Source of the DNA: a virus | Lineage: Duplodnaviria; Heunggongvirae; Uroviricota; Caudoviricetes | Reading direction: 5' to 3' (one strand) | Length of the DNA: 5,250 nt | Virus record (IMG/VR): IMGVR_UViG_2609459846_000012 | Part shown: one piece after another, positions 1-5,250 of the stretch | Layout: each line of letters starts with the position of its first letter | Position numbering within the stretch: position 1 is the stretch's first letter | Made by a program: the position numbers and the translations under genes | The notes under the pieces: generated by a model | What the model saw: the letters and a program-made list of their open reading frames with translations, nothing else | Database searches by the model: none | Told to the model about the DNA's origin: nothing

Positions 1-1
1 T

Positions 2-169
2 ATACGTGAAAAAGAATGTCAGCAACTTACAGGCCTGAGCCGCTCATGTCGGTATCGCCTGGAGAAGACCGGACAATTCCCATCACGGCGTAAACTCGGC
101 GGTCGTTCCGTTGGCTGGTCTTTATCCGAAGTTCTGGCATGGAAGGACAGCCGCGAGGCAGTTCACTAA
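2..169 (+). CDS. alpA: AlpA-family prophage transcriptional regulator/excisionase, 5'-truncated by window edge
   Basis: Frame-2 translation IREKECQQLTGLSRSCRYRLEKTGQFPSRRKLGGRSVGWSLSEVLAWKDSREAVH* (stop at 167-169). The LTGLSRS..YRLEK.GQFP...LGGRSVGW motif is the helix-turn-helix signature of the AlpA/Phage_AlpA family as I recall it. Not in the ORF track because the start lies upstream of the window. Confidence 0.8.
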   Translation: MREKECQQLTGLSRSCRYRLEKTGQFPSRRKLGGRSVGWSLSEVLAWKDSREAVH

Positions 170-175
170 TCAGGC

Positions 176-194
176 TGGCGGCGCACCGCCGCCA
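176..194 (+). other. GC-rich hairpin just after the alpA stop (TGGCGGCG-CAC-CGCCGCCA), no U-tract
   Basis: Perfect 8-bp inverted repeat with a 3-nt loop seen directly in the sequence; no T-run follows on either strand, so its role (RNA stabiliser, Rho-dependent stop, protein site) is unclear. Confidence 0.3.
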
Positions 195-430
195 CCCATC
201 CACTAACACAGAGATCTAACCATGAATACTGGATATACGCCCGAACAGGGGCGGGGCTTCGTTCGTCCTGGTGAAACTAAAAAGCCATGTTATCGGGTAT
301 TTTCAGGCATAAAAAAAGCGGCCCCGATAAGGAACCGCCTTTCTGAACAATTAACCTGCTGCGAAAAAAATGGATCAGTGCAGGGGAATTATATCAACCG
401 TGTGGTGAAGCGCCACTATTGCCGGATAAC

Positions 431-463
431 AAGCAAAACAAAGGCGACCGCAAAAGGGTCGCC
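431..463 (-). terminator. Rho-independent terminator for the leftward RHH operon
   Basis: On the minus strand: GGCGACC-CTTTTGC-GGTCGCC (7-bp perfect GC-rich stem, 7-nt loop) followed directly by TTTGTTTTGCTT; lies 67 nt downstream of the minus-strand ORF ending at 530. Confidence 0.55.
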
Positions 464-529
464 AGTGGGAACAAGGGAAAACAAAAGCATCGCCAACAAT
501 GCCACATTTGCGGCTGGTGGGCAATGCAA

Positions 530-718
530 TCAGTCTGGTTCAGTTCGTTGCCATACCTGCAATGAGCGCTTTTCCCTGTACTCTTTAAGGAATTGCTCAA
601 GGGCAAAAGCACATGGCGCGAATCTTTCTGATTCATGCTCTATCTTTCTGCGCCGTCTTTTCCGTGTCGGTGATAATGTTTTGGTCAATTCTTTATCGGT
701 CATTGTGTTGTCCTGCAT
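530..718 (-). CDS. hypothetical small basic protein (57-62 aa), second gene of leftward operon
   Basis: ORF-track ORF MQDNTMTDKELTKTLSPTRKRRRRKIEHESERFAPCAFALEQFLKEYREKRSLQVWQRTEPD. The internal ATG (MTDKEL, position 703) has a better Shine-Dalgarno (AGGA, 7-nt spacer) than the first ATG. Followed by the intrinsic terminator. No recognisable family. Confidence 0.4.
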   Translation of the reverse strand: MQDNTMTDKELTKTLSPTRKRRRRKIEHESERFAPCAFALEQFLKEYREKRSLQVWQRTEPD

Positions 719-760
719 AGCAATGCGCCGTAATACCTTACACCACGGCGCTGGTGATGG

Positions 761-940
761 TTATTCCTGCTCTTTGGCCTTGCGACGCTGGCGGTATTCA
801 ACTTCTCGCTTTAATGCTGCTGTTACAAACTGCCCTGTACTTTCACCAGGCATTTTTACCGCCTCAACATTGTTCATAACTTCATGCGGAACCCTTGCCG
901 CAACTGTTTGTGATTTTGCGTTTACTGCTTTTGTTGCCAT
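761..940 (-). CDS. ribbon-helix-helix (CopG/Arc/MetJ-like) DNA-binding protein, 59 aa
   Basis: Hand-translated minus-strand ORF (below the ORF-track size cutoff): MATKAVNAKSQTVAARVPHEVMNNVEAVKMPGESTGQFVTAALKREVEYRQRRKAKEQE*. Predicted beta-strand (TVAARVPHEV), helix A, G-x-S/T turn (PGESTG), helix B fits the RHH fold pattern. SD-like AAGGGG about 7 nt upstream of the ATG. Divergent from the replication operon. Confidence 0.6.
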   Translation of the reverse strand: MATKAVNAKSQTVAARVPHEVMNNVEAVKMPGESTGQFVTAALKREVEYRQRRKAKEQE

Positions 941-989
941 GTTGTGTACCCCTTACAAAAAACAAATGCAGTATGCAGGAAAAAAAATA

Positions 990-1043
990 AGTGTTCAACA
1001 CTTGACGTGTTTAACACCAGAGCTTAAATTGGTGTTCAACACC
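990..1043. promoter_or_regulatory. divergent promoter/operator region with three palindromic operator-like sites
   Basis: AGTGTTCAACACT (990-1002), GTGTTTAACAC (1007-1017), GGTGTTCAACACC (1031-1043). Rightward sigma70-like promoter: -35 TTGACG (1002-1007), 17-bp spacer, -10 TAAATT (1025-1030). Leftward promoter candidate on the minus strand: -35 TTGAAC (within palindrome 1), 17-bp spacer, -10 CATACT (complement of 970-975). Confidence 0.5.
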
Positions 1044-1139
1044 TTACTGATGCAAGGTGCAGAAACGACGAAACCCGGCAGTGCGCTAACACTAACCGGG
1101 CTTCTAACCACCAACGATAGAAAGCGTATCGAGGTAGCT

Positions 1140-1346
1140 ATGAGAAATTATACCAGACACCCGCAAGGGCGGGACTCGTACAACCTGAATAAATACATCT
1201 GGCGTTTTATCGCCCTGAGCACGGCACAACCGCGCGTGATTACCATTGAGGCCACCAGCGAACAGGAAGCGCGTCAGCAATCTCCTGATGGCTGCGTGAT
1301 GGTATTCGCTGCCCGTATTCGTCAGGGGGTACGCCATGTGCAATAA
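1140..1346 (+). CDS. small phage protein, possibly Icd-like (host cell division inhibitor-like) family, 68 aa
   Basis: In-frame ATG inside the spurious 374-aa ORF with SD GAGG upstream: MRNYTRHPQGRDSYNLNKYIWRFIALSTAQPRVITIEATSEQEARQQSPDGCVMVFAARIRQGVRHVQ. The W.F.A....ATSE.EAR....V.VFAAR pattern matches my recollection of Icd-like small proteins annotated beside P4-family primases; the family call is from memory and unverified. Confidence 0.45.
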   Translation: MRNYTRHPQGRDSYNLNKYIWRFIALSTAQPRVITIEATSEQEARQQSPDGCVMVFAARIRQGVRHVQ

Positions 1347-1596
1347 CACCCGTCCGGACGCAGCCGCCGAAGCCATCAAAACGCTGATGCACGCGCTGAT
1401 TGATATTTCTGTTATCGCAGACAAGGCGCATAAGCGCGCCACCAGCGAAACAGAATATGCCGGGGCTTTCGTTCCTCACTCACTGGCTGTTATGCAACTT
1501 AGTGCGGATATGGCGCTGAATGAGGCTAAAGCCATCCTGATTGCTGATTGTGAAAATGGGGGGGGGTTATGCGTGATGATCGTTTTAATTCCCTGA
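1336..1596 (+). CDS. hypothetical protein, 86 aa
   Basis: ORF-track ORF; SD AGGGGG 6 nt upstream of the ATG; overlaps the previous ORF by 11 nt (translational coupling). C-terminus crosses a G9 homopolymer (1558-1566). Confidence 0.5.
   Translation: MCNNTRPDAAAEAIKTLMHALIDISVIADKAHKRATSETEYAGAFVPHSLAVMQLSADMALNEAKAILIADCENGGGLCVMIVLIP
1558..1566 (+). repeat. G9 homopolymer tract at the junction of two overlapping ORFs
   Basis: Nine consecutive G seen directly; encodes NGGG near the end of ORF 1336..1596 and acts as SD for ORF 1569..1802. Confidence 0.9.
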
Positions 1597-1802
1597 AACA
1601 GGAATTTTCCGGCGTTCCTGATGATGCGGCTGATGCGCTTTCGTCAATGCCAGAGCTTATTAGAGCGGCTTTTTTCTTACTTTCCACGAGAGAATATAAA
1701 TCAACGGGGCTTGATGTACTGAATATCGCCGCCGATTATGCGGAATATGTGGCAGAGGCGCGTTATAGAAGAAAATTTCCTGAGGATGTAAGCCATGCGT
1801 GA
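1569..1802 (+). CDS. hypothetical protein, 77 aa
   Basis: ORF-track ORF; the G9 tract immediately upstream serves as SD; overlaps the upstream ORF by 28 nt and the downstream ORF by 8 nt (ATGCGTGA). Confidence 0.5.
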   Translation: MRDDRFNSLKQEFSGVPDDAADALSSMPELIRAAFFLLSTREYKSTGLDVLNIAADYAEYVAEARYRRKFPEDVSHA

Positions 1803-2028
1803 TATTTACCACGAAACAATAGACCGCGCATTTCTTGCACTTTCTCACAGTGAAAACATGCTGGAAATATTGCGCATATGGCTTGAAACACTTGGCGACA
1901 ATGAACGCGACAAACAAAAATCAAGAATTGCCACGGCATTAATAACGCTTCTTGAGCCTGTAATAATGGAACTGCAAGAAATAGATCTATTGCACGACAG
2001 ATATAAAGAACAGCACACCGGAGAATAA
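1795..2028 (+). CDS. hypothetical protein, 77 aa, predicted mostly helical
   Basis: ORF-track ORF; SD GAGGA 8 nt upstream; start overlaps the upstream stop. Confidence 0.5.
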   Translation: MRDIYHETIDRAFLALSHSENMLEILRIWLETLGDNERDKQKSRIATALITLLEPVIMELQEIDLLHDRYKEQHTGE

Positions 2029-2033
2029 AAATA

Positions 2034-2333
2034 ATGAAACTTAAATATTCTGGCTTAACTGCCAGTGGCAACACTCACCCTAAATTTACGCGCGGCGATA
2101 TTTACCGCGACCAGTACGGCGGCACGGTAATGATTAAGGACGTGGAAGAACGGCGCGTAACCTACCGCCGTGAAGGTTACGAATATGATTGCGTGATGCC
2201 TGTTTATCAGTTCCGGCGTGATTTTTCTCTGGTACAGACCGCGCCGCATAACGTGTCCACCAGCAACGCCAGGGCACGGGCAAACATCCAGAAGCTGAAA
2301 ACCATGATTAACGGATTCAGGGGTAAAAAATGA
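2034..2333 (+). CDS. hypothetical protein, 99 aa, immediately upstream of and coupled to the replication gene
   Basis: ORF-track ORF; SD GGAGA upstream; stop overlaps the alpha-like start (ATGA). Occupies the position that epsilon/orf151 hold relative to alpha in P4 as I recall it, but no sequence support for homology. Confidence 0.55.
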   Translation: MKLKYSGLTASGNTHPKFTRGDIYRDQYGGTVMIKDVEERRVTYRREGYEYDCVMPVYQFRRDFSLVQTAPHNVSTSNARARANIQKLKTMINGFRGKK

Positions 2334-4144
2334 AACTGGCACCGAACGTAAAACAGCAGTCACGCGGCATAAAACACAAAGAAACAGAAGTCATTATTTT
2401 TGCGGGTAGTGATGCCTGGTCACACGCAAAACAATGGCAGGAACATGACGCGCGTATGGCCGGAGATAATGAGCCTCCTGTGTGGCTTGGGGAGCAGCAG
2501 TTATCCGAACTGGATAAGCTGCAAATTGTGCCGGAAGGCAGAAAATCCGTGCGCATATTCAGGGCCGGATATCTTGCGCCAGTAATGATAAAGGCGATTG
2601 GTCAGAAGCTGGCGGCGGCAGGCGTACAGGATGCAAATTTTTATCCTGAGGGTATGCACGGCCAGGAGGTGCAGAACTGGCGCGAATATCTGGCCCGTGA
2701 GCGCCAGAATCTTTCTGATGGTCTGGTGATTCAGCTTCCTGTTAAGAAAAAAACAGAAGACAGCGCCGCACCACTGGCGCTTAACCAGATGGGAGCAAGC
2801 CAGCGCGGCGAAGTTCTCCTGGCACATTATGGCGGTGAACTGGCGATTCATGCCGACTCTGACACTGTTCACCATTACAACGGCGTTGTATGGGAGCCGA
2901 TTCAGGATAAAGAGTTACAGCGTGCTATGGCGCAGATTTTCATTGATGCGGAGATCAGCTATTCGCAGAACGCCATTAAATCGGCGGTCGATACCATGAA
3001 GTTAAGTTTGCCTGTAATGGGGAATACAGCCCGTAACCTGATTGGATTCAGTAACGGGGTATTTGATACCAGAACAGGTAATTTTCGGGAGCATAACAAA
3101 AACGACTGGTTGTTAATTGCCAGTGAATTACCTTTCAGCCCACCAGCAGAGGGGGAAACGCTGGCAACACATGCGCCGAATTTCTGGAAGTGGTTACGCT
3201 GCTCGGTGGCAGAGAATGACCGCAAGACGGATCGCGTGCTGGCTGCATTATTCATGGTGCTGGCGAACCGGTACGACTGGCAGTTATTCATTGAGGTAAC
3301 AGGTCCAGGGGGAAGTGGTAAAAGCGTGATGGCGGAGATTTGCACCATGCTGGCGGGTAAGGCCAACACAGTATCGGCAAGCATGAAGGCGCTGGAAGAT
3401 GCAAGGGAACGCGCGTTAGTGGTTGGCTTTTCGCTGATTATCATGCCGGATATGACCCGCTACGCTGGTGATGGCGCAGGAATTAAGGCTATTACAGGCG
3501 GTGACAAGGTGGCAATCGACCCGAAGCATAAAGCCCCCTACTCAACACGCATTCAGGCGGTCGTGCTGGCGGTGAACAATAACGCCATGTCATTCAGTGA
3601 CCGCAGCGGGGGGATCTCACGTCGTCGGGTGATATTCAATTTTTCGGAGGTTGTACCGGAGAACGAGCGCGACCCCATGCTGGCAGAAAAAATAGAAGGA
3701 GAGCTGGCGGTTGTGATTCGCCATCTGCTTACTCGTTTTTCTGACCAGGACGAAGCTAAACGCCTGCTGTATGAGCAGCAGAAATCAGAAGAAGCTCTGG
3801 TGATAAAACGCGAGGGCGATTCGCTGGTGGACTTCTGTGGCTATCTCATGTCGTCGGTAATGTGTGATGGTCTGTTAGTGGGTAATGCCGAAATTATTCC
3901 GTTCAGTCCGCGCAGGTATCTTTATCACGCCTATCTGGCATATATGAGGGCACACGGATTCGGTAAACCTGTAACACTGACGCGCTTCGGTAAAGATATG
4001 CCGGGGGCAATGGCGGAATATGGCAGGGAGTATATAAAACGGAAAACGAAGCACGGTTTGCGTTCAAATGTGACACTGACAGAGGATTCAGAAGACTGGA
4101 TGCCATCATGTGCATCGGTCACAAATGACGACAGCAAAAATTAA
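2330..4144 (+). CDS. P4-alpha-like replication initiator: D5_N-like region plus SF3 (P-loop) helicase, 604 aa
   Basis: Walker A VTGPGGSGKS (nt 3302-3325); Walker B-like hydrophobic run ending in D (LIIMPD); motif C-like VVLAVNNN; upstream GFSNGVFDTRTGNFREH resembles the D5_N / P4-family primase C-terminal region. Cognate iterons lie immediately downstream. The N-terminal ~200 aa are unassigned. Confidence 0.85.
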   Translation: MKLAPNVKQQSRGIKHKETEVIIFAGSDAWSHAKQWQEHDARMAGDNEPPVWLGEQQLSELDKLQIVPEGRKSVRIFRAGYLAPVMIKAIGQKLAAAGVQDANFYPEGMHGQEVQNWREYLARERQNLSDGLVIQLPVKKKTEDSAAPLALNQMGASQRGEVLLAHYGGELAIHADSDTVHHYNGVVWEPIQDKELQRAMAQIFIDAEISYSQNAIKSAVDTMKLSLPVMGNTARNLIGFSNGVFDTRTGNFREHNKNDWLLIASELPFSPPAEGETLATHAPNFWKWLRCSVAENDRKTDRVLAALFMVLANRYDWQLFIEVTGPGGSGKSVMAEICTMLAGKANTVSASMKALEDARERALVVGFSLIIMPDMTRYAGDGAGIKAITGGDKVAIDPKHKAPYSTRIQAVVLAVNNNAMSFSDRSGGISRRRVIFNFSEVVPENERDPMLAEKIEGELAVVIRHLLTRFSDQDEAKRLLYEQQKSEEALVIKREGDSLVDFCGYLMSSVMCDGLLVGNAEIIPFSPRRYLYHAYLAYMRAHGFGKPVTLTRFGKDMPGAMAEYGREYIKRKTKHGLRSNVTLTEDSEDWMPSCASVTNDDSKN

Positions 4145-4158
4145 ACTTATGGAATAAC

Positions 4159-4386
4159 TGTTCACCACTGTTCACCCTGTTATAAATATCTTTTATATCA
4201 GTACATTATAGGGTGAACAGTTATTTGTGAACTGTTCACCAAACTATTCACTGTTCACCTTTTTGATTATTTATTGAGCTTTAAGGGTGAACAGTGGTGA
4301 ACAGTTGGTGAATAGTTTTTGTGAAACTGTTCACCCCTTAACATTATGAATAAAAAGGGAAAATATCAAAAGGTGAACAGGTGAAG
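4159..4386. repeat. origin of replication: iteron array of TGTTCACC octamers in both orientations, interspersed with AT-rich tracts
   Basis: Forward TGTTCACC at 4159, 4169, 4233, 4252, 4328; reverse GGTGAACA at 4212, 4286, 4296, 4372; degenerate copies at 4177, 4245, 4307, 4380. Adjacent copies are spaced 10 bp apart (4159/4169; 4286/4296). AT-rich stretches at 4177-4210, 4260-4284, 4336-4370, 4389-4418. The octamer is identical to the type I iteron bound by P4 alpha in ori and crr, as I recall it. Confidence 0.8.
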
Positions 4387-4431
4387 GGTTAAAATGCAAA
4401 AATTTTATTTTATTGCTGTGAGGTAAAGCCT

Positions 4432-4677
4432 GTGACAACGAAGCACGCAAAAAAACCACAATCTCACGCCCTTGATTTGACAGAACACTGGCTGAGGGTG
4501 GCGATAAAAATCATCGACCGCAACGCGGGAGAAGGGTACGCAAAAGCACATCCCGAACTGGTAAGCGCATTCATGACCACGGCAGCGGCAAACTTTGCCA
4601 CGCTGACAGAACGGGAGATTGCCGAAGCGGAACAGGTGACAACCATCAACGTTAAAACCGGAGAGCAGACAGCATGA
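4432..4677 (+). CDS. hypothetical protein, 81 aa (GTG start)
   Basis: ORF-track ORF; GAGG 8 nt upstream of GTG; stop overlaps the start of the SSB-like gene (ATGA). Confidence 0.55.
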   Translation: MTTKHAKKPQSHALDLTEHWLRVAIKIIDRNAGEGYAKAHPELVSAFMTTAAANFATLTEREIAEAEQVTTINVKTGEQTA

Positions 4678-5099
4678 CAGCACAGATAGCGGCTTACGGG
4701 CGGCTGGTGGCTGACCCGCAGTTAAAGACCACCAGCAAAGGGACACAAATGGCGATGGCGAGTATGGCGGTTCCCCTGCCGTGCAGCCAGGCAGATGACG
4801 GAACGGCGACGATGTGGTTATCTGTCCTGGCGTTTGGCAGACAGGCCGACGCACTGGCAAAACACCACAAAGGCGAACTGGTGAGCGTGGCGGGTAACAT
4901 GCAGGTGAGCCAGTGGACAGGCCAGAACGGGGAAACGCGGCAGGGCTGGCAGGTTATTGCAGACAGCGTAATCAGTGCGCGAACGGCGCGACCGGGCGGC
5001 AAAAAAGGTCAACAGGGCCAGGCCACTGACGCACTGAACAGGGCAAAACAACAGACAAGCCAGCACGATGACCCGTACGGGGATAACATACCGTTTTAA
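4674..5099 (+). CDS. compact single-stranded DNA-binding (SSB-family, OB-fold) protein with conserved acidic C-terminal tip, 141 aa
   Basis: By-eye alignment to E. coli SSB: IAAYGRLVADPQL vs VILVGNLGQDPEV; MWLSVLAFGRQADALA vs EWHRVVLFGKLAEVAS (W54 and F60 equivalents kept); SQWTGQNGETRQGWQVIAD vs RKWTDQSGQDRYTTEVVVN (W88 equivalent kept); C-terminus DDPYGDNIPF vs SSB tip DFDDDIPF. The Gly/Gln-rich linker is much shorter than in host SSB. Confidence 0.7.
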   Translation: MTAQIAAYGRLVADPQLKTTSKGTQMAMASMAVPLPCSQADDGTATMWLSVLAFGRQADALAKHHKGELVSVAGNMQVSQWTGQNGETRQGWQVIADSVISARTARPGGKKGQQGQATDALNRAKQQTSQHDDPYGDNIPF

Positions 5100-5135
5100 T
5101 TCACAACAGCGAACAGAGTAATTACGGGGGAAGGC

Positions 5136-5250
5136 ATGACAACGCTGACCATTAACCGGAAGCCGAAAGGCATTTACGGCACGCCGCAGAAAACGACGCA
5201 GGCGGCGCAAGAGCAGGATAAAACCACATCGGCGCATAAAGTGATACCCG
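5136..5250 (+). CDS. hypothetical protein, 5' portion only (runs off window)
   Basis: ATG at 5136 preceded by GGGGGAAGG; open to window end (MTTLTINRKPKGIYGTPQKTTQAAQEQDKTTSAHKVIP...). Confidence 0.45.
   Translation, partial: MTTLTINRKPKGIYGTPQKTTQAAQEQDKTTSAHKVIP

Follow-up and report, generated by a model that had tools for sequence, protein, structure and literature searches.

The 5,250-nt stretch of DNA analysed here (the window; IMG/VR record IMGVR_UViG_2609459846_000012) carries the 3' part of an alpA gene, two small leftward genes convergent with it, a pair of divergent promoters overlapped by three short palindromes, and a rightward operon that opens with an icd-like gene (Table 1). 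A long plus-strand ORF runs antisense through ORF2, the RHH gene, both promoters and the operators, and continues in frame into the icd-like gene, which is the first gene translated from P_R transcripts. Annotation pipelines treat the locus inconsistently: the Icd-like protein is given different starts, the long ORF is labelled a pseudogene, and ORF2 often goes unannotated.

Table 1. Features of the regulatory region, in window positions
Feature	Position	Strand	Evidence and remarks
alpA, 3' part (Phage_AlpA)	1..169	+	Pfam PF05930, E 8e-17; L001 annotation; convergent with the leftward cassette
Long ORF, 374 aa, eta-like	222..1346	+	Frame-maintenance tests; NF033153 at the C-terminus
T2, second leftward-only terminator	311..339	-	Stem 318-339, U7 tract 311-317
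T1, intrinsic terminator of the RHH-ORF2 transcript	433..463	-	Terminator scan; folding energy; conservation
ORF2, 57-aa arginine-rich protein; accessory gene limited to E. coli-type islands	530..703	-	Start site, pN/pS and phrog_21027
GC hairpin without U-tract in the 57-nt RHH-ORF2 spacer	725..751	-	-17.7 kcal/mol, z only -1.0
RHH gene, YlcI/YnfO family, 59 aa; candidate operator-binding repressor and autoregulator	761..940	-	NF041551; AF2 model
P_L, leftward promoter	970..998	-	By eye: -35 TTGAAC 998-993, 17-nt spacer, -10 CATACT 975-970
O1, putative operator, GTGTTCAACAC	991..1001	.	Overlaps the -35 of P_L
P_R, rightward promoter of the icd-like-to-primase operon	1002..1030	+	Promoter scan: TTGACG, 17-nt spacer, TAAATT
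O2, putative operator, GTGTTTAACAC	1007..1017	.	In the P_R spacer, abutting the P_R -35
O3, putative operator, GTGTTCAACAC	1032..1042	.	Just past the P_R -10, over the expected transcription start
Structured leader of the rightward operon	1074..1131	+	Hairpins 1074-1100 and 1114-1131; RNAalifold
icd-like gene, 68 aa, P4 Kil family	1140..1346	+	NF033153, E 1e-19; nested at the end of the long ORF

Island context

The gene order in the annotation of locus L001 (int, alpA, the leftward cassette and icd-like, followed further on by DUF4222, primase, SSB and capsid genes) marks an E. coli capsid-forming PICI (cf-PICI), a phage satellite, of which the window covers the regulatory and replication region. 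The model island EcCICFT073 carries the same module, and among 5,426 complete E. coli genomes, 1,496 match it. Both Gram-negative PICIs and cf-PICIs are very common, and they carry virulence and defence genes from bacterium to bacterium. The founding paper on these islands left it unclear whether they have a global repressor, with the activator AlpA as the one known regulator (PMC6092414). In published work, overexpression of AlpA alone induced EcCICFT073, with no mention of a repressor.

The RHH gene

A 59-aa leftward RHH gene had been proposed in the preliminary description, made from the sequence alone. The gene is present, with an ATG start preceded by AAGGGG, and PGAP labels its product 'YlcI/YnfO family protein'. 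The profile searches and structure prediction suggested there for both small proteins gave, for this one, a match to NCBIfam NF041551 well above cutoff (59.7 bits against 30; E 2.1e-16; profile positions 1-42 fully covered) and an RHH-like AF2 fold (pLDDT 80). The model consists of an extended N-terminal segment, a helix at residues 19-28, a turn at G32-E33-S34 and a second helix at 35-58. This predicted fold has a beta-alpha-alpha topology and resembles solved RHH proteins, and its turn, of the G-x-S/T/N type, is invariant across 42 homologues. The closest structural matches include the antitoxins TacA2, Rv0298, CopA_SO, ParD and VapB12. The C-terminus ends in a conserved basic tail, RQRRKAKEQE.

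PHROG placed the protein in phrog_949 (E 5e-22). A Pfam scan returned nothing at E <= 1 except a chance Med10 match, hence no curated RHH family, and searches of the PDB with the single sequence and with a profile gave chance matches only (DNA polymerase beta, designed nanocages). The RHH protein and ORF2 had no tblastn match in 50,697 phage records, and PADLOC gave no hit for the RHH, ORF2 or Icd-like proteins. For the K-12 relatives YlcI (DLP12) and YnfO (Qin), we found no published function.

ORF2 and the end of the leftward transcript

Both small leftward genes are real. The second, recognised earlier by its RKRRRRK stretch and described as encoding 57-62 aa, is open over 530..718 (-), or 62 aa from the upstream ATG. 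Its start is Met6 (window position 703), which gives 57 aa: this second Met and its AGG Shine-Dalgarno are kept in all 14 E. coli loci, whereas the upstream ATG (718) is unconserved and missing from most relatives. Because ORF2 and the plus-strand ORF have their third codon positions in common, codon-position periodicity could not tell them apart, and the comparison relied on pN/pS and on conservation of the start site. The ORF2 frame has the lowest pN/pS of the six (0.38), followed by the opposite-strand frame (0.49), with the others at 0.8-1.3. Indels in ORF2 are in-frame and of 6 nt, and its C-terminal tails vary through frameshift-like changes. An overlapping minus-strand ORF at 394..636 (MNQKDSRHV...) is also open in E. 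coli loci; its frame has a pN/pS of about 0.8-1.1, and we consider it noncoding on that ground.

ORF2 matched phrog_21027 (E 1e-15) and no family in Pfam, NCBIfam or PADLOC, in keeping with the earlier remark that the second protein shows no recognised toxin fold. AF2 predicted a disordered basic N-terminus and one helix, with pLDDT of about 90 across the conserved ERFAPCAFALEQFLKEY core. A full HMMER profile search of 1.84 billion representatives yielded nine matches, of which P0107 is a repeat artefact, and gave no lead to a function; the family comprises about eight genuine clusters. The divergent homologues P0108 and P0110 keep the core despite diverged DNA. ORF2 was present in 14 of 14 E. 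coli loci, undetected in 20 of 80 IMG/VR loci, and missing from all 35 RHH-bearing loci of a one-genome-per-species scan, none of which is labelled E. coli; PGAP leaves it uncalled in many genomes. The two-gene operon of the preliminary description thus holds for E. coli-type islands, while elsewhere the RHH gene stands alone or before unrelated small ORFs.

The intrinsic terminator reported behind this operon was recovered as a stem at 443-463 (-) of 7 bp, including six GC pairs, followed by the tail TTTGTTTTG. T1 has a free energy of -15.1 kcal/mol (z = -4.5), and none of 200 shuffles folded as well. It is kept in 12 of the 14 E. coli loci with conserved position and U-tract, and one stem variant carries a compensatory change (GGCGACC/GGTCGCC to GGCCACC/GGTGGCC). 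T1 thus has the marks of a rho-independent terminator: a GC-rich stem that runs directly into a U-tract, conserved with a compensatory change. T2 is strand-specific, with -19.1 kcal/mol (z -3.2) on the minus strand against -9.1 kcal/mol (z +0.45) on the plus strand, and the same hairpin type is the ORF2 terminator in loci L047 and L048. The GCGCC/GGCGC stem base of the spacer hairpin between the two genes is kept in all 14 E. coli loci.

Divergent promoters and their operators

Three 11-bp sites, GTGTT(C/T)AACAC, overlap both divergent promoters. They lie within 52 bp, against 0.21 copies expected in the whole window, and the observed count was reached by none of 200 shuffles. The O2 position is occupied in 40 of 45 loci, and in essentially every locus the locus's own site type is confined to the divergent region. 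A near-match to the operator (10/11) at the start codon of alpA (L001 8582-8592) was judged a chance occurrence, since at no other locus does the local operator type recur near alpA. An equivalent of P_R was found independently in L015 and L028. P_L was not reported by the scan tool; its -10, which is TATACT in most relatives and reads CAGTATAC on the plus strand, is conserved in nearly all loci at about 30 nt before the RHH start.

Covariation of operators and the RHH beta-strand

In a comparison of about 110 related loci, the core of the site shifts in concert at all copies, following residues 10-16 of the RHH beta-strand. Operator identity correlated with beta-strand identity (rho 0.605, Mantel p <= 0.0005) in a set of 40 loci, of which 14 come from E. 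coli genomes and 26 from the species scan; part of this correlation could reflect co-inheritance of a linked cassette, as the beta-strand codons lie merely 30-100 bp from the operators. The correlations of operator identity with AlpA (rho 0.08) and Icd-like identity (-0.085) in the same 40 loci were not significant. Within a locus, O2 and O3 have on average 9.9 of 11 bases in common, compared with 6.1 of 11 between loci with different beta-strands. An independent sample of 74 IMG/VR loci contained 12 beta-strand classes, each with its own operator type. Some pairings run against this pattern: the class NKSQQLNARF is paired with two operator variants, and L029 and L031 have the beta-strand core QKIQA in common, yet differ at two operator positions.

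Individual loci show the same pattern. AlpA is 96% identical beside three different operator/RHH types (L001, L037, L049). In L003 and L006 the RHH protein is just 60-68% identical overall to that of the window, and the SQT-AAR strand and the GTGTTCAACAC operator are both retained. At four loci the RHH position is taken by another small protein, whose sequence has an RHH-like pattern and which comes with a triple operator of its own. The strand in the window reads SQTVAAR at residues 10-16; other strand types include SKKLEAR and SQALKAR, and other operator types GTGGCTGACAC and GTGGGCCACAC.

A long frame kept open across the opposite strand

The 374-aa plus-strand ORF had been dismissed as spurious in the preliminary description. 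This view does not hold: the frame stays open across both the RHH antisense and the promoter region, and it ends as a P4 Kil-family protein. In the intergenic part, the long-ORF frame is stop-free in 29 of 39 loci and each of the other two frames in 0 of 39; in the independent IMG/VR sample, the figures are 68 of 74 against 1 and 0 of 74. The intergenic spacer lengths of 179, 188, 191, 194, 197 and 200 all preserve the frame. Antisense to the RHH gene, 25 of the 26 sequences left after dereplication at 85% identity have no stop in this frame, compared with 6.9-10.2 expected from synonymous-codon resampling. These patterns of stops and spacer lengths indicate that the long frame is kept open by selection.

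The nested arrangement is retained in 31 of 44 genome loci, and a stop or frame shift interrupts the long ORF in about a quarter of them. Depending on the locus, its start ranges from 60 nt before to 53 nt after the stop codon of the plus-strand gene that precedes it. NF033153 matches residues 325-368 of the window ORF (E 1.5e-18) and residues 161-208 of P4 eta (E 1.4e-20); outside this Icd-like end, the ORF has no recognisable domain. In relatives, PGAP calls the icd-like gene as 66-68 aa. Among the 50,697 phage records the Icd-like protein had one match, a 16.5-kb 'induced prophage' record. Upstream of the gene, RNAalifold on 28 loci found compensatory changes in 11 of the 13 predicted pairs of the leader.

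Comparison with known control regions

The region resembles the left-operon region of P4, whose control elements comprise vis, eta with nested kil, the promoters PLL and PLE, and CI (C4) RNA immunity. An AlpA/Vis-family gene, a long ORF, an internal promoter and a primase operon follow in the same order, and the long ORF begins at or just past the end of vis/alpA. P_R lies inside the long ORF, as in the eta/kil arrangement, so that the last 65-68 codons of the ORF are the first gene translated from the internal promoter; both nested genes match NCBIfam phage_ICD_like (NF033153). Forti and co-workers reportedly detailed, in 1999, how translation of P4 eta on late-promoter transcripts prevents termination. 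That eta translation from the upstream late promoter prevents termination is also summarised in PMC10111431. A pairwise BLASTP comparison between the long ORF and P4 eta was not significant and showed no similarity outside the Icd-like domain, so the link to eta rests on the common NCBIfam domain.

The two regions differ in their immunity elements. P4 carries its RNA immunity (C4, isrK, c4-a1b1) inside eta, whereas the window has a protein cassette on the opposite strand and DNA operators at the internal promoter. Covariance models of C4, isrK and c4-a1b1 (RF01695, RF01394, RF03163) found nothing at E <= 10 over 900-1400 or at E <= 1 in the whole window, and nothing at gathering score in nine related loci; the P4 control scored 74.9 bits for C4 and 60.8 bits for isrK. 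A minus-strand hit to Rfam SymR at 1067-1139 reached 32.8 bits, below the gathering score of 61, and is not counted as a member of that family.

RHH regulators with tandem sites over promoters, such as Arc and Mnt (P22), CopG and omega, are repressors. The window protein differs from them in having no detectable sequence similarity to a Pfam RHH family or a PDB chain, in its site, an 11-bp GTG-N5-CAC unit in three copies, and in being encoded antisense inside another maintained ORF. Its K-12 relatives YlcI and YnfO belong to the same family, NF041551; their genes, located beside terminase genes in the late part of defective lambdoid prophages, lack the divergent early-promoter context of the window gene. 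In position and logic, the RHH gene matches the Stl/Rpr repressor of SaPIs (Gram-positive PICIs), which is divergent from the excision and replication operon and keeps the satellite quiescent (PMC6092414). Stl is a large HTH protein inactivated by binding a helper-phage protein, in contrast to a predicted RHH of 59 aa; moreover, int and alpA lie on the other side in the window, and induction needs the activator AlpA. The cI-OR-cro regions of lambdoid phages (imm434, imm21) offer a further parallel, since there too the DNA-reading part and the operators change together between conserved flanks and form discrete specificity types. The repressor there is an HTH protein, unlike the predicted RHH here, and we identified no counterpart of Cro.

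A proposed maintenance cassette and its alternatives

On these sequence comparisons, the RHH protein is probably the DNA-binding repressor that had been missing from a common phage-satellite island of E. coli. The preliminary description had offered this reading beside another, and the palindromes over both promoters, with a core that varies in step with the RHH beta-strand but with neither AlpA nor Icd-like, argue for it. We hypothesize that the leftward genes form a maintenance ('immunity') cassette of an enterobacterial PICI, in which an RHH repressor acts at the operators and read-through along the long ORF provides the escape; on balance we consider this the probable arrangement. A weak P_L would transcribe the RHH gene, together with ORF2 in E. 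coli-type islands, as far as T1. RHH dimers would place their beta-ribbon (residues ~10-16) into the three GTG-N5-CAC sites. Binding at O1, over the P_L -35, would give autoregulation, and binding at O2 and O3, over the P_R spacer and start site, would keep the icd-like-to-primase replication operon off in a resident island. The RHH N-terminus and the operators may form an exchangeable specificity cassette, as in lambdoid immunity regions. When a helper phage switches on alpA, rightward transcripts would be translated along the long ORF and extend across the cassette and operators as far as the replication genes; the repressor would thereby be both bypassed and interfered with.

The other reading offered earlier was a type II toxin-antitoxin pair, with the RHH protein as an autoregulating antitoxin and ORF2 as the small basic toxin that it neutralises. 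The antitoxin-first order, the single transcript with one terminator, and the antitoxins among the closest structural matches would suit it. However, the supposed toxin is not co-conserved, given its presence in every E. coli locus, its absence from all 35 RHH loci of the species scan and its non-detection in a quarter of the IMG/VR loci. The identities of the two proteins are uncoupled (RHH 100% and ORF2 63% in L041; 44% and 82% in L037), and RHH variants of 59 aa and 101 aa both occur beside the same ORF2. A structured 57-nt spacer separates the genes, ORF2 is a predicted single helix that matches no toxin or defence family, and the RHH tail of just ~10 residues after helix 2 leaves no C-terminal domain for neutralising a toxin. 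We regard such a pair as barely plausible and do not retain it. Doubt could also be extended to ORF2 itself, whose frame might be open as a by-product of the plus-strand ORF, the leftward unit then being monocistronic with a long 3' UTR to T1. The shared third codon positions and the small gap in pN/pS (0.38 against 0.49) speak for this, as do the omission by PGAP, the frameshift-like tails and the RHH genes of other genera without a second gene. Set against these are the ATG and Shine-Dalgarno kept throughout the E. coli loci, the frame-keeping indels, the conserved and confidently modelled ERFAPCAFALEQFLKEY core, its retention in P0108 and P0110, and the position of the terminator after ORF2 and not after the RHH gene; on this evidence, we find a non-coding ORF2 unlikely.

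The operators themselves might be read differently. If the RHH protein bound the three sites as a Cro-like or AmrZ-like switch or an activator during induction, quiescence would follow from lack of AlpA alone. Published data do explain induction through AlpA alone, the -35 of P_L is poor, and O1, here at that -35, lies over the transcription start in most relatives. Sites in the spacer and at the start of a near-consensus P_R nevertheless have the geometry of repression, Arc, Mnt, CopG and omega with their tandem promoter-overlapping sites act as repressors, and the RHH gene points away from, and is convergent with, the alpA-driven direction of induction, which makes a switch or activator distinctly unlikely. 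The palindromes could instead be bound by another factor (AlpA, a host protein or the long-ORF product), with the YlcI/YnfO protein serving an unrelated role, for instance one linked to packaging. AlpA is a DNA-binding activator known to act in the region, the YlcI/YnfO family has no established function, and the adjacency of ylcI and ynfO to terminase genes in lambdoid prophages might suggest packaging; the opposite-strand ORF co-varies with the operators as well as the RHH does, because the same DNA encodes it. Against another factor stands the failure of AlpA and Icd-like identity to follow operator type. The operator variation also maps to the canonical DNA-reading strand of the predicted RHH, four loci pair a non-homologous RHH-pattern protein at the same position with operators of their own, and the long ORF has no recognisable domain beyond its Icd-like end. 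We judge binding by another factor very improbable.

Implications for phage satellites

An RHH protein with type-specific sites over both divergent promoters is a concrete repressor candidate in EcCICFT073-type islands. More broadly, and tentatively, enterobacterial PICIs, including EcCICFT073 and the cf-PICIs, might have an overlooked master repressor: a 59-aa YlcI/YnfO-type RHH protein encoded antisense within a translated eta-like ORF, with strand-plus-operator cassettes that would define at least 15-20 'immunity types'. Induction would then be a convergent-transcription switch, in which AlpA-driven, ribosome-protected read-through silences the cassette and expresses the replication genes. 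We see this wider scheme as possible, though short of probable. If true, a protein would here take the place that RNA immunity has in P4, on one and the same nested-gene scaffold, and selection would be keeping a frame open across an opposite-strand gene and a promoter-operator region. Such a frame would tie PICIs to P4 eta/kil at the level of mechanism. As a set of natural data on a 'recognition code' of RHH proteins, the operator and beta-strand types would be of further use, and they might account for the compatibility or exclusion of co-resident islands.

Genomic setting and distribution

E. coli chromosomes contain matches to the window with identities of up to 100%. In strain E200086, the genes run from an integrase and an AlpA-family regulator through the RHH-ORF2 region (a ribbon-helix-helix gene followed by a small arginine-rich ORF), the Icd-like gene and several small ORFs to DUF4222, DNA primase, SSB and ProQ/FinO, followed by major capsid, prohead protease, portal, head-tail connector and HNH genes. 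Judged by gene order, the element has the organisation of a capsid-forming phage-inducible chromosomal island (cf-PICI; 10.1101/2022.09.08.507074). The same control module recurs in EcCICFT073, the model Gram-negative PICI, and among 5,426 complete E. coli genomes 1,496 contain sequences similar to window 400-1140. Two samples of related loci were used: 35 loci from enterobacterial genomes, one per species, supplemented with 14 annotated E. coli loci, and, independently of these, 80 IMG/VR loci selected solely via the Icd-like gene.

The plus-strand genes downstream overlap each other up to the primase, 3' of which repeated copies of GTGAACAG(T) probably form an iteron-type replication origin of the island; these copies are also the source of spurious microRNA matches in Rfam. 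PGAP annotation is inconsistent across window 939-1346 and its relatives: the Icd-like protein is given a length of 66-68, 96 or 135 aa, the long plus-strand ORF is labelled an incomplete pseudogene, and ORF2 is annotated in some genomes only.

Features of the control region and replication module, by window position
Feature	Position	Strand	Details
Hairpin 3' of alpA	176-194	+	all-GC, 7-8 bp, immediately after the alpA stop and before the long-ORF start; no U-tract; -18.5 kcal/mol, z -3.5
Long ORF	222..1346	+	374 aa
T2	311..339	-	predicted terminator of the candidate small RNA; stem 318-339, U7 311-317; -19.1 kcal/mol, strong
Candidate small RNA	311-396	-	possible ~70-nt leftward RNA between T1 and T2; extended -10 TGATATAAT at 388-396
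T1	433..463	-	stem 443-463, tail TTTGTTTTG (terminator scan); -15.1 kcal/mol, z = -4.5
ORF2	530..718	-	62-aa open frame; Met6 at 703
RHH gene	761..940	-	59 aa
Inverted repeat	923-973	-	13 nt; start of RHH mRNA leader pairs with codons 2-6, Shine-Dalgarno and AUG in loop; folding z -1.5, not significantly better than shuffles
P_L	998-970	-	TTGAAC-17-CATACT, read by eye
O1	starts 991		candidate operator
P_R	1002-1030	+	sigma-70-like, TTGACG-17-TAAATT, promoter scan
O2	starts 1007		candidate operator
O3	starts 1032		candidate operator
SymR antitoxin RNA match (Rfam)	1067-1139	-	opposite the leader; 32.8 bits, gathering score 61
Leader hairpins	1074-1100, 1114-1131	+	conserved, with conserved TCTAACCAC motif
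Icd-like gene	1140..1346	+	nested 3' end of the long ORF
Putative iterons	4150-4390		many direct and inverted copies of GTGAACAG(T)

The RHH gene and the divergent promoter region

The preliminary description proposed a leftward operon of a 59-aa RHH gene and a small arginine-rich gene, closed by an intrinsic terminator. The RHH gene is present and is labelled 'YlcI/YnfO family protein' by PGAP; its product scores 59.7 bits against NCBIfam NF041551 (cutoff 30). A Pfam scan and a PDB sequence search of the protein gave no match, while AlphaFold2 modeling with 42 homologues as input (pLDDT 80) predicted an RHH-type fold with an extended N-terminus and helices 19-28 and 35-58, separated by a turn (G32-E33-S34) invariant among the homologues. 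The ribbon-helix-helix assignment, supported by this model, is thus one of fold and not of sequence-family membership. Some E. coli loci (L037, L038, L040, L044-L048) encode a 101-aa YlcI/YnfO variant at the same position, consisting of an N-terminal RHH domain and a C-terminal extension of ~44 residues, and have operator types of their own. The final codons (KAKEQE) and the spacer preceding ORF2 are kept in both the short and the long form.

The proposed terminator, T1, was recovered as well. Across E. coli loci its position and U-tract are kept, with one stem pair swapped from G-C to C-G; folding predicts that T1 and T2 act leftward only. The candidate small RNA region between them occurs in ~160 E. 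coli genomes, is conserved in the related loci L037, L038 and L049, and matched no Rfam family.

Three copies of GTGTT(C/T)AACAC lie within the 199-bp stretch between the RHH and icd-like starts, and none elsewhere in the window (0.21 matches expected by chance). O2 falls within the P_R spacer, O3 immediately past the P_R -10, and O1 over the -35 of the eye-read P_L. All loci of the enterobacterial and E. coli sample keep the order RHH start, site, P_L -10, A-rich tract, P_R -35, site, P_R -10, site and leader hairpins, and the locus-specific operator type is restricted to the divergent promoter region. In the rightward leader, compensatory changes affect 11 of 13 predicted hairpin pairs (28 loci); the leader is not a member of the C4/isrK families, and the sub-threshold SymR match opposite it is probably due to the hairpins and not to homology.

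Covariation of operators and RHH beta-strands

The sites conform to GTG-N5-CAC, with a 5-bp core that varies between loci and is identical at every copy of one locus: O2 and O3 have 9.9 of 11 bases in common within a locus, compared with 6.1 of 11 between types. RHH proteins read DNA through their beta-strand, and the operator core tracks RHH residues 10-16.

Pairing of RHH beta-strand sequences with operator types
Residues 10-16	Operator
SQT(V/L/I)AAR	GTGTTCAACAC
SKKLEAR	GTGGCTGACAC
SQ(S/A)LK(S/A)R	GTGG(G/A)CCACAC
SQKLQAR	GTGGAGTCCAC
SKRFDVR	GTGTC(C/G)GACAC
SQLTTVR	GTGTGTTTCA

Beta-strand identity correlates with operator identity (rho 0.605, Mantel p <= 0.0005), with a contribution from linkage, since 30-100 bp separate the strand codons from the sites; operator identity shows no correlation with AlpA (0.08) or the Icd-like protein (-0.085). 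Three distinct RHH/operator types adjoin AlpA proteins of 96% identity, and RHH proteins of just 60-68% overall identity have both strand and operator in common. In the IMG/VR sample, RHH was found in 74 of 80 loci, and these 74 fall into 12 beta-strand classes, each having an operator type to itself. Four IMG/VR loci lack the YlcI-type RHH: at L067 and L071-L073 (~1170-1361, minus strand), its place is taken by an unrelated leftward protein of 43-64 aa that has an RHH-like sequence pattern (...FHMRIVPELKEQFDNEASNDGVSLANWLKELG...) and a weak Pfam HicB match (E 0.009), and three TGTGTACAC sites surround the same promoter.

An RHH protein 100% identical to that of the window, with the same three operators, is encoded by Edwardsiella hoshinae (L002, NZ_BAUC01000010, 2800-3180), where the neighbours are far apart from those of the window (AlpA 38%, Icd-like 51%, primase 43%). 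This combination indicates that the repressor-operator cassette has been exchanged between genera.

Repressor module or toxin-antitoxin pair

An RHH gene followed by a small partner could represent the island's repressor module or resemble an antitoxin-first toxin-antitoxin layout. The former is favoured by the sequence evidence: the sites overlap both promoters and their core follows the putative reading strand, so that RHH most likely binds the three candidate sites, represses P_R and autoregulates P_L.

The ORF2 open frame is genuine at 62 aa, but the start conserved in 14/14 E. coli relatives is Met6, preceded by AGG, hence 57 aa; the upstream ATG is usually missing in these relatives. Among the six frames, pN/pS is lowest in that of ORF2 (0.38); ORF2 indels preserve frame, and the ORF matches phrog_21027. 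An ORF2 HMM found it in 14/14 E. coli loci but in 0/35 from the scan of one genome per species, and ORF2 was found in 60 of 80 IMG/VR loci; the family comprises ~8 clusters in all among 1.84 billion representatives. The RHH stop of Xenorhabdus and others lies ~240 bp from the alpA end with no second gene, and at other loci the RHH gene is followed by unrelated small ORFs. ORF2 identity is independent of RHH identity, and both the 59-aa and the 101-aa variants precede it. AlphaFold2 predicted a basic disordered N-terminus and a single helix, and searches of toxin and defence libraries (Pfam, NCBIfam, PADLOC) gave no match. Because of this patchy distribution, the uncoupled identities, the single-helix model, the lack of a toxin match and an RHH protein without C-terminal extension, the toxin-antitoxin reading is unsupported. 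ORF2 is best seen as an accessory gene that is lineage-specific and shares a transcript with the repressor; that its arginine-rich segment binds nucleic acid is a guess. In L048, an additional small ORF (1684-1857, minus strand) lies between RHH and the ORF2 homologue; its C-terminal FALEAFL motif resembles the ORF2 core FALEQFL, and it may be a distant ORF2 paralogue.

The long rightward ORF

Contrary to the preliminary description, which called it spurious, the 374-aa ORF stays open in relatives. It runs antisense to ORF2 and RHH, across promoters, operators and leader, and in frame into the icd-like gene. Starting past the RHH stop and continuing into the downstream gene, this frame is uninterrupted in 31/44 loci (the other two plus-strand frames, 0/44). 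Across the ~190-200-bp intergenic region it is stop-free in 29/39 loci; the other frames contain 5.2 and 5.8 stops there on average, and neither is stop-free in any locus. The distance from RHH start to downstream start is 179, 188, 191, 194, 197 or 200 in 28/39 loci, values differing by multiples of three. Within RHH genes dereplicated at 85% identity, the antisense frame is stop-free in 25/26 sequences, against 6.9-10.2 expected from synonymous-codon resampling. The IMG/VR sample agrees, with the intergenic frame stop-free in 68/74 loci (other frames 1/74 and 0/74) and the RHH antisense frame in 73/74. Relative to the stop of the plus-strand gene before it (alpA or Bro/Ant), the first long-ORF start is located between 60 nt upstream and 53 nt downstream. 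The ORF is open and in frame with icd-like across many genera. By this pattern of frame maintenance, the ORF is not spurious.

A similar nesting is found in phage P4, where kil (65 aa) is the terminal portion of the longer eta ORF, which begins beside vis, an AlpA homologue. The P4 ORF 8168..8812 and the long ORF have a common C-terminal NCBIfam phage_ICD_like domain (E 1.4e-20 and 1.5e-18, respectively). Eta is known to be translated on late-promoter transcripts only. Its translation there prevents termination, as summarised in PMC10111431. The P4 eta region harbours the RNA immunity elements C4/CI, isrK and c4-a1b1, none of which was found in the window or in nine related loci. Unlike P4, the window has, on the opposite strand, a cassette for a candidate protein repressor, together with DNA operators at the internal promoter. 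With the same terminal domain and layout and the P4 RNA elements missing, the comparison of sequences points to a shared P4-type nested scaffold with a different immunity device.

Proposed mechanism and significance

The observed sequence anatomy, with its conservation, covariation and frame maintenance, would be compatible with a two-state control region. In the resident state, P_L would express RHH (and ORF2), with transcription ending at T1, and RHH on O1-O3 would turn off P_R and restrict its own synthesis. Upon induction, a helper phage would switch on alpA; AlpA activates its own promoter and is needed for induction (PMC6092414). Rightward transcripts would run on beyond alpA, 3' of which no plus-strand intrinsic terminator is evident; with the long ORF being translated, they would cross the repressor cassette and operators and reach the replication genes.

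Both kinds of arrangement, the RHH repressor/operator cassette and the nested ORF of P4 type, are already known. In the searchable literature, YlcI/YnfO proteins have no assigned function and are named in cf-PICIs only as accessory 'prophage-associated' genes (PMC13612085), and no connection is made between RHH proteins and Gram-negative PICIs. Whether Gram-negative PICIs possess a repressor has been left open (PMC6092414); these islands are very common, and through the present finding the question becomes testable.

Follow-up and report, generated by a model that had tools for sequence, protein, structure and literature searches.

The DNA analysed here, a stretch of 5,250 nucleotides that we refer to as the window, is 100% identical in sequence to an E. 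coli chromosomal island that lies between allE and allC. In the left part of the island the gene order is integrase, AlpA-type regulator, truncated ORF and a leftward gene of the YlcI/YnfO family. The rightward operon comprises an Icd-like (cell-division-inhibitor-like) gene, small ORFs, DUF4222 and a D5/P4-type helicase-primase family protein, and is followed by iterons, SSB and ProQ/FinO. The island also carries a head and packaging set, consisting of capsid, protease, portal, connector, HNH, TerS and TerL, and lacks tail and lysis genes. Capsid-forming PICIs (cf-PICIs) have been defined as islands of ~15 kb with int, alpA and pri-rep and their own capsid, protease, portal, connector, HNH, TerS and TerL genes, without tail or lysis genes (10.1101/2022.09.08.507074). 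The RefSeq annotation of the identical allE-allC locus contains this gene set in full and, judged by gene content, the window belongs to a cf-PICI of E. coli. Of 5426 complete E. coli genomes, 1630 contain sequence similar to positions 500-1400 of the window. The features discussed below are collected in Table 1.

Table 1. Features of the 5,250-nt window and their coordinates.
Feature	Position	Strand	Description
Terminator-like hairpins	503-486 and 463-443	minus	follow orf62 and close the leftward RHH-orf62 operon
orf62	530-718	minus	small basic ORF, co-directional with the RHH gene; phrog_21027
RHH gene, proposed repressor	761-940	minus	59 aa, YlcI/YnfO family; predicted DNA-reading strand residues 11-16, QTVAAR
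P_L (candidate)	970-998	minus	TTGAAC (reverse complement of 993-998) / 17 nt / CATACT (reverse complement of 970-975); putative promoter of the RHH gene
O1	990-1002		AGTGTTCAACACT; extends to a 15-bp palindrome, 989-1003; upstream of the rightward -35, overlaps the candidate leftward -35
P_R	1002-1030	plus	sigma-70-type, TTGACG (1002-1007) / 17 nt / TAAATT (1025-1030); early/replication operon
O2	1007-1017		GTGTTTAACAC; its first base is the last one of the rightward -35; occupies the promoter spacer
O3	1031-1043		GGTGTTCAACACC; directly 3' of the rightward -10, over the expected transcription start
Antisense RNA and promoter (putative)	1060-1155	minus	RNA from ~1140 to ~1060 (~80 nt); extended -10 TGGTATAAT, reverse complement of 1147-1155
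Icd-like gene	1140-1346	plus	68 aa, first rightward gene; Shine-Dalgarno GAGG, 1130-1133
Iterons	4159-4379		ten exact TGTTCACC and one variant, in inverted groups around an A/T-rich centre

The leftward operon consists of the YlcI/YnfO-family gene, whose product is a predicted ribbon-helix-helix (RHH) protein, and of orf62, which is probably its second gene. Converging on this operon is the remnant, at 222-759 and annotated as incomplete, of a BRO-N domain gene that relatives carry downstream of alpA. The ORFs at 1336-1596 and 1569-1802 correspond to the two halves of one 154-aa PHROG family (phrog_2512), and at their junction lies a G9 run (1558-1566) whose length ranges from G7 to G10 among relatives; the run could be a slippage/frameshift site, or mere length variation.

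Upstream of the RHH gene lie three palindromic sites, O1, O2 and O3, with centre-to-centre spacings of 16 and 25 bp. All three had been reported at these coordinates in a preliminary description, and we recovered each of them. The window contains exactly three copies of the motif GTGTTYAACAC (991-1001, 1007-1017 and 1032-1042) against an expectation of 0.01, and none of 200 shuffled sequences held three or more copies. Their placement is also as first described: one site upstream of, one across and one downstream of the rightward -35/-10 elements, with the hexamer TTGAAC of the candidate leftward -35 falling inside O1. We rejected a reading of the palindromes as RNA hairpins, because a 5+1+5 palindrome is unable to form a stable stem-loop. 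Across the 24.9-kb island there is one extra match with at most one mismatch, where 0.84 would be expected by chance. This is GTGTTAAGCAC, with one mismatch, at 11482-11492 of the island sequence (L001), where it overlaps the alpA start codon, GTG, a short way to the left of the window. We rejected it as an operator as well, since one such match is no more than chance would give and EcCICFT073, whose operator class differs, has this sequence too; it is probably no operator.

The rightward promoter, P_R, is the only sigma-70-like match of the region, and the promoter-scan hit alone is at chance level. Support for P_R comes from conservation, in that TTGAC(G/A) (TTGAAG in locus L003) and an A/T-rich hexamer at ~17 nt are found in all operator classes. 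The frame that relatives share runs from the start codon through 64-65 nt to TTGAC(G/A), with a motif in the spacer, an A/T-rich -10 at ~17 nt and the motif repeated directly after it, and the positions of the sites relative to this promoter are kept in nearly all classes. The candidate leftward promoter, P_L, matches at 4+4 of 12 positions and is under the promoter-scan threshold; its CAGTAT(G/A) element is kept in most classes.

We compared 27 distinct sequences from the 47 loci whose sites belong to the GTGTT(C/T)AACAC class (class A). In these, O1 is invariant and O2 and O3 vary at the central dyad base only, and 5 of the 7 positions of the spacer between O2 and the -10 are variable. This is the pattern expected for symmetric reading of the sites by a dimer. 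Beyond class A, every relative holds a class-specific motif at the O2 position, and the O3 position is kept in most classes. O1 is an additional site specific to the class whose proteins carry the strand QT[VIL]AAR, and most other classes have instead a site at the leftward -10, O_L, located 45 bp from O2. Loci L129, L130 and L003 have both O_L and O1, and the type represented by the window appears to have lost O_L and to use O1 in its place.

Strong evidence on the identity of the binder comes from a comparison of ~100 loci that encode relatives of the 59-aa protein. These were gathered from one-genome-per-species contigs, viral contigs and look-ups of the exact protein, with EcCICFT073 added, and originate from Escherichia, Edwardsiella, Pectobacterium, Xenorhabdus, Klebsiella, Salmonella and virome contigs. 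Their sites fall into eight motif classes, all of the form GTG-N5(6)-CAC, and the core of the motif follows residues 11-16 of the predicted DNA-reading strand, with no discordant locus among the ~100. Thus, the strand QT[VIL]AAR, that of the window, occurs with GTGTT(C/T)AACAC; [KR]KLEAR with GTGGCTGACAC; KKIDVR with GTGTCTGACAC; KRFDVR and KRIDAR with GTGTCCGACAC; QSVTAR with GTGTAAGACAC; Q[SA]LK[SA]R, seen as QSLKSR and as QALKAR (EcCICFT073), with GTGGGCCACAC; QALRAR with GTGTAGACCAC; and AQKKIR(F) with GTGTACCCCCAC. The motif changes with residues 12 and 14, and residues 13 and 15 can differ while the motif is unchanged. KRFDVR and KRIDAR, for example, have the same operator core, and in the variable part of the strand they agree at positions 12 and 14 only. 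In each class to which de novo repeat finding was applied, the top-ranked repeat was the class motif, with O2 and O3 22-26 bp apart and O_L and O2 45 bp apart. The module is also present, with a different specificity, in the prototype Gram-negative PICI, EcCICFT073 (L081, NC_004431.1 1380473-1381052): its protein has the strand QALKAR and its sites are two copies of GTGGGCCACAC and one of GTGGGGGACAG.

Strand and operators can change while helices of the protein stay the same or nearly so. In locus L074, helix B is as in the protein of the window, also at the DNA level, and strand and operators are different; in L003 and L065 the helices are nearly identical, and again strands and operators differ. 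Together, the RHH gene and its sites may constitute an exchangeable, immunity-like cassette, of which the PICI-type satellites of Enterobacterales have at least eight specificities.

The 59-aa protein matches the NCBIfam family NF041551 (YlcI/YnfO; YlcI_YnfO_N) with 59.7 bits against a cut-off of 30, and bears the same name in RefSeq. AlphaFold2, given an alignment of 39 sequences, returned a model with a pLDDT of 84 in which an extended N-terminal segment is followed by two helices, as in the strand-helix-helix fold of ~45 residues that characterizes RHH proteins. The G-x-S/T/N turn between the helices of such proteins, at which helix B points its N-terminus to the phosphate backbone, is present as G32-E33-S34, which is invariant in the 39 homologues, as is R16. 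Alternate strand residues set specificity in RHH proteins, and the covariation of the motif with residues 12 and 14 is what this would predict. An alignment to Arc by hhalign places RVPHEV on RWPREV and T12, A14 and R16 on Arc Q9, N11 and R13. In the Arc-operator complex, Q9, N11 and R13 are base-contacting residues. Outside this shared motif no sequence family relationship to Arc is detectable (hhalign P 0.007). No Pfam RHH family matched the protein at E<=10, where the matches were faint ones to CB_ParB_C, DUF7557 and PSK_trans_fac, and a search of PDB chains with the protein and its profile gave chance matches only. We regard the missing match to a curated RHH family as a weak negative, because RHH families are frequently undetectable by sequence. 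The predicted fold is RHH-like. A tblastn search of 50,697 phage records found no homologue, and the subfamily thus appears to be specific to satellites and islands.

The namesake of the family, YlcI of E. coli K-12 (L082 5252-5446, in the prophage DLP12), is a distant RHH-like protein (…NIRFPNQMIEQI…GSGNFSAWV…). Its gene is divergent from nohD and lies ~200 bp from the cos sequence of DLP12; GTG-N5-CAC repeats are not obvious upstream of it.

That the divergent RHH protein binds the palindromes is a conclusion we reach by inference only, since the motif covaries with its strand residues and other linked genes do not track the motif. Identical AlpA proteins are found with operator classes A and B, identical copies of orf62 with classes A, B and F, and Icd-like proteins at 95-98% identity and primases at 99% identity likewise with classes A, B and F. 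The preliminary description had named the RHH protein as the candidate binder, and the covariation and the predicted fold both speak for that choice. One might still assign the sites to AlpA, to the Icd-like protein, to orf62 or to a host regulator. AlpA is, after all, the sole regulator of these islands that has been shown experimentally (PMC6092414), and the Icd-like protein carries the labels of PHROG 6196/1743, 'transcriptional repressor'. The distribution just described makes any such binder very improbable: the same AlpA and orf62, and nearly the same Icd-like protein, stand beside different operators, islands of class A and of class B are 98% identical in the left flank of the RHH gene, and a host factor could not explain eight motifs in one host range.

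The origin offers another potential binder. The octamer TGTTCACC of the iterons is identical to the annotated type 1 repeat of the P4 ori. The 604-aa protein encoded at 2330-4144 is 49% identical to residues 313-776 of P4 alpha, including the helicase and the C-terminal part; it is without the N-terminal primase part of alpha, and its first ~136 residues match phrog_2850, a PHROG without known function. On account of the shared octamer and of the identity to alpha, we assign the iterons to this protein. The preliminary description pointed to a hexamer, TGTTCA, common to the palindromes and the iteron, and raised the possibility that the replication protein binds the palindromes or the repressor the origin. 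The hexamer is indeed shared by TGTTCACC with O1 and O3; in O2 it reads TGTTTA. The proposed cross-binding, whether of the C-terminal origin-binding domain of the P4-alpha-like protein to the palindromes or of the RHH protein to the iterons, draws on this hexamer in two sites and in all ten exact iterons, and as a conserved feature it is contradicted by the comparative data. Were it to hold, operator sequence should be linked to iteron and Rep allele, yet the two assort independently. TGTTCACC iterons occur in only ~9 of the 47 class A loci, the remainder having iterons of the types AACCCGCA, AAAGTG(G/A)G, GGTAGACA, ATGAACAC, ATATCCCG and others, and they also occur beside two other operator classes, with QSVTAR/GTGTAAGACAC in L074 and AQKKIR/GTGTACCCCCAC in L014. 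Operators of the sequence GTGTTCAACAC are found with at least six unrelated iteron families, and the 99% identical primases sit beside three operator classes. We consider cross-binding exceedingly improbable, and at the level of sequence comparison the shared hexamer is a coincidence of one particular combination of operator and iteron. Among relatives of the island there are at least six other iteron families, and the replication protein changes to match.

Downstream of O3, the Icd-like gene appears to be subject to a further layer of control. Its product matches NCBIfam NF033153 with 70.3 bits. The RefSeq CDS (939-1346) overlaps the start codon of the RHH gene and crosses the promoter and all three operators; the start at 939 is probably too long, and a start at 1140 is a far better fit to the conserved layout. 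By the same token, the 374-codon open frame at 222-1346 is probably no gene over most of its length. Between O3 and the start codon, opposite the leader and ribosome-binding site, lies a predicted antisense RNA with two hairpins, the first of which holds the anti-Shine-Dalgarno sequence; the second is GC-rich and ends in a U-rich tail near 1060. The consensus fold has -31.4 kcal/mol on the antisense (minus) strand versus -5.8 on the sense (plus) strand. In 26 diverse sequences it comprises 23 pairs, 12 with compensatory changes, and many of its G-U pairs would turn into C-A mismatches if read on the plus strand. Paired cells make up 94.6% of the total, versus at most 51% in slid-partner controls. 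These features point to a conserved, structured cis-antisense RNA directed against the Icd-like ribosome-binding site, which would start near 1140 and pair with the Shine-Dalgarno sequence. An Rfam match to SymR (RF01809) covers 1139-1067 with 32.8 bits and does not reach the gathering score of 61. Apart from this sub-threshold match, Rfam returned chance miRNA matches on the iterons, and no match to C4, IsrK or an RNA of the P4-CI type. SymR/symE and P1 c4-icd are likewise arrangements in which a short cis-antisense RNA with two hairpins lies over the ribosome-binding site of a first gene whose product may be toxic. The antisense RNA here bears a weak, sub-threshold similarity to SymR and would be SymR-like in its working; in contrast to those systems, its target is the Icd-like gene or, in some relatives, another gene.

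We propose that the divergent 59-aa RHH protein binds the three palindromes as a dimer and that they serve as its operators. It would thereby silence the early operon of the satellite, and we give this reading a probability of about 0.8. One dimer would occupy each site. Dimers on O2 and O3 would exclude RNA polymerase, because O2 lies in the spacer of P_R and O3 directly after its -10. With P_R blocked, the early operon would be off from the Icd-like gene, through the small ORFs, to the gene of the P4-alpha-like helicase beside the origin. O1, lying over the candidate leftward -35, would confer negative autoregulation on the RHH gene. As for recognition, the outer GTG/CAC common to all members would be matched by the invariant Arg16, and the inner five bases would be read by strand residues 12 and 14. 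The preliminary description had recognized the layout of a repressor-controlled promoter, and the comparative data agree, the layout being kept in ~100 related loci. Held against a switch of the lambda type, layout and covariation fit, with a candidate leftward promoter that matches at 4+4 of 12 positions; a Cro-like second regulator acting on the same operators was searched for and not found, the first rightward gene being Icd-like and not covarying with the operators. Two properties of the sites count against the operator reading. The spacings between centres differ from the one-turn spacing typical of cooperative RHH tetramers, and the asymmetric sites of some classes, GTGGCTGACAC and GTGTACCCCCAC, fit a symmetric dimer less neatly.

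Granting that the RHH protein binds, its role could be narrower or differently timed than we propose. It might autoregulate only its own two-gene operon, for instance as the antitoxin-like partner of orf62, and leave the rightward operon uncontrolled. Such a role is distinctly unlikely, given that in nearly every class two of the three sites coincide with the rightward promoter, one with its spacer and one with its start, and that orf62 is itself variable, being missing from many loci that retain the palindromic sites; in addition, searches of Pfam, PHROG and NCBIfam matched orf62 to no toxin family. The protein might, alternatively, be a late or transient down-regulator in the induced cycle, in the manner of Cro or Arc, rather than a repressor that maintains the resting state. 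Arc plays such a role in P22, and over-expression of AlpA by itself induces these islands (PMC6092414; 10.1101/2025.02.11.637232), and the RHH protein may accordingly not be the main brake; AlpA over-expression being sufficient (PMC6092414), P_R is perhaps not the main checkpoint. Yet the RHH gene is divergent from its target operon and would have a promoter of its own, like Mnt and Stl/Rpr, and the near-consensus -35, the two flanking operators and the antisense RNA fit tight silencing in the resting state. We therefore deem a transient role unlikely and prefer silencing of the early operon by the RHH dimer.

A more ambitious version of this proposal is that the YlcI-type RHH gene and its GTG-N5-CAC operators are the missing master repressor of Gram-negative PICIs, the counterpart of Stl/Rpr, with at least eight interchangeable specificities set by a two-residue code. 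The repressor would form a double lock with the antisense RNA on the toxic Icd-like gene and the replication operon, and helper induction would proceed through AlpA by lifting repression, with an anti-repressor such as the variable gene downstream of alpA. We offer this version tentatively and give it somewhat less than an even chance. An anti-repressor in the left flank that covaries with operator class was searched for and not found, that flank being 98% identical between classes A and B.

In the founding paper on Gram-negative PICIs, AlpA is described as an activator and the global repressor as unclear (PMC6092414). Published work on EcCICFT073 deals with AlpA only, and in the literature searched neither the RHH gene nor the sites are described in subsequent papers that deal with cf-PICIs or with helper-embedded PICIs. 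Queries that combined RHH with PICI, or Icd-like with satellite, and queries for YlcI/YnfO likewise found no description of the YlcI/YnfO-RHH module in that literature, outside which most subscription journals lie, and an earlier description is possible. An RHH repressor-operator switch would be of a known kind, at a location to which no repressor had previously been assigned. The finding matters because Gram-negative satellites had been taken to have no known repressor: it provides a candidate, with mapped operators, for Gram-negative PICIs, whose published model has the activator AlpA alone. The eight natural pairs of protein and operator amount to a ready specificity code for an RHH family, a series that would be useful for questions of satellite immunity and compatibility and as a source of orthogonal repressor-operator parts. 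The analysis also corrects the start, likely mis-annotated, of the Icd-like gene.

The nearest parallels are found among phages and plasmids. Mnt and Arc, of the immI region of P22, are likewise small RHH proteins, and share with the 59-aa protein the strand-helix junction R-x-P-x-E-V (RVPHEV versus RWPREV in Arc). They have palindromic operators over a promoter, whose bases are read by alternate strand residues, as we propose here, and Mnt, like the RHH gene of the island, is transcribed divergently from the operon it silences. In contrast, Arc and Mnt act as tetramers on a single 21-bp operator, whereas the island has three separate sites of ~11 bp, 16 and 25 bp apart. CopG of pMV158 and omega of pSM19035 are RHH repressors of plasmid copy number and partition, and here the proposed target is the replication operon of a satellite; omega recognizes heptads in variable orientation with a 7-bp spacing, unlike sites framed by GTG...CAC. 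The immunity regions of the lambdoid phages (lambda, 434 and 21) combine divergent promoters, three operators and autoregulation, much as is proposed here, and their repressor gene and operators too form a mobile cassette among near-identical elements. Lambdoid repressors, however, are helix-turn-helix proteins rather than RHH proteins, and no Cro-like regulator was identified here. The breakpoint of the cassette differs as well, in that here it can fall inside the RHH gene, so that helix B stays while the operators move together with strand and helix A. In satellite P4, immunity is exerted by an RNA (CI), and in the island it would be exerted by the RHH protein. Stl/Rpr of the Gram-positive PICIs (SaPIs) occupy the same position on the map, divergent from the operon for excision and replication, and the RHH protein would be expected, like them, to keep the island silent pending the arrival of a helper phage. 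Stl proteins, which helper proteins remove, are large repressors of the helix-turn-helix type, and the RHH protein that would hold their place here is small.

Follow-up and report, generated by a model that had tools for sequence, protein, structure and literature searches.

Five small genes ahead of the primase of an Escherichia coli PICI form a conserved, allele-shuffled operon block that may lie behind a gated route to the replicase

Five short open reading frames (ORFs) are packed upstream of a replication gene in a 5,250-nucleotide stretch of Caudoviricetes DNA (IMG/VR record IMGVR_UViG_2609459846_000012), which as a whole is called the window. The question raised by this locus is what these small genes are and why they are chained to a replicase. 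An earlier note, made from the sequence alone, described them as five ORFs of 68–99 aa in a single, tightly coupled rightward operon and considered them to be uncharacterised cargo in a P4-like setting. The layout is confirmed by the ORF list (Table 1), with overlaps of 11, 28 and 8 nt, a 5-nt gap and then an ATGA overlap onto a 604-aa gene, and the operon does end in a P4-alpha-like primase/helicase. The proposal that each small ORF has its own Shine–Dalgarno (SD) sequence was also correct; a purine-rich SD read from the sequence lies 6–10 nt upstream of each of the six starts (GAGGT, GGGGG, G9, GAGGA, GGAGA and AGGGG). The five small ORFs are real genes, and purifying selection acts on every ORF (dN/dS 0.20–0.35, calculated as sum dN/sum dS). 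Substitutions in ORF1 show a third-position excess (94/90/181), and codon periodicity is present in ORF4. The reading favoured here, which is given a somewhat better than even chance, is that the five ORFs are the promoter-proximal genes of the replication operon of a phage-inducible chromosomal island (PICI) and constitute a conserved, allele-shuffled backbone behind a gated, translationally coupled route to the replicase.

Table 1. Features of the window, with positions counted from its first nucleotide
Feature	Position	Strand	Remarks
alpA, 3' part	2..169	+	AlpA-family regulator; annotated HTH regulator
Stop-free frame continuous with ORF1, first ATG at 222	207..1139	+	Proposed translational bridge
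Terminator-like hairpin ending the leftward unit	443..463	-	GGCGACC...GGTCGCC, then TTTGTTTT
Leftward ORF, 62 aa, second gene of the leftward unit	530..718	-	phrog_21027; dN/dS 0.33
Leftward YlcI/YnfO-family gene, 59 aa	761..940	-	NF041551; candidate allele-specific repressor of the rightward operon
Three candidate operator palindromes, GTGTTNAACAC	991-1001, 1007-1017, 1032-1042		Bracket the rightward promoter
Sigma-70-like promoter of the operon	1002..1030	+	TTGACG-N17-TAAATT; consensus match only
Candidate cis-antisense sRNA, SymR-like	1055..1139	-	Complementary to ORF1 5'UTR and SD; two hairpins, U-rich tail
ORF1, Icd-like, 68 aa from ATG at 1140	1140..1346	+	NF033153; phrog_6196; dN/dS 0.27
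ORF2, N-terminal half (helical hairpin) of a 154-aa two-part gene, 86 aa	1336..1596	+	phrog_2512 positions 1-77 of 154; dN/dS 0.24
G9 homopolymer	1558..1566	+	Sets the ORF2/ORF3 frame relation; doubles as ORF3 SD
ORF3, C-terminal half, 77 aa from its own ATG	1569..1802	+	phrog_2512 positions 78-154; dN/dS 0.20
ORF4, 77-aa protein	1795..2028	+	phrog_2196 (PHROG match); dN/dS 0.25
ORF5, RgdR orthologue, 99 aa	2034..2333	+	DUF4222 (PF13973); RGD at residues 20-22; dN/dS 0.35
Primase/helicase (pri-rep), 604 aa	2330..4144	+	D5_N, DUF5906, Pox_D5; phrog_864 at 5e-193
Iterons of the replication origin, ten GGTGAACAG copies including one with a mismatch at one position	4158..4380		Both orientations

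The element that carries the window is a capsid-forming PICI of E. coli and not the P4-like satellite assumed in the earlier note. This assignment is based on the gene set of the source locus, the AlpA match and the origin iterons. The source locus (L001, 100% identical) has the order int-alpA-...-primase-SSB-ProQ/FinO-major capsid-protease-portal-connector-HNH-TerS-TerL according to its annotation, in which the integrase gene is terminal and alpA comes next, read in the same direction. In the annotation, the element comprises features 11237–25326 (approximately 15 kb) and is inserted between allE and allC. Judged by annotation only, the genes for capsid, protease, portal, connector, HNH and both terminase subunits are present and those for tail and lysis are absent, a gene set that has been described for capsid-forming PICIs (10.1101/2022.09.08.507074). 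The full alpA gene of this locus matches Pfam Phage_AlpA (PF05930) at 2.7e-18, and AlpA is the helper-induced activator of PICIs (PMC6092414; PMC11773190). The iteron sequence GGTGAACAG has 14 matches in the window versus 0.95 expected, ten of which form the cluster behind the primase gene.

None of the five small ORFs matches a P4 gene. Protein searches with ORF1 and ORF5 and a DNA search with the whole block gave no P4 match, no C4/CI RNA family appeared in the Rfam scan, and sid, psu, delta and epsilon are not annotated in the source locus. The score against the P4 alpha-type primase family TIGR01613 was below threshold (96 bits versus a cut-off of 108.7). A tblastn search with ORF1 against 50,697 phage records matched only one satellite-like record. 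Independent origins of P4 and PICIs have been argued before (PMC6092414). O-island 51 (OI-51) was also considered as a capsid-forming PICI and rejected, since its gene content in an O157:H7 genome is that of a classic PICI with RepA, PerC, capsid, decoration and TerS genes.

Within these islands, the block is a conserved backbone module consisting of the Icd-like gene, a two-part helical protein, ORF4 and RgdR, followed by primase or RepA, and its alleles are shuffled by recombination at conserved gene junctions. Gene order was constant across 80 related loci, and the block was found in 1742 of 5426 complete E. coli genomes (710 of these with at least 80% coverage). Every block gene has many diverged alleles. 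The synteny comparison placed the block in all related loci ahead of differing replicases (primase or RepA helicase), which is the behaviour of a backbone and contradicts its earlier description as cargo.

ORF4 is swapped in some loci for another allele that has its own variable G run. Its homologue search returned 528 matches, and the 120 listed were all at least 92% identical, giving no useful alignment. ORF3 and ORF4 are both 77 aa long and both start with MRD; paralogy of ORF3/ORF4 and of ORF2/ORF4 was rejected because no similarity was found, and the shared start is attributed to a conserved coupling cassette at the ORF3/ORF4 boundary, ATGCGTGA, rather than to homology. Sequence searches of PDB chains with ORF1, ORF4, ORF5 and the ORF2-3 fusion gave nothing below E 0.7. 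A possible internal promoter is seen at 1939–1967.

The leftward unit lies between alpA and the operon. Its YlcI/YnfO-family gene matches NF041551 at 2.1e-16 (59.7 bits versus a cut-off of 30), has a dN/dS of 0.29 and carries a strong SD in every allele. The palindrome GTGTTNAACAC is present in three exact copies, a number reached in 0 of 200 shuffles. These boxes are confined to loci in which the YlcI allele is at least 97% identical; with the remaining alleles, each allele's own boxes occupy the same positions, and TTGAC keeps its place there as well. The boxes do not track AlpA (L053, L019), the 62-aa ORF (L003, L024) or ORF1 (L071). The comparison of alleles shows that the three candidate operators co-vary with the leftward YlcI/YnfO-family gene. 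Such co-variation would fit recognition by the YlcI-like protein or by anything else encoded on the same diverged DNA, including the frame on the plus strand.

A structured, covariation-supported antisense RNA gene covers the ribosome-binding site of ORF1; its transcription is predicted. An extended -10 element (TGgTATAAT) is located at 1155–1147. Across 15 alleles, 25 pairs of the antisense strand were 98.1% paired, eight of them with compensatory changes, and 0 of 500 shuffles equalled this, whereas the same 25 pairs on the plus strand were only 83.2% paired. The minimum free energy was -35.1 kcal/mol for the antisense strand versus -20.8 kcal/mol for the plus strand. The RNA matches Rfam symR (RF01809) with 32.8 bits (E 0.002), which is under the gathering score of 61.

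ORF1 had tentatively been called Icd-like, and the profile match to NF033153 proved this to be right (1e-19; 70.3 bits versus an NCBIfam cut-off of 25). The family is named after Icd of phage P1, and the ORF1 protein may inhibit host cell division. ORF1 forms the last part of a stop-free frame of 374 codons (222–1346) that runs antisense through the two leftward genes and continues across the promoter/operator region and the antisense-RNA gene. Among 33 distinct alpA–ORF1 intervals, 26 have 0–1 stops in this frame versus 8–28 in each of the other plus-strand frames, and openness by chance was therefore rejected; in the other seven, which contain insertions, the ORF1 frame is not open. Inside the two leftward genes the bridge frame is a "shadow" frame, so part of its openness there is expected. 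The same layout is found in vB_KppS-Ant, in which the long ORF begins with an ATGA overlap on the preceding gene. Translation of 222–1346 into an ordinary protein is unsupported, because no Pfam family matched the bridge frame and codon periodicity was lacking, with no third-position excess at 222–440 or 941–1139. The comparison of these intervals shows a frame kept free of stops from alpA to ORF1.

A mechanism can be proposed in which these elements gate the operon. In the resting island, the YlcI-like protein would repress the rightward promoter, and the antisense RNA would block translation of ORF1. If the ORFs are serially coupled, as proposed, the block of ORF1 would also silence the downstream ORFs and the replicase. 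When a helper phage turns on alpA, transcripts from the alpA side would be translated through the stop-free bridge into ORF1. This translation would bypass the blocked SD and avoid Rho polarity, and it would run antisense to the repressor genes. The coupled chain would then be expressed as far as the primase. The small proteins themselves probably act on the host, and ORF2/3 and ORF4 are probably small helical proteins of this kind.

The proposed repressor/antisense-RNA switch ahead of the block looks undescribed. A wider proposal, made tentatively, is that enterobacterial PICIs possess an undescribed induction switch ahead of the replication operon. Its parts would be an immunity region, made up of a YlcI/YnfO-type repressor specific to the allele and the operators belonging to it, a SymR-like cis-antisense RNA as a lock on the first gene of the coupled chain, a stop-free bridge ORF without sequence constraint, and poly-G tracts. 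In such a switch, it would be the translation of the bridge ORF, and not its product, that carries ribosomes from alpA transcripts across the repressor cassette, and the poly-G tracts would fuse, split or truncate small effector genes from cell to cell.

ORF5 is the small gene whose function can be approached through a described protein. The DUF4222 domain (8.3e-24; 83.3 bits versus a Pfam gathering score of 27), the position of the RGD residues and 94% identity to CFT073 C1493 show ORF5 to be an RgdR orthologue at the sequence level. The label "uncharacterised" of the earlier note does not apply to ORF5; for ORF2–ORF4, profile searches gave no assigned function. RgdR is a global regulator of type III secretion (LEE), motility and curli, and C1493 of CFT073 activates type III secretion and represses motility (PMC3378721). 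RgdR is present in all analysed E. coli PICIs (PMC6092414). It acts on LEE and motility in uninduced cells (PMC3378721), so at least ORF5 must already be expressed before full induction, possibly from the internal promoter at 1939–1967; this is a point against the gated reading.

An alternative explanation, considered unlikely, is that the small proteins and above all RgdR/DUF4222 form a replication-accessory module, which helps the replicase to load at the iteron origin or to be regulated there, and that RgdR is a replication factor that binds DNA or RNAP and affects host transcription only secondarily. It is in line with the ATGA overlap of ORF5 and the replicase start, which is found with Pri and RepA replicases alike, and with the non-specific DNA binding of RgdR (PMC3378721). 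In phage SfIV and in the K-12 prophage e14, the replication gene is likewise immediately preceded, with an overlap, by an unannotated DUF4222 ORF. The AF2 model of ORF5 (core pLDDT ~90), a small KOW/Tudor-like beta-barrel with a basic helix, would suit such a role as well; its fold search returned generic KOW/Tudor/SH3-like matches only, and an RNAP-binding role is not claimed. YmfM was rejected as a relative of RgdR, since the tblastn match lies in another frame of ymfM.

The original idea of P4-style early-operon cargo, in which the small proteins derepress or manipulate a helper prophage in the manner of P4 epsilon or act as anti-phage effectors, is decidedly improbable. The genes do lie upstream of an alpha-like primase in an induced operon, ORF1–ORF4 are without known function, the many diverged alleles per gene would be expected in an arms race, and PICIs have been reported to interfere with their helpers (PMC6092414). 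However, the element is a PICI and not P4, P4 genes gave no sequence match, and the block is a fixed backbone instead of a variable hotspot. In addition, none of the ten window proteins matched a PADLOC defence model, and no result favours helper manipulation. The prototype capsid-forming PICI does not block its helper (10.1101/2022.09.08.507074), and ORF5 has a published host-directed role.

The count of five separate genes also requires revision. All five ORFs are intact and under selection, but in many relatives ORF2 and ORF3 are one gene. Comparison of these relatives shows that ORF2 and ORF3 are halves of one gene, which are fused or separated by a hypervariable G run. Many relatives have G7, and there the two form a single 154-aa gene (fused, for example, in E2865). 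G7 and G10 lead to fusion and G8 and G9 to the split form, and all of these states are common. The 28-nt ORF2/ORF3 overlap in the window results from a +2 expansion of the G run, and ORF2 here ends in an out-of-frame tail of 10 residues. Tract lengths of 4, 7, 8, 9, 10 and 11 were found across loci, plus interrupted 8-nt forms, and the length varies between sequences with identical flanks, resulting in a change of frame. For one allele, exact-sequence counts gave G7 on at least 1000 contigs, G8 on 547 and G9 on 179, and the exact 77-aa ORF3 protein was present on at least 1000 contigs. ORF2 stands alone in three loci (L057, L061 and L063), where the halves are separate genes with another gene between them. 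A scan of species-representative genomes found the two-part gene in E. ruysiae and S. flexneri only. The AF2 model of the fusion was all-helical with a pLDDT of 55, obtained from a shallow, E. coli-only alignment, and was rejected as too poor for fold comparison.

It is very improbable that the split reflects a misread homopolymer or a pseudogene created by a frameshift, with no regulatory meaning. Some platforms do misread homopolymer lengths, a CM-series assembly is what the window matches, and the commonest form is the fused G7. Against this, replicate, independent assemblies are stable and concordant at G8 (three of NCTC86 and two of ATCC 25922), interrupted 8-nt tracts (GGGGTGGG, GGGGGTGG) lock the split state, hundreds of contigs carry the split forms of one allele (as counted above), both halves are intact, under purifying selection and also found as separate genes with an intervening gene, and stop plus restart in G8 creates the same ATGCGTGA cassette as at the ORF3/ORF4 boundary.

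The favoured reading of the five ORFs as a gated backbone of the PICI replication operon has several consequences. PICIs are widespread in E. coli and drive gene transfer and virulence there, and the block alone is found in about one third of complete genomes. Silencing of Gram-negative PICIs and their activation by AlpA are still described as unclear; the repressor/operator pair, the antisense RNA and the bridge would, if true, provide testable answers, and the switch would account for the linkage of the small genes to the replicase. In about half of the genomes, what is counted as two "hypothetical proteins" is a single two-part gene, fused or split, which has a bearing on annotation and possibly on heterogeneity within populations. 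If the operon is gated as proposed, the known virulence regulator RgdR would link satellite induction with the control of LEE and motility.

Among known systems, the Gram-negative PICIs of the EcCICFT073 type and the capsid-forming PICIs of the EcCIEDL933 type share with the source locus the order of int, alpA, small genes including rgdR, pri-rep and iteron origin, followed by packaging genes. The leftward YlcI/YnfO-family gene with co-varying operators, the antisense RNA and the stop-free bridge frame are additional here, and within a limited literature search they were unmentioned in published PICI descriptions, in which AlpA is the sole regulator and the repressor is called "unclear" (PMC6092414). 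ORF5 has the same length, domain, RGD residues and place before the replicase as RgdR of E. coli O157:H7 (ECs1581, O-island 51), but residues 10 and 45 differ (A10, R45), and LEE may be absent in the host of ORF5. The P4 left operon (epsilon, orf151, alpha) likewise has small genes ahead of a primase/helicase with a P4-family C-terminal region, whereas its proteins have no homology to ORF1–5.

The candidate antisense RNA resembles SymR of the SymR/SymE type I module of E. coli K-12, which is also ~77 nt long, starts within the first codons of its target, is antisense to the 5'UTR and SD and folds into two hairpins; its UUAG between the hairpins and its GUGUU..GCGCAC loop are similar to SymR as well. 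In contrast, the target here is Icd-like and not SymE/AbrB-like, and the RNA gene sits at the head of a replication operon. Small RNAs also govern the immI operon of phage P1 (c4 RNA, icd and ant) and plasmid R1 (CopA/tap/repA control). In both, a small RNA blocks a short leader gene to which downstream genes are coupled, as may be the case here with a leader of the Icd family, and in R1 it is the replication initiator that is gated, which parallels the proposal for the PICI. The c4 RNA of P1, however, is read from the strand of the operon itself and works in trans at short sites, whereas the candidate RNA would be cis-antisense; here, five genes make up the coupled chain, and gating in the PICI is proposed. 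Finally, homopolymer contingency loci undergo slipped-strand phase variation, as in Neisseria and Haemophilus. As in these loci, the G run of ORF2/ORF3 lies within a coding region, differs in length between otherwise identical sequences and switches the frame, but its "off" frames do not abolish the gene; the fusion becomes two coupled genes.

The five small ORFs (ORF1 to ORF5) ahead of the primase gene are a real finding, and they are largely explained as the known backbone of a phage-inducible chromosomal island (PICI) containing the regulator RgdR. In E. coli E203449, a chromosomal island located between allE and allC matches the window at 100% identity. This island carries an integrase, an AlpA-family regulator, the small-gene block, the primase, a small ORF, SSB, and ProQ/FinO, followed by major capsid protein, prohead protease, portal, head-tail connector, HNH, TerS, and TerL. 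EcCIEDL933, a described capsid-forming PICI, has the same gene set (10.1101/2022.09.08.507074), and judged by gene set the element is a capsid-forming PICI. The GGTGAACAG iterons sit in an AT-rich stretch 3' of the primase gene, which is the predicted replication origin of the island.

Features of the island segment (positions in the window)
Feature	Position	Strand	Remarks
Stop-free frame running into ORF1	207-1346	+	374 codons
YlcI/YnfO-family gene	761-940	-	NF041551
GTGTTNAACAC palindromes	991-1042		three exact copies; bracket operon promoter
Sigma-70-like promoter of operon	1002-1030	+	consensus match
Candidate antisense RNA	1139-1055	-	two hairpins, then U-rich tail; opposite ORF1 5'UTR/SD
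ORF1	1140-1346	+	
ORF2	1336-1596	+	
ORF3	1569-1802	+	
ORF4	1795-2028	+	
Candidate promoter in ORF4	1939-1967	+	TTAATA-N17-tgAATAAT, extended -10; 67 nt 5' of ORF5
ORF5	2034-2333	+	
Primase gene	2330-4144	+	
Predicted replication origin iterons	4158-4380	both	ten GGTGAACAG copies, one with a single mismatch

The earlier note had read the block as early-operon cargo of a P4-like satellite. That reading is not supported. The element is not a P4-like satellite, as the P4-family primase model scores under its cut-off, neither the block as DNA nor ORF1 and ORF5 as proteins gave a P4 match, and Fillol-Salom et al. (PMC6092414) argue that what PICIs and P4 share is limited to distant resemblance in Int, AlpA, and Pri-Rep. 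No PADLOC defence model was matched by any window protein, and the suggestion of anti-phage effectors found no support. The same block is found ahead of a RepA-family helicase in classic PICIs, among them that of strain E2865 and O-island 51 of O157:H7, which lies between roxA and phoQ; this argues that it is a conserved backbone module. Each gene has several alleles, which reassort independently of each other and of the replicase type. Over primase residues 1 to ~125 (window 2330-2704), identity to the N-terminus of the RepA-family helicase of other PICIs (phrog_2850) is 62%, indicating that both replicase types have an N-terminal domain in common. A junction cassette, (C/T)ATGCGTGAT, recurs between successive small genes (window 1793-1802 and 1567-1577; comparison locus L057 3133-3151). 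Its upstream stop TGA is contained in the downstream ATG CGT GA, and for this reason ORF3 and ORF4 both start with MRD. The cassette probably acts in allele shuffling as a joint for recombination and coupling.

The gene structure described earlier was borne out. Six co-directional ORFs follow one another with 11-, 28-, and 8-nt overlaps, then a gap of 5 nt, and finally an ATGA overlap, and each start has a purine-rich SD ahead of it. The five small ORFs are genes and not chance reading frames, because their order is constant in 80 related loci (IMG/VR), pairwise sum dN/sum dS is low (0.27, 0.24, 0.20, 0.25, and 0.35 for ORF1 to ORF5), and third codon positions are enriched for substitutions in ORF1 and ORF4. 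The block is present in 1742 of 5426 complete E. coli genomes, 710 of which cover at least 80% of its length.

All five hold as reading frames, but ORF2 and ORF3 do not stand as two genes. A single PHROG profile of 154 positions is matched by ORF2 in its first half and by ORF3 in its second. E2865 has G7 at their junction, which gives a single 154-aa protein, and the window has G9. Across loci, runs of 4, 7, and 10 nt are in frame and fused, runs of 8, 9, and 11 nt are split, and the split state is fixed where an 8-nt run is interrupted. Even where the 225 nt on either side are identical, sequences differ in run length. For one N-terminal allele, the fused protein occurs on at least 1000 contigs, 547 contigs carry the G8 product, and 179 the G9 product; among complete genomes sampled at even spacing, there were ~19 with G7, 15 with G8, and 6 with G9. 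Three independent assemblies of NCTC86 and two of ATCC 25922 all show G8; therefore, the variation is not simply sequencing error. ORF2 and ORF3 are thus a single two-part gene, seen here in one of its three common states. With G8, the first half ends within ATGCGTGA, the stop/start cassette that also joins ORF3 to ORF4. Split alleles keep both halves intact, and the split is probably tolerated. In some islands the halves are separate genes with a 127-aa gene in between, and the second half follows G6 and a 5-nt spacer, which is an ordinary SD. Conservation within the gene peaks in the junction DNA, where pairwise identity is 0.93-0.98, compared with 0.45-0.85 further out. RefSeq records one or two hypothetical proteins here, varying with the G run. 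A second variable G run occurs in an alternative allele of the ORF4 slot (comparison loci L071 3602, L020 3890, L076 3809, and L018 3517), where G8 gives 69 aa, and G7 and G9 truncate to 47 and 52 aa.

The ORFs had been called uncharacterised, which is correct for ORF4, a member of phrog_2196, a family with no assigned function, and incorrect for ORF5. ORF5 (99 aa) matches DUF4222 at 83 bits (cut-off 27), has RGD at residues 20-22, and is an RgdR orthologue with 94% identity to CFT073 C1493. ECs1581/RgdR and C1493 activate LEE1 and type III secretion and repress motility; residue 20 of RgdR matters, and DNA is bound without specificity (Flockhart et al., PMC3378721). RgdR is encoded by every E. 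coli PICI analysed by Fillol-Salom et al. (PMC6092414). The AF2 model of ORF5 (pLDDT 76 overall, ~90 over residues 21-70) predicts a small five-stranded barrel followed by a basic helix. RgdR phenotypes appear in uninduced cells, implying some independent expression, for which the candidate promoter within ORF4 could account. An unannotated DUF4222 ORF (Pfam ~1e-19) was also found at L084 3502-3681 (E. coli K-12 NC_000913.3 1204001-1204180) and L086 3438-3659 (phage SfIV). It occupies an alternative frame within the 3' half of ymfM, annotated as a 'cell division inhibitor', and also overlaps the replication gene start, so the filamentation ascribed to ymfM might stem from either frame. The tentative Icd-like assignment of ORF1 was confirmed by the NCBIfam Icd-like model. 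RefSeq is inconsistent on this gene, giving 68 or 135 aa (source locus L001 13800-14207 and 13083-13620; L090 7706-8299), and labels pieces of the upstream stop-free frame as pseudogenes ('Icd-like, incomplete').

This frame has 0-1 stops in 26 of 33 distinct alpA-ORF1 intervals, against 8-28 in each of the other two frames. The frame is antisense to two genes, a terminator, the operators, and the candidate antisense-RNA gene. Since codon periodicity is absent outside the leftward genes and Pfam gave no family match, the frame is judged to be kept open without conserved protein sequence. It may serve as a translational bridge leading from alpA transcripts into ORF1. In the distant relative vB_KppS-Ant the arrangement is the same, and its long ORF starts by an ATGA overlap onto the upstream gene.

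Leftward of the operon promoter are the YlcI/YnfO-family gene, a 62-aa ORF, and a terminator-like hairpin. More than 20 YlcI-like alleles were compared, and at the same three positions each is accompanied by a repeated box of its own; the GTGTTNAACAC palindromes are found only with the window's own allele; the boxes do not co-vary with alleles of AlpA, the 62-aa ORF, or ORF1. A repressor and its operators would give this pattern. Judged by their position, the boxes would shut the rightward promoter when occupied, and the region looks like the repressor/operator 'immunity' region of a Gram-negative PICI, whose repressor is called unclear in the literature (PMC6092414).

In the candidate antisense RNA, 98.1% of pair cells are standard pairs, with compensatory changes in eight pairs (15 alleles). 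No shuffle reached its covariation, and shifted registers collapse. Read as plus strand, the same pairs fall to 83.2% because 57 G-U cells become C-A. Codons 3-6 of ORF1 contain an extended -10 (TGgTATAAT) from which this RNA would start beside the ORF1 ATG, and the ORF1 SD is complementary to the RNA. The Rfam SymR model matched end to end at E 0.002, under its gathering score, and the predicted RNA is called SymR-like, not SymR. A ProQ/FinO-family RNA chaperone is encoded just 3' of SSB (window 5136-5250, on into L001 17997-18527; PF04352, 4.6e-24) and is a possible partner.

No published description of the proposed upstream switch was found. Helper-induced AlpA is a published activator (PMC11773190, PMC6092414). 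Beyond the observed features, we infer that in the resting island the repressor and antisense RNA would hold ORF1 untranslated, and the downstream genes and primase would stay silent because the ORFs are serially coupled. Helper-induced AlpA would drive transcripts from the alpA side, and ribosomes would cross the bridge frame into ORF1 and continue along the chain, with no need of the blocked SD. RgdR would be partly expressed independently. The P1 c4/icd/ant and R1 CopA/tap/repA designs resemble this proposed gate.

Follow-up and report, generated by a model that had tools for sequence, protein, structure and literature searches.

The junction between two small genes of an Escherichia coli phage-satellite island is the site of a natural fusion/fission polymorphism, which results from homopolymer microevolution at a probably coupled gene junction. 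Depending on the number of G's in a single coding tract, the two genes (ORF1 and ORF2) specify two chains or one, or ORF1 runs on into ORF2 and gains an extended tail. The window, that is the whole 5,250-nt stretch of DNA analysed here, carries nine G's (G9) and has the extended form. We consider it probable that the tract is a slippage hot spot in a G-run that doubles as Shine-Dalgarno sequence and glycine codons at a satellite gene junction, that its different frame states are tolerated, and that its length drifts in a near-neutral manner.

Direct reading of the window gives ...GATTGTGAAAAT-GGGGGGGGG-TTATGCGTGATGATCG... around the tract, with the immediate context GAAAAT GGGGGGGGG TTATGCG, so that the nine G's lie within ORF1, immediately 5' of the ORF2 ATG (Table 1). 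A preliminary description of this DNA had given exactly this position for the tract, had placed ORF2 in the +2 frame of ORF1, and had stated that the gain of one G or the loss of two would fuse the ORFs. These readings are correct: the distance between the start codons (1569-1336 = 233 = 3x77+2) puts ORF2 in the +2 frame, and in silico the two edits yield single chains of 155 and 154 aa, respectively. The tract is the sole homopolymer of nine or more among the 5,250 bases of the window, compared with a mean of 0.01 such runs per dinucleotide-preserving shuffle (two of 200 shuffles contained one). In this G9 allele the TGA of the ATGCGTGA junction motif is out of frame for ORF1, and the last nine residues of ORF1 (LCVMIVLIP) are the start region of ORF2 read out of frame. 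A second ATGCGTGA overlap at the ORF2/ORF3 boundary shows that this motif is the normal junction design of the gene chain. Both ORF2 and ORF3 are 77 aa long and begin with MRD; paralogy of the two was rejected, as no similarity between them is detectable, and the common start comes from the ATGCGTGAT junction.

Table 1. Features of the window, in window coordinates (+, strand as presented).
Feature	Position	Strand	Description
Tightly packed same-strand gene chain	1140..4144	+	From gene-order annotation and ORF list
icd-like gene	1140-1346	+	Directly before ORF1
ORF1	1336..1596	+	86 aa in the G9 allele; residues 1-77 are the conserved protein (phrog_5146)
Recombination island around the tract	1510..1600	+	About 96-100% identity where the ORF1/ORF2 bodies of relatives show only about 46-63% (identity profile)
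G9 homopolymer	1558..1566	+	Gly-Gly-Gly codons at the 3' end of ORF1; slippage hot spot; sole Shine-Dalgarno-like purine run before the ORF2 ATG
ORF2	1569..1802	+	77 aa (phrog_24341); own ATG; identical to WP_001204078.1
ATGCGTGA junction motif	1569..1576	+	ATG is the ORF2 start; TGA (1574-1576) is the ORF1 stop in G8, G11 and G5
TGA, ORF1 stop in the G9 frame (also G6 and G12)	1594..1596	+	28 nt inside ORF2
Second ATGCGTGA start/stop overlap	1795..1802	+	ORF2 end 1802, ORF3 start 1795
ORF3	1795-2028	+	After ORF2
DUF4222	2034-2333	+	After ORF3
D5-type primase	2330-4144	+	D5_N, Pox_D5 and DUF5906 domain matches

Editing of the tract length in silico on the window sequence, followed by translation of the resulting ORFs, defines three classes of product. 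With G5, G8 or G11, ORF1 is 78, 79 or 80 aa long, has the C-terminus ...GG(G)YA* and stops at the TGA of ATGCGTGA. G7 gives a 154-aa fusion with the junction ...CENGGVMRDDRF..., and G10 a 155-aa fusion with the junction ...CENGGGVMRDDRF..., the overall pattern at the join being CENGG(G)VMRDDRF. With G6, G9 or G12, ORF1 is 85, 86 or 87 aa long, ends ...LCVMIVLIP* and stops at the downstream TGA, ...GGGLCVMIVLIP of G9 replacing the ...GGGYA of G8. The ORF2 ATG is kept in every class, so the products are fused, split or tail-extended and no state is an obvious “off”. PGAP annotates a single 465-nt CDS in the G7 loci of strains MBT-5, O157:H7 SS17 and Z1324SEC0014, and two CDSs of 240 nt and 234 or 222 nt, overlapping by 8 nt, in EPSSH018, MEI4BO-21, CAU16175 and STEC383; of these split loci MEI4BO-21 has the interrupted tract GGGGGTGG and the other three have G8, as does ZLWT, where the genes are also split. 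PGAP coordinates in G8 relatives are, for example, 337..576 and 569..802, for products of 79 aa and 77 aa, and it is in such relatives, rather than in the window's G9 allele, that the upstream stop overlaps the downstream start, as in a coupled pair. Homologues encoded as one fused protein, for which the preliminary description had suggested looking, are annotated as a single CDS both for G7 (154 aa, MBT-5 and O157:H7 SS17) and for G10 (155 aa, E. coli 042).

The frequency of each tract length was determined by searching 5,426 complete E. coli genomes for probes of the form 24 nt + Gn + 23 nt, a probe length at which one gap puts identity below 99%, and by counting exact matches at the best place per genome. 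The junction is carried by 737 of these genomes, with exact matches to G6 in 7, G7 in 371, G8 in 164, G9 in 94 and G10 in 15; G11 is also present, as 58-nt matches. Among 85 IMG/VR loci, an independent set, 34 have G8 (plus three with the interrupted form G5TG2), 23 G7, 18 G9, four G10 and two G11 (plus one interrupted). In a separate alignment, five loci have G9, G9, G8, G7 and the interrupted GGGGGTGG. The range among relatives overall is G5-G11, in agreement with the earlier suggestion that the tract is prone to slipped-strand mispairing. Where the tract is interrupted (GGGGGTGG), the frame is the canonical split one.

When flanking haplotypes are de-duplicated, 80 combinations remain, 19, 38, 16, four and three of them with lengths 7, 8, 9, 10 and 11, respectively. 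This distribution is unimodal at 8, lacks a three-base periodicity and shows no enrichment of the fused lengths 7 and 10 (23 of 80). The frame classes canonical:fused:extended stand at 41:23:16 (chi-square p = 0.002), with the canonical class in excess. This excess could be due to mild selection favouring the split state or simply to a distribution centred on 8, the two being equally explanatory. The frame-class counts from complete genomes are unusable as a signal of selection, since the O157:H7 haplotype accounts for 227 of the 371 G7 genomes.

The tract evolves faster than its surroundings, since G7, G8 or G9 is found on elements that are at least 99.4% identical over 5.25 kb. Between the element of strain E200139 and the window there are differences at 15 of 5,250 positions, and within 1100-2139 the sole difference is one G; those of AST19 (G7) and E300010 (G8) are otherwise identical to the window inside ORF1/ORF2. 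Flank groups were defined by identity of 230 nt upstream and 240 nt downstream (470 nt in all), and nine of the 12 groups with several members contain more than one tract length, requiring at least 10 independent events. Close relatives thus differ in tract length while their flanks are identical, as do alleles of contingency loci. Within one large clone the tract is stable. An 86-nt probe with O157:H7-specific flank finds the O157:H7 haplotype with G7 as an exact match in 227 genomes, and G8 on an O157:H7-type flank in 14 genomes, of which seven are O55:H7 and none is labelled O157:H7. As O55:H7 is the lineage that gave rise to O157:H7, a single G8/G7 difference appears to have been inherited through the clone, which speaks against switching at very high rates, at least for G7.

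Distant members of the family, at 38-56% identity, are stand-alone proteins. Those similar to ORF1 are 73-95 aa long and end in ...DVYP, ...GVDHA or ...GAHHA, without the CENGGG tail, and those similar to ORF2 are 75-77 aa long and start exactly at what is Met78 of the fusion. In a related module (L014, strain AST20) the junction is ...CAAGGGGCGCACCATGCATGA, i.e. a G-rich ribosome-binding site followed by an ATGnnTGA overlap, with no long G-run. Strain E118 carries the identical ORF2 protein (WP_001204078.1) after an unrelated 121-aa gene, with the junction AGGGGGG-TAAAC-ATGCGTGA. The ancestral design is therefore two coupled genes, given that the distant relatives are two genes without a G-run and that G8, which recreates this design, is the modal length. 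The proposal of one true ORF, broken in the window, was rejected on account of the stand-alone distant genes and the canonical overlap of the modal G8 pair. Partial matches to relatives start or stop at window positions 1514, 1526 and 1569, and together with the identity profile these breakpoints mark the region 1510..1600 as a mosaic recombination joint.

Neither ORF1, ORF2 nor the fusion has a match in Pfam, NCBIfam, PADLOC or PDB sequence searches. PHROGs contains both split and fused families, namely phrog_5146 (ORF1), phrog_24341 (ORF2) and phrog_2512 (the 154-aa form), all of unknown function. The family is small, with 49 representatives at 50% clustering among 1.8 billion proteins. The exact ORF2 sequence is present on at least 1000 contigs, and in one 90% protein cluster 547 contigs carry the 79-aa form and at least 1000 the 154-aa form. 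An AlphaFold2 model of the fusion is all helical, with a pLDDT of 47.8 and a pTM of 0.37, and as a prediction is too poor to show packing of the two halves. ORF1 and ORF2 are both under purifying selection, pN/pS being about 0.28-0.35 for each half whatever the frame class; these values are weak evidence when taken class by class, as alleles change class faster than substitutions accumulate. Recurrent natural fusion and fission of this kind suggests that the two small proteins work jointly.

The window matches the chromosome of E. coli E203449 at 100% identity, and the elements of other human isolates are 99.4-99.9% identical to it. In strain E200086 the island begins with an integrase, an HTH (AlpA-like) regulator, YlcI/YnfO, the icd-like gene, ORF1, ORF2, ORF3 and DUF4222, followed by the D5-type primase, a small ORF, SSB, ProQ/FinO, the major capsid protein and an HK97 prohead protease. 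Domain matches are consistent with this gene order. Right after the primase, at 4158-4380, come about a dozen GTGAACAG iterons. Judged by its int, alpA-type, primase, iteron, capsid and protease genes, the island appears to be a PICI of the capsid-forming kind. Like the cf-PICIs described previously (10.1101/2022.09.08.507074), it has int, an alpA-like HTH gene and primase-rep, then an HK97-type capsid gene and prohead protease; unlike here, that paper does not treat ORF1/ORF2 or the tract, and the words “frameshift”, “primase” and “icd” are absent from its text. In O157:H7 the same ORF1/ORF2 module is found in a different island of about 10.5 kb, encoding a RepA helicase and a capsid of another type, between roxA and phoQ; the annotation of this distinct island rules out that the O157:H7 copy is EcCIEDL933. 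In a scan of one genome per species, the only other species positive for the junction was Shigella flexneri, and the ORF1/ORF2 family is essentially restricted to Escherichia and Shigella.

Under the explanation we favour, ORF1 (about 79 aa) and ORF2 (77 aa) would have begun as separate, translationally coupled genes joined by the standard junction of the operon, ATGCGTGA, where the ATG of the second gene overlaps the TGA of the first, preceded by a ribosome-binding site rich in G. The sub-family considered here has a pure run of about eight G's at that site, where replication slippage would gain or lose G's. Alleles with G8, G11 or G5 would retain the canonical coupled pair. Those with G7 or G10 would make a single chain of 154/155 aa with a Gly-Gly(-Gly)-Val linker. 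In those with G6 or G9, ORF1 would extend 28 nt into ORF2, with a hydrophobic tail of nine residues and the stop/start overlap gone. The window belongs to this last class, one step (+1 G) away from the modal G8. The start codon and ribosome-binding site of ORF2 would be retained throughout, and the two halves presumably work as two chains or as one, so that all three classes would be tolerated and the tract would drift. From its position 6 nt before the ORF2 ATG, GGGGG at 1558-1562 is the putative Shine-Dalgarno sequence, and ORF1 and ORF2 are probably translationally coupled. We assume that the fused and split forms are functionally equivalent. The G9 extension into ORF2 may reduce coupling and alter ORF2 output.

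Translationally coupled pairs with ATGA or ATGnnTGA start-stop overlaps occur in phage and operon gene chains, and the G8 alleles and the ORF2/ORF3 junction are of this type, with an 8-nt ATGCGTGA overlap after a G-rich ribosome-binding site within the upstream gene. The G9 allele differs from them in that its overlap is broken, the stop lying 28 nt past the ORF2 ATG, and G7 and G10 in having no upstream stop at all. The polymorphism also resembles “Rosetta-stone” fusion/fission pairs, in which two modules occur either as one polypeptide or as adjacent products, suggesting joint action; there the states are fixed in different lineages, whereas here they interconvert repeatedly within one species by 1 nt. 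SSR contingency loci, which act by slipped-strand mispairing (Neisseria, Haemophilus, Campylobacter and Bordetella pertussis), likewise have coding poly-G tracts that vary in length between close relatives and move the frame. Length changes at this junction recur, and either direction is possible. The differences are that the outcome here is fused, split or tail-extended rather than on or off, since the downstream half has its own start, and that the host is mismatch-repair-proficient E. coli, with a tract that is short (7-9) and stable across the O157:H7 haplotype. A report on B. pertussis distinguishes microevolution at homopolymeric tracts from phase variation (PMC1891110), and “microevolution at a homopolymeric tract” is the closest description of the junction, which it fits better than “phase variation”.

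The sequence-level properties of a contingency locus are all present, i.e. a coding tract, polymorphism among close relatives and consequences for frame, and such a locus, in which the G-run is maintained for fast reversible switching between fused and two-chain products or between high and low ORF2 expression and is adaptive (for example in helper-phage interaction or induction), is unlikely but has several observations in its favour. A pure homopolymer has been kept in mosaic elements whose identity is otherwise only 78-84%, few haplotypes being interrupted; every frame class is common, with recurrent switching on identical backgrounds, and tract length differs between closely related strains of O145 and O26 (G6 versus G7). 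The conservation of the run is, however, also explicable by a Shine-Dalgarno/glycine-codon role and by the recombination island, the length spectrum has no frame periodicity, G7 is fixed in the 227 O157:H7-haplotype genomes, and the one-step difference from O55:H7 resembles a single inherited event. E. coli is normally mismatch-repair-proficient and short tracts are stable there, and to our knowledge repeat-based phase variation is rare in this species. In mutation-accumulation lines of mismatch-repair-defective E. coli, the hot spots for indels include mononucleotide runs, 8-bp G:C runs among them (PMC8510543), and hot-spot behaviour of homopolymers is documented mainly in such deficient lines. 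The stronger proposal of a satellite-borne contingency locus, where slippage between G7 and G10 would reversibly turn a two-subunit pair into a fused chain or shift ORF2 dosage, is decidedly improbable as judged from these sequences; if true, satellite populations would hedge between states differing in helper-phage interaction, induction or replication control. A tract that switches quickly and alters satellite behaviour would represent an unusual case, a repeat-based contingency locus borne by a mobile element of E. coli, and the present evidence does not require such switching.

It would be quite surprising if the fused 154/155-aa protein were the functional gene and the split alleles, the window's included, were loss-of-function frameshifts of a dispensable accessory gene. 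G7 is the most numerous length in complete genomes (371 of 737), fused forms make up the top protein matches and a PHROG family exists for the full-length form, but the G7 surplus is largely due to one clone and the de-duplicated mode is G8, which exactly reproduces the standard ATGCGTGA overlap of the operon. Furthermore, the distant relatives occur as separate genes, ORF2 is found by itself in E118, and both halves are intact in split alleles, with pN/pS of about 0.3. Very doubtful, too, is recoding within G9, by which -1 ribosomal frameshifting on G GGG GGG or transcriptional slippage would make some fusion, so that one allele gives both products. Programmed -1 frameshifting or transcriptional slippage gives two products in lambda G/GT, dnaX, IS-element transposases and Shigella mxiE, and long homopolymers, mainly A/T runs, can cause RNA-polymerase slippage. 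As in those systems, two overlapping frames meet at a slippery homopolymer, where a shift would produce a fusion: G GGG GGG at 1560-1566, in the ORF1 frame, is a match to X XXY YYZ in form only, and ORF2 is in the -1 (+2) frame. Unlike in those systems, the frame relationship is unconserved, relatives being found in all three frames; the run consists of G and not of A/T, it is the DNA itself that varies, and ORF2 has its own start and exists stand-alone. Folding of the junction region predicted no hairpin downstream of the heptamer and no significant or conserved stimulatory structure. The sole predicted hairpin, at 1561-1594, includes the tract itself; as a regulatory or frameshift-stimulating element, which would sequester the ORF2 start, it was rejected, since the fold is no better than that of shuffles (z = 0.05) and the 3' arm is unconserved, differing in loci L007 and L008. 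Finally, a homopolymer sequencing error had been raised in the preliminary description. If sequencing or assembly had erred, the real tract would be G8 or G10, and the records identical to the source are indeed chromosome-level WGS assemblies (CM accessions). Against this, G9 with identical flanks is present in the 94 complete genomes, from many laboratories, and in the 18 IMG/VR loci, and the window's exact 86-aa ORF1 is on 16 contigs and sister 86-aa variants on 43 and 179 (NCBI, ENA and Logan). With all forms on many contigs and G9 in this number of complete genomes, such an error is effectively excluded.

The polymorphism bears on how the family is annotated. Pipelines call the locus one gene or two, of 77-87 or 154/155 aa, by a single G, and one family is consequently scattered over several protein clusters and PHROGs (phrog_2512, 5146 and 24341). 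Treating the forms as alleles of one junction tidies the annotation and warns against “correcting” G9. The suggested joint action of ORF1 and ORF2 provides a lead on an uncharacterised module near the satellite primase.

The small genes around the G-run are tightly packed: at all junctions of the icd-like/ORF1/ORF2/ORF3 chain the start codon overlaps the preceding stop (ATGTGCAATAA, ATGCGTGA), and each junction has a G-rich ribosome-binding site upstream of it. ORF2 and ORF3 encode unrelated proteins that both begin with MRD because ATGCGTGAT is common to the two. An RNA hairpin is predicted at window positions 1561–1594, in which UUAAUUCCC is paired with the ORF2 AUG and part of the G-run; if formed, it would sequester the ORF2 start. 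Its fold is no better than that of shuffled sequences (z = 0.05), and the sequence of its 3′ arm differs in the related loci L007 and L008.

Comparison with L007, L008 and a third related locus, L010, shows that approximately 90 nt flanking the G-run (1510–1600) are 96–100% identical, versus 46–63% for the bodies of ORF1 and ORF2. Many partial BLAST matches start or end at positions 1514, 1526 and 1569, and judged by these sequence patterns the segment looks like a mosaic recombination joint where genes meet. Constraint acting at the nucleotide level may alternatively be the source of the identity.

Features located in the window outside the G-run
Feature	Position	Strand or orientation	Context
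Terminator-like hairpins (two)	443–463, 486–503	minus	
YlcI/YnfO gene	761–940	minus	
SymR-like match	1067–1139	minus	antisense, immediately upstream of icd-like gene
Start/stop overlap junctions	1336–1346, 1795–1802		icd-like/ORF1/ORF2/ORF3 chain
GTGAACAG repeat cluster, about a dozen copies	4158–4380	both	AT-rich gap 3′ of primase gene

A 374-aa mechanical ORF (222–1346, plus strand) does not represent a gene; it passes antisense through the YlcI/YnfO gene. In the near-identical elements of E. coli strains E200086 and E200139, PGAP calls just 222–759, as an incomplete pseudogene, and the annotation of a third such strain, AST19, instead has a 57-aa CDS on the minus strand (530–703). The match to the SymR antitoxin RNA scores 32.8 bits (E = 0.002), below the Rfam gathering threshold of 61, and could be due to chance or represent an antisense regulator of the icd-like gene.

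Twelve copies of GTGAACAG (at most one mismatch) lie in the cluster downstream of the primase gene, and 22 matches are found across the entire window where 3.8 are expected; from its sequence, the cluster is probably an iteron-type replication origin of the satellite. The annotation of the near-identical locus L013 (E. coli E300010) lists the SSB gene (4673–5098, corresponding to window 4674–5099) as a pseudogene interrupted by an internal stop codon.

The ORF1–ORF2 module, in its G7-fused form, is also found in a different integrase-bearing island of approximately 10.5 kb (L101 of O157:H7 SS17, 8017–18449), located between roxA and phoQ. In this island a frameshifted RepA-family helicase replaces the D5-type primase, a PerC-family regulator is additionally encoded, and the capsid, decoration and small-terminase set is unlike that of the window element. 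As the module occurs in an island of different type, it is therefore a small-gene module common to more than one satellite type.

Follow-up and report, generated by a model that had tools for sequence, protein, structure and literature searches.

What replicates the island to which this DNA belongs, and from which site? The window, by which we mean the whole analysed stretch of 5,250 nucleotides (IMG/VR record IMGVR_UViG_2609459846_000012), holds at positions 2330-4390 a gene for a large helicase followed directly by an array of short repeats, and a sequence-only reading had taken the two for a P4-family replicon. We put the probability at roughly 85% that this segment is the replicon of a capsid-forming phage-inducible chromosomal island (cf-PICI), a type of phage satellite, made up of the Rep initiator and an origin directly 3' of its gene. 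We find it best described as a 'PICI Rep-ori module of the P4-alpha helicase lineage'; this kind of module is already known, and the present version is already catalogued.

The gene and the parts of its product are located as follows.

2330..4144, + strand: rep gene, 604 aa, SF3 helicase and replication initiator (ORF and Pfam; annotated 'DNA primase family protein', WP_001735913.1)
2330..2734, + strand: N-terminal domain, aa 1-135, probable Toprim-like alpha/beta fold, a portable cassette
2810..3199, + strand: D5_N, aa 161-290 (Pfam PF08706, E=4.8e-13)
3299..3625, + strand: SF3 ATPase core (DUF5906), aa 324-432 (Pfam)
3302-3325, + strand: Walker A GPGGSGKS, aa 325-332
3434-3451, + strand: Walker B LIIMPD, aa 369-374
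3566-3580, + strand: motif C LAVNN, aa 413-417
3617-3631, + strand: paired-Arg motif SRRRV, aa 430-434, just beyond the ATPase core
3812..4099, + strand: C-terminal winged-helix origin-binding domain (Pox_D5), aa 495-590 (Pfam; 1KA8 match)
4037-4078, + strand: predicted wing hairpin KRKTKHGLRSNVTL, within the winged-helix domain

Matches to D5_N, DUF5906 and Pox_D5 in Pfam recovered the SF3 helicase and the D5_N-like region that had been noticed in the translation, and all motifs were located. The origin-binding domain of P4 alpha (1KA8) matches Rep aa 496-592 with E=3.3e-24 (phmmer). Of the hallmarks of a P4-alpha-type primase-helicase, Rep has D5_N with an SF3 core and a 1KA8-like winged helix. 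Its ATPase core also matches SaPI5 PriRep5 (7OLA; E=2.8e-10). Two checks of the family assignment had been proposed. The comparison with P4 alpha was positive, aa 137-594 being 49.5% identical over 458 aa from the D5_N region through the origin-binding domain (64% in the helicase, 48% in the binding domain). The TIGR01613 model was not: Rep scored 96.0 bits against a cut-off of 108.7.

A structure model of the binding domain places a hairpin at aa 570-579. Because this winged-helix model is of low confidence (pLDDT 55) and was used for the hairpin position only, we base the assignment of the wing on 1KA8 homology and on covariation: across Rep relatives, the wing sequence varies together with the centre of the downstream repeat. 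The wing of the L004-type relative reads KRAKCTKGPDKGRVITNVLL.

The N-terminal domain is of a different kind. Residues 1-135 appear to fold like a Toprim domain, with the canonical Glu and DxD absent: topology and a MAFFT alignment place Ala25 at the catalytic Glu position and R78-A79-G80 at that of DxD. Pfam returned neither Zn_Ribbon_Prim nor Toprim in Rep, and P4 alpha gave both in the same search. Rep thus lacks the set that marks a P4-type primase, namely a zinc ribbon plus a Toprim domain with catalytic Glu (EGYATA motif) and DxD. When the N-terminal family was compared with P4 alpha 1-330 by hhalign, no significant similarity emerged, and we therefore speak of a Toprim-like fold and not of descent from the P4 primase. 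In sister islands the domain is joined to other helicase types. Unconventional primase activity may nevertheless be conceivable, because part of the domain's acidic positions is conserved across the family, E20 in 92% of members and position 107 in 80%. Since Rep has no recognisable primase active site, primers for island replication probably come from the host.

Downstream of rep, TGTTCACC stands out by its frequency: the window has 11 exact copies where 0.23 would be expected, and 200 shuffles gave two at most. The array itself spans 4159-4387, its first iteron 15 bp past the rep stop codon, and contains nine exact copies in both orientations (4159+, 4169+, 4212-, 4233+, 4252+, 4286-, 4296-, 4328+ and 4372-) and four degenerate ones: 4307- (TATTCACC, one mismatch) and, with two mismatches each, 4226- (AGTTCACA), 4245+ (TATTCACT) and 4380- (CCTTCACC). 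This agrees with the count made from the letters alone. Adjacent iterons are spaced by 10-11 bp. The 10-bp phasing claimed for them survives as helical phasing of the ten good iterons (vector strength 0.81 at 10.5 bp, Rayleigh p about 0.001; best period 10.6 bp), whereas a strict 10.0-bp period fails over the whole array (R=0.08). The sites are organised in two modules.

4157..4259: ori module A, ++ (4159, 4169), AT-rich spacer, - (4212), +++ (4233, degenerate 4245, 4252)
4177-4211: module A spacer, 35 bp, AT-rich (43 bp between iteron starts)
4260..4285: central AT-rich spacer, 81% AT, between the inverted modules; one candidate melting site
4286..4387: ori module B, inverted copy of A (inverted repeats I1-I3), --- (4286, 4296, 4307), + (4328), spacer 4336-4371, -- (4372, degenerate 4380)

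The AT-rich flanks that had been pointed out correspond to three tracts (4177-4211, 80% AT; 4260-4285, 81%; 4336-4371, 78%), and in all three the duplex stability is near the lowest in the window. Folding of the origin as single-stranded DNA (z = -8.9) is a trivial consequence of the iterons being inverted, and we do not count it as separate evidence. An Rfam scan gave no match at gathering score, and a match to MIR5380 at 4217-4330 is an artefact that the inverted repeats produce.

In the array as a whole the layout of P4 ori occurs twice, the second time inverted (++ - +++ | AT | --- + --). This layout is common to nine loci from six genera, across which the iteron columns are better conserved than the spacers (0.94 vs 0.76, p=4e-14). 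Sister alleles keep the layout but carry other iterons (TGTCTACC, TGTCCACC, TGTGCACC and TCTCTACC), and their wing hairpin differs along with the iteron; this joint change may represent a natural swap of specificity. Islands with unrelated helicases (DUF927, RepA) have unrelated repeats at the equivalent position.

The octamer is also that of P4, as had been proposed for its type I iteron. In the GenBank record of P4 (NC_001609), ori and crr together carry 16 annotated 'ori type 1 repeats'; TGTTCACC is identical to all six in ori and to 5/10 in crr, the other five differing by one base. Binding of this shared octamer by Rep is predicted. Read in the sense of alpha, P4 ori has the same order, orientation and spacing as module A (++ 43 - 21/22 +++), and the likeness of the module A spacer to the P4 ori spacer beats 1996/2000 shuffles.

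P4 replication requires two cis sites that lie apart, ori and crr. In the island and its flanks there is one cluster only, a second iteron cluster being absent from the whole 35-kb locus. Could the array do no more than enhance replication in cis as crr does, or control copy number by titrating or handcuffing Rep, with replication starting elsewhere in the island? The P4 cluster immediately 3' of alpha is indeed crr and not ori, and in the proposed alignment of the array to both P4 sites its last part aligns to crr. Module A, however, is colinear with ori, and both modules follow the layout of ori rather than that of crr. Together with the lack of a second cluster, this makes a purely crr-like role improbable. 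In EcCICFT073, moreover, the region equivalent to the array is enough, with rep, to support plasmid replication, and deletion of either abolishes it (PMC6092414). From the EcCICFT073 experiment only, we infer that a single composite site would suffice for replication of the island.

If the segment is a Rep-ori replicon, a mechanism can be modelled on SaPI Rep and P4 alpha. Rep would be a self-loading SF3 helicase whose C-terminal winged helix recognises TGTTCACC. The iterons, lying on one helix face, would be bound by the C-terminal domains of Rep, with one hexamer per module and the two hexamers in opposite orientation. AT-rich DNA would then melt, and the two helicases would travel apart 3'->5', resulting in bidirectional theta replication after excision of the island. 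The site of melting is ambiguous, as the least stable tract is the module A spacer at 4177-4211 and not the centre at 4260-4285. The SSB encoded downstream, with its host-like acidic tail, could possibly aid host priming. It is the second of two genes that follow the array.

4432-4677, + strand: gene for an 81-aa protein, phrog_1231, likely a member of the replication module
4674-5099, + strand: gene for a 141-aa SSB, protein end ...DNIPF, likely a member of the replication module

The array lies between co-oriented genes and just upstream of the next start at 4432, and no terminator-like site was found between rep and the genes at 4432..5099. Such a position would also suit operators for transcriptional control of the downstream SSB/ProQ and capsid genes, acted on by Rep or by another protein, no origin being present. 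We consider this still less probable than a crr-like role: no + strand promoter-like site was found within 4145-4431, and an array of 13 phased sites, split between two inverted modules and accompanied by AT-rich tracts, fits the origin pattern of P4, SaPIs and PICIs. Dual use is possible, yet it would not displace the role as origin.

The least probable alternative is an inactive relic, a P4-derived helicase minus its primase with leftover sites in a decaying island. Absence of the primase domain, a TIGR01613 score under the cut-off and a pseudogene annotated near rep would fit it. Against it, the rep ORF is intact, the exact 604-aa protein occurs on 580 contigs, rep-ori is present at >=80% coverage in 584/5,426 complete E. 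coli genomes, conservation of the iteron columns extends across genera, and the functional EcCICFT073 protein is primase-less as well. The contig number stems from a protein cluster look-up; the cluster mixes Rep with portal proteins, a database artefact, and only its contig count was used. A 10.8-kb circular record (NZ_CP148328.1) is a PICI carrying the same rep-ori allele, which offers circumstantial support for autonomous replication.

The rep-ori replicon resides in an island of ~14 kb between allE and allC of E. coli (annotation of locus L001). Capsid-forming PICIs are defined by their own capsid, portal, protease, connector and terminase genes and by the absence of tail and lysis genes (10.1101/2022.09.08.507074). 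By annotation, the island has this gene content, encoding an HK97-type capsid, protease, portal, connector, HNH, TerS and TerL (L001 21179-27175). A P4-like satellite, by comparison, has psu-delta-sid and epsilon and depends on P2-type capsid genes, a profile that the island does not show; psu, delta and sid are not among its annotated genes. The host element is thus a cf-PICI and not a P4-like satellite.

The replication module of PICIs is described (PMC6092414) as a rightward operon int, alpA ... rep, with two iteron sets around AT-rich DNA immediately 3' of rep. The island shows this arrangement in its gene order (annotation), in a Pfam match for AlpA and in the layout of its origin. Autonomous replication from rep-ori and induction by a helper phage also belong to such modules; they have been demonstrated for the relative EcCICFT073 and are predicted for the island. 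One further gene of the operon lies within the window.

2034..2333, + strand: DUF4222 gene (Pfam PF13973, E=8e-24), its stop overlapping the rep start (ATGA)

A DUF4222 gene precedes rep in most, not all, of the sister islands examined; L006 and L084 have a gene for an unnamed hypothetical protein instead. We dropped the idea that the DUF4222 protein is an analogue of P4 Cnr because a comparison of the two gave no similarity.

Fixing the origin and initiator of a widespread cf-PICI aids satellite annotation and the building of minimal replicons. Our comparisons also correct two impressions from the literature. Of the four Pri-Rep alleles published for E. coli PICIs, at least those of EcCIRM13514 and EcCICFT073 show clear homology to P4 alpha (41-50% identity, E down to 1e-161) and are not unrelated analogues, and the 'Pri' part of both is without the residues needed by a Toprim primase. 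The natural series of iteron and wing variants is a ready test set for how winged-helix initiators read their sites, and it bears on incompatibility among satellites sharing one cell.

A broader joint reading is tentative, and we hold it to be rather unlikely in full: the P4/PICI Rep lineage would share one initiator specificity, and its 'Pri' part would be a non-catalytic cassette. We did not find either point stated in the accessible literature. The first part of this reading would comprise P4 and the PICI/cf-PICI Rep lineage, which have the octamer and the ori module in common and resemble each other in the wing; because of this, P4 alpha and Rep could fire or titrate each other's origins. 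If true, cross-activation or incompatibility would be expected between two satellite families whose replicases are treated as analogous and unrelated, and specificity for the centre of TGTnnACC iterons would be switched simply by the wing hairpin. In the second part, the 'Pri' part of Gram-negative PICI Pri-Reps would be a Toprim-like cassette moving between four unrelated helicase types, which, if this holds, would serve to link the helicase with priming by the host or with a factor from helper or host.

How does the Rep-ori module compare with known systems? With P4 it shares homology of the helicase and binding parts, the iteron and the ori layout, and to this extent the proposed P4-family affiliation stands; it does not extend to a full alpha, to a P4-like element or to a separate crr. 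P4 alpha has 777 aa and carries Zn_Ribbon_Prim (aa 30-66) and Toprim_3 (aa 210-299), whereas Rep, correctly noted as shorter at 604 aa, has neither the zinc ribbon nor a catalytic Toprim. In P4, ori and crr lie kilobases apart and crr consists of two 120-bp direct repeats; the island has a single composite site of two inverted ori-like modules. P4 also has the terminator t-alpha, of which no counterpart was found between rep and the repeats, and Cnr, for which no island homologue was found. Its psu, delta and sid contrast with the island's own capsid and terminase genes.

Among PICIs, EcCICFT073 has the same gene order (int, alpA, YlcI/YnfO, icd-like, small ORFs, DUF4222, rep, ori, SSB), an N-terminal domain about 97% identical to that of Rep in a likewise primase-less architecture, and a double inverted iteron layout, [++ - +++][-- .. 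--], immediately 3' of rep. It differs in its iteron, TGTCTACC instead of TGTTCACC, in being a classical and not a capsid-forming PICI, and in its helicase and binding domains, which are only 33-55% identical to those of Rep, P4 alpha being closer. The supplement text of PMC6092414, as far as accessible, does not give iteron sequences. EcCIRM13514, a classical PICI without a capsid module that is integrated at yicC-dinD, is a different island; its Pri-Rep (AHG11293, one of the four published E. coli alleles) is 85% identical to Rep, and its iterons are again TGTTCACC in the same layout.

SaPIs are more distant. Their iterons of 5-6 nt are unrelated in sequence to TGTTCACC, they have a genuine primase, present as a Pri protein of its own or in fused form, and overall sequence similarity to Rep is low. 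SaPI Rep and PriRep5 are nevertheless helicase-initiators with a C-terminal winged helix (PMC9371898; 7OLA), and the SaPI origin, like that of the island, lies immediately downstream of rep with opposed iterons flanking AT-rich DNA, where in the SaPI model two hexamers are loaded either side of the AT-rich centre (PMC9371898).

The window holds 11 exact copies of the octamer TGTTCACC; 0.23 would be expected, and shuffled sequences gave at most two. Nine exact copies lie between 4159 and 4379, the first beginning 15 bp past the rep stop codon, and together with four degenerate ones they form the array that the sequence-only reading had counted just 3' of the gene.

4226 (-), degenerate copy
4245 (+), degenerate copy
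4307 (-), degenerate copy
4380 (-), degenerate copy
2866-2873 (+), exact, isolated copy inside the rep coding sequence
3571-3578 (-), exact, isolated copy inside rep, overlapping the stretch that codes for LAVNN, motif C of the helicase

The two intragenic copies are probably coincidental; unlike the window rep, the P4 alpha gene contains none. The 10-bp phasing first proposed is a true helical phase with a slightly longer period (vector strength 0.81 at 10.5 bp, p about 0.001; best period 10.6 bp). The AT-rich flanks noted there are three tracts (78-81% AT), which set the site groups apart and rank among the window's least stable DNA.

In GenBank, P4 carries 16 annotated 'ori type 1 repeats'. 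TGTTCACC is identical to all six in P4 ori, which bears out the proposed match to the type I iteron, and to five of the ten in crr, the remaining five being off by one base. Compared with both cis sites, the window array follows ori. Read in the alpha sense, P4 ori is arranged ++ (43 bp) - (22) + (11) + (10) +, window 4157-4259 (module A) reads ++ (43) - (21) + + +, and window 4286-4387 (module B) is its mirror image, --- (21) + (44) - -. The AT-rich spacer of module A is closer to the P4 ori spacer than 1996 of 2000 shuffles. Because both layouts and spacer match P4 ori, we read the window origin as a P4-ori-like module duplicated in inversion about a 26-bp AT-rich centre.

The 604-aa Rep (window 2330-4144, +) contains the predicted D5_N region and SF3 helicase motifs, with Walker A, Walker B, motif C and the paired arginines all located.

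Rep aa 161-290, D5_N (Pfam)
Rep aa 324-432, DUF5906, the SF3 ATPase core (Pfam)
Rep aa 495-590, Pox_D5 (Pfam)

Residues 137-594 are 49.5% identical to P4 alpha (tblastn). TIGR01613 scores 96 bits, under its cut-off of 108.7. The C-terminal domain matches the solved P4 alpha origin-binding domain (1KA8, E=3e-24) and the ATPase core matches SaPI5 PriRep5 (7OLA, E=3e-10). In helicase and binding domains, Rep is nearer to P4 alpha than to the EcCICFT073 allele. No sequence counterpart of the first ~310 residues of P4 alpha (Zn_Ribbon_Prim 30-66, Toprim_3 210-299) was detectable in Rep. A 90%-identity protein cluster containing Rep is represented by, and mostly lists, phage portal proteins, evidently a database clustering artefact.

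The N-terminal ~140 aa of Rep (window 2330-2750) are a portable cassette. The first 422 nt of rep recur at 91-97% nucleotide identity joined to quite different helicases (loci L007, L008, L009 and L083 beside the window), and the encoded residues precede helicases of four unrelated types, namely DUF927, RepA/AAA_25 and two D5_N/SF3 alleles. An exhaustive profile search of 1.84 billion proteins returned only 136 representative clusters; in the full-length proteins examined the cassette sits at or near the N-terminus, with D5_N/SF3 (13), DUF927 (10), VapE-like (1) or AAA_25 (1) partners and, in this survey, never alongside Pfam Toprim or zinc ribbon. Its fold appears Toprim-like without the canonical Glu or DxD: the invariant motif TEVIIFAGSDAW places Ala at the catalytic Glu position, R-A-G occupies the expected DxD position, and the conserved acidic positions (E20 and position 107) lie off the canonical places. 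The 'Pri' label is thus probably a misnomer for this family. Serratia rep homologues of ~585 aa (L019-L022) retain D5_N, helicase and binding parts behind a third N-terminal module (~130 aa), unrelated to the PICI cassette and the P4 primase; the repeats downstream are ACTGTCCGC or TGTCCACC.

Among 5,426 complete E. coli genomes, 584 carry the rep-ori segment at a coverage of 80% or more. Nine loci drawn from six genera (Escherichia, Klebsiella, Raoultella, Kluyvera, Pluralibacter and Citrobacter) keep its layout. Conservation there is 0.94 in iteron columns versus 0.76 in spacers (p=4e-14), which by comparison supports a functional array. Other loci carry other iterons.

TGTCTACC, loci L004, L005, L013, L017 and L018
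TGTCCACC, locus L022
TGTGCACC, Proteus loci
TCTCTACC, Symbiopectobacterium

These alleles are a natural swap experiment. Of the three mapped for the double-module layout (L004, L005 and L007), L007 alone has it intact; this is the EcCICFT073-type allele, with iteron TGTCTACC. In L004 and L005 the TGTCTACC copies stand in another arrangement. In the alignment, binding-domain helices are nearly constant between the TGTTCACC and TGTCTACC PICI clades, and the hairpin KRKTKHG--LRSNVTL (Rep aa 570-583) varies together with the iteron centre. The P4 alpha counterpart is similar (KRHTKQG--IQTNLTL), and a low-confidence structure model places a beta-hairpin at aa 570-579. Islands with DUF927-type or RepA-type helicases carry unrelated repeats, TAACCCGC and AAAGTGAGG, at the equivalent position.

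The E. coli E203449 chromosome contains the window at 100% identity, within a ~14-kb island inserted between allE and allC. The island's genes come in this order.

Tyrosine integrase, then AlpA-type regulator (Pfam Phage_AlpA)
Divergent YlcI/YnfO gene, Icd-like gene, three small ORFs
DUF4222, then rep (window 2330-4144), annotated 'DNA primase family protein', 604 aa
287-bp intergenic region, 81-aa ORF, SSB, ProQ/FinO protein
HK97-type major capsid protein, prohead protease, portal, connector, HNH, TerS, TerL

No tail or lysis genes are annotated in the island. Its anatomy matches the published capsid-forming PICI (10.1101/2022.09.08.507074), unlike a P4-like satellite. The proposed P4-family replicon therefore holds for helicase and binding-domain homology, iteron and ori layout, while the element itself is a capsid-forming PICI.

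Five small genes 5' of rep abut or overlap (window 1336-2333: 1346/1336, 1596/1569, 1802/1795, ATGA 2330-2333), which suggests translational coupling up to rep. Where the YlcI/YnfO gene and the rightward icd-to-rep operon diverge, three GTGTTNAACAC palindromes (991, 1007 and 1032; 0.01 expected) flank a promoter-like site, TTGACG-17-TAAATT (1002-1030), and are likely operators of this replication operon. A weak SymR antitoxin RNA match in Rfam at the beginning of the Icd-like gene (1067-1139, -) reaches 32.8 bits (E=0.002), below the gathering score of 61, and is probably due to chance. Window 170-760 lacks an intact gene; it holds a RefSeq truncated pseudogene (222-759), a strong minus-strand terminator-like hairpin (463-443) and a 62-aa minus-strand ORF (530-718) with no family match. 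The island SSB (141 aa, 4674-5099) ends in ...DDPYGDNIPF, resembling the acidic C-terminal tip that E. coli SSB uses to recruit partner proteins; this tail could bear on primer supply for a primase-less Rep.

One relative of this replicon has been tested experimentally. In EcCICFT073, rep plus the downstream region drives plasmid replication, which is lost on rep or ori deletion (PMC6092414); this island carries the L007-type allele, with the window's double-module layout and iteron TGTCTACC. Of the other Pri-Rep alleles in that paper (four in all), EcCIRM13514 shows 85% identity to Rep and shares its TGTTCACC origin. The circular record NZ_CP148328.1 (L085; 10,790 bp), which was submitted as a plasmid of E. 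coli, contains int, AlpA, YlcI/YnfO, Icd-like, DUF4222 and rep of the window allele, with the same nine iterons (5557-5777), and is a PICI with a window-type rep-ori.

Origins in which two iteron sets surround AT-rich DNA 3' of a PICI rep are already known in kind, and the window allele class has been catalogued before; the P4 link refines this kind rather than adding a new one. We found no statement in the accessible literature on kinship of PICI Rep with P4 alpha: PICI Pri-Rep proteins were described as 'different in sequence' from alpha (PMC6092414), and satellite replicases were suggested to be 'analogs instead of homologs' (PMC10085698). In the working model for SaPIs, a self-loading helicase uses its C-terminal winged helix to read iterons that lie downstream of rep, and opposed iterons around AT-rich DNA load one hexamer on each side, two in all (PMC9371898). 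By analogy, the window origin may work with a self-loading helicase and two hexamers on opposed iterons. P4 has its ori 2.3 kb upstream of alpha and its crr, two 120-bp direct repeats, directly 3' of that gene, whereas the window locus has a single iteron cluster across its whole 35 kb.

Follow-up and report, generated by a model that had tools for sequence, protein, structure and literature searches.

A P4 alpha-like replication protein from an Escherichia coli island carries a conserved N-terminal domain without a recognizable primase signature

P4 alpha is an initiator of 777 amino acids (aa) whose first 312 residues form a primase part, with a Zn_Ribbon_Prim domain and a Toprim domain that includes the EGYATA motif. 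P4 replication is independent of DnaG. [quoted passage not shown] 2018, PMC6092414). Helicases of the D5_N/primase_Cterm family are often misannotated as primases; SaPI Rep and SCCmec Cch, mobile-element helicases with D5_N/primase_Cterm or DUF927, are likenesses of this kind, and they are accompanied by a separate primase encoded upstream, either an archaeo-eukaryotic primase (AEP) Pri or a CcPol-MP pair (PMC10061031). In metazoan Twinkle, the primase activity of the N-terminal domain has been lost (PMC7231222). Our literature searches turned up no work on how replication of Gram-negative PICIs is primed.

Here, we analyzed a window of 5,250 nucleotides (IMG/VR record IMGVR_UViG_2609459846_000012), the features of which are listed in Table 1. 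The window belongs to an E. coli island of ~15 kb located between allE and allC (RefSeq annotation). By its gene content, the island is recognizable as a capsid-forming PICI (cf-PICI type): it has int, an alpA-like regulator, and pri-rep, followed by an iteron origin and then by capsid, portal, protease, and terminase genes, and it has no tail or lysis genes. The left arm is collinear with that of EcCICFT073 (int, HTH, Icd-like, DUF4222, pri-rep, hypothetical, and SSB genes), from which the island differs in also having capsid, portal, and terminase genes. The replication gene cannot be extended upstream, because an in-frame TAA lies at position 2324.

Table 1. Features of the window, in order of position
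Feature	Position (nt)	Strand	Basis
DUF4222 gene, 99 aa	2034..2333	+	Pfam DUF4222, E 8.3e-24; RefSeq annotation
604-aa P4 alpha-like replication initiator/SF3 helicase ("Pri-Rep" of the island)	2330..4144	+	ORF list, BLASTP, Pfam, PHROG
N-terminal alpha/beta domain, residues 1-130, no known family, without catalytic signature	2330..2719	+	
AGSDAW motif, residues 25-30, C-terminal end of strand 1	2402..2419	+	Motif position, family alignment
Disordered linker, residues 131-149	2720..2776	+	pLDDT <50 in full-length model
D5_N domain, residues 161-290	2810..3199	+	Pfam PF08706, E 4.8e-13; P4 alpha alignment
HADSD motif, residues 174-178, inside D5_N	2849..2863	+	Motif position
SF3 helicase P-loop NTPase, DUF5906, residues 324-432	3299..3625	+	Pfam PF19263, E 6.6e-11
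Walker A, GPGGSGKS	3302..3325	+	Inside SF3 helicase domain
C-terminal origin-binding winged helix, Pox_D5, residues 495-590	3812..4099	+	Pfam PF03288, E 3.7e-13
Replication origin, AT-rich (~39% GC) intergenic region	4145..4431		TGTTCACC iterons
81-aa conserved hypothetical protein, phrog_1231	4432..4677	+	
Island-encoded SSB, 141 aa, ending ...DDPYGDNIPF	4674..5099	+	Pfam SSB, E 4e-16; TIGR00621 above cut-off

The replication protein corresponds to the RefSeq "DNA primase family protein" WP_001735913.1 and matches phrog_864 (E 5e-193). In BLASTP, its residues 137 to 604 align with residues 313 to 776 of P4 alpha at 49% identity, a likeness that extends over D5_N, the SF3 helicase, and the origin-binding winged helix, and residues 1 to 136 are left unaligned. 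The three Pfam models score 50 (D5_N), 43.3 (DUF5906), and 50.2 bits (Pox_D5) against cut-offs of 22.4, 27.6, and 21.4, respectively, and TIGR01613 primase_Cterm scores 96 bits, under its cut-off of 108.7. PDB entry 7ola is matched by residues 236 to 439, and entry 1ka8, the C-terminal domain of P4 alpha, is matched with an E value of 3.3e-24. The order of a P4 alpha-type initiator, D5_N followed by a P-loop SF3 helicase and a C-terminal origin binder, is present. We conclude from the sequence that residues ~150 to 604 represent a P4 alpha-type module, with a predicted D5_N collar, SF3 hexameric helicase, and winged-helix origin binder, which bears the hallmarks that would be needed for recognition of TGTTCACC iterons and unwinding of the origin. 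These iterons are clustered beside the gene, as they are in P4: nine exact copies and one near copy, in both orientations, fall between positions 4159 and 4380, and the rest of the window holds two exact copies. The octamer is the P4 type-I iteron, by comparison with the P4 repeat annotation. The origin of the island lies directly 3' of the gene, whereas that of P4 is split into ori and crr.

Residues 1 to 312 of P4 alpha have no counterpart in this protein. The initial annotation stated that the N-terminal ~200 aa lack an obvious P4-type primase signature, and this holds, as no Pfam model matches before residue 161, even at an E value of ≤1. The extent it gave (to residue 200 or 210) was too large, however, as residues 137 to 210 are homologous to the linker and D5_N of alpha, and the stretch unrelated to alpha's primase half is limited to residues 1 to ~135 (positions 2330 to 2734). 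The EGYATA motif, named in the initial annotation, is found at residues 214 to 219 of P4 alpha and is absent from the 604-aa protein. A Pfam scan of P4 alpha, used as a control, recovered Zn_Ribbon_Prim (E 1.9e-18) and Toprim_3 (E 1.2e-12), and 34 members of the N-terminal domain family gave no match to Zn-ribbon, Toprim, or prim-pol models (for Toprim, at an E value of ≤1). Searches of the domain against Pfam, NCBIfam, and PDB sequences with phmmer and hmmsearch matched no family. Using a 38-sequence alignment of the domain as the query, hhalign returned probabilities of 0.2% for the P4 alpha Toprim family (n = 53) and 0.4% for the DnaG Toprim family (n = 112).

The residues that primer synthesis would call for are missing as well. 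Only A4, G26, A29, and L58 are invariant in the 34-member alignment, which contains no invariant acidic or histidine residue and no invariant acidic position to match the metal ligands of Toprim (Glu and DxD). A K-x-A-P...Q segment near the N terminus is conserved. There is no cysteine in residues 1 to 136 and no Zn-ribbon Pfam match, and thus no zinc-binding element of a DnaG-type primase; nor does the protein contain the archaeo-eukaryotic primase/prim-pol core (an RRM-like core with DxD...H...D). Two acidic motifs had been put forward as possible parts of a divergent Toprim or prim-pol domain, and neither survives comparison. HADSD is not a primase motif, because it lies inside D5_N and is aligned with "VDANG" of P4 alpha. 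In AGSDAW, it is G26 and A29 that are invariant, whereas D28 varies across the family, and the hhalign probabilities argue against a Toprim assignment. Beyond this protein, no Zn-ribbon, Toprim, or AEP signature occurs elsewhere on the 15-kb island, tblastn with alpha 1-312, DnaG 1-430, and gp4 1-260 detected no cryptic or frameshifted primase there, and the RefSeq annotation of the island includes no further primase gene. In this respect the island differs from SaPI and SCCmec elements, with their separate upstream primase; conversely, the SaPI Rep/SCCmec Cch-type helicases do not have this N-terminal domain.

Given that the domain has no Toprim Glu, DxD, zinc ligands, or invariant acidic residue, it is very unlikely, judging from these alignments, that it synthesizes primers. 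As the primase part of P4 is replaced by a domain without catalytic residues, the "DNA primase" label of the 604-aa protein is probably wrong, and priming by the host is most likely. The suggestion of a helicase-only initiator, made in the initial annotation, fits the missing Zn-ribbon, Toprim, and AEP signatures, with host DnaG as its presumed partner in priming. The refuting finding named there, a primase domain matched with confidence and retaining its catalytic residues, was not obtained.

It is highly improbable that the domain is instead a primase of a novel, strongly divergent kind, whether a cryptic Toprim or a new type of priming domain, which would make the protein a true primase-helicase like P4 alpha. 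Such a reading would account for the location of the domain in the slot occupied by Toprim or AEP primases, in four helicase architectures (PMC10061031), for an island with no other primase gene, and for the functioning of the EcCICFT073 replicon without a helper phage (PMC6092414). In distant members of the family, strand 4 is followed by a semi-conserved "D-(E/N)-(A/L)-G-Q," and strand 1 opens with an acidic residue; these features may point to a residual chemistry, or another one, in some of the family. However, the 604-aa protein has YPEG where these members have YDEA, the family as a whole has no invariant acidic or histidine residue and no zinc-binding element, and ~130 aa is far below the size of the DnaG RNA-polymerase core, which requires an N-subdomain in addition to Toprim. 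The 604-aa protein does match phrog_1139 weakly (E 1.3e-4), in a zone to which the Toprim of P4 alpha also maps. We rejected this match as a Toprim link and do not rely on it, because it is reproduced by only 1 of the 34 family members.

The AF2 model (pLDDT 86.8, pTM 0.82) predicts that the domain is an independent globular alpha/beta unit of ~130 residues on a flexible linker of ~20 residues. Strands are placed at residues 20 to 25, 51 to 53, 73 to 78, and 101 to 105, and helices at 29 to 44, 55 to 59, 84 to 96, and 118 to 129, giving a hint of a flavodoxin/Toprim-like three-layer fold. With Foldseek, nothing in the PDB was significant; the search against BFVD found one uncharacterized 112-aa phage protein (E 3e-4) and DnaG-Toprim matches that were marginal. 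Three differing registers can be drawn for the Toprim catalytic positions, none of them significant. The best PDB profile match of the family, the CWB2 domain of Cwp8, is nonsignificant (E 0.019). CWB2 domains (Cwp8/Cwp6) adopt the Toprim fold but lack side chains that bind metal, and they serve a structural role (PMC6755086), a marginal likeness to a functionally unrelated extracellular cell-wall anchor of Firmicutes.

Toprim scores only slightly better than receiver, PTS-IIA, and other Rossmann-like folds, and no sequence link between the domain and Toprim was found, which would suit a generic domain of the flavodoxin/receiver-like kind that has a role in interaction or regulation and is unrelated to primases. 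Such a domain might act by binding a protein encoded on the island, with the translationally coupled DUF4222 product as one candidate, or by gating helicase loading according to the induction state that it senses. The stop codon of DUF4222 and the start codon of the replication gene share the sequence ATGA (2330 to 2333), DUF4222 lies upstream of the domain in most E. coli copies among the matches listed, and the two travel together as a conserved backbone during exchange of the helicase/ori cassette. However, a receiver-type acidic pocket is absent too, distant members (e.g., P0200) have no detectable DUF4222 neighbor, and DUF4222 is not listed at several E. coli matches. It also counts against this explanation that the EcCICFT073 pri-rep-ori construct, which may include DUF4222, sufficed for replication (PMC6092414). 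We view this explanation as unlikely.

The position of the domain is constant, always at the N terminus of satellite replicases, where it is fused to four helicase modules (D5_N/DUF5906, DUF927, AAA_25, and VapE). Its DNA occurs in 1,728 of 5,426 complete E. coli genomes, under four product names, and the domain is also intact in several other Enterobacterales genera; a profile scan of genome contigs with a narrower alignment of the domain gave matches in Enterobacterales only. Many database entries with this N terminus are fragments or fusions, as might be expected if the 604-aa protein were encoded by a P4 alpha pseudogene that has decayed and whose damaged N terminus is meaningless. We rejected this possibility, which has next to no chance of being correct, on the basis of the conservation of the domain (down to ~22% identity across the family, with a confident structure prediction, and intact in approximately one-third of E. 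coli genomes as well as in the other genera) and its presence in an experimentally functional homologue, the Pri-Rep of the EcCICFT073 replicon (PMC6092414).

That homologue (WP_000761835.1) shares the overall architecture, and its N-terminal domain is identical at 135 of 140 positions, whereas the helicase/origin-binding part is ~45% identical with essentially no DNA homology and therefore represents a different "allelic" replicon cassette. In blastn, DNA homology to EcCICFT073 stops at position 2751, inside the linker, and restarts at 4467, in the 81-aa gene. We infer that swapping affects the helicase/origin cassette and leaves the domain constant.

The explanation that we favor, and hold to be reasonably probable from the sequence comparisons, is that the 604-aa protein is a helicase-initiator with a noncatalytic accessory N-terminal domain and that its primers come from the host. 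The P4 alpha-type module would recognize the downstream TGTTCACC iterons and unwind the origin, and the host, most likely through DnaG, would then supply the primers. The N-terminal domain would be a noncatalytic accessory module that is kept as the helicase/origin cassette is exchanged. It may be a degenerate Toprim retained for handling of single-stranded DNA or for assembly, as in metazoan Twinkle, although Twinkle keeps recognizable Toprim motifs II to VI, whereas none are detectable here, and has a DnaB/gp4-type (SF4) helicase rather than the SF3, RepA, or VapE types. Alternatively, it may be an adaptor that links helicases of foreign origin to a partner that stays the same (for example, the host primase, SSB, or an island protein); the partner is one that we purely infer. 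The more specific proposal, in which the domain took the place of the primase in enterobacterial satellite replicases and serves as a dedicated adaptor that tethers four unrelated helicase families to a constant host factor (DnaG, SSB, or the Pol III holoenzyme), is in our judgment unlikely. With an adaptor to a host factor, priming would be outsourced to the host, and the helicase/origin cassette would remain free for swapping.

Approximately one-third of complete E. coli genomes have the domain, and in many of them the gene is called "DNA primase family protein"; in the PICI literature these proteins are "Pri-Rep," yet on present evidence they have no recognizable primase. If this is true, replication of PICIs and cf-PICIs would therefore rely on host priming, unlike that of P4, and the conserved N-terminal domain would be an obvious candidate for the coupling device. 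The family is unnamed, with no Pfam or NCBIfam model and a PHROG labeled "unknown function." As the domain has clear boundaries and a confident model, and a plasmid assay exists for the EcCICFT073 pri-rep-ori segment, its function is directly testable. The domain is, moreover, a marker for the left boundary of a swappable replicon-specificity cassette, a point that bears on how satellites avoid incompatibility. Should the adaptor reading be true, the domain would define a new "primase-recruitment" class and could explain how SF3 helicases obtain lagging-strand primers in bacteria.

We conclude that the 604-aa replication protein carries, to judge from its sequence, the hallmarks of a P4-alpha-type origin-binding SF3 helicase with cognate iterons adjoining, and that it lacks every recognizable primase element. 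An in-frame TAA at 2324 bounds its reading frame (2330-4144) on the upstream side. By BLASTP, residues 137-604 align to residues 313-776 of P4 alpha with 49% identity, and residues 1-136 give no alignment; a Pfam scan of the protein finds no domain before residue 161. The P4-type primase signature is therefore truly missing, as the initial annotation had held. The unexplained N-terminal stretch described there exists but covers residues 1 to ~135 (the N-domain) rather than 1-200, as residue 137 onward aligns to alpha. The C-terminal domain is matched by 1ka8, the solved origin-binding domain of alpha (E value of 3.3e-24), and the C-terminal two thirds are a bona fide P4-alpha-type initiator. 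The octamer TGTTCACC, annotated as the type-I iteron of P4 ori and crr, occurs in the downstream spacer in nine exact copies and one near copy, clustered and in both orientations. P4 and the island share this iteron although the identity between their initiators is just 49%. Origins of phage-inducible chromosomal islands (PICIs) sit 3' of rep, as this spacer does (PMC6092414).

Features of the replication protein and the surrounding island (nucleotide positions in the window unless marked L001, the E. coli chromosome region, or L008, an islet)
Feature	Position	Details
Truncated pseudogene	222-759	RefSeq annotation
YlcI/YnfO gene	761-940 (-)	RefSeq annotation
Icd-like gene	939-1346	RefSeq annotation
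Four small overlapping ORFs, chained	1336-2333	86, 77, 77, 99 aa; phrog_5146/2512, 24341, 2196, DUF4222
Intergenic origin	4145-4431	287 bp, AT-rich, about 39% GC; directly downstream of replication gene
Island SSB	4674-5099	tail ...DDPYGDNIPF, canonical acidic ...IPF type
N-domain strands	residues 20-25, 51-53, 73-78, 101-105	predicted, AlphaFold2
N-domain helices	residues 29-44, 55-59, 84-96, 118-129	predicted, AlphaFold2; alternating with strands
D5_N	residues 161-290	Pfam
DUF5906 (SF3 helicase P-loop)	residues 324-432	Pfam
Pox_D5	residues 495-590	Pfam
P4 alpha Zn_Ribbon_Prim	alpha residues 30-66	same Pfam library
P4 alpha Toprim_3	alpha residues 210-299	same Pfam library
P4 alpha EGYATA motif	alpha residues 214-219	
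Island, int to TerL	L001 10376-24465	about 14 kb
ProQ/FinO-family RNA chaperone gene	L001 17136-17666	just past window end, downstream of origin
Islet with P0200, a distant N-domain protein	L008 5157-12743	int / HTH_17 / Phage_ASH (P4 epsilon-like) / N-domain-DUF927 / Mor

Neither acidic motif proposed earlier as a possible trace of a Toprim or prim-pol domain survives comparison. HADSD (residues 174-178) falls within D5_N and is aligned to "VDANG" of alpha, and AGSDAW (residues 25-30) lies in the N-domain with only G26 and A29 as conserved positions. Across a family alignment whose members are 21 to 68% identical to the window sequence, only A4, G26, A29, and L58 are invariant, with P50 and A95 nearly so; a set of full-length members adds R125 to the invariant positions and Q10 and E20 to the nearly invariant ones. 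Across the family, no strand of the N-domain has an invariant acidic residue at its C-terminal end, and the N-domain has neither a cysteine nor a histidine motif. Such conservation is in keeping with a structural or interaction role and not with a nucleotidyl-transferase.

By AlphaFold2 the N-domain is predicted with high confidence (pLDDT of 86.8, pTM of 0.82) as a compact alpha/beta fold, followed in the full-length model by a disordered linker (residues 131-149, pLDDT of <50) and then D5_N. A degenerate Toprim is a plausible identity for this domain. The best PDB profile match of the family, below significance, is the CWB2 module of Cwp8 (E value of 0.019), and CWB2 adopts a Toprim fold that lacks metal ligands (PMC6755086). 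Foldseek against BFVD returned one uncharacterized phage protein (E value of 3e-4) and marginal DnaG-Toprim matches, and some distant members carry "D-(E/N)-(A/L)-G-Q" after strand 4, reminiscent of Toprim "DxDxAG"; the corresponding sequence in the window protein and close relatives is "YPEG" or "Y-KG". Foldseek found no significant match to the model in the PDB. At the sequence level, the tests for a Toprim or another known family came out negative. The hhalign probabilities were 0.2% for the P4-alpha Toprim family and 0.4% for that of DnaG. Pfam gave no N-domain match in any of 34 diverse family members, NCBIfam likewise gave none for the domain, and PHROGs placed 22 of the 34 in phrog_2850, "unknown function." A weak PHROG link of the window protein to the primase profile phrog_1139 was not reproduced by other members.

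A profile of residues 1-140 found only 138 matches (E value of ≤1e-3) among 1.84 billion representative proteins. Many are short fragments; in every complete protein inspected the domain is N-terminal, and in full-length members it precedes four helicase/NTPase modules (D5_N/DUF5906/Pox_D5, DUF927, RepA-like AAA_25, and VapE-like). Its DNA occurs in 1,728 of 5,426 complete E. coli genomes, in up to six copies per genome, with DUF4222 directly upstream in most of the matches listed. The genes are annotated there as "DNA primase family protein," "DUF927 domain-containing protein," "helicase RepA family protein," or "primase-like DNA-binding domain-containing protein." Its close relatives include proteins from Shigella, Raoultella, Kluyvera, Pluralibacter, Citrobacter, Winslowiella, Cedecea, and E. 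albertii, and the content of the P0200 islet places the domain also in satellite-type elements, P4-like or other, beyond the E. coli group.

The left arm of the island is collinear with EcCICFT073, the prototype PICI of E. coli, and comparison of the two reveals sharp mosaic breakpoints. DNA homology of 93.5% spans the upstream ORFs and the N-domain (1514-2751), ends at codon 141 within the linker, is essentially absent over the helicase, winged helix, and origin, and restarts at 4467 in an 81-aa ORF ahead of ssb. Correspondingly, the N-domains are identical at 135 of 140 positions, and the remainder of the proteins at about 45%. These breakpoints indicate that helicase, winged helix, and origin are exchanged as one cassette, which behaves as an exchangeable specificity unit, with the N-domain belonging to the conserved backbone. 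As the N-domain stays constant while the cassette swaps, it cannot set origin specificity; presumably it contacts something constant. One DUF927 gene has an N-domain that is 96% identical in DNA to that of the window. Some E. coli proteins (P0037, P0040, and P0048) join the N-domain straight to either the C-terminal portion of the island SSB (233 aa) or PerC-like sequence, and look like deletion derivatives that lost the cassette at roughly these boundaries.

The window is 100% identical to E. coli chromosome NZ_CM128603.1, where the island (~14.5 kb) is integrated between allE and allC. Its genes run from an integrase, an AlpA-like HTH regulator, an Icd-like protein, and several small ORFs through a DUF4222 protein, the 604-aa "DNA primase family protein," a small hypothetical protein, SSB, and a ProQ/FinO protein to major capsid, prohead protease, portal, connector, HNH, TerS, and TerL. 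Its annotation from int to TerL includes no tail or lysis genes, and the layout is that of capsid-forming PICIs (PMC10085698). Each of the chained small ORFs, all four of unknown function, overlaps the one after it, and the fourth runs into the start of the replication gene (ATGA), which suggests translational coupling. A 374-aa ATG ORF (222-1346, plus strand) covers several RefSeq-annotated features and is probably not a real gene.

Apart from the "DNA primase family protein" label, annotation and translated searches disclose no second primase on the island. Primers probably come from the host, most likely from DnaG, and the SSB tail may aid recruitment of host factors. The N-domain would be a noncatalytic accessory module, either a vestigial Toprim kept for single-stranded DNA handling or assembly, as in Twinkle (PMC7231222), or an adaptor for some partner encoded by host or island. 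The Pri-Rep of EcCICFT073 has a near-identical N-domain, and the EcCICFT073 rep-ori segment sustains plasmid replication in DH5alpha without helper phage (PMC6092414). That D5_N/primase_Cterm helicases are misannotated as primases is a warning already in the literature (PMC10061031); those cases have a separate primase gene upstream, whereas the present island has none.

The gene class, PICI Pri-Rep and P4-alpha relatives, is already known and has been studied functionally. In the libraries searched we found no earlier account of three points: the "Pri" part of enterobacterial Pri-Rep proteins is no recognizable primase; it constitutes a separate ~130-aa domain family, as yet unnamed, that four helicase architectures have in common; and its linker marks the left edge of a replicon cassette that can be swapped. 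The finding by itself reveals no new mechanism; it corrects a widespread primase annotation and raises a testable question, namely, the source of primers for these satellites.

Follow-up and report, generated by a model that had tools for sequence, protein, structure and literature searches.

An SSB gene with a conserved acidic tip directly after the iteron origin of a putative capsid-forming PICI in Escherichia coli

The leading regions of conjugative plasmids carry genes such as the ssb of F, a copy of a bacterial-type SSB (a protein that binds single-stranded DNA) with a host-like C-terminal tip. In phage SPP1, the SSB G36P also has a host-like tail; it works with the phage initiator and helicase and the host elongation machinery, and supports phage rolling-circle replication together with seven host elongation proteins (PMC3561973). 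G36P is 48% identical to the SSB of its host, and its gene lies in a recombination and replication operon with a recombinase and an exonuclease. Another such protein is Bas52_0087, the trigger of DRT10, for which an interface with host SSB partners such as ExoI has been proposed. Closest to the present case are the SSBs of Gram-negative PICIs catalogued by Mageeney et al. 2023, where the gene co-localised with Primase and DUF5906 genes and with mapped origins, and was placed in the 'Replication' category (PMC10111431). That study only categorised the SSB family, with no analysis of the tip, survey of replicase partners or assignment of function. The papers on capsid-forming PICIs (cf-PICIs) that we consulted do not discuss ssb, and our literature search found no functional study of, or experiment on, any PICI SSB.

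The gene described here is the same thing as the PICI SSBs of that catalogue. It lies in a 5,250-nucleotide stretch of viral DNA (IMG/VR record IMGVR_UViG_2609459846_000012; hereafter the window), on the + strand at 4674-5099, and encodes 141 amino acids from an ATG start, exactly as a sequence-only reading of the window had it. That reading also implied novelty, which did not hold up: the exact protein is WP_000126639.1, already named 'single-stranded DNA-binding protein' in RefSeq, and SSB has already been placed in the PICI replication zone (PMC10111431). All close homologues that carry a name in their source are likewise named SSB. The satellite SSB is therefore known by annotation and classification, and is an ordinary, common gene. 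Like E. coli SSB (P0AGE0; PDB 1eqq), it combines an OB-fold core with a disordered linker and an acidic, IPF-ended tip, and it belongs to the same Pfam and TIGRFAM family. It resembles G36P in being a mobile-element SSB with a host-like tail, and Bas52_0087 in combining an SSB-like fold with a tip similar to E. coli FDDDIPF, although Bas52_0087 has two OB folds and comes from a virulent phage. Unlike E. coli SSB, which belongs to the core genome, the satellite SSB is encoded by a mobile island.

With 100% identity, the window matches the chromosome of E. coli E203449, where allE and allC flank an island of about 14 kb. Its left part holds an integrase, an HTH (AlpA-like) regulator, YlcI/YnfO (antisense), an Icd-like gene, three small ORFs and a DUF4222 protein. 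The middle comprises a 604-aa primase-family protein, iterons, an 81-aa ORF, ssb, a ProQ/FinO-family gene and one small ORF, and the right part a major capsid protein, HK97 protease, portal, head-tail connector, HNH, TerS and TerL. These seven capsid and packaging genes are annotated at 21179-27175 of locus L001, with an equal set in three further loci (L017, L018 and L030). The left end is of the PICI type, with integrase, AlpA-like regulator and replicase in one orientation (RefSeq, L001). RefSeq annotates no tail, holin or lysin genes in the ~14-kb island, and no annealing protein, exonuclease or recombinase genes. The reported median size of cf-PICIs is 14 kb (PMC10085698), and the island has the genes and the size by which cf-PICIs are defined (PMC10085698; bioRxiv 10.1101/2022.09.08.507074). 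Elements of this class are induced by a helper phage and transferred in small capsids of their own fitted with helper tails. By gene content and size, the element is best classified as a cf-PICI.

The sequence-only reading had compared the element with P4, but a P4-like nature was not borne out. P4 does not encode its own capsid, and this island has its own capsid, protease, portal, connector, HNH and both terminase genes. A P4-like satellite was also rejected on other grounds: sid, psu, delta and epsilon are not annotated in the island, and an Rfam scan of the window found no C4- or isrK-type RNA, nor any structured RNA at gathering scores. Against TIGR01613, the P4-family primase C-terminal model, the replicase scored 96, below the cutoff of 108.7, and Pfam found no match in it to the Toprim domain, a hallmark of the P4 alpha primase.

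The family identity of the satellite SSB is clear. Both SSB profiles exceed their curated cutoffs: PF00436 at 59.4 bits (cutoff 26, E 4e-16, residues 5-99; Pfam) and TIGR00621 at 62.7 bits (cutoff 53.95; NCBIfam). Searching all PDB chains with phmmer returned almost only SSBs among the matches listed, the best of which, at 1e-10 to 1e-9, come from Thermus and Thermotoga; the E. coli protein is at 4e-5, and against the satellite core, the Staphylococcus SSB also outscores that of E. coli. BLASTP puts the identity between the core and E. coli SSB at only 26%, compared with the 48% that G36P shares with its host's SSB. Because the OB core is so distant from E. coli SSB and closer to Thermus, Thermotoga and Staphylococcus SSBs, the satellite SSB is an old, separate SSB lineage with a generic bacterial SSB tip, and no recent copy of the host gene. 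The proposal that it retains the host tip suggests derivation from the host, which a core with this low identity does not support.

The core itself (residues 1-103; 4674..4982, + strand) is delimited by PF00436, the predicted structure, Foldseek, the stacking aromatics and selection. An AF2 monomer run on a 26-sequence family alignment gave strands at residues 2-11, 16-19, 25-36 and 44-54, a helix at 55-62 and strands at 69-82 and 88-101, with a pLDDT of 82-92 across residues 1-100 and a disordered tail. This is the canonical OB topology of four strands, a helix and two long strands, as a prediction and not a solved structure. The best Foldseek matches in the PDB are the SSB cores of S. aureus, B. 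subtilis and Coxiella (E 5e-10, probability 1.0, TM 0.76 normalised to the target), which places the predicted fold closest to solved SSBs.

We also compared the ssDNA-stacking aromatics with those of E. coli SSB, using the sequence identical to PDB 1eqq_A as reference. In the pairwise alignment, E. coli W54, F60 and W88 correspond to W48, F54 and W81, and the three equivalents named in the sequence-only reading are indeed present. They are also conserved within the family, W81 being invariant and W48 and F54 nearly so among 26 members. The fourth, W40, is replaced by Gln39, such that three of the four stacking aromatics are kept. In addition, E. coli His55, the ssb-1 position, is Leu49. Since W40 is lost and His55 is a leucine, the ssDNA-binding mode of the satellite SSB and the stability of its presumed tetramer may differ from those of E. 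coli SSB.

Could the protein be some other small OB-fold protein, or an SSB associated with recombination rather than replication? PriB is an OB-fold dimer without a disordered acidic tail, and in Gram-positive phages ssb adjoins recombinase genes. The shortness of the satellite protein (141 aa) and the missing W40 are in keeping with this idea. So is its phage distribution: in 50,697 phage records searched with tblastn, no counterpart exceeded approximately 30% identity, and the matches at or below this level came mostly from Gram-positive phages. However, the profile and fold matches listed are almost all SSBs, and the island lacks an annealing protein or exonuclease gene that a recombination-associated SSB would accompany. 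PriB itself was rejected, as no PriB family or structure was among the matches and the protein has a linker of approximately 28 residues and an acidic IPF tip. The profiles, the fold and the missing recombinase already largely refute both versions of this explanation, and we consider it extremely improbable.

The same phage search led us to reject a typical coliphage SSB, the closest of the 50,697 records being about 30% identical or less. An SSB from the leading region of a conjugative plasmid was likewise rejected: tblastn against 72,556 plasmids matched only 47 records, of which 41 are non-mobilizable and 2 conjugative. The two best plasmid matches are chromosomal-looking records with a similar island.

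Beyond the core, the protein has low pLDDT throughout residues 104-141. The disordered linker (residues 104-131; 4983..5066, + strand) falls below a pLDDT of 50 at residues 104-120 and contains a low-confidence helix at 117-128 (AF2). It also varies in length within the family, with 8- to 13-residue indels in the 26-sequence alignment, and includes a conserved GQQGQATDALNRAKQQ segment. While the E. coli linker has about 55 residues and is rich in Gly, Gln and Pro, that of the satellite SSB has about 28 and is rich in Lys, Arg and Gln. Describing it as minimal, as the sequence-only reading did, was therefore an overstatement, since it is approximately half as long as its E. coli counterpart.

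The tip follows at residues 132-141 (5067..5099 including the stop codon, + strand) and has the C-terminal sequence that had been noticed, DDPYGDNIPF, whereas E. coli SSB ends in MDFDDDIPF. The last three residues are those of the E. coli tip DFDDDIPF. A variant of D-x-[YFW]-x-D-x-IPF forms the C-terminal end in most of the 120 closest database clusters, and in nearly all of their full-length members it is a form of D-D-P-[YFW]-x-D-x-I-P-F. D137, P140 and F141 are invariant and I139 nearly so in 26 family members. In other genera the linker can no longer be aligned, yet the proteins still end in acidic residues and a terminal Phe: DQRPPFDDE[TA]PF in Enterobacter and Buttiauxella, DDQIPF and DDLPPF in Leclercia, YDDDF in Klebsiella, QHEDDF in an Enterobacter hormaechei cf-PICI and FNDEPEF in Rosenbergiella. 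A coincidental resemblance to the SSB tip had been raised as a concern, and this conservation across the family and in other genera speaks against it.

In bacterial SSBs, the C-terminal Pro-Phe pair and the terminal carboxylate make the critical contacts with chi and other partners, while losing one of the three preceding acidic residues only modestly weakens partner binding (PMC3561973). The satellite tip keeps I-P-F, the Asp at -5 and an aromatic at -7, with Gly and Asn replacing two Asp, and has three acidic residues in its last ten compared with four in E. coli. Judging from these substitutions, its affinity for partners could be weaker or selective.

The OB domain has a dN/dS of 0.10-0.22 against eight relatives from other genera (Nei-Gojobori; dS was not estimable for three others), indicative of purifying selection. 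Together with the persistence of an acidic, Phe-ended tip, this suggests that selection keeps the gene as a working SSB whose tail binds partners.

The genes around ssb point to replication. Upstream, at 2330..4144 (+ strand), the window encodes a predicted replication initiator/helicase of 604 aa with D5_N, DUF5906 and Pox_D5 domains (Pfam). It matches phrog_864, 'DNA primase', with an E value of 5e-193, and RefSeq names it 'DNA primase family protein'. It lacks the Zn-ribbon and Toprim domains found in relatives from other genera, and its N-terminal 167 aa have no sequence match in the PDB. Next comes an AT-rich iteron origin (4145..4395), upstream of ssb, where GGTGAACAG occurs 10 times between 4158 and 4380 and in both orientations, and the claim that the gene sits just after the origin is thereby confirmed. 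Counting matches with up to one mismatch, the window as a whole has 14 occurrences of GGTGAACAG where chance would give 0.95, a count that was not reached in any of 200 shuffles. This arrangement differs from that of the G36P gene, as the satellite ssb directly follows an iteron origin in a satellite without a recombinase.

Between the origin and ssb lies the 81-aa ORF (4432..4677, + strand; phrog_1231), which has a GTG start with GAGG 8 nt upstream. It has no match in Pfam, NCBIfam or PADLOC, and AF2 predicts a low-confidence helical hairpin (pLDDT 63). Its homologues are nearly all hypothetical proteins of Escherichia and Shigella, apart from one Citrobacter-labelled record; beyond Escherichia and its closest relatives, the ORF was not detected. 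The stop codon of this ORF overlaps the ssb start by 4 nt (ATGA). Co-transcription of the two, as suggested in the sequence-only reading, is consistent with this overlap and with their shared travel in other genomes, but gains nothing from promoters or terminators: on the + strand, our scan of 4100-5250 found nothing above shuffle expectation. Because of this negative scan, the case for co-transcription consists of the overlap and the conserved pairing.

Downstream, the first part of a ProQ/FinO-family gene (176 aa; 5136..5250, + strand; RefSeq) runs off the window. Its matches to NCBIfam FinO (E 2e-18) and ProQ (E 5e-16) are both below cutoff, but a gene of this family recurs after ssb in five loci (L003, L010, L011, L016 and L021). 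PADLOC matched neither the SSB nor the 81-aa ORF, the ProQ-like protein or the next ORF, and we accordingly rejected a component of a known defence system.

To see how widespread the gene is, we searched complete E. coli genomes for the DNA of the 81-aa ORF and ssb, and found it in 1854 of 5426, with up to six copies per genome. Almost every one of the E. coli matches listed carries the RefSeq name SSB. In one O157:H7 genome the gene pair occurs twice, one copy being in a classical PICI at roxA-phoQ. This PICI starts with int, HTH, Icd, DUF4222, a RepA-family helicase, an 83-aa ORF and ssb, and continues with PerC, lambda-like capsid and decoration genes and TerS. A chromosomal-looking 32.5-kb 'plasmid' record has the gene in another cf-PICI with a DUF5906 replicase.

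Outside E. coli, when a single genome was scanned for each species, 27 ssb loci came to light, in Escherichia albertii, Enterobacter, Klebsiella, Pluralibacter, Leclercia, Buttiauxella, Rosenbergiella, Pantoea, Rahnella and Raoultella. Two of these are again cf-PICIs. In nearly all 27, an ORF of 600-950 aa is directly upstream of ssb, and in most of ten sampled loci this ORF has either D5_N/DUF5906/Pox_D5 or Zn-ribbon/Toprim/DUF927 domains. Element-specific iterons separate it from ssb in all eight intergenic regions examined (GGTAGACAG, AAGTGAGG, GGTAGGGAT, ACGGGTTA, TGAGACAACA and GGGACAAG). The recurrence of ssb after the origin, which the sequence-only reading had suggested surveying, therefore extends to related elements across the Enterobacterales. 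Since the order of replicase, iterons, (small ORF) and ssb holds beside D5-type, Toprim-DUF927 and RepA-type replicases, ssb belongs stably to the satellite replication module, irrespective of which replicase type it accompanies.

This distribution also bears on whether the SSB is simply redundant cargo, functional but dispensable, that hitch-hikes with the replication module while host SSB does the work. The host SSB is present and might suffice for satellite replication, and SPP1 replication runs on either the phage or the host SSB (PMC3561973). The studies consulted on E. coli PICIs and cf-PICIs also name int, alpA and rep as conserved left-end genes and leave ssb unmentioned. However, cargo of this kind is difficult to reconcile with the low dN/dS of the OB domain, with an N-terminus and tip conserved in at least 10 genera, or with the retention of ssb beside three unrelated replicase types. 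Within E. coli, moreover, 1946 genomes match the window somewhere, compared with 1854 (about 95%) for the segment with the 81-aa ORF and ssb. We therefore think it very unlikely that the gene is mere cargo.

Taken together, we consider it likely that this is the bacterial-type SSB of a cf-PICI replication module, which coats satellite ssDNA and recruits the host replisome via its tip. A helper phage would induce the island, and a rightward operon would be transcribed through the replicase, iteron origin, 81-aa ORF, ssb and ProQ-like gene. The island helicase would then open the iteron origin, and the satellite SSB would coat the single strands exposed there. Its tip could bring in Pol III (through chi), DnaG and PriA from the host, as the island encodes none of these. 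Amplification of the island might in this way be possible even while helper and satellite replication titrate the host SSB pool.

It has also been suggested, in the sequence-only reading, that such an SSB could compete with host SSB for its partners. In that case it would mainly be a decoy: with its host-like tip displayed on satellite ssDNA or in solution, it would divert ExoI, RecQ, RecJ, PriA and chi from the helper phage or the host chromosome. Alternatively, it would mask satellite ssDNA, so that neither nucleases nor defence systems sensing foreign SSB-ssDNA could act on it. Two observations would fit: a conserved tip that is nevertheless unlike the host's DFDDDIPF, and a lineage that shares only 26% identity with host SSB and is distinct from it. 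Competition for host partners has a precedent by analogy in G36P, which inhibits host replication in vitro even with saturating host SSB (PMC3561973). Retron-Eco8, DARNA and DRT10 are described as sensing phage SSBs or SSB-like proteins with a host-type tip; SSB identity thus matters in phage-host conflicts, and by analogy a defence-related side of the satellite SSB is conceivable. On the other hand, PMC10085698 reports the effect of the prototype cf-PICI on helper fitness as negligible, PADLOC has no match, and the fixed place beside origin and replicase points to replication and away from conflict. We regard a mainly competitive or masking role as unlikely, although it is compatible with a role in replication and hence not an exclusive alternative.

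A more specific possibility, which we consider quite improbable, is that the variant tip and GQQGQATDALNRAKQQ might make this old PICI and cf-PICI SSB lineage a selective adaptor, for loading of the replisome or for hiding ssDNA. If so, the host replisome would be loaded preferentially onto satellite DNA, or satellite ssDNA would be hidden from SSB-sensing immunity and nucleases. Either way, the satellite would gain an edge in replication over its helper and do the helper no harm.

As found, the satellite SSB matters little in itself: it is named in RefSeq, common, and already assigned in the literature to the replication zone of Gram-negative PICIs. What we add is modest, namely the conservation of the tip despite turnover of the linker, the association with three replicase types and matching iterons, and the absence of this lineage from catalogued coliphages. 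Being compact and portable, the module of replicase, iterons and ssb could also be used as a minimal replicon in which to study the recruitment of the host replisome by PICIs.

The C-terminal tip of the SSB varies by lineage, since the relatives at loci L005, L008, L017, L018 and L021 lack the canonical Ile-Pro and finish with ...DDDF or ...EDDF, while those at two Rosenbergiella loci (L020 and L022) end in ...EPEF. The host SSB tips are expected to be canonical in the genera carrying these variant satellite tips. Upstream of the tip, the linker contains a conserved segment, GQQGQATDAL[NR]RA[KQ]QQ (window 5010-5060; SSB residues ~113-129), which is kept in SSBs from Escherichia, Enterobacter, Leclercia, Klebsiella, Pluralibacter and Buttiauxella. 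In the AF2 model, a stretch of it (residues 117-128) forms a helix of low confidence. Such conservation and predicted partial helicity are unusual for an SSB linker, and the segment could represent a second interaction motif. Other E. coli elements carry an alternative linker, SRRKTTGTQGNQPPAGG, in its place.

Among the loci with related SSBs, one contig labelled Chryseobacterium (L012) encodes an enterobacterial-type SSB (64% identity), a sign that the record may be contaminated or mislabelled. A relative at 44-49% was also found in a Fulvimarina MAG (L026). Two PLSDB "plasmid" records consist of chromosomal-looking sequence; CP088587.1 (L030) is 32.5 kb long and carries pntB and mdtJI together with a cf-PICI, and NZ_CP141089.1 is 4.9 Mb in size.

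The ssb gene (window 4674-5099, +) is preceded by an 81-aa ORF (phrog_1231; window 4432-4677, +), whose stop overlaps the ssb start in an ATGA, and the two genes are translationally coupled through this overlap. Aligned homologues share 68-88% identity with the 81-aa protein, which is conserved in Escherichia and close relatives; no such ORF was detected next to ssb in genera beyond these. The protein had no family match in Pfam, NCBIfam or PADLOC, AF2 returned only a low-confidence helical hairpin, and it might be a partner of SSB or of the replicase. Directly after ssb lies a ProQ/FinO-family RNA-chaperone-like gene (window 5136-5250, +, continuing to position 20666 of L001, the E. coli E203449 chromosomal locus). 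This gene also follows ssb in L003, L010, L011, L016 and L021, and a PerC-family regulator takes its place in other elements.

To the left of the replication genes, in the variable zone of Gram-negative PICIs, lies a 374-aa ORF (window 222-1346, +) that RefSeq annotates as two pieces, a pseudogene fragment and an Icd-like gene; a YlcI/YnfO-family gene lies inside it in antisense (window 761-940, -). The replicase (window 2330-4144, +), annotated as a "DNA primase family protein", combines D5_N, DUF5906 and Pox_D5 domains. Relatives from other genera, such as that of L017 (76% identical), additionally have an N-terminal Zn-ribbon and Toprim, whereas both domains are absent from the window replicase, and its N-terminal ~160 aa matched no Pfam family or PDB chain. 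The E. coli version may lack primase activity and rely on host DnaG.

Iterons occupy the intergenic region between replicase and ssb in the window element (4145-4395), L002 (10728-10939), L003 (8863-8924), L004 (8651-8911), L006 (8341-8657), L013 (8262-8500), L017 (8723-8966), L018 (2904-3155) and L030 (8445-8682). The position is the same in all nine, but the iteron sequence is element-specific. Elements with similar replicases have iterons in common, as with GGTAGACAG in L017, L018 and L030, which suggests that initiator and iterons co-evolve as one cassette.

Follow-up and report, generated by a model that had tools for sequence, protein, structure and literature searches.

The capsid-forming PICIs (cf-PICIs) belong to a group of phage satellites that move virulence and defence genes, and the usual summary of their replication is "Rep plus origin". 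About one E. coli genome in three has a satellite of this type. The cf-PICI prototype, EcCIEDL933 (bioRxiv 10.1101/2022.09.08.507074), is an element of ~14 kb that has no tail or lysis genes and replicates with a DUF927 Rep. In Gram-negative PICIs, SSB has been assigned to the "Replication" category and co-localises with mapped origins (PMC10111431), and a ProQ/FinO-like accessory gene has been noted in an Enterobacter PICI (PMC13612085). On plasmids, FinO-domain proteins have as their targets the antisense RNAs by which replication or transfer is controlled (PMC9977716), and the IPF tip of E. coli SSB is an established docking site for its partner proteins (PMC10164576). The cf-PICI and Gram-negative PICI type, replication of the P4-alpha type, the presence of SSB genes by PICI origins and the occurrence of FinO/ProQ genes on mobile elements were thus all known before the present analysis. 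The cf-PICI literature examined does not discuss the orf81, ssb and proQ genes described below, and the literature examined does not treat the family of the 81-amino-acid protein encoded by orf81, its origin-proximal position across initiator types or its coupling to ssb.

The DNA analysed here, referred to as the window, is a stretch of 5,250 nucleotides from the IMG/VR virus record IMGVR_UViG_2609459846_000012. The chromosome of E. coli strain 100248 is 99.9% identical to positions 4100-5250 of the window, and in that chromosome (locus L001) the sequence lies in an island of ~14 kb between allE and allC. The island begins with an integrase, a small HTH regulator (AlpA-like), YlcI/YnfO, an Icd-like gene, three small ORFs and DUF4222, continues with a "DNA primase family protein" (Rep), the iteron origin, the 81-aa ORF, SSB, a ProQ/FINO family protein and an 82-aa ORF (orf82), and ends with the HK97-type major capsid protein, prohead protease, portal, head-tail connector, HNH, TerS and TerL genes. 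The annotation, a Pfam search of Rep and the iterons place the integrase, the AlpA-type regulator and Rep followed by the origin in the same orientation, as in cf-PICIs, and no tail or lysis genes are annotated in the element. The original prediction, made from the letters of the window alone, had advised extending the sequence beyond its end, and it was this locus that supplied both the complete FinO/ProQ gene and the capsid genes.

The allE/allC element shares its gene order, its length of ~14 kb and the lack of tail and lysis genes with EcCIEDL933, and in the EcCIEDL933-type element of O157:H7 an orf81-ssb pair follows that element's own origin, as it does here. The two elements differ in their integration site (allE/allC here, roxA/phoQ in the EcCIEDL933-type element), in their Rep (P4-alpha-like here, DUF927 there) and in the occupant of the accessory slot (proQ/finO here, perC there). 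By its gene content, the window is part of an E. coli phage satellite of the capsid-forming PICI type, for which induction by a helper and transfer in its own capsids with helper tails are predicted. Positions 4432-5250 would represent the origin-distal end of the satellite replication module together with the first gene of a variable accessory slot, ahead of the capsid and packaging genes, and this picture as a whole, including the mechanism proposed below, is regarded as probable. The features on which it is based are collected in Table 1.

Table 1. Positions of features in the window and, where stated, in locus L001 of E. coli strain 100248.
Feature	Position	Strand	Remarks
Rep gene	2330-4144		P4-alpha-like helicase/origin-binding
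Origin spacer, Rep gene to orf81	4145..4431		287 nt; nine TGTTCACC copies in both orientations (4159-4379); AT-rich end
Shine-Dalgarno GAGG of orf81	4420..4423	+	8 nt before GTG; anti-SD duplex -6.9 kcal/mol
orf81, GTG start	4432..4677	+	81 codons; phrog_1231 member
Shine-Dalgarno GGAG of ssb	4660-4663	+	
ATGA stop/start overlap orf81/ssb	4674..4677	+	Translational coupling
ssb	4674..5099	+	141 aa; OB fold residues 4-100, short linker, tip ...GDNIPF
ssb-proQ spacer	5100..5135	+	36 nt; Shine-Dalgarno GGGGGAAGG at 5126-5134
FinO/ProQ gene, first 38 codons	5136..5250	+	ATG at 5136; runs past the end of the window
Satellite extent	L001, about 6277-20377		Flanked by allE and allC
Capsid-to-TerL packaging genes	L001, 14092-20087		As in cf-PICIs

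Over 464 residues, Rep shares 49% identity with the P4 alpha protein (alpha residues 313-776, the helicase and origin-binding region). The primase of alpha, held in its N-terminal ~310 residues, is missing from Rep: the alignment begins at alpha residue 313, and Rep residues 1-136 have neither a counterpart in alpha nor a Pfam match. The octamer TGTTCACC occurs 11 times in the window, nine of these in the origin spacer, with 0.23 copies expected for the whole window, and it is the same octamer that is annotated as "ori type 1 repeat" in the ori and crr of phage P4 (P4 record). In P4, crr lies downstream of alpha, and here the repeats likewise lie directly downstream of the Rep gene. With its helicase and origin-binding homology and the adjoining type 1 iterons, the locus is of the P4 alpha/crr type. 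P4 differs in having a terminator after alpha and in lacking orf81, ssb and proQ. The P4 ORF P4p05, which overlaps crr, was considered as a relative of orf81 and rejected, being unrelated to it. The spacer is 287 nt long in nearly all related loci and forms a near-perfect long palindrome, whose RNA would form a single long hairpin (-100.7 kcal/mol, z = -7.6). A literature search with the iteron string TGTTCACC returned only primer sequences.

Downstream of this origin, the genes are closely packed. The intergenic distances along orf81-ssb-proQ-orf82 are -4, 36 and -10 nt; the capsid gene begins 273 nt further on, and a promoter-like site is present in that last gap. That no terminator separates the genes, as originally claimed, was borne out by a consensus scan, which found no terminator-like site on the plus strand from position 2708 to the end of the window, nor, in the full-length homologous locus, any plus-strand terminator before the capsid gene is reached. 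The origin holds no consensus plus-strand promoter, the promoter and terminator scans registering consensus matches only. This spacing, the absence of a plus-strand terminator and the promoter-like site before the capsid gene thus fit a single predicted transcription unit, orf81-ssb-proQ-orf82, apart from the packaging operon. Against such co-expression from upstream, the very stable origin hairpin, if transcribed, might halt or cut a read-through transcript; transcripts of orf81-ssb-proQ may read through from Rep, be processed at the origin or start at an activator-dependent promoter.

The product of the middle gene, described at first as SSB-like, matches PF00436 (4e-16, 59.4 bits against a cutoff of 26), TIGR00621 (62.7 bits, cutoff 53.95) and SSB structures in the PDB, and its C-terminus, DDPYGDNIPF, has the acidic IPF tip. 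By these matches it is a bona fide SSB, with single-stranded DNA binding as an oligomer predicted. The OB fold and the C-terminal ..D-x-I-P-F tip are held in common with the bacterial, plasmid and phage SSBs of PF00436. Compared with the 178 amino acids of E. coli SSB, the satellite protein has 141 and a short linker, and the two are about 26-30% identical, the value being 26% for the OB domain. Among 77 SSB homologues, the ..IPF tip is present in 70, with a linker that varies in both length and sequence. None of the deposited phage SSBs is more than about 30% identical to the satellite SSB, which represents a satellite-specific lineage.

The protein encoded by orf81 was of greater interest. 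It has no match in Pfam or NCBIfam, and its profile match is to phrog_1231, a family of unknown function, over residues 2-80 (2.2e-49). An exhaustive profile search (E<=1e-3) gathered 697 clusters at 50% identity into the family, most members being 70-110 amino acids long, and a Pfam search of 71 members yielded only chance matches. The conserved motif ID..FG.GYAK.HPEL.AAFM.TAA.(D/N)F was obtained in two alignments and extends across the family as A-I-x-x-I-D-x-x-F-G-x-G-Y-A-K-x-H-P-E-L-x-A-A-F-M-x-T-A-A-x-D-F. An AF2 model built on a deep alignment predicts, with confidence (pLDDT 85), a helical hairpin made of helices 9-32 and 41-69, whose turn contains the invariant GYAK-HPEL segment; an earlier run on a shallow alignment gave pLDDT 63, and the deeper run alone was used. 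Fold searches provided no structural match from which a function could be read: Foldseek found nothing in the PDB at E <= 0.001 and only three uncharacterised phage proteins, probably family members, in BFVD, and a profile search of the PDB with the family gave nothing below E = 0.1. In tblastn searches of deposited phages, neither orf81 nor a distant member gave a match, and the family consensus retrieved Pseudomonas phage KT1 alone. A search of genome contigs with one protein returned one Shigella locus. Taken together, the profiles and conservation make orf81 a real, conserved gene of a large uncharacterised family. The profile and structure searches that the original prediction had recommended for both ORFs flanking ssb were thus productive for the downstream ORF, where they revealed a FinO domain, and for orf81 led only to phrog_1231 with no fold match.

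The strongest lead to the function of orf81 is the position in which its relatives recur. Three unrelated types of initiator gene (P4-alpha-like, DUF927 and RepA-family) precede orf81 in E. coli satellites, each time with an iteron-bearing gap in between, and the repeat units of these gaps differ (TGTTCACC, TAACCCGCA and AAAGTGGGGAG). In a temperate phage (L090 and L091), the family member is the first ORF after a Toprim_3/DUF5906 gene, across a 275-nt gap with ATTTACG repeats, and in Pseudomonas phage KT1 it comes first after a Prim-Pol/DUF5906/Pox_D5 gene, with TGGTTAGGGTT repeats in the gap. IMG/VR contigs show members in first position after Prim-Pol/DUF5906, Prim-Pol/VapE, DUF5906 alone and Zn-ribbon/Toprim/DUF927 genes. 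This arrangement was seen in nine of 28 distant IMG/VR loci and with six gene types; the gaps of distant members are mostly 255-326 nt, and the two that were checked both hold iterons. Two beta-proteobacterial islands have the order AlpA - member - ORF - DUF927. About half of the distant members do not stand beside a helicase gene, and instead adjoin an integrase, precede a portal gene or are alone in the chromosome. An SSB gene is nearby in only one of about 40 loci with distant members, that one being an enterobacterial-type satellite. The general association of the orf81 family, as judged from these neighbourhoods, is therefore with helicase-plus-origin modules, to which pairing with ssb has been added in a lineage-specific way.

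These observations are consistent with a mechanism in which induction by a helper phage would lead to rightward transcription of the satellite, through the origin or restarting at it, with co-expression of the genes downstream. Rep would open, or melt, the iteron origin; the satellite SSB would coat the single strands so exposed and, through its IPF tip, dock the host replication proteins that normally bind the host SSB. Made in step with SSB, orf81 would serve as a small helical-hairpin, probably dimeric, accessory factor or adaptor of helicase-driven replication. Because orf81 retains 75-85% identity across changes of initiator and iteron, its likely contact would be a conserved host or replisome component, and not the initiator or the iterons. 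A strict partnership of orf81 with SSB seems unlikely, because each gene occurs without the other. The FinO/ProQ protein would act outside the replication machinery as an exchangeable accessory RNA chaperone, presumably by binding a terminator hairpin in an RNA of the satellite, the helper or the host. A replication role for orf81 is put forward tentatively, as quite possible though short of probable. More doubtful is the wider proposal that its family constitutes a widely distributed, previously unrecognised accessory factor that assists the firing of origins or the assembly of forks in mobile elements with self-loading primase-helicases. Its gene would stand first behind the iteron origin with initiators of any type, and the protein might mediate between the element helicase, SSB-coated DNA and the host replisome.

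The main rival to a replication role would have orf81 as a host-takeover or counter-defence protein whose gene happens to open an early or middle operon, linked to the origin and SSB by position only. Its appeal lies in the many places where members are found (beside an integrase, behind AlpA, ahead of a portal gene or as orphans), in the occurrence of orf81 without ssb and of ssb without orf81, and in the make-up of the protein, which is small and helical with one highly conserved surface loop, GYAK.HPEL; small helical proteins with a loop of this kind typically bind a host protein. This account is harder to reconcile with the recurrence of members directly downstream of at least seven helicase or primase-helicase architectures, with iteron-bearing gaps where these were checked, and with an adjacency to helicases far above what random gene position would give. 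The PADLOC defence models match none of orf81, SSB, ProQ and orf82, which speaks weakly against a takeover role, as that library is one of defence and not of anti-defence proteins. A takeover or counter-defence function is accordingly considered rather unlikely, and the replication role was retained as the working interpretation. The orf81 family spans phages and islands of other Proteobacteria, and its pairing with ssb in the EcCIEDL933 system offers a concrete experimental target there.

The ORF downstream of ssb had been placed 37 nt after it with a strong Shine-Dalgarno sequence. Both the ORF and GGGGGAAGG are indeed present, with a spacer of 36 nt and the ATG beginning at the 37th base. 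Both ORFs flanking ssb had also been regarded as unknown, which holds for the uncharacterised 81-aa protein but not for the downstream ORF, a FinO/ProQ-domain protein. The full gene in L001 (13037-13579, 180 aa) carries the RefSeq name "ProQ/FINO family protein", and the full protein from that locus matches PF04352, the FinO domain, over residues 68-172 (8.5e-24, 84.1 bits, cutoff 27). The scores for FinO itself (PRK13754, 67.9 bits against a cutoff of 136) and for ProQ (PRK04950, 59 bits against 127) fall short of orthology, and by these profiles the protein is a member of the FinO/ProQ family that is neither FinO nor ProQ proper, with RNA binding predicted. As in FinO and FopA (PMC9977716), the FinO domain is borne on a mobile element; the satellite protein has a basic N-terminal extension and lacks the C-terminal domain of ProQ. 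It is <41% identical to the few phage homologues. The stretch is otherwise ordinary and partly annotated, the small 81-aa protein being the only uncharacterised one.

The family membership raises another reading, in which the FinO/ProQ protein controls replication or induction of the satellite through a cis-encoded antisense RNA, in the manner of FinO/FinP or FopA/Inc, and so belongs functionally with the origin-proximal genes. The FinO domain is clear, the plasmid proteins that carry it act on antisense RNAs (PMC9977716), a sub-threshold SymR-like match lies antisense to the Icd-like gene, and terminator-like hairpins are present on the minus strand inside ssb and proQ. Such terminator-like sites, however, number six against 3.4 +/- 2.0 in shuffled sequences and are thus not in excess, and no Rfam family reaches threshold, the matches on the element being confined to sub-threshold ones (miRNA models on the palindromic origin, and SymR). 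The proQ cassette, moreover, consists of the ORF alone, inserted between ssb and orf82 with no additional non-coding DNA, and most sister satellites replicate without it. Antisense control of this kind is judged unlikely, and a place for the FinO/ProQ protein outside the replication machinery remains the preferred reading.

The distribution of the genes was examined in 5426 complete E. coli genomes. DNA of the orf81-ssb pair is found in 1728 of them (at a coverage of at least 80% in 936), and the proQ-orf82 stretch is found in 373, roughly one fifth of the count for orf81-ssb. Of the 79 closely related loci whose sequence extends far enough, 76 have ssb after orf81, and SSB is full length in 68. 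The ATGA overlap noted in the original prediction is kept in 74 of the 76 related loci that have ssb. This near-universal linkage is overstated, because the loci, 80 from IMG/VR, were selected as the closest relatives of the orf81 of the window. The other gene combinations come from an evenly spread sample of the E. coli matches, which number ~2250 places in the 5426 genomes, and the co-occurrence figures are accordingly those of samples. There, a RepA-type helicase is followed by orf81 with no ssb (L005), and orf81 by perC or other genes, again with no ssb (L057, L002); a DUF927 Rep is followed by ssb and proQ with no orf81 (L101, L102), and a Rep by proQ and perC with neither orf81 nor ssb (L103). 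In one satellite, ssb leads directly to the lambda-type capsid and TerS genes of classical PICIs (L003), and in two others the order is ssb - perC - small ORF - capsid (L004, L100). In sister elements, proQ is replaced by PerC or by nothing, and the slot after ssb (proQ, perC or empty) is the site of accessory-regulator exchange in these satellites. As the sampled satellites show every other combination, orf81, ssb, proQ and perC behave as separately exchangeable cassettes, of which, in these comparisons, orf81-ssb is the only frequent pair. The presence of this conserved, coupled pair right after the origin adds to the "Rep plus origin" picture.

These comparisons bear directly on the possibility that the products of orf81, ssb and the downstream ORF function together, as a single dedicated multi-protein module. 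The ATGA overlap, the 36-nt spacer, the lack of a terminator and the linkage of orf81 and ssb in 76 of 79 closely related loci all agree with such a unit, but E. coli satellites combine the four cassettes independently of one another, genomes with proQ are roughly one fifth as many as those with orf81-ssb, and outside the enterobacterial satellites an SSB gene lies near only one of about 40 distant-member loci. Gene-content comparison has in this way largely refuted a fixed module, which is considered very unlikely. The original prediction, which assigned the SSB-like protein to a larger module of unknown function and proposed co-occurrence with the SSB-like gene as a check, is upheld in that the genes are real, conserved and packed with ssb downstream of an iteron origin; it does not extend to a fixed module, since orf81, ssb, proQ and perC are separately exchangeable, and their function is largely readable. 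It had also held that homologous elements with these ORFs missing or disrupted would speak against conserved genes. Disruption is not generally seen, 81 of 86 copies of orf81 being canonical, and absence is seen in part, in the two satellites without orf81 (L101, L102) and the one without both orf81 and ssb (L103).

The canonical 81-codon frame and the Shine-Dalgarno sequence described at the outset were confirmed (Table 1). In the 81 loci that keep this frame, the start lies at an identical position, with ATG in 50 and GTG in 31, and an N-terminal truncation is seen in two of the 86 related loci. Pairwise dN/dS values for orf81 are 0.18-0.20 at a dS of about 0.25. The idea that orf81 is not a gene but an open frame persisting through DNA constraint of the origin, to which its beginning at the edge of the origin and its GTG start in the window lend some colour, was rejected as having a negligible chance of being correct, refuted by this dN/dS at a synonymous divergence of 0.25, by ATG in place of GTG in 50 of 81 copies, by the 697 distant protein clusters with a common motif, by the confident AF2 model (pLDDT 85) and by the conservation of the Shine-Dalgarno sequence and the coupling to ssb. 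One RefSeq record (H15) names orf81 a "DNA alkylation repair protein", which is treated as a propagated label because no profile supports the name. Two long antisense ORFs on the minus strand (4405-4860 and 4818-5237) were likewise considered and rejected as genes, being unannotated in the homologous RefSeq loci, and conservation in this region resides in the plus-strand frames.

The match between the P4 alpha replication protein and the Rep of this E. coli satellite is confined to alpha residues 313-776, which comprise the helicase and origin-binding portions (49% identity). In this comparison the alpha primase region was absent from Rep, and a Pfam search with the N-terminal ~136 residues of Rep returned no match. 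The P4 type 1 iteron TGTTCACC is present in nine exact copies, in both orientations, in the origin beside Rep (window 4159-4379). In all satellites inspected, a DUF4222 gene lies directly 5' of Rep and overlaps it, regardless of whether Rep is P4-alpha-like, DUF927 or RepA-family, and the replication module appears to have in it another conserved companion gene that is uncharacterised.

The origin spacer that separates Rep from orf81, the 81-aa protein gene (window 4145-4431), is a long, near-perfect palindrome with a nearly invariant length of 287 nt across about 80 loci, and its RNA is predicted to fold into a single hairpin (-100.7 kcal/mol, z = -7.6). Any Rep transcript that continued across the spacer would meet in this hairpin, ahead of orf81, a strong obstacle or a target of the RNase III type.

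Beyond the origin, the two overlapping genes differ in how often they are damaged. The SSB gene, ssb, carries a truncation or a frameshift in about 8% of the satellites sampled (loci named for this observation: L006, L012, L034, L054, L058 and L085), versus truncation of orf81 in about 2% (L006 and L065), which suggests that resident elements, which may be in decay, can do without ssb more readily than without orf81. In a protein collection clustered at 90% identity, one cluster holds both orf81 and 140-aa SSB sequences, and another is shared by ProQ and an 82-aa protein; the probable cause of this co-clustering is that, in some assemblies, gene calls are fused or read through across the overlapping stop/start sites. 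The 82-aa protein, or its 74-aa relative, is always found just 5' of the capsid gene in capsid-forming satellites, whether or not proQ or perC precedes it, and may be part of the packaging module rather than of the accessory slot that follows ssb.

Coordinates of features in the window and in related loci (L001, the near-identical chromosomal locus; L004, a related satellite locus)
Feature	Location	Strand	Remark
Icd-like cell-division inhibitor	window about 939-1346	+	RefSeq; 3' part of a 374-aa ORF
SymR-like match	L001 8968-9040 = window about 1067-1139	-	antisense to Icd-like gene
DUF4222 gene	window 2034-2333	+	overlaps Rep start at 2330
Rep gene	window 2330-4144	+	annotated 'DNA primase family protein'
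82-aa protein (phrog_1957)	L001 13570-13818		beyond window
74-aa relative of the 82-aa protein	L004 8348-8572		~41-45% identity

At the other end of the window, the 374-aa ORF (222-1346, + strand) is not a gene; RefSeq annotates its 3' part alone, and places a YlcI/YnfO gene immediately 5' of the Icd-like gene, on the other strand. At 32.8 bits (E = 0.006), against a gathering score of 61, an Rfam match to the SymR antisense RNA is sub-threshold; it marks a site that might be a small antisense regulator, a candidate of interest because the same element encodes a FinO-domain protein.
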